Shown in pieces: positions 1 to 64,000 of a stretch of DNA of 64,000 nt. The stretch's first letter is position 1, and each line of letters opens with the position of its first letter. The DNA is from Blepharisma stoltei ATCC 30299 (Eukaryota > Protista > Ciliophora), in NCBI GenBank assembly GCA_965603825.1, contig CBFDEM010000053.1, forward strand, positions 1 to 64,000, given 5' to 3'. A program made the translations under genes and the position numbers. Below the pieces are notes generated by a model. That model had not been told where the DNA came from. It ran no database searches and was given only the letters and a program-made list of their open reading frames with translations.

Positions 1-3000
1 AACACCCTAACACCCTAACACCCTAACACCCTAACACCCTAACACCCTAACACCCTAACACCCTAACACCCTAACACCCTAACCCTACACCCTAACACCC
101 TAACACCCTAACACCCTAACACCCCTAACACCCTAACACCCTAACACCCTAACACCCTAACACCCTAACACCCTAACACCCTAACACCCTACACCCTAAC
201 GACCCTAAACACCCTAACACCCTAACTACCCTAACACCCTAACACCCTAACACCCTAACACCCTAACACCCTAACACCCTAACACCCTAACACCCTAACA
301 CCCTAACACCCTAACACCCTAACACCCTAACACCCTAACACCCTAACACCCTAACACCCTAACACCCTAACACCCTAACACCCTAACACCCTAACACCCT
401 AACACCCTAACACCCTAACACCCTAACACCCTAACACCCTAACACCCTAACACCCTAACACCCTAACACCCTAACACCCTAACACCCTAACACCCTAACA
501 CCCTAACACCCTAACACCCTAACACCCTAACACCCTAACACCCTAACACCCTAACACCCTAACACCCTAACACCCTAACACCCTAACACCCTAACACCCT
601 AACACCCTAACACCCTAAACACCCTAACACCCTAACACCCTAACACCCTAACACCCTAACACCCTAACACCCTAACACCCTAACACCCTAACACCCTAAC
701 ACCCTAACACCCTAACACCCTAACACCCTAACACCCTAACACCCTAACACCCTAACACCCTAACACCCTAACACCCTAACACCCTAACACCCTAACACCC
801 TAACACCCTAACACCCTAACACCCTAACACCCTAACACCCTAACACCCTAACACCCTAACACCCTAACACCCTAACACCCTAACACCCTAACACCCTAAC
901 ACCCTAACACCCTAACACCCTAACACCCTAACACCCTAACACCCTAACACCCTAACACCCTAACACCCTAACACCCTAACACCCTAACACCCTAACACCC
1001 TAACACCCTAACACCCTAACACCCTAACACCCTAACACCCTAACACCCTAACACCCTAACACCCTAACACCCTAACACCCTAACACCCTAACACCCTAAC
1101 ACCCTAACACCCTAACACCCTAACACCCTAACACCCTAACACCCTAACACCCTAACACCCTAACACCCTAACACCCTAACACCCTAACACCCTAACACCC
1201 TAACACCCTAACACCCTAACACCCTAACACCCTAACACCCTAACACCCTAACACCCTAACACCCTAACACCCTAACACCCTAACACCCTAACACCCTAAC
1301 ACCCTAACACCCTAACACCCTAACACCCTAACACCCTAACACCCTAACACCCTAACACCCTAACACCCTAACACCCTAACACCCTAACACCCTAACACCC
1401 TAACACCCTAACACCCTAACACCCTAACACCCTAACACCCTAACACCCTAACACCCTAACACCCTAACACCCTAACACCCTAACACCCTAACACCCTAAC
1501 ACCCTAACACCCTAACACCCTAACACCCTAACACCCTAACACCCTAACACCCTAACACCCTAACACCCTAACACCCTAACACCCTAACACCCTAACACCC
1601 TAACACCCTAACACCCTAACACCCTAACACCCTAACACCCTAACACCCTAACACCCTAACACCCTAACACCCTAACACCCTAACACCCTAACACCCTAAC
1701 ACCCTAACACCCTAACACCCTAACACCCTAACACCCTAACACCCTAACACCCTAACACCCTAACACCCTAACACCCTAACACCCTAACACCCTAACACCC
1801 TAACACCCTAACACCCTAACACCCTAACACCCTAACACCCTAACACCCTAACACCCTAACACCCTAACACCCTAACACCCTAACACCCTAACACCCTAAC
1901 ACCCTAACACCCTAACACCCTAACACCCTAACACCCTAACACCCTAACACCCTAACACCCTAACACCCTAACACCCTAACACCCTAACACCCTAACACCC
2001 TAACACCCTAACACCCTAACACCCTAACACCCTAACACCCTAACACCCTAACACCCTAACACCCTAACACCCTAACACCCTAACACCCTAACACCCTAAC
2101 ACCCTAACACCCTAACACCCTAACACCCTAACACCCTAACACCCTAACACCCTAACACCCTAACACCCTAACACCCTAACACCCTAACACCCTAACACCC
2201 TAACACCCTAACACCCTAACACCCTAACACCCTAACACCCTAACACCCTAACACCCTAACACCCTAACACCCTAACACCCTAACACCCTAACACCCTAAC
2301 ACCCTAACACCCTAACACCCTAACACCCTAACACCCTAACACCCTAACACCCTAACACCCTAACACCCTAACACCCTAACACCCTAACACCCTAACACCC
2401 TAACACCCTAACACCCTAACACCCTAACACCCTAACACCCTAACACCCTAACACCCTAACACCCTAACACCCTAACACCCTAACACCCTAACACCCTAAC
2501 ACCCTAACACCCTAACACCCTAACACCCTAACACCCTAACACCCTAACACCCTAACACCCTAACACCCTAACACCCTAACACCCTAACACCCTAACACCC
2601 TAACACCCTAACACCCTAACACCCTAACACCCTAACACCCTAACACCCTAACACCCTAACACCCTAACACCCTAACACCCTAACACCCTAACACCCTAAC
2701 ACCCTAACACCCTAACACCCTAACACCCTAACACCCTAACACCCTAACACCCTAACACCCTAACACCCTAACACCCTAACACCCTAACACCCTAACACCC
2801 TAACACCCTAACACCCTAACACCCTAACACCCTAACACCCTAACACCCTAACACCCTAACACCCTAACACCCTAACACCCTAACACCCTAACACCCTAAC
2901 ACCCTAACACCCTAACACCCTAACACCCTAACACCCTAACACCCTAACACCCTAACACCCTAACACCCTAACACCCTAACACCCTAACACCCTAACACCC

Positions 3001-3506
3001 TAACACCCTAACACCCTAACACCCTAACACCCTAACACCCTAACACCCTAACACCCTAACACCCTAACACCCTAACACCCTAACACCCTAACACCCTAAC
3101 ACCCTAACACCCTAACACCCTAACACCCTAACACCCTAACACCCTAACACCCTAACACCCTAACACCCTAACACCCTAACACCCTAACACCCTAACACCC
3201 TAACACCCTAACACCCTAACACCCTAACACCCTAACACCCTAACACCCTAACACCCTAACACCCTAACACCCTAACACCCTAACACCCTAACACCCTAAC
3301 ACCCTAACACCCTAACACCCTAACACCCTAACACCCTAACACCCTAACACCCTAACACCCTAACACCCTAACACCCTAACACCCTAACACCCTAACACCC
3401 TAACACCCTAACACCCTAACACCCTAACACCCTAACACCCTAACACCCTAACACCCTAACACCCTAACACCCTAACACCCTAACACCCTAACACCCTAAC
3501 ACCCTA
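1..3506. repeat. Telomere, (CCCTAACA)n, C-rich strand on +
   Basis: Near-perfect 8-mer tandem array from base 1 to ...ACCCTA at 3506, then an abrupt switch to AT-rich unique sequence. A few indel variants occur in the first ~620 nt. CCCTAACA is the heterotrich (Stentor/Blepharisma) telomere unit. Confidence 0.98.
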
Positions 3507-3713
3507 TATTCTTTATTTGTAATTTTCAAATTCTAATGAAAACCATTTGAACTATCTTCATTCCGTATGAATATCAATTACATAATTAAATTTGACTAAA
3601 TTTCTTGATTTTTCTTATAATTTATCCATTTTAATTATAAATATTAGCAATATGAATAAATAAATTTCATACTTTTTAACCCTTAAATCAATTTTTTCAT
3701 TTTCGAACAATAA

Positions 3714-4358
3714 TTCTCCATCCATCCGTCTATATCTACTCAAGCTAAAGCTTCAGCTATTAGTGATTTAACTATCTCTGCTGCAAAAATCTCCACTTCA
3801 TCTGTCAAATCTCCCACTGTTTCTGCTTCGGAGATCTCTGCTTCATCTGTGACATCTTCCACTCTTCCTGCTTCAAATATTTCTACTTCAAGCATCAATT
3901 CTTCAACTCTGTTAGCTTCAAGTATTTATAATTTGAGTGTCATTGCTTCATCTGTCACATCTTCAACTCTTACTGCTTCAACTATTTCTACTTCATCTCT
4001 CACGTCTTCAACTTTTACTTCTTCAACTATTCTACTTCATCTGTCAAACTATTTCTACTTATCTGTCAAATTTTTAGCTATTAATGCTTCATCTTTTTCA
4101 GCCTTAAGTATAATCTCTTCAACTATCATTGCTTCAAAAGTCTCTGCTTCAGTCATCATTGATTCAAAAATCACAGCATCTGCTATATCTGCTTTTTATA
4201 TCAAATCTTCAGCTATATCTGCTTTAGCTGTCAGCGCATCATCTATTACATCTTCAACGATCAATGCATCAAGTATTTTTGCGGCTATCAGTGATTCAAT
4301 TGTTAATATTACAAAAATTTCTACTCCAAAAATCACTGATACAAACAACAATAATTAA
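3714..4358 (+). pseudogene. Ser/Ala/Ile-rich pentapeptide-repeat (15-bp period) reading frame with no ATG; probable truncated or decayed gene
   Basis: Frame open from 3714 (after TAA 3711) to TAA 4358. It reads SASEI SASSV TSSTL PASNI STSSI NSSTL..., has no ATG, and slips locally out of register near 4026-4070. Confidence 0.45.
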
Positions 4359-4680
4359 TATTAAGAACTAAAAATTAAATTTTTGCAATCTAGAATTTGG
4401 CTCTCAATATTAATAATTCTTACACACAATTTTTCAAATTATATTGCTCGCTAGTAGAATTTAATAATTACTTCATCAATCATATTCCAATATTAAGACT
4501 ATAGCATATCATGTCTTTTAATTTGTATGAGAATGGACCGTAATCGATTTGCTCAGGCTTTAAAGGAGGGATAGCTATTTCCTTCATCTTGAAGTTTCAA
4601 TTGAGAGAGTTGGGTTTTATAAAAATTAGCAAATGCTAAGCTTTTTCAAAAAAATCCATTTCTTCATAAAAAATTTCAAT

Positions 4681-7600
4681 ATGATCTTTTTAATTGTCAT
4701 GCTTCTCTTCAATGCTTATGGCCTCATCACTTGCAACCCAAATACTTGCATTCCTAAAGCAGTAATTTTTATGTAGCGAGGCGATGGAATTTGCGACTTA
4801 AGCTGCATGACATCCTATTGTGGCTTTGATTCTGGATCAAGCTGGAGCTTTGGTGATTCCTTTCAAAAATCTGATTGCTACTCATCCTGTAAAGATATAG
4901 CATCGTCGATATGCCTTGATGTTTTGGGCAACGGAGTCTGTGATCAATATTGCAGCATCCCTGAGTGTGGCTATGATCTTGGAGATTGCAGCTACTGTGG
5001 CAATGAGTGTAAATTGCATTTAGGTCTAGAAAATCAACTAAATGGAAGTTGTAACCCAGCATGTGATGTTCCTTCTTGCTATTACGCAGAAAACGTATGC
5101 CGAGAATGCTCTGTAGGGTGCAACTCAACAATCTGAGGAGATGGAAATTGCAATAGCGAATGCAAAAATGCTCAGTGCAATTATGATAACGGAGACTGCT
5201 TAAGTCTTACTTGTGCTGAAAATTGCTTTATTTGGATGATAGGAAACTCAGAATGCGACCAAGCTTGTAACAATGAAAAATGCGAATATGACAAAAACGA
5301 CTGCGGATGCACGCCAGAATGCCCAAACAGGATATGAGGAGACGGGGTATGCAATGAAGAATGCAATAATTTAGACTGTGGGTTTGATAAAGGAGACTGT
5401 GGGCACTGCTCAAGTGGATGCAGCATCGCTAAACTTTCAAACCAAAAGTGTGATCCTGAATGCAATACTGCCAATTGTGAGTGAGACTATGGAATTTGTG
5501 GATGCTCCAAGTTTTGCGCAGTCGAGGACTATGGGAAGTGCAGTCCTGGGTGCTTAGTAGGGGAATGCAATTATGATCAAATGAGCTCAGATTCTGAAAA
5601 ACGGTGCAAAAACCAGGAATTGATCTGGTTTACTGTTTACCAGCAGATAATTAGAAATGATACCAGCTCTATTGTAAGTTTTGATGATTGCTGAGCAGCG
5701 TCTAGCTATAAATGTAATCTCACTATGGCTCTAGACAAAAATGAATGCCATCCAGAATGCTTTATACCTGTTTGCAACTATGGTCTTTGCCACACAAACT
5801 CATTATCAGATTGTAAAAGCAATCTCCCTGTCGAAGCCCACAATATCTGCAATTCTTGCACTTTCTCCTCCGAAATCTCAAACTCTTCTTGCAATGGATG
5901 CTTAAATAGTTCACCATCAAGCAATAATTTAAATTTATTTGGATTGTCTTTTTGCTATTCAAATCCAGAAATAAAAACATTTCCTCATTACGATGTGGTA
6001 TACTTGTCCTCTCAGCATTCCTCTGGTTTGTCTGGAAATGGGACAATTAATAATCCATTTTTGAATCTAGAAATGTATTTTTTGACTTCAATGAGTTGTG
6101 AGCCAAAGATATTAGGGCTGATAAATGACGGAACTTATATATGGTCTCAACCATGGTCCTATCCATTTTGCAATGTCATCATGTTTTCATTGGATGAGAG
6201 TAAGGTAACTATAAGAACCTATGGATGATATACTACTGGAATGGAGCTTGAACAAAATGTTACATTCGAAAATATTATTTTCAATGGTGCAGGATTTAAT
6301 TATGACTTCTGCACTGGCTTTGAATATTGCGAATATGTTTGATACAGCATTTTTAATGAGAGCGATGGCTACTATTATAGCGACAGAGGGGACCGAGTTT
6401 CTAAGTATCGATCACAGTATAGAGAAGACTTTCCTGATTTTATAGGAAATTCTATGTTTATATGTTCAAGTTGTATTCTTACTTTTAGGAATGTAGAAAT
6501 AAAGAACTGAAGATTCTATGTGTCAGCTATTATTAAAGGAAATGGAAATCTGAGATTGATTAATGTTAATTTTGACAATATATGAGTAAATAAAGAAGCA
6601 ACTGCAGTAATTTCGCTGACTACGTCAAGCTCAAACAGCAACCCCACTTTTACCTATATTGGAGGACGTGTTTCAAGACTAAATAATGGGTATGAATTTG
6701 GAGATCCTTGAGACTTTCGTGGATTTTTGCATATATCTGGCCCTTCTTCAGTTCGTGTAGAAAACGTAGATTTTATGTATAATTTAGCCTACAGGAAGCC
6801 TCAAAGCACTTTTTCAGAAGCTTCACTAATATATCTTGAATCGCCTGCTACTTTTAAATTGTCTAACTGCACTTTTATGTATAATTATTATGAAACTGGC
6901 TTAATTCAGATTTATATGTCTGTATCAGCTAGCCAGTTTAAAGTCAATGCATCTGACTACATAAATTACTTTGAATTAGATCATATTATATTTGAAGGCT
7001 TAACATTTAAATCGAATTTCGCAGATTCCAGCTTCATTTATATCCACTATTTAAATAATCTTTTGAATTTTGCACTTCAAGACACAACGTTTGAACTGAA
7101 TGGAGCTCTTGAAGGTCCTTTAATTAATTTAGATAATTCTATAGTGCTGGAAGAGTACAAAATATGAACGACAAAAGAAATCACAACTCAGGCTGGGAGG
7201 ATTTTCAACGCAACAATTGCGCCAAGATGATGCAAGTTCAAAAATCTGAATTTCACAAAAAATTACGCTCAAGGGATGTTTAAAGCAGAATATATGGCAA
7301 ATTTTTTAATCAGTAATGCCATTTTTGATGCTAACTGGTCTTCAGATGATAGCGAAAATATAAACACTTTGGTTCTTGATTACTTCGTGAAAAGCGATCA
7401 CTTATATATCAGGAAAGTAAAGGAATCTCCAGAGTCAATTGACTGCAAATGGCTGGCTTCAATTTCGAATTCATACAGTTTGGATATTTCATTTATTACA
7501 ATAACTAACAATATATGTAGAACCTCTTCACCAACCTTTAGTATTTTTGAGTCAGATACCAAGGAAATCACTTCAATCAATTGTGACTCAAACTACGGAG

Positions 7601-10600
7601 AGGGAGCTGCCCCAATCTGTTTGCTGCTTACAGGGGCTTTTGAGAGAAATTTAACAAAATCAACATTTTCCAACAACCAAAATGCTTATTTTTCAGGAAA
7701 TGGAGCCATTCAAATAAAAGACAGCCAAAGCATGTCCATCATTAATTGCACCTTCTTCAACAATACTGGCAACATTGGAGCTGCAGCTAGCTTTACAGGC
7801 ATGAACTTATTAATTGATTCGTCAACATTTGACTTGAATTCTTCTCCAAGTGGCTACGGAGCATCAATCTATGCTTTGTTTTCAGAAAGCTCAGATCAGA
7901 AATTGTTTAAGGTCTCTTCAAGTGCTTTTTCAAATGGATCTGGGCTGAATGGAGGCGCCATCTATATGGCACAAGTTTTGTCCCAAAATTCTATTGAATT
8001 AATAATATCTGATTCGCTATTTACTGGAAATGCCGCTTCTTATGGCTCTTCGATTTATTTAGATAGATCAATTTCACTTGATAGCTCTTCAAATGTAATT
8101 GATTGCCTGTTCCTTGCTAGCCAAATCGGGGTCTCTGGCTCTATATCTTTATACAACTCTGGGACCTTAAAATTTAAGGGCTGTAAATTTTCCAAAAATG
8201 TAGGCCCAAAAGGGGTGGTATTTTACGTAAATTTCAGAAGTTCTCTGAATTCAAAGCTTATTGTCGAGTCCTGCACATTTGAAAGTAACCGAGGAGATTC
8301 AATTGTCTTTTCTGGCAACCCAAGCAGTTCAATACAAATTGTGACTCAATTTTGCACTTTTGAATATAATACTGGAAGCGTGTTTTATATAATTTTTAAC
8401 TCACTGGCCGATACAGGTTCGATTTTTCGCCATAACTCTGCTGATTCTTCTTGCATTCACTTTCAAAACTCTGCGAGTCTTGAATTAGCCTCAACTTTGT
8501 TTTTAAATAATACAAGCAGTTCAATGGGAGGAGCAATATCTCTCAGATCAAAATCTTCTCTTAATTGCAGCTTTTGTACTTTTACAGAAAATTTAGCCCA
8601 AAATGGCTTTGGAGGTGCTTTGTATGCAGAGGAGGACTCTTTCTTGAATATTTCAAATTCAATTTTTTCGAAAAATGTCGGCGGAAATGATGGAGATGCC
8701 ATTTATATATTTAATGCCAAAAACTTAACAATTAGTTCAAGTGAATTTTTTGATCATCTTTCCAAAGGAAGTGTCATTTACTTGATGAGCTCAGACTTAG
8801 AAATTTCATCTTCTCGTATATATAAAAACAAATCTCCTGGTATTAAACTCAGTATGTCAACTATCAAAATAGAGAATTCTGAGATTACTGACCAGGTATG
8901 CACTTTGGGCTGCTCAGTTTCTGCAACTTTGGAAAGTCAGGTGTATATTATAAATTCTCAATTGCGTCATAGTAATTCAACTAAAGGAGGAGGAGCTATA
9001 TATTCAAGTCAGAGTGATATTTACCTTCAATCTTCTTCATTTAGCCAGCTCATTTCTGACTCTGGAGCCTCCATCTATGCAACGTACGAAAGCAATTTAG
9101 AAATTAAAGACTGTCAGTTTCTAGACATAAGCTCCTCTTTAGATGGGATCATCTATGCATATCAAGCCACAATCTTAATAGAAAATTCCCATTTTAATCG
9201 CTTTACAGGTTCTGGCCTATATGGGAGCCTGCTAGCAAGCCTAGAAATAAAAGACTCCATTTTCACAGGAGGAAATGGGACTCTGGGAGCATCTATTTAC
9301 TGCTTAAATTGCGAGTCAATTAACCTTGAAGATTGCTCCTTTACTGAGAATTATGCAGAGTCTTTAGGTGGGGCATTATACATAACAACAGACAATGGAA
9401 ATGCGAAAAAAAGCAGTTGCGAAATAAGCAACTGCTTATTTGAACGTAATATTGGAGGAGCAGGAGGGGCTATCTATGCAAAGGATATCGCTTTACTGAT
9501 TACTTCATCTCAATTTGCGAGCAATAAAGCTGATTTTTTAGGCTTAGAAACGAAAAACTATGGGCAGGCTGGAGGTGTTTATATGAGCTGTTCAAATGCA
9601 AATTATTGCGATTTTAAATTAAAATCTTGCAACTTTACCAAAAATTCAGCCAGTCTTAATGGAGGCGGCATATACTTTGACAATGAAGAGCCTGGCTTAA
9701 AGAATAACATCTTCAAAGACAATTCTGCAATCTATGGGAATGATGTGGCTTCATACCCAGTCAAACTGATGGTAGTCAATGAGGATGGAACACTAGCTGA
9801 AAATTTCAATGGAAGGGCTTTAAGTCAAATTCCCATCTCAACCTTTAATTTAACAGACGTGGCCTCAGGCCAAAAAAGTTCTAAACCTCTACTTATTGCT
9901 TTGGTAGATACTTTCGACCAAATTGTAAGTTCTGATCATGTGAGCACCGGAGAAATAAGACCAATCTCTTCAGCTATAGTTGACGGAACTATAAGAGTAA
10001 CTGCAGTGAACGGGATTTTCAACTTTTCGTCATATACAATTTCAGCAGAGCCAGAAACAGATGTTCAAATTAAAGTGTTTTCGCCAAATATCGATATTTC
10101 GAAAGCACTAATCTCAGGCAGCTCATCAAGTCAGTCTTTATACATCAACGCTAAAATGAGAAGCTGCAGGACTGGCGAAGTTAAGAATGGGAAACTATGC
10201 AAAGTTTGTCCTGAGGGCTATTACAGCTTGGGGACAAACTTAACCTCATGCTTGGCTTGTCCTGATGTAGCTGTGTGCTATGGGAGCTATAGAATGTCTC
10301 CAAAGCCTGGATATTGAAGAGATAACCCATACACAGATCAGTTCTGGAAATGCCCCAATCCTTCTGCTTGCCTTGGATCCCCTGATGCAGATAATGTCTC
10401 CTATACTGGGGTTTGCAGTAAAGGCTACAAAGGAAACAAATGCCAATCCTGCCAAGAAAATTATTCTAGATCATTAAGCAGCAAGTGCAAAGAATGCCCG
10501 TCCTTAGCATTAAATATCTTCATAATAATTGCCATTTTTTGCTTGTTCATCATTGTAGCGTTCTTGCTAGTGAGATCCATCATCAAATCAGCTTTAAAAC

Positions 10601-11832
10601 CCGCAGCTCTAGTGCCAGTATACCTGAAAATCTTTTTGAATTACATACAGTTGGTAAATATTGCTTCCACTTTTGACTTGAGCTGGCCCTCAGAAGTGAT
10701 AGAACTATTTTACGTCCAAAATGGAGTAGACTATGTTTATCAGCAGATCTATTCCTTTGAGTGTCTTTTGAAAGAAGATCACGGAAGCGATAGCTACTTC
10801 AAGACGTTGGTAATTATCGCAGCATTTCCAGCAATTGCTTTTTTCATAGCCTTCATTATATGAATTTTGATTAAAGCCATTCAACAATCATATAAAAACT
10901 TTTGAGATGATTTTATATCGACCTGCATCATTATTTTGTTCCTCATATACCCAACAGTTGTAAAAAAATTGCTTGGGTCTCTTAACTGCACAGAAATCAA
11001 CTCTGGAGAATTTTGGCTTAAGGAAGATCTTGACATACGATGCTGGGAGGAAAGGCATATCTTTTATATTTTAGCTGTTACCATCCCTGCTTTAATTGTA
11101 TGGGGAATTTTTTTCCCTGTAATATGTCTAATAAGTATTGTTAGACAGAGAAAAATGCTGGAGAATGTCAATGTCAGGCTAAGATATGGGTTTCTCTTTA
11201 GTGGATTTAAGCCAAAGCAATATTTTTGGGAGTTTATTATTTTATATAGCAAGCTTCTCTTGGTTTGCTGCTCAGTTTTTATGACGGTTATAAATATAAA
11301 AATTCAGGCACTCATTGCTGCAGCCTTATTGTCATTATTTTGGCATCTCCAATTTGGAAACAAGCCTTATATTGAAGATAACTTAAATAATACAGAGCTA
11401 GTCGCAAAAACAGTATGCGTAATCACAATTTACAGTGGCTTATTTTATTTGACTGGCTCTTTGGGGAATACTGCGAAAATCATTTTATTTATTTTTATAT
11501 TTATCACAAATATATACTTTGTGGCTTATTGATTCTTCAAGTTATTTAAATTTAGCATCCCAATTATAATTAAAAAGATAAAGAAGTTATTTAAAGGCAC
11601 TAAGGTCGTGCCTATTTCAAATTCTGAAGTTCTTAGTCAGCCAGAAACTTTGAAAAATGCCACTAGAAATCAAAATTTTTCGATTTCTTCAATTGAAAGC
11701 TTGCAGCTTAAGACCATAGATGTTTATTTTGGAAGAGATCCTGAAAGCTTGCCAGAAAATTTTGATCAAGAAAAACCTTTTAAAAGCGCTTTGACTCCCG
11801 GCCAAAGCCATGAAGAACTTGGTGATTTCTAA
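4681..11832 (+). CDS. ~2378-aa surface/receptor-like protein: signal peptide, LNR (Lin12/Notch) repeats, parallel beta-helix (GGAI/FxxN, Pmp-like) repeats, Cys-rich region, multi-pass TM C-terminus
   Basis: ATG 4681 (MIFLIVMLLFNAYG). Track ORFs 4807, 5725, 6727, 7276, 10543, 10936 and 11608 share one frame and are joined by TGA=Trp. One 15-nt intron at 4762-4776. Motifs GNGVCDQYCSIPECGYDLGDC, NGGAIY, GGGAIY and RYGFLFSGFKPKQYFWEFIIL. Ends in TAA. Confidence 0.9.
4762..4776 (+). other. 15-nt spliceosomal intron GTAATTTTTATGTAG
   Basis: GTAA...TAG with A at -6. Removal deletes an in-frame TAG and joins the signal peptide to RGDGICDLSC (first LNR). Confidence 0.9.
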
Positions 11833-12437
11833 AATAATGAATATATTATCGGTAACCCCAGGAGATATAAAGAATAATTAAACTAATCTACTTATAGTGA
11901 TAATAAATGAGTAAAACAATTAAAAAAGAAAATAAGTACGGTATTTGCAAAACCCTAGAAGGAAGCACATTGCTAAGATGCTGAAATAAGCATAATTAAG
12001 CAATTAAATTATAAGAGCTTTTAATAATTTTAAATTTAACTTTAATGCTCTTTTTTATAAGCTTTATTCGAACAACTTTCTTTGTTATTATCCATAATTG
12101 TCATAGTAAAAATAGAATTGCGTCCTTAAACTAATTCTTTTATAAAATATTCAATGATGTTTTCCTAGACTATATCATGAATAGCAATCAGCAAATAGAT
12201 TTTTCTCATTTAATTAAATCTTCATGTAGGCGCAGTGATGCCGCTGCCTAGTCTGAACTTAAAACTTTTGTTCCTATAAATTCCAAAAACATTAAGCGTT
12301 CCTGGCTCAAAGGGGAAAAAAAGCGAAATTATATCTTAAAGATAAACCGACCTAGCCATAGAAATGCTGAGATTAGCCTTAATTTCTTTCAGCTAGTTAA
12401 TAAAATTAGTAAAATATATTTGTAAAAATTAATAGCT

Positions 12438-15400
12438 ATGCTAAACGAATTCATAGTTCCTCTTATGGCTGCTCTTTGTATGGTTTCTGCTGCAAAACAG
12501 CTTTGCGATCAATTCTCATGCCCAGATTCCAGAGTAAAATTAAATTAGAAAGGTGACGGCAACTGCAATATTAATTGTATGAATGCTTTTTGTGGCTATG
12601 ACTCTGCTCTCTTTGGTACAGAATTCCAAAAAAATAGCTCAGACTGCTATTCAGACTGCATTTCAATTGACGGATGCGACCCAAAAATTCTTGGCGATGG
12701 AATTTGCCATGATACTTGCAACACGCAAAGCTGTGGCTTTGACTGAGGAGACTGTGGAAATTGTGGGTTCTCCTGCTTCATTGACTTGCAAGTCGGAAAT
12801 GAAAATAAAATTTGTGATCCAAACTGTGATTGTGCTTCCTGCTACTATGGACTAGGAGCTTGTAAAGAGTGCTCTATAGGATGCACTGCCGAAATGATGG
12901 GTAATGGAGTTTGCGACATTGAATGCCAAAATTCCCAATGCAATTTTGACTTAGGAGATTGCTTTAACACCACTTGTGCTTCAGGATGCTATCTATGAAT
13001 GATAGGAAACTTGATTTGCGAAGAAGCTTGTCGCGTAGAAGAGTGCAGCTATGACGAGTATGATTGCGATTGCTCTCCAGGCTGCTTTGAACACATGCTC
13101 GGAGACGGAAAGTGTGATGAAGTTTGCAACAACTGGAATTGCACGCTTGATAGTCACGATTGTGGAGCCTGCGCCAGTGGGTGCTATCCAGAAATGCTGG
13201 GCAATACTAAATGTGATACAGAATGCAACAACTACGACTGCTATTATGATTACCAAGATTGCCAATGCGCTGAAGGCTGCACATACTTAGACTATGGAAA
13301 GTGTAAGCCAGAATGTTTGGTCGCTTCATGCAATTATGATAAAGTTCTCCAATTCCAAGATCTATGATGTACAAACATTTCTCTGGCAATCTTTTCTTCA
13401 TACCAGCAGAATATTCGTAAAAATTATACATATGTCGCTCATTTGGAAGACTGCTACGCTGCATCAGAATACAAATGCACAATTGATAAAGCTTTTGATT
13501 TGATTAACTGCTACCCTGAGTGCGATATAATCGAGTGTAATTATGCAAATGGTAATTGCAACCATAATAATGCTCTAGATCTTGGGTGTGTTAGATTCTA
13601 TGGGGATGGTGATTTAGGCCAGTGCTTTGCGTGCACGAACTCTTTTGTAGGAGGCTACGTTTTATTAAATGGAGTTTGTGTTAATTATGAAGAGCATTCT
13701 TCCAAATGTTCCTTCAAATTCCCAGATAGCTCTTTCGTTCAATGGGAATATCGAGATACTACAAGCATAAGCAATCCTTATATTTACTTCGTAACTGCAA
13801 CTCCAAATGATCTATTATTCGTTGGCGATGGGACTTTTAATTGACCATTTCAGTACTTTTCATTTGCCTTGTCATCGAATAGTTATAACTACATTGTCAT
13901 TTACCTTTTAGATGATGGACACTATTCTAAATTGCATTCAGGAAGTTATAAAGATGTCCGTTATTGTCACTCTAATCGCGACTACTTCATACCAAAATAC
14001 TTGAAAATCGATTCTTGAACAGGCAAACCTGCTATTATTGAAAATTTGTGTTATCTATGAATAGAAATTAGCTATATATACATACAAAATCAACTTCTTG
14101 AGCTTTCAAATATTATTTTCGACGGGAGCTGCTCATTAGAAGGCTGTTCAGGACCATATTGCGATTACTGCCCCTTTATCATATATAAAGAAGGAATCAG
14201 TTTAAATGACAGAGGAGAAATAGTTAGCGATTTTATGCCCTCTAATTACTGTGAGGATGATCAAAGTTGGCCGTTCTTCCTTCTTATTGAAAATTCGAAT
14301 GCTTTTTTAACAAATGTTAGCTTTGTCAATTTTAGAAGCGGCTTGAGGGGTATTATAAGTTACTTTGATAATTCAAATATCACATTGAAAAATGTTACTT
14401 TTGATAATATCATTCTTTCACATAGTGAGGAATCAGCTGTAATTGTATGCGGTATTAAATATTTATTTTCTTATAGTGAATCTCCTTGCGGGAATTTTTC
14501 TTATAGTGAAGGGACTGTCTCGAGGATCGGCAATGGCTATGAACTTCTAGACCCCATAGATTTAAGAGGTTTTTTTTATATGGCTCGTGGAGGTTCTTTT
14601 TCAATGAAAAATATTGAATTTAGAAGTAATATAGTCCACCGAAAAGAATTCAATCTTGAAGTCGAAAGCGAACTTAGCACCGCATCATTGATCACTGGAA
14701 ATTTTTCAAAAGCTGTTGAGATAGATTCATGCACCTTTATTTATAATTACTGCGAGCTTGGCTTGATAAGCATTATATCGAATTTCTCTTCTGATCCTGT
14801 TCAAATAGACTATAAATTAGAAGTTAAGCAATCTAAAATAAACCAAGTACTAATAAAAAACTCTCGTTTTGAGTCAAATTATGGAAAAAACGTTGGAATC
14901 TTACTACTAGAGTTTTGAAATCAAAACCAAAACGTTCTAATTGAAAACTGCACCTTTGATTCTAATGGAGTGGAGAATGGCGCATTAATAGACATCCAGG
15001 GTGACTACGTAGATGAAGAGTATTTGAACGACAAATATTTGGACTATAAAGTGCCGTCAAATGGGGCTATTATCCAAGTGAAGTACGTTGCCAAGTGGCT
15101 AAAAATCGATGATGTGAAGTTTAATGATAATTACTGTGGAAATTATGGTTTATTAAGCATTGAAAGTATGGGCAATATAAACATGAACAATACATTAATG
15201 CAATCAAATGGACTAATTTCAGATGGCAGTAAAAACATAAATTCAATTTTTTTGGATTTCTATATTTCGGATCCAAACCTCTACCTCAAGCTTCAAATGA
15301 CAAACCCAGCAAGTTTAGACTGCAAGTTTCTATCCTCAATTTCTGATTCTATCAACCTTACAATATCGTCAACAAATGTCAAGAATAATCATTGTAAAAG

Positions 15401-18400
15401 CTCGACTCCTTCTATTATTGTTTCAAATACAGCAAATCCAGTCATCAATTCCTCTCATTTTAATAACAATTCTGGTCAAAGCAGCAATGGGGTTTGTTTA
15501 TTTTTCACAAAAGTCAGCTCAATATTTATTTATGGATCAGAGTTCACAAGAAATACGAACAATCTTTTGAGTAGCCCAGGAGTGATTAATGTTGACAGCA
15601 ATTGTTATCAGCTATCATTGATTAACTGCAGTTTTATTGAAAACAGCGCTGACTTAGGGAGTGCATTATATTTTTTAGGTCAGGTATTGTCAATTGAGTC
15701 TACTGCCTTCGATTCAAATATTTCTCCTTCACTTTCAAGAGGGGCTATCTATTACGCCTTAGCGAAATTTCAAACAGAATCCCATATAATTTCAATCTCG
15801 AACAGCAGATTTACCAAAAATATTGGCTCATTAGAAGGAGGAGCAATATACATTATATGAAAATTCTCTTCACAAAAGGTGCTGTCATTTTACATTCATG
15901 ATTCAGAGTTTAGCTTTAACAAAGCTGAATATGGGTCAGCAATTTACATTGATAGCACTCTTGCCTTATCAGGTGACTCCCTAATAGAAGGCTGCATATT
16001 TCAAGAAAACAAGGCGCGGGCTTCAGGCGTAATTTCAGTTTTTTATATTTATGGGATTCTGCTATTTGATAAATGTGAATTTTTGAAGAATTCAGGAAAC
16101 ACAGGTGCGGTACTTGATATCACAATAGGAGAAAGCAGCATAAGTTCTATGTCCAAAGTCATTCTAAAGTCTTGCAGCTTTAGGCTAAACGAAGGAAATG
16201 CAATAATTTTAATGCAAGACTCTAACACTTTTTCGCTCCTGGAAACACTTTACTGTGAATTCATCAGCAATGTAGGGGTCACGTTTTCTCTTGATTACGA
16301 CTCACTAAGTGATGTTGGCTCAACTATTAAGAACAGTTTCTCTGAATCTTCTGGAGCTGTTTTTGATCTTAGAAACCATGCGAAAATTCAATCTGAAGGC
16401 ATTTTTATATCCAACTGCACAACGCTAAAGAATGGAGGAGTCGTCTCGATGAGTTCAGATTCCGAATTTATTTGCAGATCGTGCTCCTTTATTAAAAATA
16501 ATGCTGGTCTGCTAGGAGGAGTTATATATGCTGCTTCTAATTCTTATTTTGTTATACAGGATTCAATTTTTAAGCAAAATTCTTGCTCAAGCCAAGGGGC
16601 AGTTTTTTATTTAGTTAGTTTAGTAGCATCTTCTTCAGTCATCAGAAGGAGTGAAATTGAAGAAAACTATTCATTAGCTGGTGGAATCATTTCTTTGTTG
16701 TCTGCAAGAATAACTATTGATTCTACTACAATTTTCAATAATGCGCCGAATAAAGGTGGAGCAGAACTTTATCTAAGCAATTCGGTAGCTACAATAGCCA
16801 ATACAACTTTTTCAGATCATTTTGGCAGTCAAGGGCACTTTATTAGCATAAACACCTATAGCCAAGCACTAATTCAGGATTCCTTTATCTTGAATGGAAA
16901 ATCTGCCTCCTCTGGTATAGCAATATCTATTACTGGAGGAACAGCCATAATTTCTAACACAGCCTTTCTAAATCTGAGTTCAAGCGATGGAGGTATCATA
17001 AGCTTAGATGCAGGGAGTCTACTTAGACTCGACAATTGCTCAGTATCTGCAGGTCCTTGCTCAGCTATTGATGCAACTAATTGCGATTTATTTGTACAAG
17101 ACACTGCATTTCAGGATTATTCTGAAACTGCAATACGTGGCCGCGAATTAAATTCTTTGCAGATCTCAGATTCTGTATTTTCTGGAGGGCGTGGTCAAAA
17201 TGGAGGGGCCATTTATTGTTTAAGATGCAAAGAAGTTGCTATTCAATCATGCTTATTTGAAAATCACACCTCTGAAAAAGGAGGAGCCGTTTATTTTGCC
17301 ACTGATACTGATTTCTCTATTGATAACCAGCATTTTATATTGCAAAGCACATTTAAAAATAATACATCGAGTATAGGAGGAGCAGTATGAGCAGATAGCA
17401 TAAATCTGGAGATTTATCGGTCAACCTTCGCTAATAATTCTGCTGTTTCTTTAGAACTTAATGCTACTGAGCAAGGTGTTACAGATGGAACTGGAGGTGC
17501 AGTCAACTTTAATTGTAAAAATTTGGGCGCCTGCTCTTTTAATGTATCTTTCTGCTCTTTTTACTGAAATAGAGCTACATATAATGGAGGTGCAATCAAT
17601 TGAAACTATGCAAAATATATATTTAATGAAAATACATTTATAAGCAATTTTGCGGAATACGGGGATGATATGAGCTCTTTTCCTGTTGCTATGGAGTATG
17701 TAAATGAAAACAGCACAATTGAAGGTAATGCTGGCACCAGGGAGCTTACTGCCGGCTTGACTTTAAACAATATTGCCTCAGGCCAAGAAAATAAATTTCC
17801 AATAGCTTTTGCCTTAGTAGATCACTTAAATCAAGTTATCAAGACTGACAATATAAGCCAAGCTCAGCTACAAGTTGTAAACCCATCTTCCACTCTTATT
17901 TCTGGCTTAACAATTGTTTATGCAGTAAAGGGAGTATTCAATTTCACTGGCTACACAATCACCTCAGAGCCGGGGTCTTCGTCTCAAATTAGAGTTTACA
18001 CTTCAGCAATCCAAGAAATAAAACTAGGCCCAAACAGCAGCATTGAGTACTCCCCTAGCTTCTTCATTGATGTCAATCTTAGGCTCTGCCAACTTGGAGA
18101 AGCCACTGTCAATGGGACCTGCTATTATTGTAAGAAGCCTTACTACAGTTTGAATCCGAACAACACTGCATGCTTACGTTGTCCTTCATCAGCCATTTGC
18201 TACGACAATTACACAATGGTTCCGAAGAAAGGATATTGAAGAAATAGCATGATGACGAGTAAATTCTGAAAGTGCCCATACTCAGAAGCTTGCCTGGGCT
18301 CTCCAGATATTCACAATTTGTCTTATACAGGAGTTTGCAAGGAGGGCTATAAAGGGAATATGTGTCAGTCTTGTAAAGATAATTACTCAAGACTATATAA

Positions 18401-19733
18401 GAATGAATGCATAAAATGCCCTGGGATCGCTAACAATGTATTTAGACTGCTTGGTTTCCTTGCTTTTATTATTGCTATTCTGATTATAATGATCAAAACT
18501 GCAAGAAATTCTGTGTACAGATCACAAGCTTTTACTTCAGTCTATATTAGGATATTCTGAAATTTCTTGCAGGTGCTGGTGATAATAACAACTTTCAATT
18601 TAAACTGGCCCAATGAAGTAATAGAGTTTTTTCATATAAATGATATTCTTGATTATGCTGGGCAGCTCTTATACTCTTTAGAATGCTTTTTGCAGCTCTC
18701 GGTATCTCGAGATGCTGTATACTTTAAAAGAATTGTTATCTCATCTGCAATGCCTTTTTGCCTCGGGATTTTCTGCTTTACTGGCTGATTTCTTTGAAAG
18801 ATCAGGACTAAGAGATTTCATTATATCATGGACGACTTTATATCGACTGCTGTCGTCATGATATTCTTAATCCATCCGAGCTTGATGCATGACCTATTTA
18901 GCATTTATAGCTGCAAAGAAATAAATCCAGGAGAATTTTGGCTTAACGTGGAGCTTGATATAAGATGTTGAACTCCCGAGCATTCTTTTTATGCTTTTAT
19001 CATAGCAATGCCAGCAATAGTAATATGAGGAATCGCAGTGCCTGCCTTATGCCTTATTAATTTAGTCAGAAATTGAGAGAAGCTTGACGAAGTGTGAATA
19101 AAGTTGCGCTATGGATTTCTTTTCAATGGCTATAAATCAAATTACTATTACTGAGAGTTTGTGCTCGTCTATTCAAAAATCATTTTAGTAGCTTTTTCTG
19201 TTTTTTTATCAAACGTATCAATAGCTGTTCAAGCTATTGCTGTAGCCATCTTATTATTTATATTTCTGCAAACCCAATACATAAACGAGCCATTTATTTT
19301 GCAGACTTTTAATAGAATGGAGTTTATATCAAAATGCATCTCACTACTTACTATATTTTCAGGTCTTTTCTTTTTAACAGGAGCTTTAAACTATGCTGGG
19401 AAAATTTTCCTTCTTGTGCTTTTGCTGCTATCAAACATAATCTTTTTTCTCTGATGTCTTTATAAATCCTCTCTTGAAGCTTTTAAAATTATAAAAATTT
19501 TAATTCTGGTCCTCAAACGAGGCAGAGTAGAGATAGGAATTGAGGAAAATTATGAGTCAAATATAGACTCTTCCAGCATAGAAAATTCTAAAATTCAAGA
19601 TCAAAGCTATTATCTCGTGCCAAATCAAACCAGAATAGGTACTAATACAGAAAACTTCGGCAAATCTTTAAATGATCAGGATAGCGTTGATTGCGAAAAA
19701 GATCCATTTCCTTCAGAAGCAGGCAGTATGTAA
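12438..19733 (+). CDS. ~2426-aa paralogue of 4681-11832 (signal peptide, LNR repeats, beta-helix, Cys-rich, multi-pass TM)
   Basis: ATG 12438 (MLNEFIVPLMAALCMVSAA). Track ORFs 12786-19161 share one frame and are joined by about 20 TGA=Trp codons. Intron at 12534-12548; TAA at 19731-19733. Collinear with the upstream paralogue (ASGQ..K, G.FNF..YTI..EP, EIN.GEFWL). Confidence 0.9.
12534..12548 (+). other. 15-nt intron GTAAAATTAAATTAG
   Basis: GTAA...TAG with A at -6 and an in-frame TAG. Same position as the intron in the upstream paralogue (just before K/R-GDG). Confidence 0.9.
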
Positions 19734-19789
19734 TTTGATTTTGAATTTAATTATAAATAATTAGTATAGAGTAAAGAAAAGTGGCTTGC

Positions 19790-21151
19790 TTATGTGAATA
19801 CTCCTTCATTTTTATTTTCTTCTATTTTTTCAGTCAACGAGCACATAAATTCTAATAAAATTCATTTTTCGAGCCAAAACCTTTCATGCTCTTTAGCATC
19901 TAATGACATTAGTCTAACATCTAAGTCAATCATAAAAGCGGCGAACCCCGATATAAAATCTATTAATAACTCATTGAGCTGATATCTCCTTTAAAAAACT
20001 TTTGCATATTGAATTTAGGAAAAATTATCTGCATTCAAGCATTTTTTTAAATGCACTTTAGTTCCTAATGGCAATTTTATGGCAAAACAAATCATAAATC
20101 TATAATATACTCATAGACACGCTATGGGATAAACTTATAAATCTAATTTATTGCTATTGAATGCAAATGGACTTATAAATAATATTTTGATTAGTTTTAA
20201 ATAGCAGTAGCCAACTTAGAGTTATTAGCACTAAGCTGATGATATGTAAATGGGCTTTAATACATAGTAAACAATAAAATAAACTCTAATTTTAGAGCTA
20301 TATTGTGTAGTCGCTATATTGATATTGAAAAGTTGGATTAATTATCATGCTTTTCTATGGTGAGAACTTATAAATAAGAATTTAAGCTTGTGTGAGCATG
20401 ATTATTATTTTATTAAATATCTATTTATATCGCTCTGGGAACCTTGTAGAAAGAAACAGTATGCAGTGAGAAATCTAAGCAATATATATACTTTTGGGCA
20501 TGCAACGGGATAATTAATAATTCTAGTTTAACAAAATTTTAAAAGATTGCTTTTCTGCTTCTTTAAAGCTATTAACTTTTATAGAATTACAATTTATAAG
20601 CTTAGAATGGCAACACTGCAGCGGCTCATGGCAGAACTGAATGATTTGCAAGAAAAATCTCATAATAATAAAATGGTAGCAAGGAAGTAGCTTCTCCATT
20701 ACCGCTTTCTCCTCTGCGATATTTATAATTAATACGTTGAAAATAACGATTATATGCTTTATGGAGTGATCTGTCATAAATCTTCTGGGTGCTATTCTGC
20801 TTTTACTTATTGTGAATCTGGAAGTTCCTGAATTGAGTATAGTTGATCAAAGGTATCACCTGTTGGTCTGCCTGATTTTAGCTATGTTTGCATGCTTTTC
20901 TATAAAAATAAAAACTATTTAGAAAATAATAAATCTCAGTTTGTGGCTTTAAAATGGCTTATTATTTGTTCATCATTTGAAGCTCACAGGTCTATCTCCA
21001 GTCTCACTGATTTTTGTGCTTATAGGATATTTTCAAGATATCTGCTAATTTTTTTAGCATTATCCTTGATTTCTTTTAAAATTTGTTGATGGATATTTTT
21101 ATAGATGTGAAGAGTTTGAGAAAGTGATTTGGACTAAATAAGTTTAGCCAT
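19790..21151 (-). pseudogene. Decayed protein-coding relic, possibly coiled-coil + Kelch-like
   Basis: The minus strand from ATG 21151 reads protein-like (SKSLSQTLHIYKNIHQQILKEIKDNAKKISRYLENIL...; ...ELLIDFISGFAAFMIDLDVRLMSLDAKEHERFWLEKWILLEF...GVFT*) but contains many TAA/TAG stops and frameshifts. Confidence 0.4.
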
Positions 21152-22576
21152 TGTATTGTACAGAAAATTCGATTCTCTGAAGGAAATTTAAGATTTCCTC
21201 CATCTCCTCCTACCCTCCTCATCTCTCAAAAGAAAAGCATGCTGAGGCTGATTATAACTGGATTTTTACGAAAAATGCTCATAAATTAAAGGTAGTTTTG
21301 GGCTTTTCTATTCACAACTCTAAAACCCTATCATGATAATTATATTTTGAGATCTTAGCTAAAATATGTTTCATTTAAATTTGTATAGTTTTGAGAAAAG
21401 GAAACGATAATATAATAATGTGAAAGAATAGCCTTTTCTAGTATATTTTGCTTGTTTCATCTCTTTAAGAGTGAGCAAAATAGCTTTTCTTGGTACTTCA
21501 TTTGTAAGGACTTGAGCTAATTAATCGGTTTAATTAATTTTATTAAAATCAGATTAAAACATAAACAAAGTCAAAATATTTATGAAATCCTATAATAGCA
21601 ATATTATCACACCATATTATAAATTAATCTGTTTCAACTTACTATAAATTTGCTCTATCGTATTTATATCGAACTTCTTCTAGCTCTACTTATAGACAAT
21701 TTTTTGTAAAAAATTAAGAATTTATTAGAAACTACTGATATCATCGACTTAGAAAGAATTAAAAATAGAGAAAAGCCTAGATTTAGAGAAAATTAAGGAA
21801 GTTCATTGAAACGGGTTGACAAATTGATAATAAACTTAATTTTTAATTTAATACTCGTTACAAATAAGGGATTAAAATTCTTATGAGCAGTCTCTTTGTG
21901 CTTCCGTAAGTTTTTTTTTTTCAGTTATAAGTTATTGAAAATTAAAAATAATATTAATATTAAAAAATAACAGTGAAAAAAGTTCAAAACTACAAAGTGA
22001 AGTTCTAAAAAACATAAAGGTCATTCTCGCCCAAAAAAAGGTAGAAAAAACATGACAGGAAAAAATATAGATTTCAGAAGCAAATATAGCAATGCTCTAA
22101 TTTTCTACAGATAAATGCAAAAATAGTATAGCGTATATGCTAGAAAAAGTTAAAACGTCTAAATAATGCATAATTTCCTAAAACTTTAACATTTTTGCTG
22201 TTATAAAATTTTCTTCATGTTTCTTTTTATAATTTAAATAATTACATTTTTCCTAAATAAATAATTTCATAGAAAATAAGACTTTATTAGTTCTTTAATT
22301 TCCTCATCATAGTAGCTTTCTTTAATAATGTAATGCTTTATATCAAATATTCAATAGGCGTTGAATCTTTCCAATCTTAAAATTCCCATTCATAACAGTT
22401 GTGATCAACGAAAGTAAATCTTTACAAAATACTATTCTTTCAGATTGTGATTATTAGCAAAGAAAAGCATCAGCGAGTTTTCCCGAAGAATACTGGGAGA
22501 TAAATCATAATTTCCAGTTTCTATAGCAATTAATGCAGCTTGCAAATTTAACGATTCGATTTCTTTTGTAATAAAT

Positions 22577-23632
22577 ATGAACAATAAGAGCTTAAAAGGG
22601 CTAGAAAACTTAAAAGATCCGTTAAGTTTGCTTAATTATCAAATGAACACTATTCCTAATGATCTCAACAGCATACTCAAAAAAACAGAAAACGCTTTAA
22701 ACGTTATAGACTACTTAAAAAATACAAAAGCTGAGATTTTGAGTAGAGCAAACAACCCTGAATTAGAGAAAGATTTCAGAGCAACTTGTTCAGCATATCA
22801 GAGCAATTCCAGTATTTGTGATCCACCACTAATGCAAGCTTACCAAGATTATCTTAATGCCTATAGACAAAAAACATCCCTTTATACTCTTAAAATAGAT
22901 TATGACGACATAACTAATTTGATTATTTATGACACTGAAACTGAAACTAAAGAAGCCAAAATCTTAGATACTCCAGAAAGCCTAGGCCCTAGTACTTGCA
23001 TAACTCAGCTTTCAAATGGCAAGCTATTCTGTTTTGGTAATTGTCCAGCTTCTGGATTTGCAGCGATAATTGATGTAGATGGCAGAGTCGAATTGCTACC
23101 ATCTGGAACTCCTTGTCATGACTCATCATACATCTATTTCAACAACAGCGTCTATTGTTTTGGAGGATTTAATGATAAATATTTAACTCTATCTAGTAGA
23201 TTTGATTTGGATCAAAATCGATGAATTCAACTAGCTCCAATGCCAGATGCTGATAGCTGATTCAATAGTATAATATTTAATGGAAATATTTTGATTTCTG
23301 GAAGTTCGAATAGAAAACTTTTGCTATACTCAATTGATATTGACTCTTTCTCCTCATTTCCTTACGAATTTGCAGAATTGAAAAGAAAGATCCTGATAAA
23401 TGCAGAGAAGCTTTATTTGATTGAATGCGGTCGTAATGGATCAATCTATGAAAGAGAAAGTGAATATGAAATGAATTGGAGACGAATAGCAAATTCAACA
23501 ATTAATTATATCCCCGATCAAGTACAATACTCATATAATAAAGGGGGAATATATATTGGCTGCGTATCGTTTTCTTTTCTTTATATCTACAAGTTCGATT
23601 TGAATAAAAAATTAATGAGCGAGCAACTTTAA
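22577..23632 (+). CDS. Kelch-like beta-propeller protein (~351 aa), N-terminus possibly truncated
   Basis: ORFs 22577 and 23291 are in frame and joined by two TGA=Trp. Motifs LSNGKLFCFG and YFNNSVYCFGG...RFDLDQNRWIQLAPMP. Upstream in-frame sequence looks coding but contains a TAA. Confidence 0.75.
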
Positions 23633-24623
23633 AATATTATTTTTATTAATAGAGATTGTTTTAATGTTTTTTATAGCTCTTTAATCTAACAGCTTGAAAG
23701 CTAAAAGCTTTTGCCAATATGATTTATTTTATAAAAATATATAAGGTTTGTAATTATGAGGGCTGAATAAATCTCAAGCTTTCTAGTCTTTTTCAAAATA
23801 TTTTATAACTTGCTTATGAAATTAAAACCTTAGATAATTCTTCATTTACAATTGATCAAAATTCATTTATCTATTTAAAAGTGATTGTGAGCCATTAGCT
23901 AATGGTTTGCCAAAGTACTCTTGAAGAGAACTTATATATTATTAAATTCTATAGTCAGTAAATCTCTAGCTAAAGTTATTTATTTTATTAATTAAACAAT
24001 TGATCCATTAATAGTTACCACATCTATCAGTAAATATATTGCTGTAAAGCACGCTTTTGGTATTGAAAATGCACCGATCAAGCAATTTAGTCTATTTATC
24101 ATATAAGTAAATTTTGCGATATTTTAAGATTCTGATTCAGCTTTTACAACTACTAAACTGTGACGCGACCAATATAAGTATGCTCTTTAAAAAGAATTTT
24201 CGATAATTTTATTTTAATTGCTATGCAAATAGTAAGAATCCCTATCGTTGATAAATAAATTTTATTTAAAATTTTCCTTTTATTCAATAACTTGGCGGAA
24301 ATTTTCAAAGCTAATAGTTGTCTCACTTTAGTTATTATAATTAGATAAGCCATATTAAAACTAAATGCGAAAATTAGCTATAAATATTGCGTTACGAATT
24401 AAATACTTTTTGATGTAAGAATAATTCAGACGTAAATAATTTTTTTATTCCAAATTACACAAATTAAAGCCTTACCCTTCCCGAATCCTCCTTTTCTGGA
24501 CCACTCATGCTTTAGAGAATGCTTTCTGCAGATATTAAAATAATGCACAGATGTGTCACCACTTGAGTGTGCATGCCTTGGCAATAATCAATAATTTTTA
24601 ATTGTCAATCACATTATAATTAA

Positions 24624-27600
24624 ATGAATTGAATTATACTCTCCTTGCTATTAATTTGCTCAGTTCATGCAGGAACGATTACTTCAGCGGGTCAGCTAAC
24701 ATTCTCCCCATCCACAGTCCGTTCCTCAGCTACTTATTCGATGTACTTTTTCCTATCATCTGCTACACCTGTTGACGCAAAAGTGACAATCAATTTCCCA
24801 TCTGATTTTGGGATATCAAGTAATTCTAACTATCCTTGCACTTTGAATAGAGGCGATAGCATTGATTGTTCATCGGCATCGTGCTCTGTCTCAAGCAATG
24901 TCCTGACAATAACTAATTTCTTTAGCAATTGGGCAGTTGATGCAGGCTCTGCAGATGCTTTTTCTGTGTCATTAAGTGGGATAACCAATCCGGTTTCAAC
25001 AACTAAAACAAATGCAATTGTGATAACCACATATTACAGCGATGGAAGTATAATTGATCAATCAGGCTCTAGCGACAATTCCTGGATGGTTACAGCGACT
25101 GCGGCTTCTATGACTTCAGCTCAAATTACACCTACATCACAAGTAATAGGCGGATCAACTACCTGAACATTTACGTATACTCCTCAATTTTCCTCTCCAC
25201 AAGGCTCCACCATTTCTATCACATTCCCTTATCAGAATTCTTATATTGGGGCATCAGGGTCATCGCTTAATTCTATAATAAGCACATCGACTCCAACTTG
25301 TGTGTCTGTAAGTAATATAGCATCATCTCTTTCCTGCAGCTGATCCAGCACAACAAATACACTCACAATTACCGGTGGCTTTTCATCAGCCTCAGCAACT
25401 GGGTCTGTTTCATTTACAGTCAATCCTTGCTTGAATCCTCCAAGTCCATCAGCATTGTCAGGATTTATATTTTATTTACTAAACTCAAGCGGGGGGATCT
25501 ATGAGTATACAATATCCACTATTTCTGTGACTGTCACGACCCCCAATTCCATCTCAATTCTGGATTCATATCTTTCAGCATCCACAAAAACTATAAGCTC
25601 GAGCACAACGCTCTCAATCAGCTTCAGGCCGACTAACCCTTTTGCAAGTGGAGATATAGTAGAAATAACCTTTCCAAGCCAACTTTCTTTCAGCACCTCG
25701 AGTATGAATGTTATCGCAAGGCTAGGAATAGGAACTGCAATTGGGGTGACACTCTCCTGGACAAATTACGCTACTAATGTAATAAGGATAACAAACGGAT
25801 ATACAGCTTATACTAATTCCGTTCAAGTCCAGGTCAGCTGCAGCGCTGTCACTCTCCCGACTTCTACTCAGCCCACTGATCAATTCACTATAAGACACTT
25901 AACCTCAGGCGGCATTGCTGTTGACTCTGGAACAGGTGGAAGATTTACTGCGACTGCAGGGACAATGCTTCAGGATGGCAGTAATGCCTGGGTCACTGCC
26001 TCTGTTTATACTGTGGGGCAGTCATCAATTTACTATTTTGATTTTTTATTAGCCAACAGCTTACCGTCTGGCGCAACTTTATCAATCATCTTCCCTTCAA
26101 GTGTGTCTATTTCATCAGCAGCTTCCAGCTCTTGCGCTTATATTATTTCAGGTATGACCAGTGCTAACTGTGTGGTTGCGTCAAAAATGTTTAACGTTAC
26201 TGATGGATTCCCAACTGGGGCATCTACTAAAGTAATAAAAATTGGCATAGGCGGAGTTACAAACCCGCAAACTACAGCTCCCTCAAGTTCTTTCACAATC
26301 TCTTCATATACAGACAATACATTTCAATATATGATTAATACCATCTCGTCTGGAGTCACAATAACTTGCCAAGCTGCATCTTTATCGTCAGTTACAGTCA
26401 CCCCTTCATCTTTGATAACAGGAGATACCGCAACTTACACTTTCACAGCAGTGACAGCAACTCAGATTCCTTCAGGCGGCTCTATGATAATAACTTTTCC
26501 AACTGGTGTTTCAATAGCAAGTGCAAGCTTAACAAATGCTCAAAATTCCTGCTCAAAAATTTCAGGGTTTAATACCAACAGCTTTTCTTGCACTTGTACA
26601 GCAAGCAGCATTACAATTGTTAATGGCTTCCAGTCAGGAGTTTTCAGTGCAGGAGGAACTTTGAGCTTTTCAATGAGCTATATTACTAACCCGCCTTCAA
26701 CTAAAAAAGCCCAATCATTTGCAGTGACCACTTATGACGCTTCCTCTTATGCTATAGACACTTTGAGTTCAGGGATTTATGTTGAGATGACGACTGCCAA
26801 TACCTTACAAGCTACTATTACTCCTGCATCCTTGGTTAACGGAGCCTCAACAACATATACTATTTCAATCACAATAAAAAACCCAACAAATACAGGGGTC
26901 GTTGTAAACGTCATCCCCCCATCCCAAGTCACTTTCCCATCAAGCCCAGCCTGTGCTTCAGGAAGCAGTACCGTTACAAGCATCAATAGTTGCACAAAAA
27001 GTGGAGCTGGTGTTTTGGCTTCCTTGAAATTAACCACCGACCCTTCAACTAGTGGGACAGTGCTGATCTTTACGATAGCATCAGTTACAAACCCTCCTTC
27101 AACTGCAACGACATCCACATTTGAAGTTTACACCTTGACCAGTGATGGATATTCCATTGATAAGCAAGAATCAGGCATCACAATCCAGACAACTACTGCA
27201 GCAACTATCACAGATATAATTATCAGTGCAGGAGATTCGAAGATTACGTCTACAACATATTATACAATTAGCTATGCTCCTATCAACATTCATCCAACAG
27301 GCACTACTGTTACAGTTATTGTCCCTTCAGACTTCACTCTCAGCTCATCAACTTGTACTGCAGGCTCAAGTTTAAGCAACGACTTTCAATGTGTAGTGAG
27401 TGGAAATACTATCATCACAAGTGGCGGGTTTGCAACTGCAATTACTTCATCAAGCAGAGTTACATTCACAATAACAGGTATCATTAATCCAAATTCTCAG
27501 AAAACAACTTCGGCATGGTCAATAACATCAAAAGTAGGGAGCTACCTTATAGATGCCAGTAATTCAGTCACTTCTACTTTTACCTGTACTTTGCCTTGCA

Positions 27601-30600
27601 CGGCTTGCCAGAGCTCACCAACCTACTGCACTGCTTGTGATACTACTTCTCTATATCCTTATCTTTACAGCAATACATGCAATTCAGCCTGCCAAAGCGG
27701 GTATTATGACGATATTACTACCCCAGCCAAATCTTGTGTAAACTGCGACAGTAACTGCAATACTTGCCAGGACTATTCAATTTACTGCCTTACCTGCAAA
27801 ACCTCTAGCTCTTATCCTTACTTCTATAATCACACCTGCGTGGCTAATTGCCCTTCTGGCACTGCTCCAGACTCAGGGTCTTGTGTTGACTGTGTGTCCC
27901 CCTGCAAGCTCTGCAGTGCTACCAAAGACACTTGCACATCCTGCGTCACAAGCTATTATCTATATGGGACAACTTGCAAAAATGTATGCCCTGATGGATA
28001 TGTCGGAGTTGGAAGTAGTTGTGATCCTTGCAGTGGATGTGCTACTTGCTCAGGAACTACAACAACTTGTACAAGCTGCGGAACAGGGCTCTTTCTTTAT
28101 AAAGCGAACTCGACATGCTTGAGTTCTTGCCCATCATTGCTTTATGTACCTGGAAATGGGGTTTGTAATGCCTGCAACTCCAGTTGTGCAACTTGTTCTG
28201 GGACGGTTGATACATGCAAAAGCTGCTGAAGCGGATACAAGCTATATGGAAATACTTGTGTGACTTCATGCCCAGCAGACATCACTATCGATAACGGGAG
28301 CTCCTGTATTCCATGCAGCTCAAGCTGTGCTAAGTGCTCCTCTACTGATATAAATACTTGTACCGCATGTGCTAGTCCATACCCACTTCTGCAGGATGGA
28401 GCTTGCGTTGATGCTTGCTATGGAGGTTATATATTATCAGGAGGAACAAACTGCTTAAAATGTAATTCTGTCTGCTATTCTTGCTGAGGCACAACTGCTA
28501 ACTGCACTTCATGCCCTACCAATACTTATCTTTATAATAACTGATGCTATAGTTCATGTCCTAACGGATATACCCCAACTTTGGGAGTTTGCGTACTCAT
28601 AACCAACTCAGAAAACTGCGCACCCGGGTGTACTCCTGCGATGGTTGAAAATACAAGCTGCGAATCAGCTTGCAATGTTGCAGCCTGCTTATATGATAAC
28701 GGGATGTGCAACCAAGGAACTACAACATGCCCTTCTGGGTCTTATTTGGATGTAAATACATGCAAATCATGCTCTTATCCTTGCAATTCTTGCACTGGGC
28801 CAGCGACATGCACTAATTGTGCGATCAGCAGCACAACAGGATCGACTTTGCTATATTATAATGGCTACTGCTATGACAATTGCCCGACTGGGACTCTCTC
28901 AAATGGACTGACTTGCTCCGATTGCAATATCAAATGCGCAAGCTGCCAAGGGACTAATAGTACCTGCTTGTCTTGCAATTCCGGACTATATCTTTACAAT
29001 AATGACTGTCTTTCAAATTGCCCTGCAGATATAACAATCCTAGACAATTCGCAGTGCTTGGACTGCGATTCAAACTGCCTGTATTGCTCAGGAGCAATTA
29101 AAACTTGCACTAAGTGCTCGACTGGCAAAGTTTTGCAGGGGTCAGTTTGCATGCTGAATTGCTACTCAGGATGGACTGCAATCTCATCAAGTTGCGTGCA
29201 ATGTTCGGGATGCAGCGAGTGTTCAGGCTCTGCAACTTCTTGCACAGCATGCGACTCGTCGCTCTACCTCTACAACTCTCAATGTGTTGGAAATTGCCCA
29301 GATGGGACTTATGCTTACGGAAATGTTTGTGAGACTTGTGATACTTCATGCGTTACCTGTGCTGCTGCTGGAAGTTGTTTGACCTGCAAATCAGATACTG
29401 TTAAGTATGGGAGTTTGTGCTTAACCTACTGCCCAAGCGGCTATGTAAATTCGTCAGGGACATGCACTCTTATAAACATCCCTGCAGATTGCGTTACTGG
29501 GTGCAATACAACTTTGCTGGCCAATACTGTGTGCGACGCTGCATGCTTTTATAAGGAATGCAACTATGATAATGGCTATTGCTTGAATAGTGGAGTATGT
29601 GCTGCAGGCAAGTTTTATAACGGCACTGATTGTGAGAGCTGCTCCTATCCCTGCCTCACTTGCAATTCAACATCAACTTGTGTGTCTTGTACGACCTCAA
29701 AAGTGAACACAGGAGTGACTATGCTTTACTATATGAATTATTGCTATGATACTTGTCCTCCTCGCACAATGCAGGTTGGGCTTATCTGTGAAGATTGTGC
29801 CAGCAGCTGCTTGTCTTGCTATGGGAGCACGAGCACCTGCATTTCGTGTGACACAGGAATGTACTTATATCAGGGAACGTGCGTGAATGACTGCCCAGCA
29901 GATATAACGATAAAAACGGGAACTGTTTGCAACTTATGCAGTCTAAATTGTGCGACCTGCTCAATTAATTATGACAATTGCACATCGTGCGCTACTGGAA
30001 AAGTGCTCCAGAATGGCAAATGCCAGGCCAGTTGCGACACTGGGTACACGGTAACTGATATCTATCCAACTACCTGTCAGGCATGCACTGGAGGATGCAC
30101 AACGTGCAGCGTCCAAACTTACTATTGCACTTCATGTCCTGCGAACGAATACCTGCAAGGGACCTTCTGTGTTTCTTCATGCACTGCTGGAATCTATGTA
30201 TTAGTAGGTAGTACTTGTCTCCCCTGCACTAGCCCGTGCGCGACCTGCCAAAACACTGTAACAGACTGTAAAACTTGCGTTTCTGGCTATTCTTTATATA
30301 GCAGCAGCTGCTGGAATCCGTGTCCAACTGGCTATGAATCTATTTCAGGAGTCTGCACTCAAGAGTGTGCTGAAGGCTGTACGCAAACTTTACTTAACAA
30401 TGGTGTTTGCGACGCAGTCTGCAACACAGCGGCCTGTGTCAAAGACAATGGAAACTGCGTTCAAAATGTGACTTGTGTAAATGGGCAATACCAGTCAGGA
30501 AATACTTGTCTGAGCTGCGTTTATCCTTGCAATAACTGCCAATCAGCTTCTTTTTGTACTTCTTGTCAGATTAGCTCAACAACAAGTCTTCAACTGTATC

Positions 30601-33600
30601 TTTACCAGGGAACTTGCTATGACTCATGCCCAACAAAGACTTATCAGGACGGCTTGATTTGTTCTGATTGTCCCTCTAACTGTGACCATTGCTCAAGCTC
30701 AACTGTATGCGCAACCTGCTCTGGGGCTTATCTGGTATATAATGGAGGATGCGTCACAAATTGCCCAACCCAGTGGACAGCTACAACAGCCCAGCCAACT
30801 GTATGCAGTCAATGCTCAGCTTCTTGCAATGAATGCTCTGGTACAACTACTTATTGTACTTCTTGCAATTCTGGCTATACGCTAACGAGCTCAAATACTT
30901 GCATAAGCTCATGTGCTGGTGGGACTACACTAGTTGGATCAACATGTGAAACCTGCGTTTCTCCCTGTGTGAATTGTAATGGCGCAGTAACCAGCTGTAC
31001 TTCATGCATATCTGGCTTAGTGCTGCAGGGGAGCTCTTGTGTGACATGCACTTCTCCTTGCAAAACCTGCTCTGCACTTCCAACATATTGCCTTGATTGC
31101 GTGGAGAGTTATTTTCTTTCAGGAACGACCTGCTTGCCTTGCAATGCGAATTGCAATACTTGCTCTGGCTATTCATATCAGTGCACATCTTGTGCAGATG
31201 GAAAGTTTCTTTCAGGAACGAGTTGCTTAACTTGTGATCCGACCTGCTCAACTTGCCTTGGGACCTCAACTACCTGCACAACTTGTAGTGCCACGAAATT
31301 CTTAGATTCAGGAAAATGCTACTCTTGCGATACCTCATGCTTGACCTGCGACACAACGTATAATCACTGCACATCTTGCAATTCTCATTACTACCTTACT
31401 TCAAGCTATACATGCCTAGTGTGCGATTCGAATTGCGATGGATGTTCTGGGTCGGCTGCATTTTGCACAAGTTGCGTGTCTCCAAATATTCTCCTCAACA
31501 ACAAGTGCGGACCATGCAATTCCCCATGTGTCACCTGTGTGAATGATTTCAATGTGTGTGCTACTTGTGAAACTGGGAAAACTTTAATAAATGGAGTGTG
31601 TGATACCTGCAAAGCAGACTGTTTGACCTGCGTTACTGACTTCATGACCTGTGCCACCTGCCCAAGTGAGAAGTTTTTAGTAAGTGGGAGTTGTGTAGGA
31701 TGCTCTTCAGAATGTGCAACCTGTCAAGGGTCCACCTCCTACTGCACTTCTTGCAATTCTCCGCTTGCACTTATAAATAACAGTTGCCAAGTTTGTGATT
31801 CAACTTGCTTGACCTGCAGTGGAACTACCAGTACTTGTACTTCTTGCCCCTCAGGGCTGAATTTGTTTGGGTCAGTGTGTCTTGCTTGTACATCTAACTG
31901 CAAAACCTGCTCTGGATCTCAATCTTTGTGCTCATCGTGTGATGATGGCTATTTCTTGTCAACCACCCAATGCATAAAGTGTGATGTTAACTGCTTGACT
32001 TGTTCAATATCAGCTTCAAACTGCTTAACTTGTGCCCCAGGATACAGCCTAATAGATGGGCTTTGCAAGCAAATATGCAGCGATGGTTACTACTTAAGTG
32101 GGCTGACTTGCTATGTCTGCAACACTAATTGCAAAACATGTGTTGGAACAGATACATCCTGTACTTCTTGCTACTCAGGGTTTATCTACAACAGCGCTTG
32201 TGTAACATCGTGCCCAATTGGAACCTATTACTCATCAGCCATATCTACATGCGATAGCTGCTACTCTCTCTGCAAAGAATGTCTTGGTTCAAGCACTCAC
32301 TGCATTTCCTGCAATACAGGGTACTCATTAGCGACATCTAACAATACATGCAATTTGATCTGTGGGGCAGGAACTTACTATGATGGCTCTCAATGCAAGT
32401 CATGCTCGAATAATTGTGCGACTTGCTATGGATCTCCTACATACTGCACGAGCTGCTCCTACGCAAACCAAACGCTGACTTCTTCGGGATTTTGCCAAAC
32501 TCCTTGTGGCATAGGGTATATTCAGCTGGTTGCGAATGGGAATTGTGAAAAGTGTGACTCTTCGTGCTATAATTGTACTGGTACAACGCTTTACTGTACT
32601 GCATGTGCAGATACCACCAAATATTTGTATCAGGGAGTTTGCTATACCACTTGTCCGTCTCCAACGACTGTAGTATCTGGAAATACGTGCGTTGACTGCA
32701 CTTCCCCATGCTCAACTTGCCAAACAACGCCGATTTATTGTTTAAGCTGTGTGACTTCTTATTATTTATACCAAAATACTTGCCAAAAAAACTGTCCGAC
32801 GAATTACACACCAGCAACTGTGAGTGGAACAGGGGTATGCTTGGCTCCTTGCGACCCAGGCTATGTGGCTCCATCTTCTGATGGTAATTGCGTTGCATGT
32901 GATACTATCTGCAAAACCTGCAGTGTGACAACAACTAACTGCACGGCTTGCACGGACAGCACTAAATATCTCTACAGCGGCCAGTGCTTAATAACTTGTC
33001 CATCTCTTATTACAGTCGCAATTGGAAGTGTCTGTAAGGACTGCACACTGCCTTGCCTCACCTGCTCGACAACAGTCACCAATTGCTTAAGCTGCATTGC
33101 TACCAACTATCTTTACCAGGGCACATGCTCGACATCTTGCCCAGACGGCTATACTAAGGGTACTCAAAATGGGTCTGGGGTCTGCTTGGAGCCTTGCACT
33201 ACAGGATACATCAGAGAGACTCCAAATGGAAGTTGTGTTCAATGCAGTTCAGCCTGCTCAAGCTGCTATGGGACCATAACAAACTGCACTGCTTGTGCCG
33301 ATAGCTCTAAGTATCTCTATGGAGGGTCATGCGTCTCAGCTTGTCCTACAAATACCACAGTCGCTGTCGGCGCCAAATGCGAGGCTTGCTCTTCGCCTTG
33401 TCTAACATGCAAATCGACTATCTACTCCTGTTTGAGTTGCTTATCAGGATATTATTTATACCAAAGCACTTGTGTACAAACCTGTCCTGCCGGCTATACA
33501 GCCAGCACTGTTTCAGGACTAGGAGTTTGCTTAGCCCCATGTTCGAGTGGATATGTAAGAAACCCAGATACTGGAAATTGTGACGCTTGTGATACAGAAT

Positions 33601-36600
33601 GCAAAACTTGCTCTGGGACTTCGAGTTATTGCACAGCATGCTCTGACAGTGCAATGTATCTTTATAAAGGGACTTGTGTTGCTTCGTGCCCAGCAGATGT
33701 AACGATAACTCTTGGGAATACATGCGTGAGCTGCGATTCCACATGCCTCACTTGCAGCACATCAACAACATATTGCACATCATGTAACGGAAGCAAGTAT
33801 GTCTACTCAGGAGCGTGCTATGACTCCTGCCCTAAAAATATAACTGTGGCAGAAGCCAAAACATGTGTGGTTTGCTCTTCACCTTGCCAGAATTGTACAT
33901 CAACCAAAACTAATTGCATAAGCTGCATCAGCAACTATTATCTATATCAAAACACTTGTGTTCTGAACTGTCCTGTAGGGTATGAAGAGGAAGGATCATC
34001 ATGTGTAGAATGTCCCAACTTGGACTGCACGAATGGCACAAGTTCTACTAATAGTTCAAGTTCTTCAACTTTTACAGGAGGTCCTGTACCTTTCCCATTC
34101 AGTGGAGTCGCAGTGATTTCAGGAGGTCTTCTAGTAGTTACTAAGCTTACAGCGTCCGGAGTCAGTTTGCTGAATTCAGTGATTTCAACGTGGTCAATAA
34201 GTGCAGCTGCTTCATGGATTTTCCTAGGAGCATTCATTTTCGCCAATGGCGGTGACTCTCCATCACGGCGTCTTCTCGCTATCGACCCTACCTCTGGCAG
34301 TCTTATGGTCTCAATCGTTCTACTCCTGATAATCGGTGCCTTAGCCTTCCACTATATCTGCAATTTTTCATTTATGGCACAATTCTTTGTAAAGCCATGC
34401 AGAAAAGACCCAGCATTTAAATATTGGAGAAAAAAACACAAATGCTCATTTAGATCGATATCGAGTTGTGCCACTTTTATAACCTTCCATTCAATAAGGT
34501 TGCTATATAGCGGGATGTGCAACAGTTTGAGTTTCAAGGCAATGTTTGACAATAAAGGAAAAGTCTATAAGCCCCTCATCAAATTTGGCTATGTGAGTCT
34601 TTTGTGTACTTCAGTTCCATTAATTATTGCCCAAGGCTTACTTTTAGGACACTACAGCATTGGTGAGTGAATGTGGATGTTCTCGCTAGACTCCTTGATC
34701 GTCACAATCTTGCTTGCCATCCTAGTATTCTGGGACATCAAGAACATGGAAAAAGACTTACTCAGACATGAATGGGAAAAAGAACTAGGGGGTCCGCTTG
34801 ACAAGTTAGAGGGCCAAAGCTTGGTAAACCCTAACAATTCAATTACAGAGCTTATGCAGATCTTTCCAGTTGACTTTTCTGGAATTCTTCCTCAAAAAAT
34901 AACACCTATAAAAAAGAAGAAACTTAAGTATAAATCCAAGTCAACCCAGCCTTCACGAGCAAGTTCTCCAGTATCTGAAAGACTATACCACAGAAAAAAT
35001 TCATATCCTCTGCTTGAAAAAGAAGGCGTAGAAGTGGATTTAGATTTCTTGAGAAAAGACACACTGCCAAAGATCTTGGATGAGCCCATTGATGAGTCAA
35101 ATCTTTTGGATAAACTTAGGGAAAATTCATTGCTGAATGCAAATGACCTCACAGTGCTTCCAGAAGAGGACACGAAAGGAGAGTTTGAAAAATCGACAAA
35201 GGAGTACAAAATCCCTGTTTATCGGCCTACAGATCAAAATTATGTGCCATTGAATTTCAACCCAAGGACTGAAGAATGGACCGAAGTCGTCGCTTATACA
35301 GAGCGCGATTCAGAGCCCGAAGAAACTGAGCCTAACCTTGAAGATCAAGAAATATTGATAGAAGAAGAGAAAGTCCCTGAAACTATGACTCCCCCTCCAC
35401 CTCCTCCTGAATCCCCCTCAAAGTCTCCGAACCATTATGGCACAATTGAAGCCGAGCAAGAGCTTGACTTTGACAAAGCCTTCGCTGACTCCAATGACCC
35501 TGAAATTGTGAGCGTCCCTCACAAACCCACCGGAGGTAGAGTCCGAGTACGAAAAGACTTCAAAGGAGCCAGAATTGTTGACTTAGAAAACAAAGTCATT
35601 GACAGTGCCCCACCTATTGACCCATCCAAATATGATATTCCTAAAACCATTGTCGACGAAAACGACGTCAGATACGCCACATTGGTAACCCACTCTGGAG
35701 AAAAGGTCAGAGTGCATCGTAACTTTAGAGGCGCGAGAATTGTAGATTTGGAGAAAAAGGTCAATCACCCTCACGCATATTTGATTGGCCAGAGTGTGAA
35801 AAACGAAAGCGATTTCCAGTTTAACAACGCCTATCCTGACCCTGAAGACCCTGAAGTTGTAGTAGTCATGCACAATGAGACTGGAGAAGATGTAAAGGTC
35901 AGGAAGACTTTTCATGGAGCAGCTATGGTTGATGAGCATGGGAACTTGATTCCAAACCAGCCTTTGATTGATAGAAATGATTATGATATCGGAAAAACAA
36001 TTGTTGATAAAGAAGATGTCCATATAGCTACTCTTTCCCATAAGAAAACAAATGCAAGAGTCAAAGTTCGCAGAGATTTCAGAGGAGCGAAAATTATTGA
36101 CTTGGAGCGCAAGGCTGAGCTGCCAATTGGCAGACATAATATTTTCTCTAAAAATGAGCCTGAGCCTCTTTCTCCAAATGGAAGCGACCTGGACTTCAAA
36201 ATTCTTGACCGAGGCTGGATGAGTCCTGCACACCCTGACGAAAGCTCTTTCGATTACAGCAGAAAACCTCCCCGTCCTCAGCGGACTCTCAACTTTGGAG
36301 GTCCTAGAGAAGAGAACTACGACAGGAAGAACCTTGACACCCTTGCAGAAATCATTCAGCAGGAAGAGAAAAAAGGCTCAAGAAGCGACCGAAAGCTATT
36401 TACTAATGACTATAAAAACCAAGTAGAAAGCGAAGGGGATGAGCCTTCCTTTGATTCCTTCGGAAACGAATTTATGATGCCAATTTCTCACAATTTAGAC
36501 TTGGAGTACCCAATCCCTCCTGATTATGATTTCCAAACCCCAGGAATGCTTGAAATGAATGAGTCTGTATCATCAATTAATAGCAGAAACCCAAGGAAAA

Positions 36601-36872
36601 GGAGAAGATTTAAGAAAAAGCAGCAAGGCCCTGTTTCATCTCGCATGAGGCAGATGGAAGAAATCTATCTTCAAAGGCTGGAGCCTGGACCTCGAAGAGA
36701 GCCTAGGCCAGTGTTTAGAGAAGATATTGACGAGCCAGAATTTGAGCAGTGGGATAGGCCAGACTCTGGGATTGAGAGGGCTAGAGGAAGCGAACGGACT
36801 CTATCTTCAGCTGGTGATGAAATTGTGAGAGGTACTAGAAGAATTCAGTATCCTCAGAGGAGAGATCTTTAA
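24624..36872 (+). CDS. Giant ~4082-aa membrane protein: signal peptide, ~7 beta-sandwich (ITNP-type) repeats, long furin-like CxxC repeat array with 3 LNR-like units, multi-pass TM region, long cytoplasmic tail
   Basis: ATG 24624 (MNWIILSLLLICSVHA, W=TGA). ORFs 24645, 25431, 28260, 28581 and 34671 share one frame and are separated only by TGA. Ends in TAA at 36872. Confidence 0.9.
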
Positions 36873-37032
36873 TATTCAATAAATTCTTATATAATCCATT
36901 AGTAGCATCATAAATAAACTATAATTTGTTCATTTAATAAAAACTCAGCTAAGCAGCCCTTATGATTACTTAGATTATTAAAGATTTCTTTAAAATCCAG
37001 TTATTACTTAGATTTCTATTCCATAAGACTCT

Positions 37033-37452
37033 CTAATTGTAATAAAAAGCATAGAGCACAGTCCACACACAGGCAGCAACTGGAAGAGCTCTAAGCTTGA
37101 GATAGCTTGGCCATGTTTCGCTCTTGAAATAAATATAATTCTTGACAATATTAGAGTTGTACCACTTGGCCATAGACCACATAGAAGCATAGAGGAGCAC
37201 GCTGTAGGATCCAAGAACAATCAGGGAGTGTGCTTTCCCCTCTTCGATATTCCTCTCAACCTCGTGACTTAAATAAGTGGGCTCTGGTTCATAGCCTAAT
37301 TGAGGTCTTTGCCAGATTGGAGTTGGAATTATCTGCCTGACCCGAATATTGCTGAAATCCTCTGGGAGGGTGGATTGGTAGCTCTTCACTTCATCCCTGG
37401 GCAAGTATTGAACATATGGCCATTCATACTTCAAAGGAATTTGAGACGACAT
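37033..37452 (-). CDS. 139-aa small membrane protein of unknown function
   Basis: Intact ATG..TAG ORF with two hydrophobic segments; all six Trp codons are TGG. Confidence 0.75.
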   Translation of the reverse strand: MSSQIPLKYEWPYVQYLPRDEVKSYQSTLPEDFSNIRVRQIIPTPIWQRPQLGYEPEPTYLSHEVERNIEEGKAHSLIVLGSYSVLLYASMWSMAKWYNSNIVKNYIYFKSETWPSYLKLRALPVAACVWTVLYAFYYN

Positions 37453-37629
37453 TTTATAAATTAAATCCGGATCTCCAATTTGAATCCAGTCAGTGCTATT
37501 ATTTAAAAAAAATCATGTTACTTTGCAATTTAACTTTGCAAAAGAATAATTTGGCTACGATTTTTGCAACCAAGTTAAAGAGATTCGAAATTTCTGTAGT
37601 TTACAATGAATATTAAGGCAAAATATTAA

Positions 37630-39978
37630 ATGGATGAATTGCTAAATAGTGTTTCTTCAGTGCGAAGAGAATTTCAGCAGCGCCGAATTTCACGATCTCG
37701 AGGCGCAAACACTTCACAGTCTAATTTACCCCAGCCTTTGCTATCTCCCAAGCCACCAATGCCAAAGCAATCCCTAAACTTTTTACCTAAATATAAAAAT
37801 GAGACCGAACGGAGCACTGAGTCCAGCCTTTTGCAACGCTCCACAAGCCAGTGCAGGCTGAGAACTGAAGAATCAGTAAGTCTAAAAATTAACCCTCAAG
37901 GAAACATGACCTCCCGTCTCAAAATCAATGACATCCAATCCGAGCTTGTAAGGATGAACTTAAGTCCTTTGCGAAGCCCAACTCGCTCTCGCATCAGAGA
38001 CTATAAAATTGATGCCACCAAGCTGCTCTTCACAACAATAATAGGATACATGGCCCGCAACCTGCGGCTTTTGAAAGCAAGTACTGATAATATATCCCCT
38101 GAGCCTTCTAAGCGAAAGCCTGACCATCACAAAAGAAGCATTGGCTCAGTCGAGTTTGAAAATAGCAGCATGGTCTCGTTGAGAAGGAGCGAAAGAGAGT
38201 TCAGCGGACAAATAATAAGGAAAAAAGACGAATTGTGAACTAAAGTGATGAATGTAAATGGGAAGTTTGAAAATCAGCCAACCTCAATTTTGGTGTCTCC
38301 TGTGCATAACTTCAAAGGATTCCAGCAGTTTCCCAACACTGATCCAAGAGAAGAAAGAACACCAATTGTAGAGGTGATTTATGAAGAAAATAAACAAAAA
38401 ATAAAAGACCAGAATCCAAGAGCGTACAATGGGAACCCAAATTTCATTATAGGGCTGAGGTCTTCTCAGTCTTGTGCAGAGCTAGACCATTTACAAATAA
38501 CTTCAGTGTCAAAACTAAAAGAAAACTTTGGCAGAAATGTTTCAAATAAGCTTGTGAATTTATCAGTGGCGCTGATGCCTGCAATTAAAAAAGTGTATAT
38601 GGACTCTCTATATTTTATAAAAGCCTATGTCGCCCAACAGCCACAATCCTTGTCAGAAGAAGAATTTGTATTAAATAACCCTCCAAAAAAGAGGTTTTTA
38701 GGAAGAGATACTTCTAGGTCGAAAAACATAAACATTATAGGGGACTTGCAGTCTCAAATTTTTAACATAAGATCGTCAAAGAACAAGATGAAAATGAATG
38801 CAAATGCAGAAAAATTCTTTAGTTTAATCACTCATTTCATTTACTCTTATCATAACAAAAATTTTCATCTCCTTTTTCAAAGCTTAAAAACAAAACCAAA
38901 AGATGTGGGAAATTTTATTGAAAAAGTCTTCTATATACTTGAAAGAAAATTAAGTGAAAATTTAGCTTCTGGGCTGGAAACTTTAAAATCTTATAATAAA
39001 TCACTAAATGAAAACAAAAGAGTAATAAAAACGCTTTTGAAGAACATAGAAAAAGACATAAAATACAGATTAAGTGCTTGCTTTATGCATTGGAAAACTA
39101 CAGCAAGCCAGATGGAGAGGGAGTCGATCTACGGGTCCTTGAAAACAATTACAATTTCACAAATCCTGATAGACCTGATAGGTAGGCAAGAAAAAGCTTT
39201 CTTCATGGCTCTTAAAATTGCAAACAAGAAGAAGAAAGATGGAGACCGTGAAAAGCTCAGACTGATCTATAAAGGATTTAGATACCTAATCCCATACTAT
39301 AAAAATCTCAAACAAAAGGTATGAAACAGATGGCAGTACTATAATAAGGCACAGCATTTTAACAAGAATGCTGTTGGGCTCGCATTAAAGCGGCTGAGCA
39401 GAATTGTCATGAAAAACGAACTGAGGTGGTACGAGAAATTCATGTCCGACTGCAAAATGTTTATCTCCCTTAAAAAGCTGCTGCTTTCAAATGCCTGTAA
39501 AATATTCAAATCTAAATTTCGAACCCAGCTTGGAGTCTGGATCTATTCCTCTTCTACCTCAAAAAAACCCAGAAGAAGCTTCCAAAAGCCATCCTACAAT
39601 AAAACAATCCCAGCCAAAAAGATTACAAGTTGAATCGAGAAACAAATAAAAATTCAAAAGAAAAGGTCTTTTGCGTTCTTTATTTCTTCACCTTCTTTAA
39701 ATTATCCTTCAGCGCTGCCTTTATACAAATTCAAGCAGCTAAAACTTGCAATTGCGTCAATGATTTCGCATTTTGAGTCGCAAAATAGCTTTATGGCAAG
39801 AAAATGCCTGCTGAAATGGAAACTGAAAATAGTAAACGAGGCCAGAATCGGAAATTTTAAACAAGTTTATATGAGAGAAGTAAAACGTACTTTGGCGTCT
39901 AGCAACATCATGCAAGTTTTGAATGGGAAAATTAACCATCTCGTGAAATTATCTTTTACGAAGCTTAAAAATAATTAA
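37630..39978 (+). CDS. ~782-aa basic helical protein with Sfi1-like (centrin-binding-type) Trp motifs
   Basis: ORFs 37630, 38245, 39409 and 39760 are in frame and joined by TGA=Trp. Motifs LSACFMHWK, LKQKVWNRWQ and RKCLLKWKL. The Sfi1-like label is tentative. Confidence 0.7.
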
Positions 39979-40090
39979 AAGCTATTATAATTGTGAAGGG
40001 GCTTATAAAATAGGAATTTATAAAAATTTAAGGACTTTTAATAAGAAAAGAGCAGGATTCAGAAAGATTTTAAATAAGAATATTAGGGTC

Positions 40091-40267
40091 TTATTGCTTT
40101 TCTGAGCTTTTCAGTAGGTAATGTCCAAGCCATTCAATAGGATTCGCTGGTCTTTCTTTTGCTAGTTCTGACAGGCCTTGTAGGAGAACAGGGACCACAG
40201 TTTGGTCGAGGTATGATCTTATAGGCAGTGATTGTAAGCTTTGGTTTTGCTCGGGCTTTTTATCCAT
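40091..40267 (-). CDS. DPY30: Dpy-30 motif protein (58 aa; absent from the ORF track)
   Basis: [58 protein letters not shown], the hallmark Dpy-30 pattern ([30 protein letters not shown]). Confidence 0.92.
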
Positions 40268-40408
40268 TTCTCTTGAAAATTATAAACTTTCATTTATGCT
40301 TTAAGAATGGCACTTAAATCCAGAAATCTGAATACTTCTAGCTGGCAATCTTATTTTAGAAAAGGCATAAATAAATTAACTCAGATAATTAATTATTAGA
40401 CATTCAAT

Positions 40409-41464
40409 TTAAAATACATTACTGTTCGCTGTGTCTTTTGGCACTTCTTTTGTTTTCTGTCTTTTTACTAACCCTTTTCCTGATTTTTTAATTGAGTAAT
40501 ATTCATTCTTTCTATTATCACTTTTTGGGATTAAATAAGGAGTGTTAGATGGTAAAGCAGCACTTTTGAATTGCTCAAAAAATAGCTCTGCCCTCAACTG
40601 CCTCAGCTCAAGGTCACTCAGCTTGATTCTCTCTTCTATAAGACTTCTTTTTCCCAATCCTAAATCATAAGCACTCGCGAGATCTCTACTTCCAATCAAT
40701 CCTAGCAGCTGCAATATCCAGACATCAGTATTTCGCAATTCCTCTACAATAGATGTGTATTTTGTGACTAGTGTTTGATAGTCATTTCGCTCTTGTGCGC
40801 TTTTATAGCTATTCACCTTTGCTAAATCGTTCATCTTTAGCTTAGCAGATTGGAGTTCTTTTTCCAGCTCTTCAATCCCGCTCTTGTAGTTGCCGATTTC
40901 AATTTTTTGCTCATCAATTTTCTTTTCACAGAATTTGAGAGCTTCATAGATTTTTTTCATCTTGAAATTCTGCTCTTCCAGTTTCAGCTGTTGAGCTTCT
41001 AATAAATTATTTAGGCTATTTATTGTGCTTTGGAAAGAAGTCTGCTCTGCTTGCAATTTCAGTTTCTCTGCAGTAAGTTGAGCAATAATTCTTCGGTTGG
41101 CTAAGGTCTCTTCTTCAGTATCACTGGACTTTGAAAAGGAAGTAATTTTCCATTCTACATAGGCTTCTTTATTTCACTGTCTTCTTTCCCTTGACAACCT
41201 TCCTGTTTGGTTTAATTTGTTTTCTTTGTCCACTGGTTTAGGAACTCCTGTTGATTTGCTTCTTTTGATTCGTGGCGAGATCATTTGATCAGACTTTAGC
41301 TCAATGTTTTGTTCGGTTTTATTTGCTAGATCGTAGCTTTCTTCTTTGGAAATTCTGTTTCTCACTGTGTATTTAAAAATCCTATCGTCGTCTTTCAGAA
41401 GAGACTTATGAGTAGGAGTGATTGATCTGATGTGATTCAGAGATTTATTCGGAGAGATATTCAT
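40409..41464 (-). CDS. ~351-aa coiled-coil protein
   Basis: ORFs 41174-41464 and 40409-41056 are in frame and joined through TGA 41174-41176; heptad-rich middle section. Confidence 0.8.
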
Positions 41465-41767
41465 TATAATTCTTGGCTCATAAATCCATTGATGCTTTTA
41501 TTTTTTTGATTTAATATATCTGCATTTATATAGCATAAATGCTCATATACGGGAAGTAATTTAAGAGAAAATTTGAGCAAATAATCATATTTTTAATTAT
41601 TTTCTCGATGAAATTTTAATATTAATTAGATTGGTTATTAATTAGACTGGATATTTTGAGCTAAAAGGTCTTGGATATTAGTTATAATTGAGTTCTTTCC
41701 TCAAAAATGCATTTCATGACGACATCCATATTTCTCCTAAAACCTGAATACTCTTTCTTCTAATAAA

Positions 41768-43063
41768 ATGGGGATGCTCGACTCAGCCCTTCTGGGCATG
41801 TTCTTAACACAAATGATGTCAGCTGCAGCATTTTCCGTGATCGCACCTTATTATCCGTCTGTTGCAAGCGATAAAGGTCTCTCAGGTGAAACAATTGGCT
41901 TAGTATTCAGTTGCTATCCACTTGCAGCTTGGGTGACTTCTCCACTAATCGGAGTGATTGCTACAAGGTTCGGGAGAAAAAGAACATTTATAGCTGGAGC
42001 TTTACTGGTTGGCGTGGTGACAACAGCTTTCGCTTTACTTCCCTTATTTGGATACGGGATGTTCACATTTTTATCATTCTTACAAAGGCTGCTTCAAGGA
42101 GTTGGAGGAGCTGCTATTGGTGGCGCATCATTTGCAATTATTGCAAGTGGGTATAAAGAGCGTATGGAGCTCATGCTAGGAATTCAGCAATCCATGACTT
42201 CATTAGGAATGATGCTCGGACCTCTTATTGGGACGGGACTTTACTACATTGGAGGGTTTAGCTTTATGTTCATCGCCCTTGGATGCAATTTTTTAGCTTT
42301 TATTGTGTATGCCTGCTGGGTTCTGCCTCAAGATAAGCCTTATATGAAAGCAGACGCAGTTGTCAAAATACAACACCTTATGAAAAACTCTGGGGTTATG
42401 TCTGTTGGGATTATATTGATTATTGCGTTTATGAATTTAGCTGCCTTGGCTCCTGTGTTTACTGAGCACTTGACTACGAATTATGATGTCGAGAAAGCAT
42501 CTGCTGGGTTCTTTTTTACGATTCCTTCACTTTCCTATGCATGCGTGGTTTTTATTATTGGAAGGATTCCACAAACCGTATCAAGAATTAAAATTATGAT
42601 TTTAGGATTATATGTAATGCTGCTAGCCATGATTCTAGCTGGGCCTTGAATTATAATAGGGATCCCAAGAAGTTTAGCAATTGTAGTTATCGGGCTTATT
42701 TTGCTTGGAATTGGCCTGGCTTTGAGCATTCTTCCAGCTATGCCTATTATGGTCAAAAAAGCCCAAGAAGATATGCCTTATCACAACAGCGAGCATATTT
42801 CTGACGCTGTTACAGGGCTTACTTTATTTTGTCTTTACTCAGGACAGATTCTTGGCCCACCAATATCAGGGTTTTTCTCAGACAAAATAGGTTTTGAGAA
42901 TGCTTCTGTCTTAATTGGTTCGGTAAGTCTAATTTACGCTTTTATCTTTACCTTCACCTCAAAGAGCCTCAGACCAACAATAATGCAGACACTCGAGACG
43001 CCTTTATACCAAGAAATGGTTTCTGCTAAGAAGTCTGAGCTTGTCATCAATGAAGAGTTTTAA
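41768..43063 (+). CDS. MFS transporter, SLC18B1-like (~431 aa, ~12 TM)
   Basis: Two ORFs joined by TGA=Trp at 42647-42649. MFS motif G.IATRFGRK, plus FSVIAPYYP..A..KG.S...IGLVF and G...GP..G motifs resembling SLC18B1. Confidence 0.85.
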
Positions 43064-43113
43064 TTATATAAATACCACAACATTTGCGTAATAATTTCCT
43101 AATCAGACTTAAT

Positions 43114-43920
43114 ATGATGGATATCTTGGCGACTGAAATTCAGTTTATATGTTCAGGACTTATCACTACTGATAACTTCTTGACAACACAATGCATTATA
43201 TGAGGAATCCTCCTAGTTCTATACCACATATCAATGAAATTGATCATCTTTGCCAAACTGAAGAGTGAATTAATGCTTGCTAGTTTTGTATTTTTGTTTT
43301 TTTTGATCCCGTCGCTTTATCTTGCAACTTACGTGGGGTCGCCTTGGTGATTTTTATTTTACCTTAGCTTCTTAGTCGCACTGAGTGCTTTACAGTTTGC
43401 CCCGTATTATAATTTTGAGCACAAAGGGGCAGGAGGAATGATTCGGCTTTTTATACAGGGGCTAGCCTTAATCCAGCTTGATTCAATTGTGATATCTGGG
43501 GATCATTCTATTCAGCTAGAGCTTCTCATGATTTCTCCTCATCTTATATATCAATCTTGGAGAGTGGTCAAAGAGCTCACAACTTTCAATGAAGATAATA
43601 AAATGAAAATTATTACCACAGCGATTTTACTTGGAAAGCATGACAGTTTTAAGCTCTTCTTGACTATGCATATATTTGCTGCAGCTTATGTAGTGATAGA
43701 CTCATTGTCTGATTCATTTTTTAGACTGATGCCTTTAGCTTTGATACCTTGGCTGGTCAATCTCTGCTACAAAGTAAGACTGCTGAGGACAAAAAATTTA
43801 TCGTTCGAGATGTTTTCGTATGTGGTTTGCTACTATGCGCTAACTGTGATAGGAATCAAGCTAAGCAGGTACGATTTGGGACAAATAAATCAGTTTTTAA
43901 GCTCAAAAATATGGGGCTAG
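43114..43920 (+). CDS. ~268-aa polytopic membrane protein, divergent UbiA/UBIAD1(MenA)-like
   Basis: ATG 43114 is in frame with track ORF 43438 through two TGA=Trp. PYYNFEHKGAGGMI and NEDNKMKIITTAILLG resemble UBIAD1/MenA segments, but the Asp-rich motifs are not intact. Confidence 0.6.
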
Positions 43921-43971
43921 ATGCTTTACAATTTATGTATAAATTAACAATTAACGGTTTCTACTAATAAA

Positions 43972-46900
43972 TTATCCTTCAAAAAGGTGCATCCCGCTGA
44001 TGTACGCCAAGAACTTTGCTTCTTCTACTAAAAGATGAAGCAGAAATCTATTATTGGTATTCTTATACTCCCTTATTTTTTCTCTTCATTCTTCGAGGCT
44101 TAGATTATTTGCCTTTGCTATTATATCTATATTTATCTTCTGGATAAATTCTTCGATCTTTTCTATCATATCTTCGTCACTTCCAAATGCTCAAGAAGCT
44201 TCATTAAAATAAGTCACTTCATTTACGTTTAAAATTCCTTTTTTCAAGCATAAATTCAGGATTTTGCTTGAATTTCATATAGCTGTGTCTTCAAGTTTTA
44301 TTAACCCCAGCTTATGTGGCATAATATTTCTTACGATCATGAGAAGCTCAGTCTTTAATAAACAGTCATTTTTAAGAATAGAACTGATAGCCATATTAAC
44401 TCCTTGGACTGTTTCTTCTCTATATTGTTCATATGCTTCACATAAAATATAAATAAATTCGTCTAAGTCTAGTACATTTTTATTGATTTTCTTGGGATCT
44501 TTAATTGAGATTTTTTCAGTAGCGGCATAGACTTTTTGGAGGTTAACTCGAGATAAAATTGGTTCAAGTTTTTCTTTAATGCATTCGTCAGCTCTAGCTT
44601 TAGGATAAAAGGTAGGCTCCCCAGTATCATCATTTCCAGTAATAATACCTATTTGTTTATTTAGCATGAAATAATAAGCTTCAAGGCAAAATATTACTGT
44701 TTCCTTTGAGTATTCTTTTAAACCTTCTTGAATTCCACTTCCAAGGCATCTTATTAGCAGTTTCGCCCTTGCCAAATGCTTGTGTACTAAAGAGCTTGCT
44801 AGGATTTCTTTTACTTTTCTCTCAGTAATTTGTTTCATACTAAACTTAAACAGCAGCTCTTCGTAAATGTACTCTAAAAGATCAAAACCTTCGTTACCGA
44901 CCATCTTTGAAGCTCCGTTAAAAATCGTAAAAATAGTCCTTAAAAGCACTTTTTTGGCCATATTCGCGAATTTTTTTATTTTTTCGAAATCTTTTATGAT
45001 GAATTTTTTGAAAATTTGGGTGCTCTCGCTTGCCCTTCGAACACTGACTGTCCTTACTTCGCGTTTCCCTACCTGAAATTCGGCGAACCTGGTTTCTTTT
45101 TTCCTGCTTGGCTTTCTTTGTGACCTAGCACGAGACTCAAGTATTTCGTTTGTTGCTGGCAGAGAAAATTCATCACCTAAGTGCTGGGTAGAAAAAGTTG
45201 GCCTCGGCAGATTATCATCAGGGACACTGCTCAGCTGAGTTTTGCTATCGCAATAAAGATCAAGGTTCTTTTGCTTTAGGCAAGCCTCAAAGCCAGCTTT
45301 GTACCCTTCTTTTCATACTTCTTGGTCCACGCCTTCTGGAGCTTCTTTGCAGATTAAGTTGCTATAGTTGAGGCCTTGAAAGAAATCGAGCCTGTCTAGA
45401 GTCCCAGAAATCTCTTTTTCAGCAATCGGGGAATCTTCTCCTATGTTTTTTATATTCATTTCTTCAGCGTATGCGACGTGCTCTTCGCTTGGTATACTAT
45501 TTTCTTCATCTTCTTCCCCGTTTGACGTTATTGAGTTTTCCTGTTCTATTTCAACAATTTCGTCTCCATACTCATCAGGAATTTCTTCCCACTGGACTGA
45601 TTGATCAATAAATAATCGTTCCTCCCAGTTTTCTCCATCTTGAACGTTTCCCTCATTACTTTGTTCTTTTTCATCATGGACAGAAGTATGATTTTCTTGG
45701 CTGCTTTTAATACTATTGCTTTCTAAATTATTAGCTTGTGCAGTTTCTATATCATGGATAGAGTTTTCTCCACTTGAGTTTAAATCAAAACTTGAATTAT
45801 TGCTCATCGAGTTGATAATTGATGGATGGTCGAGCTCTCCAATTATTTGAATCTTTGGAATATCTTTATCAAAATTTTCATGTACTTTATTTTCAATTTC
45901 GTTTTGTATTTGTTCAGGATCTTTATCAATATCATCAGTTTCTGTTGCTTTTTCTTTTGTTTCCTTATTCTTTACAAGTTCTATATCCGTTTGGGTGTAG
46001 TGAACAGATGTCCTTTTAACATCTTCTGAAAGAATTCTATTAATAAAAACTCGCTCATGCATAGAGTCTTGGCTTGATAATAATTTTCTCTTCGACGACA
46101 GCATTTGTTCTTGCTTTCTGACAAGCTCATTCTTGAACCTCGAAATAAACCTGTTCAGCTGTGAAATTTCTTCTTCAAGACTGTTTTGTCGCTTTTGCAA
46201 ATCGTCGTTTTCCTTTTTGCTTGCTTTTAACTTCACTTGCAATTTAGCTTTCCTTTTTGCTGCCTTATAATGCAAATCTGACAATTTTTTGGAAAATACT
46301 GATCTTTCAGTCTCTATTTGCTTTTTCAGCGTATTTGCTGAACTTTTCCATAGAAAACTGAGGACTTCAATGGTAGACTTTAGCAAAGACCCTCTTAAAG
46401 AGCAATAGACAGAAACTTGCCTGATGATTTCTTTCAAAGCAGCCATATAGACAGTTTCGATTATTTCTTCTTTTTCTTTTTCAATGCTTTCATTTTGACT
46501 AATTATACTATGAAGATTTGGAATATTCTTTTCCTGCATATAATCGAGCCATCTTTTCAAATTCTCAATATCTTGTTTCCCTGTTGGTTTCCCAAGTGAT
46601 GGAGGTGATTTTTCTAAGCTTTTTGCCAGCTTTGCCGACGTAGAATCATTGCATTTGTTTTCTTGAAAGGCAAATCCGTACAAAGGTGAATTGCTAATGT
46701 AGCATTTTAATTTATCTAGACTAGTAGGCAAAATTGTTTCTGCCTGGATTGGCTCAAGAAAGCTCAGTTTTTGCTCTTGCCCTCTTTCAGTGCTCGGAGG
46801 CTTATAGCTATCATGAATATGTGAAATATCTTTTGTGAACCTTTTAGTGACAAAAAGCTCGACCTCTTTATATCGATCAGAAGACATGAGATTGTGGATT

Positions 46901-47073
46901 CTATTCGTGACTTCTGGAGAGGCCGGCTGCGACTTATTCTTGAATTTAAGGGTAGGGATGCCAAGCTTGATAGACAGTGGGATGTGTTCATTGGACTCAG
47001 TTCTACTTTTGGAGTGCCTGCTGTTTATAAGTCTTGCAGTTTGATATTTTATATCCGGTATTTTTTCTAGCAT
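43972..47073 (-). CDS. ~1033-aa protein with an axonemal dynein light chain (p28-like) domain, coiled coil and acidic linker
   Basis: ORFs 45313-47073 and 44275-44961 are in frame through TGA=Trp and run on to TAA at 43972-43974. ALKEIIRQVSVYCSLRGSLL matches the p28 family motif ELIRQVT.NC.ERG.LL. Confidence 0.8.
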
Positions 47074-47183
47074 ATATAAAAATATGAGTTAATTCGCTGC
47101 CGCATTTAATTAATAATTCAAAACAATTAGACCCTTCTTATTCACCCAATCTCGAAGCATTCAAATTCATTTGTTTTATTAAA

Positions 47184-47828
47184 ATGAAACCATCACTGTC
47201 TCAAACTAATGATTACAATTTCAAAATAATCATAGTAGGAGATTCAGGAGTGGGCAAAAGCAGCCTAATAAGAAGATACATGAAAAAAGAATTTTCAGAA
47301 AAGACAGCTACCACAATCGGTGTGTGAAACTATACAAAAATTGTGGAAATTGAGAACAAGAATATCATGCTCAACATATGAGACACAGCAGGACAAGAAA
47401 AATTCAAGTGTCTGATCCCGACTTTTTTCAGAGGATCCCACGCTGCAATTCTAGTCTATGACATTACCAACCAGAAGTCATTTAACTCTATATTTTACTG
47501 GATTGATAAAATTCATGAGCATGCCACTTCTAACGTTGTATTTATGATGATTGGGAATAAATCTGACATGGAAACTGAACGGAAAGTTCCTCAGGAGCTA
47601 GGGCAAAGCAAAGCAAGGGACAATAAAATGCTCTTTTTGGAAACTTCCTGCCTGAATAGCACAAATGTGGAAAGAGCTTTTGAAGAAGTGACTAATCAGC
47701 TGCTTGTAGTTAATGGTAATCAAAGAATTGAAGAAGTTAAGACCAGCGAGCTGATCCCTTCTGCCAAAAAAATTTCAATAGTTCAACAGCCTCAAGAAGT
47801 TAAAAAGAGAAAGAGGAGGCGATGCTAA
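47184..47828 (+). CDS. Rab-family small GTPase (214 aa, divergent)
   Basis: GDSGVGKSS, TTIGV, W(TGA)DTAGQE, GNKSD and ETSC motifs; polybasic C-terminus ending KKRKRRRC. Confidence 0.95.
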
Positions 47829-47868
47829 TAAGTGTAAATAAAATCAAGGAATTGTTATTAATAACAAA

Positions 47869-49128
47869 ATGGAAGAGAAAAACAATGGCATTTTTACACA
47901 AGGCGATTTAAAAGAAAAACGCAGAAAAGAGAGGATCCCTGATATCAGTTTTGACGTAGATGGCGATGGGTCAGTTAGTCCTCTTGATTATTTTATTGCT
48001 AAAAGATATGATAAAAATCAAGATGGGAAGCTTGATGCAAAAGAAAAGATTCTGGCTCAAGAGTTCATGAACAAGGACCTTAAGAATTTCCTGATAGGAG
48101 GCGAAACTCATGGAGCCCAAAGGCCTCTTCGGCTGCTGCAAGTCAAAGGAAAACCGATTTACGATAACGACTACACTGTCATAACAGATGCAAAAAAAAG
48201 TCCTGGAAGAACTAAAAGTGAGCTTGAAAAACTCAGAAAGCAAGAAAGAATTGACATCGCATCAAAATTCGCAGAGAAACACATTAAGTTCAAAAAACAA
48301 ATTTTGGAGTTTGAGAGAAAAGAAAATCGCGAAAATTTGAGCTCAAGGAGAATAAAAATTTTAAAAACAGATACTCGTGAAAATGCTAGCAGGAGAGATC
48401 ATAGGAAAAGGGACTTGAGCCTAGATTATTATCCCTGCCCAAAGTATCTTTCAAAATCTGAACTGGATTCGGTAAGAAGACAGCAGAATATTGATGATCT
48501 TGAAAGATCGTTCAATTATAAGCATAAAAGCTGAATTGATCAAATGCTGGAAAGGGAAAACTCAATGCAGATCAATGAAAAACAGATGAACAGCAAAAGC
48601 TTCAAAGAAATCATAGAAAAACAGAAAAAAGAAGACTTCGAGCATCACGCTCAGACTTTCGTTAATTACAAACTGGGAGTTCATGGAAAAGAATTGCCGA
48701 GTTTCAGTGAAAATTGTAAAGAGTATTGAGAATTTTCTCAAGGGTATACCCCCTCACCAACACACACCACTTTGTCCAAGCTGAAAATGGACCGAAAGTT
48801 TAGCTCTCGGAAATCTTCATGTGTTTCAGAGAATTCAATGTCTTTTCCTCAACGATTTCGCTCAGTAACACCTGAAATTCCATTAAAGCCCAATGAAATC
48901 TGGCCGATCCCTGAAAAGCCCCCTATCTCACCTGATGAGAAATCCCCAATCAAAAGACCGGTTTTTAAGGAAAAATTCAGTAATTCCTTTTTAAGCATGG
49001 TGATGCCAAATTCCATTATAATCACAAACCGCAATAAGCCAGACAGAAGTGCCTACATCCGAAACAGAGCAAAAAGCGAGCTGAGAAGCTTGGATAGCAA
49101 GATAATCCGATCCAAAGGATTTATCTAA
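47869..49128 (+). CDS. ~419-aa protein with an N-terminal EF-hand pair
   Basis: Three in-frame ORFs joined by TGA; loops DVDGDGSVSPLD and DKNQDGKLDAKE. Confidence 0.8.
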
Positions 49129-49167
49129 TTAATTTAAATCTAATAGCTGTATAATCTATTTACTGAA

Positions 49168-49669
49168 TTATAAGTCTAACCAGAACAAAACAGCAGGCAC
49201 CTTGCATAGTTCTTTCTGCACTTTCGGATCAACTTGTTTGAACCCTAAGCATCGGAGAGTTCTATAAATTTGGTTCCTATTGGGCAATTCTCTATACACC
49301 GCAATCACAATCTTGTCAGCACGTTCCCACTCAGCGAACCTGGAGAGGTTCTCAAACGTGGTAAGGTGCATGATTGGTAAAGCTTTTGTGTAAAGAAGCC
49401 GCCCAGACAGAAAGCACTCAGCGATGACCAGCCTTTTTTCCAGAGGTAGACGTATAGTCAGCTTATAGAAGCTGCACTCAGGATTAAGTGCGTCTACGAA
49501 TCCTTGCTTGAATTCCTCAACGACTGGTTCAGGTAGTGGGTCGTGGTCTGGGACATCAAAAACATTCATGAGTTGTAAATTGAGAGAAGATACTTAGAGA
49601 ATCGAAGTTCTGGCCGGAAGGTTCGTCACTATTTAGGGATGACTCGGTTGATTCGTCACTGCTCTCCAT
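49168..49669 (-). CDS. OAZ: Ornithine decarboxylase antizyme, ORF1 (49669-49559) + ORF2 (49557-49168) joined by a predicted +1 ribosomal frameshift (~166 aa)
   Basis: ORF2 has the antizyme pattern FENLSRFAEWERADKIVIAVYRELPNRNQIYRTLRCLGFKQV. ORF1 (MESSDESTESS...HECF, 37 codons) ends at TTT-TGA-T, followed by DVP in the +1 frame, as at known antizyme shift sites. Confidence 0.85.
49553..49564 (-). promoter_or_regulatory. Predicted +1 programmed frameshift site TGT TTT TGA TGT
   Basis: The P-site UUU (49561-49559) can re-pair on UUU (49560-49558); the next +1 codon is GAT (Asp). Same layout as the metazoan TGC-TCC-TGA-TG and UUU-UGA antizyme sites. Confidence 0.75.
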
Positions 49670-50090
49670 TGTGATAATGGATAATAAAAGATATAAACTA
49701 GCCTCTTAGAAAATGACTTTAAAAACAGAAATCAGAATACCTAAAAAATTAAAATAAAATGTTCTTAAGCAGGCCTTAATTTTAAATGTAAAAATCACAA
49801 AAATAATGAAATTATGTTATTCTTTAAACTCTATTCTAATAGCCAACAGTTTCAGGTAAGATGTCTGTTGTTGCTTTTTATTTTTGGGTATTTTCTAATT
49901 AAATCCCCAAAATTCACAGATTTTTTCTTTTTTGCATTCCCGGCGTAATCCTATATTTAAAAATTTTTCAAAAATTCAAAATAATTTCCTTTTCTCCTAA
50001 AATCCTTATTTTTCTCTCCTCTCATATAAAGACGCGCTTGATTAGTGGACTAATCCTAAAGATGGCAATAATTTATGGAATCTGTGAAGG

Positions 50091-53000
50091 ATGAAGAATC
50101 ATCAGATGAATAAAGAGGGTTTATCCCCTCTCTTATTTAAAGCACCCATTTCCTGCAACCAACATAAAGATGCAGACGAAGATTCTCTTCTGCTAAGCAT
50201 AGAGCCATACTCTTACAAACAGTCAAAAGCCTTGACGTTCTGGATTTTCTCACTTTTATCTGGAGGTCTTTTATACCTCTTCGATTTTTGGTTTCTCCGC
50301 CTGCACCTTCACTTGCGCTATTCTAAAGCTCCAATCTCCCAAGCTTCACATTTGCTCATTAAAACCAAGTATTTCGTTGATCTGGTCAGAATCGAATACA
50401 AAAATTCGCAATCCTTGGGCAAAGTTTTGACGTTCAGCCACCACCACCTTTCGTATTACTACGACGGTGACCTTTTCCAGCCCATTTTCTTCGATTCCGC
50501 TTTACATTATAAGAGTTTGATAGACCGGTTTGGACAAGGCATTAGGAATCCTGAAGAAGTTCTAGAAAAAAAAGGAATTTTTGGACCATGCCAAATTAAC
50601 GTCCCAGTCAAGCCTATTATGAAGCTGCTGGTAGAAGAGCTGCTTCATCCTTTTAACATTTTCCAGATTTGGAGCTGCGTTGTCTGGTACTGAGAAGACT
50701 ACTGGTATTATGCCTCAGCCATCGTCGTGATTACTTTGATATCATTGGGCACCTCATTGGTACAGACCAGGAAAAGCATGGACTCTCTCCATAAATTAGC
50801 CCTCAGGGAAAGAAAAATTACTGTGATAAGGGACAATCTCAAGCAAGAGGTTTCGAATACAGAACTAGTACCTGGAGATCTGGTGGAAATTCCTGAAGGC
50901 GGAGAAATCCCTTGTGATATTGTGCTTATATCAGGTGGCTGCATTATGGAAGAAGGAATGCTGACGGGAGAGTCAGTCCCAGTCATGAAAGACGCACTTC
51001 CTTATTTAGCTGAGCCGGTCTATAGTATAGAGCATGATAAGAGGCATTCTTTATATGAAGGGACAAGAGTGATCCAGACTCGCAACTTTGGAGGCGCAGA
51101 AACACTAGGAATAGTGACAAGGACTGGATTTTTGACTATGAAAGGAAAACTGGTGAGGTCCATTTTATTCCCAAAGCCAAACAAGTTCAAGTTTTATCAA
51201 GACTCAATGAAATTCATTGCAGTCCTCATCATTTTTACCTTTATTGGCTTTTTCTTGTGTCTCCCGTTCCAAATAAGCCAAGAGGTCCCAACTGAAGAGC
51301 TGATTAAGCGATGCTTAGATTTAATTACAGTCACCATTCCTCCAGCATTGCCAGCAGCAATGACTGTTGGCACTGCATTCGCTATCACCCGCTTAAGAAA
51401 AGATAAAATCTACTGCACCTCTCCTCCACGTGTAAACGTCGCTGGCAAAATTGACACTTTTTGTTTCGATAAAACAGGGACTTTGACTGAAGACGGGATG
51501 AATTTGCTTGGTGTTCACCCCGCCTCCAGCAAGCAAATGGATAATTTTTCACCAAGCCCTAAAGAAATAGAAAACTCGCACAAAGAACTCATAGAATGCA
51601 TGGCTTGCTGCCATTCATTGACAACAGTTAATGGTGAGCTCTTAGGAGACACCCAAGACCTGATGATATTTAACAGCACCAAGTGGTTCCTGAGCGAGAA
51701 TGACCTCTATGACCCTGCCATAAAAGCTATAGTCAAGCCTAGCACCTCTGAAGAAATTTCAGATGTCTTTGATGAAGAAGGCAACGTGATGGGGATCATA
51801 AACCTCCCTTACGAAATCGGCATCCTTCACATCTTCCACTTTAGTTCCAAGCTGAAAAGGATGGGCGTGATAGTGAAGAATCTAAAAGATGATTCTTTTG
51901 CCTTTTTTATGAAGGGAGCTCCTGAAGTCGTGCTGGAAAAGTGCCATGAGTCAACCATCCCAAATAACCTTAAAGAAGTCCTGGCTGAATACACTAAAAA
52001 AGGGTATAGGGTTTTAGCTTGTGCTTCTAAGAAGATCCCATCTATAAAATATACAGAGCTGAGGTCGCTTAAATTAGAAGAAATTGAAAATGATATAGAA
52101 TTTTTAGGGTTTTTGGTACTCCAAAATAAGCTGAAATCGCAAACTATCCCTTCGATTCGTGATTTGCACAATGCAAACATAAGGACAATCATGGCAACAG
52201 GGGATGCAGTCCTTACAGGGATATGTGTAGCAAGGGAGTGCGGAATTTTGGATGAAGATATCACGGTTTTTCTTGGAGAAATGAATAAGGGTGAAATTTG
52301 GTGGGAAAAATTCCAAGTCAGCAACTCTACAGAAATCGAAACCAAAAATGAAGCTCCATGAAAGTCACTGGGATTTGAAGCAAACTATGCCCTCGCCCTC
52401 ACAGGCTCCGCATTTGCACATATAATAAAGCAAACCGAAAGTGAACGTAAAGAGGACATAATCTCCTTAAAAATCGTCATGGAAAAATGCAAAGTATACG
52501 CCAGGATGTCCCCAGAGCACAAAACACAACTTGTCGAGCACTTGCAAAGCATCGGATACCTTGTCGGCATGTGTGGGGATGGCGCCAACGACTGCGGAGC
52601 TTTAAAAGCAGCTGATATTGGCATTTCGCTGAGTGAAAGTGATAGTTCGATTGCTGCACCTTTTACAAGCCAAATCGCAAATATTTCATGTGTAAATACT
52701 GTTCTAAGGGAAGGGAGATGCGCGCTTACCACCTCTTTGCAGTGCTTTAAGTTTATGGCGCTTTACTCCATGATCCAGTTCATTACAGTCAGCATGCTCT
52801 ATTGGTCAGGTAGTAATTTGAGTGATTCTCAGTATATGACTGTGGATTTGCTTACAGTGCTGCCTCTTGCTATTTGCATGAGCTACACAAAAAGTTACCC
52901 GAAATTAAGCAAAAGGCAGCCAACAGCTTCTTTAATATCAGTTCCAGTCCTCACTTCAGTGATCGGACAAGCTGTCATTGCAGGAGCTACACAGATAACT

Positions 53001-53462
53001 GCCTTTTTGATATCCCGAGAAATGCCTTTTTGGGAGTCAATTGATTATAAGCCTGGCACCTCAGTTCTTGACTATGAGTACTCTTATGAGAACTCGGTGC
53101 TCTTTTTGGTCTCCTGGTTTGAGTATCAGTTTGTGTCACTTGCCTTTTCGATAGGGAAGCCTTGGAAGAAGTCTATGTGGACTAATTTCTGGCTGAGCTC
53201 CACCACTGTGATTTTGTCGGCTTGGACACTTTATGAGATTTTGATTCCTGCTGACTGGGCTCGGCATCTTGTGAATGTAAGAGATATTTAGATTAAAGCT
53301 TTCCCATTTTACTTTAGAATAGCCCTGCTTTCTATTTGTCTGGCATATGGATTGATTGTATTGTCGTTTGAAAAATTCATAGTGCCGTGGATTGATATAG
53401 TGAATAGAAAGCGCGCGAATAAAAAGAAATATGATGCTAAAGTTAAAGATCTTTCTCAGTAA
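50091..53462 (+). CDS. P5B-type ATPase (ATP13A2/ATP13A3/Ypk9 class), ~1118 aa; exact start uncertain
   Basis: LTGES, PPALP (P5B signature), FDKTGTLT, KGAPE, TGD and MCGDGANDCGALKAAD motifs. TGA=Trp at 50691 and 52359; intron at 53277-53291; TAA at 53460-53462. Confidence 0.95.
53277..53291 (+). other. 15-nt intron GTAAGAGATATTTAG
   Basis: GTAA...TAG with A at -6. Removal deletes an in-frame TAG and restores the last TM helix (FPFYFRIALLSICLAYGLIVLSFEKF). Confidence 0.88.
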
Positions 53463-53897
53463 TAATTTTGTAAAAATCATAATAAGATATGTGCCATGAG
53501 TCAGTTTAATAAAAGCGATCTTTGATTTATAAATTTATTGTAAGAGCAAAAGTGGAAAGCAAAGAAGAACAATAGAGTAATTTATACTAGATAAGTTAGA
53601 AACCTAATAGAACAAATTCAGACGCTACTTTCAACAGAACCCTATACATTTGTTTCTGAAATGAAGATCCTAAAAATAATCGTAATTGAAGATGTGGAGT
53701 GTAGGAACGCTTATCATTGCATAAAAGAAAATCATGAGCTATATCATAAGTTTTGCAAGAGAGGTGCTCTATATAAACCTAATAATTTTCAATTCATACA
53801 GAGAAATTTAAATTGGCTGTTTCTTTTACTCTCTATTAATTTTGCCAATACATGTCTAGACATTTTTTCAGGTAGAATTCCCAGTTTATAAAGCTAT

Positions 53898-56288
53898 ATG
53901 ATTTTGCCAATAAACTTTCCTCAGAGCTCAATCAACTGTGGTCAAGAAGACGGTCAGAGCTTTTTGCCTATGGAGAACAACACAACTATATTTAATCTTG
54001 ATACAAGCGAATCGCCAATAGTCATCCCTCAAATCCAGCCCAAACGCAGGCTGCAAGAAAAAATGATCAGTTTCCTAGAATCAAATTCTTTACTAGCATT
54101 TATGACAATAATAACAATATATGCTCTTTTCGGTGACGATATTCGACTCGCTGCATTTTCTAAAGACGAAGACGATATCTTTTTTTCACTCGCTACAGTC
54201 TGTTTTGCTCTTTTCTCGATCGAACTGATTTTAAGCTGCCTTTATAAGCCAGACTACATTTTTTCTATGTATTTTTTGCTTGATCTGCTTTCGACGCTAT
54301 CTTTAATTACTGATATTGGGTGGATTTATGAAAGCATGATTGGAGTCGATTCAAATTCTTCAAAAAATGCATCAAATATACAAAATGCGTCAAAAATTTC
54401 ACGGGCTGGGACGAGAACGACGAAATATGTAAGAATTATAAGGCTGGTGAGGCTACTAAGAGTTGTAAAGCTGTATAAAAATGCGAATGTAGCAATAACG
54501 AAAACAGGAACAGAAGAGATAGAAGCAGCTGTGATACCAAAAGAGTCACAGGTTGGAAAAAGATTTAGCGATTTGACTATAAAACGAGTCATTATTATAG
54601 TGCTATTAATGCTTTTTATCCTCCCATTTTTCGATACAGATTTTTACGACTCAGACCCCACAAGCTGGAACTTCGGCCTCGACGAAGTCATTGCTTTTGA
54701 AGGCAGACGTGGCTTTTGAGGCGTTGTTGAAGAGTACTGAAATTACCACGTAAATGACACTCGTCCTATCATATATTTATATTTAGAATTTTCCAACGGT
54801 ACAAATTACACGCGAGAAGGAGATGCTGATTATACCAATCTCAGGTACAACGAGTTCGAGACTTCAGGTAACGACAGCTCCTTTTCTGTTTTTGACATCA
54901 GAGCTGACACCAGGCTTGCTGCTATCTTAAACATTTGCCAAACCATCTTTATTTGCTTTGTTTTCACAGTCGCTGTGTTTTATTTTACAAAAGACACCAC
55001 AAATCTTGTGATTGCTCCAATTGAAAAAATGGTCCAAAGAGTCACAGAAATCGCAAAAAACCCAATATCTGCTTATAAAAAGAAAGATATTGATAAAGGC
55101 AAAAAGAAAAAATTCTGCTTTTGTTTTTCGTTAGGGACAGGAGAAAATGGAAAATATGAAGCTGCATTATTAGAAGACACCATGAATAAAATAGGTGCAT
55201 TGCTGGCCTTAGGATTTGGAGAAGCTGGGGCTTCTATAATATCTTCAAATATGGAAACTGGAGACTTGCAGTTCAAAAAAGGAAGCAGAATTGTGGCAAT
55301 TTTTGGGTTCTGTGATATCAGAAATTTCATTGATACCACAGAAGTCTTACAAGAAAAGGCCATGATATTTGTTAATGAAATAGCAAAAATTGTGCATAGG
55401 ACAATTGATGTATATCAGGGAGCTGCTAATAAAAATATTGGCGACTCTTTTCTCATTGTATGAAAATTCAAGCCAAAAGATTTTTCTATCAGCAGCAATA
55501 ATATAATCCGAAGAAATTCTTCATCTAGAAAGGCTGAATATTTGCCAGATTTAGCCCTTTTGGCATTTTTAAAAATTCTTGCAAAAATAAATAAAGATTC
55601 GTCAATTTTGAAGTACCGACAAAGTGAAGGTTTAAACAAAAAAATGAAAAACTTTGAGGTCAAAATGGGGTTTGGGCTGAATTTCGGTTGGGCAATTGAA
55701 GGGGCGATAGGCAGCAAGTTCAAAATTGATGCAAGCTATCTGTCTCCCCATGTAAACCTTGCGTCAAGACTTGAAGCTGCCACAAAACAATATGGAGTTC
55801 CATTAATATTAAGTGGCGCCTTATATGACTTATTTTCCCCTGCAGTAAAAGCTTTTTGCCGCCACATCGATACGGTGACTATAAAAGGAAGCAATACACC
55901 CATAAGAATTTATACTAGCGACTGCGATTTCTCTGAGCTATCCCCTTCAAGATCAAAGCCAAAAACCAAAGAAAATTCAAATTTGAAGCGAAAAGCGTTA
56001 AAAAAGAAGCTGGAAGATAGGTCTTGGAATCCTATTGATAGCTTTTCTGAGTCAAGATCAGTAACAATAATGAGGAGAAGCTTCAAAAAAGAATTTTTCG
56101 AGACTTTTGAATCTGGCTTCACACTTTACCTTGCTAAGGATTGAAGATCTGCATATGGGAAATTCGAAAAGTGCTTGAAAATGAAGCCAAAGGATGGCCC
56201 GTCTCTAAGACTGCTAGAATTTATCAGTGGAAATGGTTTTCAGCCTTCTCCGAGTTGGGAAGGTTACAGAGCCCTAAATGATAAATAA
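53898..56288 (+). CDS. Ion-channel-domain (voltage-sensor) adenylyl cyclase, alveolate type, ~796 aa
   Basis: S4-like RIIRLVRLLRVVKLYK; class III cyclase motifs FGFCDIRNF, NKNIGDSFL and GWAIEGAIGSKFKIDASYLSPHVNLASRLEAATKQYGV. ORFs joined by TGA; TAA at 56286-56288. Confidence 0.93.
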
Positions 56289-56326
56289 TATATAAAAATG
56301 TATTTTGAAATTAAAATATATTCAAC

Positions 56327-57055
56327 ATGGAAAGTAATCTCAAACGCTCATTTAGCTCCAAACTTTCCCAGAAAAGCAAAAGATGCAAATACTGCAACAC
56401 AAAGGCGAAGCATTGCTGCAAAATCTGTGAAAACAAGGCATGCAACTTCCATTGCTATAAGCGGTTTTTGGATGGCAAGCAATGATATATATGTGACCAC
56501 TGTCATTATTATGACGTAAAAGAAGTCATTGAAAAGCAAAATGAAGACGACATGACGTCTTCTCTTGTAGCACTCAGAGGCTTAATAGTAGATAATGCAA
56601 GGCTTGAAGATGAAATTGAAGAAAATAATATAAAAGCTAATAGGATTTTGGAAAAATTGTCAGCGAGCGAAGCGAGCTACAAAGAAAGCTCTGAAAGCAA
56701 AAGTCACATGTTGAGCATTGAAAAGGTGAATAATGAACAGCTAAGTGAGACTTATTTCGCTTACCAAAGCGCTTTGCGAGAAAAGAAGCGAGGAAATGAG
56801 ACGTTAAAAGAGAAGCTCCAAAAGAAGATGATAGAGATCAACCAGATAAAAATGGAAGTTGACCAGCTCAAAGGCCAAGAAAGCCAATTTACCAATCACA
56901 TTTCAAGCTTGGCTGAGCAGTCCCAATCTTGCATTTATAGTGATAAGCTTGAAGAAATTCTGTGCCAAAAATGCCAAATAAGAGTATTCGGCAGATCTTT
57001 TCTTATACAGGAGCCTAAAAAGCCCTCACCTTCATGCAACTGCATGATAGCATAG
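56327..57055 (+). CDS. ~242-aa protein: N-terminal Cys-rich zinc finger, coiled coil, C-terminal CaaX (CMIA)
   Basis: ATG 56327 is in frame with ORF 56552 through one TGA; CKYC...CKIC...CNFHC...CDHC; ends CNCMIA*. Confidence 0.8.
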
Positions 57056-57110
57056 CTTGCTCTTTATATATACATTTTAACATTAAGACAATTATCAGTT
57101 AAATTAATAA

Positions 57111-58124
57111 ATGACAGACAAAGAGCTGAGGATCGCAAAAATCACAAAAAACCACCACAAATCTATATCAAAACGAAAAGAAATCCTGGAAACCTATAAA
57201 AAAATTCTATCAGATTTAGAGCACACTCTTCATAACGAGCTAGCATTAAATCGGCAGCATGGGACTTCTATAAGTTTGCAAGAAAACAGTGAAAAAACCC
57301 GAGAAGAATTAAGAGACCAAATAATTAGGCATCATTTCGAAATGCTAAAGCTGCAGATCAAGGAGAAAGAAGCTCAGAAAAAAGAAGAAAAATTGGAGAT
57401 GTCGCCTAAAAGACATAGGAAACATGAGGAGAAAAGAGAAAAATCAAATGAAAAATCGAAGCAAAAAAATACAGAAAATGAGCGGAAGCAAGAAGAAGGG
57501 AAAAAAGAAGAGGATAAAAAGGAAGAAGAAAAGACATTAGAAGAAGCAAAGGATAATTCTATAGAAAATACCAAAGCGGAGGGCGATGCAAAGAATGATG
57601 GGCTTAGTGAGCAAGAGCTTGATCTGATAAAGCAGGATGAACATCTGATGGATGTAATTAAAAGGTATGAAAAGACTTTTGGAAGGATCAAAGATCTCGA
57701 TAGAGATTCTCTTAGGTCTTCCAAGAAATCGAGTGATTACTCCAGCGTAATTTCGTATGAGTCAAGGCCTCGCTCCAAATCTTCGTACTCTAATGTTTCA
57801 ACCCAAAGTCAGAAAGATGCACTTGAACGTCTTGAAAAGCTTCGTTTAGAAGAAGAAAAAATAAAAAAAGAAAAAGAAGACCTTCTTCAGTTTCTTGAGA
57901 CCAGATCCAACCGTTCCCAAGCATCTTCTCGAATGACAACTGTATCATCGTTATTCCAATCACGCCCACAATCATCAATTGAAATCCCTCAAAGAAGACC
58001 AATCACCCAGGCTTCAATTCTTCAAAAGCCAACACCAAAGTCTGCACAGCCCACCCCAGTGAAAGACCCAGTTAGATCCCTTGTTATAAAAGATCCTGTA
58101 AGCGAGCTTATAAAAAATCTTTAA
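57111..58124 (+). CDS. 337-aa charged coiled-coil protein of unknown function
   Basis: Intact ATG..TAA ORF, E/K-rich. Confidence 0.8.
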   Translation: MTDKELRIAKITKNHHKSISKRKEILETYKKILSDLEHTLHNELALNRQHGTSISLQENSEKTREELRDQIIRHHFEMLKLQIKEKEAQKKEEKLEMSPKRHRKHEEKREKSNEKSKQKNTENERKQEEGKKEEDKKEEEKTLEEAKDNSIENTKAEGDAKNDGLSEQELDLIKQDEHLMDVIKRYEKTFGRIKDLDRDSLRSSKKSSDYSSVISYESRPRSKSSYSNVSTQSQKDALERLEKLRLEEEKIKKEKEDLLQFLETRSNRSQASSRMTTVSSLFQSRPQSSIEIPQRRPITQASILQKPTPKSAQPTPVKDPVRSLVIKDPVSELIKNL

Positions 58125-58132
58125 TAATTATA

Positions 58133-58720
58133 ATGATAATTTTCTTATTGATTTTTACAGCTTTTAGCTATGAAATTAAGATAGCTGGAAAAACAGCTGC
58201 GTGCCTAATAAAGACTTTGCCAAGGGGATCAGTATATGCAGGAGAATGCGGAACAAAGCTATGGAGGCCTGACTTGAAGTATTTATCAGTTCAAGTTATT
58301 AATACACGTAGCCAATATACATATACAAGTGTGCATACAAACTCTGCGAAATTTAAAATAAACACTGATGAAGCTGGGCCTTACTCAATTTGTGTCACAA
58401 ATACAGCAGACTGGGAGTTTGACATAGTTTTCAAATTGACACAAGAATCTTCGAATAATGGTCCTGGCCTAGTTGGTTATGAACTTCCCATAAACGCTAC
58501 AGAATTTCGTATGATTAATCAGCCTAATGGGAATTTTCAAATACACAATGAACTCAAAGATATTTATGACAAGGTAAGAGAAGAAAGAGAAAAAGCCAAC
58601 ATAAAGGAAAAGGACTATACCGAAATCCTTTGGTCAGTCCTTATCTTTGGGCTGCTTGGGGTCATTGTTTGCTCTTATCTTACAAAAGATGTGGTGGTAG
58701 AGGAAAAAAAATCAATTTAA
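58133..58720 (+). CDS. p24/emp24/GOLD-domain-like type I membrane protein (195 aa)
   Basis: Signal peptide, GOLD-like C...F.I.TDEAGPYSICVTN, coiled segment, C-terminal TM and KKSI dilysine tail. Confidence 0.75.
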   Translation: MIIFLLIFTAFSYEIKIAGKTAACLIKTLPRGSVYAGECGTKLWRPDLKYLSVQVINTRSQYTYTSVHTNSAKFKINTDEAGPYSICVTNTADWEFDIVFKLTQESSNNGPGLVGYELPINATEFRMINQPNGNFQIHNELKDIYDKVREEREKANIKEKDYTEILWSVLIFGLLGVIVCSYLTKDVVVEEKKSI

Positions 58721-58744
58721 TAATTCTTAATCGTATACAGCAAA

Positions 58745-59695
58745 CTAATTTGCATTATTTTGCCTCGTCTTTTCTTTTATTTCATTAATAAAATTCCATT
58801 CAAAATCCAAGTTTCCTTTTTCTTCTTCGATCAGGATCTTTATACAGTCAAAAATTAAAACGGTGACTTCTGTGTCTTTGCAGATGTCAGCAAAAACGCT
58901 TAGGACGATTCCGTGGAAATCTTTTGCGTAGGGGACTCTTTTCTTGCCCCAAAACGCTAGTTTTATTAGTGACAACGCATTTTTACGAGCTTCTTTGACA
59001 TAAAGCATCCTAATCAAGCTCATTGTGTGATAAGAGCCGTTATCTGAGTGCAAAAGATTTCTTATGGTTTTCCATGATTTTTTATAATGAAAGCATGTGC
59101 ATAACGCCTGCATCGCTTTTTCGCTCCATATTCTTGCCCCAATCATGACGATATGGGAAATAAAATGCAGAGCAGTTGTTTTATATTCGTCCTAAGTTGC
59201 CATTACTTTGCAATCAAGCAAGCAGATTTCGGAAATTCTGTCAATAAAGCAATTGATTTCTGAAGCTTCAATTAAATGGGTGCTGAATATTTTTTACTTA
59301 TTAGTAATGATATCGAGCAGCAATAACACAAATTTCCGTTTCGTCATATACTGTTGGGTCCATTCAATAAAAAGTGCTGCCAGTTCTTCACTTTTGTCAA
59401 TTTTAACCACTTTTACTAAATCGTGGAACAGCTAAGTAGCTTTTACATTAATTTTTTCAGAAAATCTGAGCCCAGGGTTTCTGAGTAGCGCAATTATTAC
59501 TTCTTCATCACTATCTAATGAAAATTTATAATGACGCATAGGTACAGATGCTGGTGACTTTTCATCCGCTATATTTCGCTCATATACAATTTCTTGTGAA
59601 TCTTCTATTGGAGACACGTCCTTGTACTTTTCAGCCAAGTATTTAAACATTTTTGGACTTGTATTGGATCGTTTTCTTGCCCTGAAGAAAAACAT
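58745..59695 (-). CDS. ~301-aa helical protein of unknown function with three 15-nt introns
   Basis: Track ORFs 59432-59695 and 58745-59146 join into one frame after removing introns 59432-59446, 59283-59297 and 59192-59206. Confidence 0.82.
59192..59206 (-). other. 15-nt intron GTAATGGCAACTTAG
   Basis: GTAA...TAG with A at -6 and an in-frame TAG. Confidence 0.85.
59283..59297 (-). other. 15-nt intron GTAAAAAATATTCAG
   Basis: GTAA...CAG with A at -6; phase 2, contains an in-frame TAA. Confidence 0.85.
59432..59446 (-). other. 15-nt intron GTAAAAGCTACTTAG
   Basis: GTAA...TAG with A at -6 and an in-frame TAG. Confidence 0.85.
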
Positions 59696-59743
59696 TTTTA
59701 AAATTGTATAAGCAAAAGCCCATAAAATTAATGAAGAATTAGG

Positions 59744-60913
59744 TTATCTCTTCTGAGCTATTATATCTTCATATAGTTTGGCATTTCTTTTAAGAATTTC
59801 CTCAAGAGGTCCTAGCATTCTCTTAAATGAATGTCTGTCTAGTGATACACATCTTAAGCGAGAAGTCGCTATTACATTTGCAGCTCTAGGTTCATTTCTT
59901 ATTAGTGCAAGTTCTCCAAAATAGTCTCCAGGCCCATACTGTTTTACTTCTTCAGGAGCCCTTCCTTTTACAATAGTTTTTGTCGCGACAGCTGAGCCTT
60001 CTTCAATTATATAGAACACATCCCCGGCTTCTCCTTCTCTAATAACATGCTCTCCTTCCTCATAATTCACACTAATAAAAGCATCAGCAAGCTGAGACCT
60101 TTCATAAGGATCCATCGACTCCAAAATTTCTACCCTCGACAAAAATGCTTCATAGCGTTCTCTTTTCCTTATTGCTGAGCCTTTTACAATATGATTAAAA
60201 CACTCTCTGTCAAGCGACCATAAAACACAGTCATTTACAGCTAAAATTGTAGCAGCGCGTGGGGCGTTATAAAGTAAAGCAAGCTCCCCAAAGGCTTCTC
60301 CAGGAAAATAGTCTTTTAAATATTTATTCTCTCCGTGGATATTTTTATAGCATTTTAGGGTGCCAGAATCAACGACATAAAGCTCATTTCCGTCGTCTCC
60401 TTGACGAATTACAGTGTCATTGTTTTGGAAAACACGCTCGTCCATGGCGTTGACGACAATTTCTTTTTCTTTTTCGTCCAAGGCACTAAACATAAAAGAA
60501 TGACTGAGCCTTTCAAAAATCCTGGATTTTTGCTCAGGCGTTTTTTCTATGATTCTTGGGACGAAATCTTCTTTTTTGTTCCAGCTGCCGTACACTTCGG
60601 CTGAAACTGCAGCTCTGTGCGATTTTCTTCGGCTTTTTTCTGCTAAATCTTCTTCAATGGCTTCTCCTTCAGAAATTTCACTTTCTTCGCCTTCTGACCC
60701 GACGTTTTGGGCTGATTTTAATCTTGCAACTTCTTGTCTGAGGATTCTAAGCTCTTCTTTTTCAGAAGGCTGATCTTGCATTCCTAAGCGACTCTGGAGT
60801 CATTTAACCATAAAAAGGACTGGATCTTCAGGCTTTGCTTCAATTAAAGAAGCAACGATATCTTGAAGCAAAGGGTTTAGAGTCCGCTGAATGTAATCTT
60901 TATGAGCACTCAT
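59744..60913 (-). CDS. PKAR: cAMP-dependent protein kinase regulatory subunit (~389 aa)
   Basis: True start at 60913 (MSAHKDYIQRTLNPLLQDIVASLIEAKPEDPVLFMVKW, dimerisation/docking domain, W=TGA). Linker RAAVSAE; two cNMP-binding cassettes FGELALLYNAPRAAT and FGELALIRNEPRAAN. Confidence 0.96.
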
Positions 60914-61195
60914 ATTTATTATTGAATTTTTAAATATTTTAAAGTTTTGAGCAAAATCCTTGAAATTAAGAAGTCATTGGGGATCAATTTTACAAAAAAT
61001 TTGCATCTTCAGCTATTGTAACAAAAATCAGGATATTGAGAAACATGATATTAAGAATTATGGGAGATAAATTGTAGGTGATGGAAAGTTAACGTTATTA
61101 TATATTTATTGTCAAAGCATTTATTGATTTTTTTACTTTAAGATATTTTTCGCAAATAATCCAGTTTTTTTTGGCGATTTCCGTGCGATATATAA

Positions 61196-61537
61196 ATGGA
61201 TTTACTTAAAAAACTAAGCACAATATCAGAGGCTGACTCCGGGCAAGAGCACAGTCCTGGATTATCTCCACAAGGGTCTCAATTAACTGTAAAGAGCCGT
61301 AAAACTGTCGAAAATTTTCTATCTCTAATATCCGAAGAAGAGCAAGAAATCGATCCACCTTCACCTCATGAAGGCAAAATTACTACGACTTCTATAAATA
61401 AAATTTCTATCGAGCGACTCTCAGAGCCAAACCAAATTATAAAGATAATTAAAATCGAGGAAGAAAGTATGGAGCCTTTGGTTAACTCGAAAATAATTCA
61501 TAACAACAACTGCTCCTGTACATGTTCTGTATTTTAA
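61196..61537 (+). CDS. 113-aa low-complexity protein with C-terminal CaaX (CSCTCSVF)
   Basis: Intact ATG..TAA ORF with a prenylation-type ending. Confidence 0.7.
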   Translation: MDLLKKLSTISEADSGQEHSPGLSPQGSQLTVKSRKTVENFLSLISEEEQEIDPPSPHEGKITTTSINKISIERLSEPNQIIKIIKIEEESMEPLVNSKIIHNNNCSCTCSVF

Positions 61538-61884
61538 TTACTATTCAAGCAATTTTTAACTTATTTATTCAGCTTTTAACATATAGCCAGATTATGCAGA
61601 GTTAATTAGGCAAGTAAGTCATTTTTACTCTGAACTAATGGCCTTGCGGACCTTTTATCTGCTGCCCTTTATCAGGCACCAAGAAGATTTCCATTAGATG
61701 GGTTTGATTATTTGCCTAGCCCTAAACATATGGCGCGTTGTGGCCACTTTTCTACCTAAATGTATCCATCTTGATAATGTCAAGCAATCAAATTATCTTC
61801 CCTAAATTTAAAAAACCCACCCATTATATTGAAATAATGCGAAAACATAAATGCTTCAGATAGAACATAATATTTCTTATAAAT

Positions 61885-63183
61885 ATGGGATACGGACCGT
61901 CAGGTGTGTATATCCTTGATATGAAAGGAAAAACCATCATCCACCGTGCATATCGTCGCGATGCACCTGCTTCTACAACAGTAAGCGACAGATTCACCCG
62001 GTTAGTTCTGGAAGCTGAAGAAGAAAACATCAAGCCAGTTTTCCTTCACAATGACATCAACTACATGTGGATCCGCTACAACAATTTATTCATCGTCGGT
62101 ACCAGTGCCTTAAATGCAAATGCTATGATGGTCTTTGCATTCCTCTATAAGCTGGCTGAAGTCCTAACTCACTATTTCCGAGAGCTTGAAGAAGAAAGCA
62201 TAAAGGACAACTTTGTAGTGACTTATGAGTTATTAGATGAAATGATTGATAATGGGTACCCACAAACAACTGAATATAAAGTCCTCAGAGAATATATAAA
62301 AAGCGAGTCGCATAGGCTGCAGCAGGAAGAAGAACAGCAAGCAGTTGTCCCTATTTCTGTTTCGAATGCAGTATCATGGAGAAGTGAAGGAATCAAATAT
62401 AAGAAGAACGAAGTTTTTCTTGATGTGATTGAAAGATTGAACTTATTGGTCGCTTCGAATGGAAATGTGCTGAGATCAGAAATATTAGGGGTGCTAAAAA
62501 TGAGGACTTTGCTGTCGGGGATGCCAGAACTAAAATTGGGGCTTAATGATAAACTGTTGTTTGAAGCGACAGGGAGACAGACAAGAGGAAAAGCTATTGA
62601 ATTAGAAGATATTAAGTTTCATCAATGTGTAAGGTTAGCAAGGTTCGAAAATGATAGGACAATCAGCTTCATCCCTCCAGATGGAGAATTTGAACTGATG
62701 TCATATAGGCTAAACACTCATGTAAAACCATTAATTTGGGTTGAAAGCAGAGTTGAGCATTTAAGCAGCTCAAAGCTAGAACTTGTGGTAAAAGCTAAAA
62801 GTCAGTTTAAGACAAGATCAATTGCAAATAATGTCCAAATTTTGATTCCAGTTCCAAATGATGCAGCATCACCTAATTTCAAAACTACAATTGGACTTGT
62901 GAAATACGATCCTACTCAAGATTCAATTGTCTGGACACTAAAACAATTCCAAGGACAAAAAGAATATATGCTAAGGGCTTCATTCACTTTGCCAAGTGTC
63001 GCTAGTGAAGACCGAAACAGATTCCAAAAAATTCCAATAAGACTTATTTTTGAAATTCCTTATTTCACTGTATCAGGAATCCAAGTCAGATACTTAAAAA
63101 TCATAGAAAAATCAGGCTACCAAGCATTGCCATGGGTAAGGTATATAACCCAAAATGGAGATTATCAAATAAGGATGCTTTAA
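61885..63183 (+). CDS. AP1M: AP-1 adaptor complex mu subunit (432 aa)
   Basis: LEEESIKDNFVVTYELLDEMIDNGYPQTTE, VSWRSEGIKYKKNEVFLDVIE, FHQCVRL..FENDRTISFIPPDGEFELMSYRL and YQALPWVRYITQNGDYQIR motifs. Confidence 0.97.
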   Translation: MGYGPSGVYILDMKGKTIIHRAYRRDAPASTTVSDRFTRLVLEAEEENIKPVFLHNDINYMWIRYNNLFIVGTSALNANAMMVFAFLYKLAEVLTHYFRELEEESIKDNFVVTYELLDEMIDNGYPQTTEYKVLREYIKSESHRLQQEEEQQAVVPISVSNAVSWRSEGIKYKKNEVFLDVIERLNLLVASNGNVLRSEILGVLKMRTLLSGMPELKLGLNDKLLFEATGRQTRGKAIELEDIKFHQCVRLARFENDRTISFIPPDGEFELMSYRLNTHVKPLIWVESRVEHLSSSKLELVVKAKSQFKTRSIANNVQILIPVPNDAASPNFKTTIGLVKYDPTQDSIVWTLKQFQGQKEYMLRASFTLPSVASEDRNRFQKIPIRLIFEIPYFTVSGIQVRYLKIIEKSGYQALPWVRYITQNGDYQIRML

Positions 63184-63303
63184 GCCATAATATTACCATT
63201 CTTTAAGATATAAAAATTGGTACTTCATAAAATGATTAATTTGATTACCTATTAATTTATTTCAAGTATTTCTTTATTTATTAAGCCAATTAACCCCAAA
63301 GAT

Positions 63304-63837
63304 TTAACTTACTGTGAAGCTGAGCATCATGCGGACAATGGCACCGAAGTTTTGGCCAGCAATGATGTATTGCTTGTTCTTGAATGCGTTGGTCATTTGG
63401 TCGAGATCTGTAGAGATTGCTGATTTGTGGGTGAAATATCTGACCATAATCTCACTGAAAGTTTGTGGGTCTGAAAGGGCCTCAATCTTTTCGATCAAAA
63501 TAGGGAGTTTGCAGGAGTTGGAAACTGTTTCGAATTGAGTGTTGAATAGGGTTAGAACAGCTGGAACGTCGTTGCAGGCTGTAAAATTGAAAAATGCGCA
63601 CTTGACGACCATTTGGGAGACTGCTTCAAAAGCAGGGTGAAGTTTGGCAGTGTTGTTGTAGCAGGCTGAGAGTGGGGTGAGTTTGCTTTGAAGTCCTTGT
63701 GCAACTCCCAAGGTGAAGTTTCCAACGGCTTTAAATGGGTTCACTAGGGTTGTGTCTGCAGCAAGTCCAGATTCTGCTGGGTTTTCGAAGCTCTGAGCAC
63801 CGAATGCGAACAGAACAATTAAGACAACAAATTTCAT
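63304..63837 (-). CDS. 177-aa secreted helical Cys-containing protein of unknown function
   Basis: Signal peptide MKFVVLIVLFAFGAQS, intact ORF, four Cys. Confidence 0.8.
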   Translation of the reverse strand: MKFVVLIVLFAFGAQSFENPAESGLAADTTLVNPFKAVGNFTLGVAQGLQSKLTPLSACYNNTAKLHPAFEAVSQMVVKCAFFNFTACNDVPAVLTLFNTQFETVSNSCKLPILIEKIEALSDPQTFSEIMVRYFTHKSAISTDLDQMTNAFKNKQYIIAGQNFGAIVRMMLSFTVS

Positions 63838-64000
63838 TTATTATTAGTTGAATAAAATATGAATCTAAAATCGAGGGTTAGGGAGACTTAGGCAGGGGAA
63901 GATATTTATTAAAATAACATTGATAAATTAGCTTAAATTAAATTATAGGAGCCAATTCATGGTGGCTAATTTTTATATTGGGATTCTATTATGCAAGGAA

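Follow-up and report, generated by a model that had tools for sequence, protein, structure and literature searches.

An apparently inherited antizyme frameshift site at a UGA sense codon in Blepharisma stoltei

The textbook metabolite-sensing recoding switch is the +1 frameshift of ODC antizyme, accompanied in many, though not all, antizyme branches by a conserved 3′ RNA stimulator (a pseudoknot or stem-loop). What becomes of such a switch when the stop codon at its shift site is reassigned to an amino acid? The question is raised by a locus within a 64,000-nucleotide stretch of the genome of Blepharisma stoltei ATCC 30299 (hereafter, the window), where a short ORF1 and a +1 ORF2 meet at UUU-UGA (Table 1). 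UUU-UGA is a known antizyme shift site, found in protists, mushrooms, and C. elegans-related nematodes, and UGA occupies approximately 97% of the reviewed antizyme shift sites (PMC1874602). A reading of the sequence alone had proposed that this gene keeps its site in a genome where UGA encodes Trp. The coordinates and codon counts given there for the locus were all re-found, including the ATG in the +1 frame and, upon recounting, the length, three TGA codons, and terminal TAA of the zero-frame continuation.

Table 1. Features of the antizyme locus on contig CBFDEM010000053.1 (numbering of the window).
Feature	Position	Strand	Details
5′ leader, antizyme transcript	49670..49713	-	At least 13, up to approximately 44 nt, from 5′ ends of RNA-type contigs
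ORF1	49559..49669	-	37 codons from ATG 49669; Ser/acid-rich start
Candidate +1 shift site, UUU-UGA	49556..49561	-	TTT 49561-49559, P-site Phe; TGA 49558-49556, A site
ORF2, antizyme domain, +1 frame	49168..49557	-	129 codons, then TAA 49170-49168; opens DVPDHDP
ATG in ORF2 frame, 4 codons 5′ of the shift site	49567..49569	-	Possible bypass start; a 133-aa database gene model begins here
Zero-frame continuation (UGA = Trp)	49484..49558	-	24 codons, 3 TGA, to TAA 49486-49484; 61 aa including ORF1
GT..AG stretch across the shift site	49548..49563	-	16 nt; splicing would fuse ORF1 and ORF2; judged not an intron
Short 3′ UTR	49133..49167	-	Contig X1 ends at 49133, X6 at 49160

That UGA is a sense codon in the window, as had been proposed, is borne out by both codon counts and the published code. 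The long ORFs of the window hold 71 TGA and 89 TGG codons, and the B. stoltei genome has been described as having a CCCTAACA telomere, UGA as Trp, and introns of 15-16 nt (bioRxiv 10.1101/2021.12.14.471607). The window opens with telomere repeats of the same CCCTAACA type, a tract of approximately 3.5 kb (positions 1-3505), the published mode being 209 bp and the reported range extending up to a few kilobases. Blepharisma decodes UGA by means of a near-cognate tRNA-Trp(CCA) whose anticodon stem has 4 bp, with no anticodon editing; such ciliates have no known nuclear tRNA-Trp(UCA) (bioRxiv 10.1101/2023.10.09.561518). The base following a sense TGA, counted in the long ORFs of the window and of a second region (G000:C53:100001-300000), is A in 50% of cases (33% after TGG) and C in 7% (19% after TGG).

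The sequence-only reading had left the identity of ORF2 to a profile search. By that measure the check failed, as ORF2 scored 12.4 bits (E 0.15) against Pfam ODC_AZ (PF02100), below the curated cut-off of 24.2; what stood was the antizyme assignment itself, which rests on the homolog family and on fold. A full HMMER search recovered a family of ORF2 homologs at 27-36% identity, while a word-indexed homolog search returned the self-match alone and two scans of JGI metagenome contigs gave no match. One family member (P0006, E 2.9e-8 to ORF2) reaches 24.9 bits against ODC_AZ, above the cut-off, and ODC_AZ is the best or sole Pfam match for several others. The family profile searched against the PDB has antizyme 1 as its top four matches, weakly (E 0.025-0.096). 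The predicted structural model (pLDDT 90.5) places mammalian antizyme 1 at Foldseek ranks 1-3 (E 2.2e-6 to 2.9e-4), and VIA-align scores antizyme at Z 12.9 (rmsd 2.7 over 113 residues), with the next best at Z 9.3; the best structural match is human antizyme bound to ODC. A GNAT acetyltransferase was considered and set aside because the fold is nearer antizyme in both comparisons. A pseudogene was likewise rejected. ORF2 is intact and, by protein comparison, 97% identical to an MMETSP protein (P0017). We take ORF2 to be a divergent antizyme on these sequence and model comparisons.

ODC-family genes are present in the B. stoltei genome. The closest ODC-like paralogs (L020 and L021) have a common leader block, located approximately 45-75 nt before the ODC start; one of its frames translates as SPFYxI-stop, and in L021 it lacks an AUG. 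This block may encode a regulatory upstream peptide or simply reflect paralog similarity. There are also several divergent ODC-family paralogs (L022-L025), two of them in tandem on contig C48, and some could be antizyme-inhibitor-like.

The frame break at the site could in principle be removed by splicing or stem from an indel, both of which the sequence-only reading had asked to be checked. Contigs from four runs and three organisms cross the site without a gap or joint; contigs hide rare forms, and the RNA status of these was guessed from their covering genes and largely missing the 49736-49849 spacer. The same-species contig X1 covers 49133-49713 with 0 differences, and contigs from a second (X5, 49208-49697) and a third organism (X6, 49160-49682) carry 23 and 32 differences, respectively, the absence of gaps at the site being what was scored for these two, not the bases. 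All three extend upstream of ATG 49669, placing ORF1 within the transcript, where a 5′ end downstream of that ATG had been the concern. X6 carries 22 loose letters beyond 49682, which we take to be a template-switch cDNA adapter. An adapter-like end 13 nt upstream of ATG 49669 indicates that the transcript includes ORF1. Another contig, X2 (48805-49647), spans the antizyme gene together with the convergent plus-strand neighbor, the end of which (stop at 49128) the antizyme 3′ UTR faces; such a contig is to be expected, as genes of this genome have been described as overlapping at their 3′ ends.

A minority of transcripts might nonetheless splice out the 16-nt GT..AG stretch (49563-49548) and so fuse the ORFs, or the assembly or strain might carry an indel. 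The length suits a Blepharisma intron, removal would restore the frame, and contigs drop rare variants. The stretch has its only internal A at position 8, however, and so no branch-point A where one belongs (position 10 or 11); in each of the 499 16-nt Blepharisma introns, an A falls at positions 9-11 (PMC9942806 supplement). GT..AG is also absent at the site in homologs, the T run is just five long, and no joint, gap, or indel appears in the four runs. On these grounds we rejected both the intron and the assembly indel, and regard this explanation as very improbable. The mRNA is unspliced, and ORF2 is out of frame with ATG 49669.

The two-ORF layout is conserved beyond B. stoltei. NTT-TGA occupies the same junction in nine other loci (L005 in two copies, L007, L008, L010, L013, L015, L016, and L046), where ORF1 has 34-36 codons (L005b counted from the homologous ATG) and the +1 ORF2, in the eight measured, 128-131 codons. 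Three of the homolog contigs contain 15-nt introns, which marks the contigs as heterotrich. As the ORF2s of these loci are just approximately 22-33% identical where measured, NTT-TGA at the same place is more than chance would give. The comparison upholds the proposal that the site has been kept in a UGA = Trp genome, and it supports the UUU-UGA of the window as an inherited antizyme shift site.

These loci span both genetic codes. L010 uses the standard code (0 TGA and 27 TGG in flanking genes), and L013 probably does as well (0 TGA, 12 TGG). Judging from alignments, L008 uses UGA = Trp: Trp is the aligned residue at three TGA codons of its neighboring malate dehydrogenase and at one of a RING protein, and its flanking genes hold 7 TGA and 11 TGG. 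L005 likely does so too (3 TGA, 3 TGG); its tandem antizyme copies are 62% identical, both with TTT-TGA. The L008 malate dehydrogenase is 74-75% identical to that of B. stoltei, as distant as the L013 enzyme, so L008 is no close relative of B. stoltei. Three of the site-keeping loci belong to two further ciliates with UGA = Trp (likely in the case of L005), so B. stoltei does not stand alone in keeping the site, and the argument for selection gains strength. Both pairs of ENA metagenome contigs involved (L008/L009 and L005/L006) are heterotrich-like, with 15-nt introns, UGA = Trp, and UAA/UAG stops. The L008 and L005 antizymes group with that of L013 (no in-frame TGA among 12 Trp codons); these ciliates may have changed the code on their own or be an as yet unplaced relative of Blepharisma.

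Next to the site, the evidence points to ORF1 being translated into protein. ATG 49669 has a start-context score of +1.5, above 94% of internal ATGs; ATG 49569 scores a poor -3.3, below 95% of likely start codons. The ORF1 profile gives 10 bits in the ORF1 frame and approximately -2 in the other two, with 3-4% of shuffles equaling it. The good context at 49669, the poor one at 49569, and a modest profile match in the right frame only together support translation of ORF1. Its Ser/acid-rich beginning is common to the homologous ORF1s and to the N-termini of fused paralogs described below. In L005, L007, L008, L010, L013, L015, and L016, the ORF1 ATG directly follows TAA, mostly as TATAA-ATG, unlike the CACA-ATG of the window.

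The in-frame ATG at 49569 offers a route around the shift, in which ORF2 would start there by leaky scanning or re-initiation, and ORF1 with its readthrough would act as an overlapping repressive uORF, a layout that fused paralogs do use. No ATG lies between 49669 and 49569, and in the predicted model the 133-aa product folds as the full antizyme domain. An ATG occupies the equivalent place in three of the four site-keeping UGA = Trp loci (window, L008, and L005a) and is lacking in L007, L010, L013, L015, and L016, although this sample is small, the loci are related, and the ATG arises from ORF1 codons of the type xAT-Gxx. The fourth locus, L005b, has no such ATG and still keeps the site. Together with the poor context of ATG 49569, and with the retention of NTT-TGA and of the ORF1 N-terminus left unexplained, this makes initiation at 49569 an unlikely account of how ORF2 is expressed.

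Downstream of the site, the zero-frame run has 18-127 codons in homologs, with unrelated sequences, showing that its product is not conserved. A conserved function for the 61-aa product was rejected, as neither length nor sequence is kept, and by this comparison it is probably waste. Pseudoknot-free folding revealed no conserved 3′ structure: z-scores were -0.6, +0.7, and -2.5 at three lengths in the window and -2.1 to +1.1 in homologs, whose structures are unlike one another.

The shift has been lost elsewhere in the same genome. B. stoltei encodes two further antizymes, each a single 166-aa ORF with the frames fused. ORF1 of the two-ORF genes has its homolog in their N-terminus (YSFILGR), which counts in favor of a joined ORF1-ORF2 product. 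The predicted shifted product of the window has the same length as P0028, P0029, P0030, and P0009; its 166 residues are the sum of ORF1 and ORF2, each of which was searched and aligned on its own. Two more fused copies (L012 and L004) come from another UGA = Trp ciliate (run SRR24908292), giving four in UGA = Trp genomes with L001 and L003. L004 is the nearest relative of the window copy (support 100/99 in a midpoint-rooted ORF2 tree with weak deeper forks). On this tree, retention of the site with at least two losses appears simpler than regain, and retention is preferred because the site of the window stands where outgroups have it. The F followed by D/E that the +1 reading of the site encodes is not kept in the fused paralogs, which suggests that the protein does not need these residues.

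Three of the four fused copies, comprising the two B. stoltei paralogs and one from the other species, have in common an overlapping uORF of exactly 20 codons ending LSS-stop (L001:1418-1480, L003:1415-1477, and L012:7993-8055), whose out-of-frame ATG lies 8 nt upstream of the main ATG. This uORF may be a replacement for the lost frameshift control.

With two shift-less antizymes in the genome, there is less need for the window copy as a sensor. Its site could then be a relic of a standard-code ancestor, yielding little antizyme or an unregulated trickle, with control passed to the uORF-bearing fused paralogs. The four fused copies fit such a history, as do the features of the window copy, which is the most divergent (a long branch of approximately 1.1 changes per residue) and lacks the ORF1 motif YSFxxxR that nearly all other copies keep. 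TTT-TGA is also tolerated in ordinary genes: across approximately 64,000 codons, depletion of in-frame TTT-TGA was not significant (TTT precedes 8 of 222 TGA and 19 of 429 TGG; p 0.68). From this small sample, bare UUU-UGA would not be strongly slippery, unless the sample size misleads. Set against a relic are the intact ORF2 with its near-identical MMETSP relative; the reading phase, ORF1 length, and site, which have all survived that long branch; and L005 and L008, which keep both the shift site and the ORF1 motif. We consider a relic improbable.

The anatomy of the shift site is well supported, and from it we infer that ribosomes shift where a sense codon is decoded slowly. tRNA-Phe would sit on UUU in the P site, with UGA, a codon without a cognate tRNA, in the A site. 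Reading by the near-cognate 4-bp-stem tRNA-Trp(CCA), under weak competition from eRF1, would leave the A site open. In a fraction of ribosomes, tRNA-Phe would re-pair one base on, from UUU to UUU, the +1 codon being UUU again, and translation would continue at GAU to give an antizyme of 37 + 129 = 166 residues. Unshifted ribosomes would insert Trp and stop 24 codons later. Slow A-site decoding is a general trigger of +1 shifts (PMC1874602; PMC5009743), and the sequence-only suggestion of slow Trp decoding of UGA accords well with the near-cognate tRNA used by Blepharisma. It is the combination of a slow A site with UUU-to-UUU re-pairing that leads us to this mechanism.

An alternative is that the frameshift occurs while UGA is still a stop for eRF1 in its local context, so that the usual polyamine sensor, termination versus shift, survives. 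B. japonicum eRF1 does recognize UGA weakly in vitro, a weakly expressed Ser67 eRF1 paralog exists, and UGA is depleted 25-30 codons before stops (bioRxiv 10.1101/2023.10.09.561518), a depletion that we also find (6 TGA versus 34 TGG within 30 codons of stops). Residual termination would in addition keep the normal sign of polyamine control. The site, however, lies outside the zone of such competition, 130 codons ahead of the ORF2 stop and more than 400 nt from the RNA 3′ end, and Trp decoding is the sole reading of UGA observed in B. stoltei (bioRxiv 10.1101/2023.10.09.561518). Termination at this codon is, in our judgment, rather unlikely.

That some frameshifting takes place, whether at a slow sense codon or through residual termination, we hold to be probable. 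The fuller claim, that the antizyme gene is expressed and still depends on +1 ribosomal frameshifting although the codon at the site is now sense, seems to us evenly balanced. The lost YSFxxxR motif, the long branch, a fused gene (L004) as the nearest relative, the tolerance of TTT-TGA in ordinary genes, and the failure of pseudoknot-free folding to reveal a conserved 3′ structure all count against it.

How polyamines would act on a shift at a sense codon is less predictable. Spermidine, in human cells, raises the near-cognate decoding of UGA more than 20-fold, and its effect on OAZ1 is exerted via termination (PMC9841425). Carried over by analogy, the human effect would mean that polyamines could lower shifting in B. 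stoltei. If shifting occurs, the prospect that polyamines still raise it falls slightly short of even. The most far-reaching version is a polyamine sensor without termination, in which +1 slippage races near-cognate Trp decoding, retained by at least two UGA = Trp heterotrich lineages, with sister paralogs having swapped the shift for a conserved overlapping uORF; taken as a whole, we view this as speculative and somewhat unlikely.

Apart from the A-site codon, the locus resembles the OAZ1 family in its short ORF1, a +1 ORF2 with the antizyme fold, UUU-UGA, the U after the site, a Cys codon before the P-site codon, and ODC in the genome. It differs in that its UGA is sense (Trp), where the reviewed cases have a stop, in that no conserved 3′ stimulator was found, and in that ribosomes failing to shift would read on past the site. 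By sequence comparison, the antizyme shift site is conserved and its A-site codon has turned sense, within an otherwise known system. Among ciliates, the reviews cover a single case, the frameshift-free gene of Tetrahymena thermophila (PMC1874602; PMC5009743), which resembles the fused B. stoltei paralogs and L004/L012, whereas the window copy retains the two-ORF layout. Loss of the Tetrahymena frameshift has been tied to UGA reassignment (PMC5009743); UGA is, however, the sole Tetrahymena stop (PMC6935857), so Tetrahymena sets no precedent for a genome in which UGA is sense.

Two other systems bear comparison. The yeast Ty1, ABP140, and EST3 +1 shifts occur at slow sense codons (PMC5009743), and the proposed shift would be of the Ty1 type, placed on an inherited antizyme site; the yeast delay comes from a scarce cognate tRNA, the one proposed here from near-cognate decoding of a reassigned stop. 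Euplotes, also a ciliate with a reassigned UGA and +1 shifts, has genome-wide stop-codon frameshifting (PMC10235951) that is abundant, at real stops, and non-regulatory, in contrast to one conserved site at a reassigned codon in a genome where TTT-TGA is elsewhere read in frame. Literature searches pairing antizyme with Blepharisma, Stentor, Condylostoma, Blastocrithidia, or stop-codon reassignment, in which subscription journals were thinly covered, returned no such case.

Reporter work indicates that polyamines mainly weaken termination at UGA. A UGA = Trp gene could serve as a natural test of the switch without its stop codon. Here, in a species that can be cultured and whose genome is sequenced, a natural gene would split a slow A site from termination. 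Such a gene could show whether polyamine sensing requires the release factor, and it could report the decoding speed of a reassigned stop. With retention and loss both found in one genome, B. stoltei also bears on the fate of stop-dependent switches when the genetic code changes.
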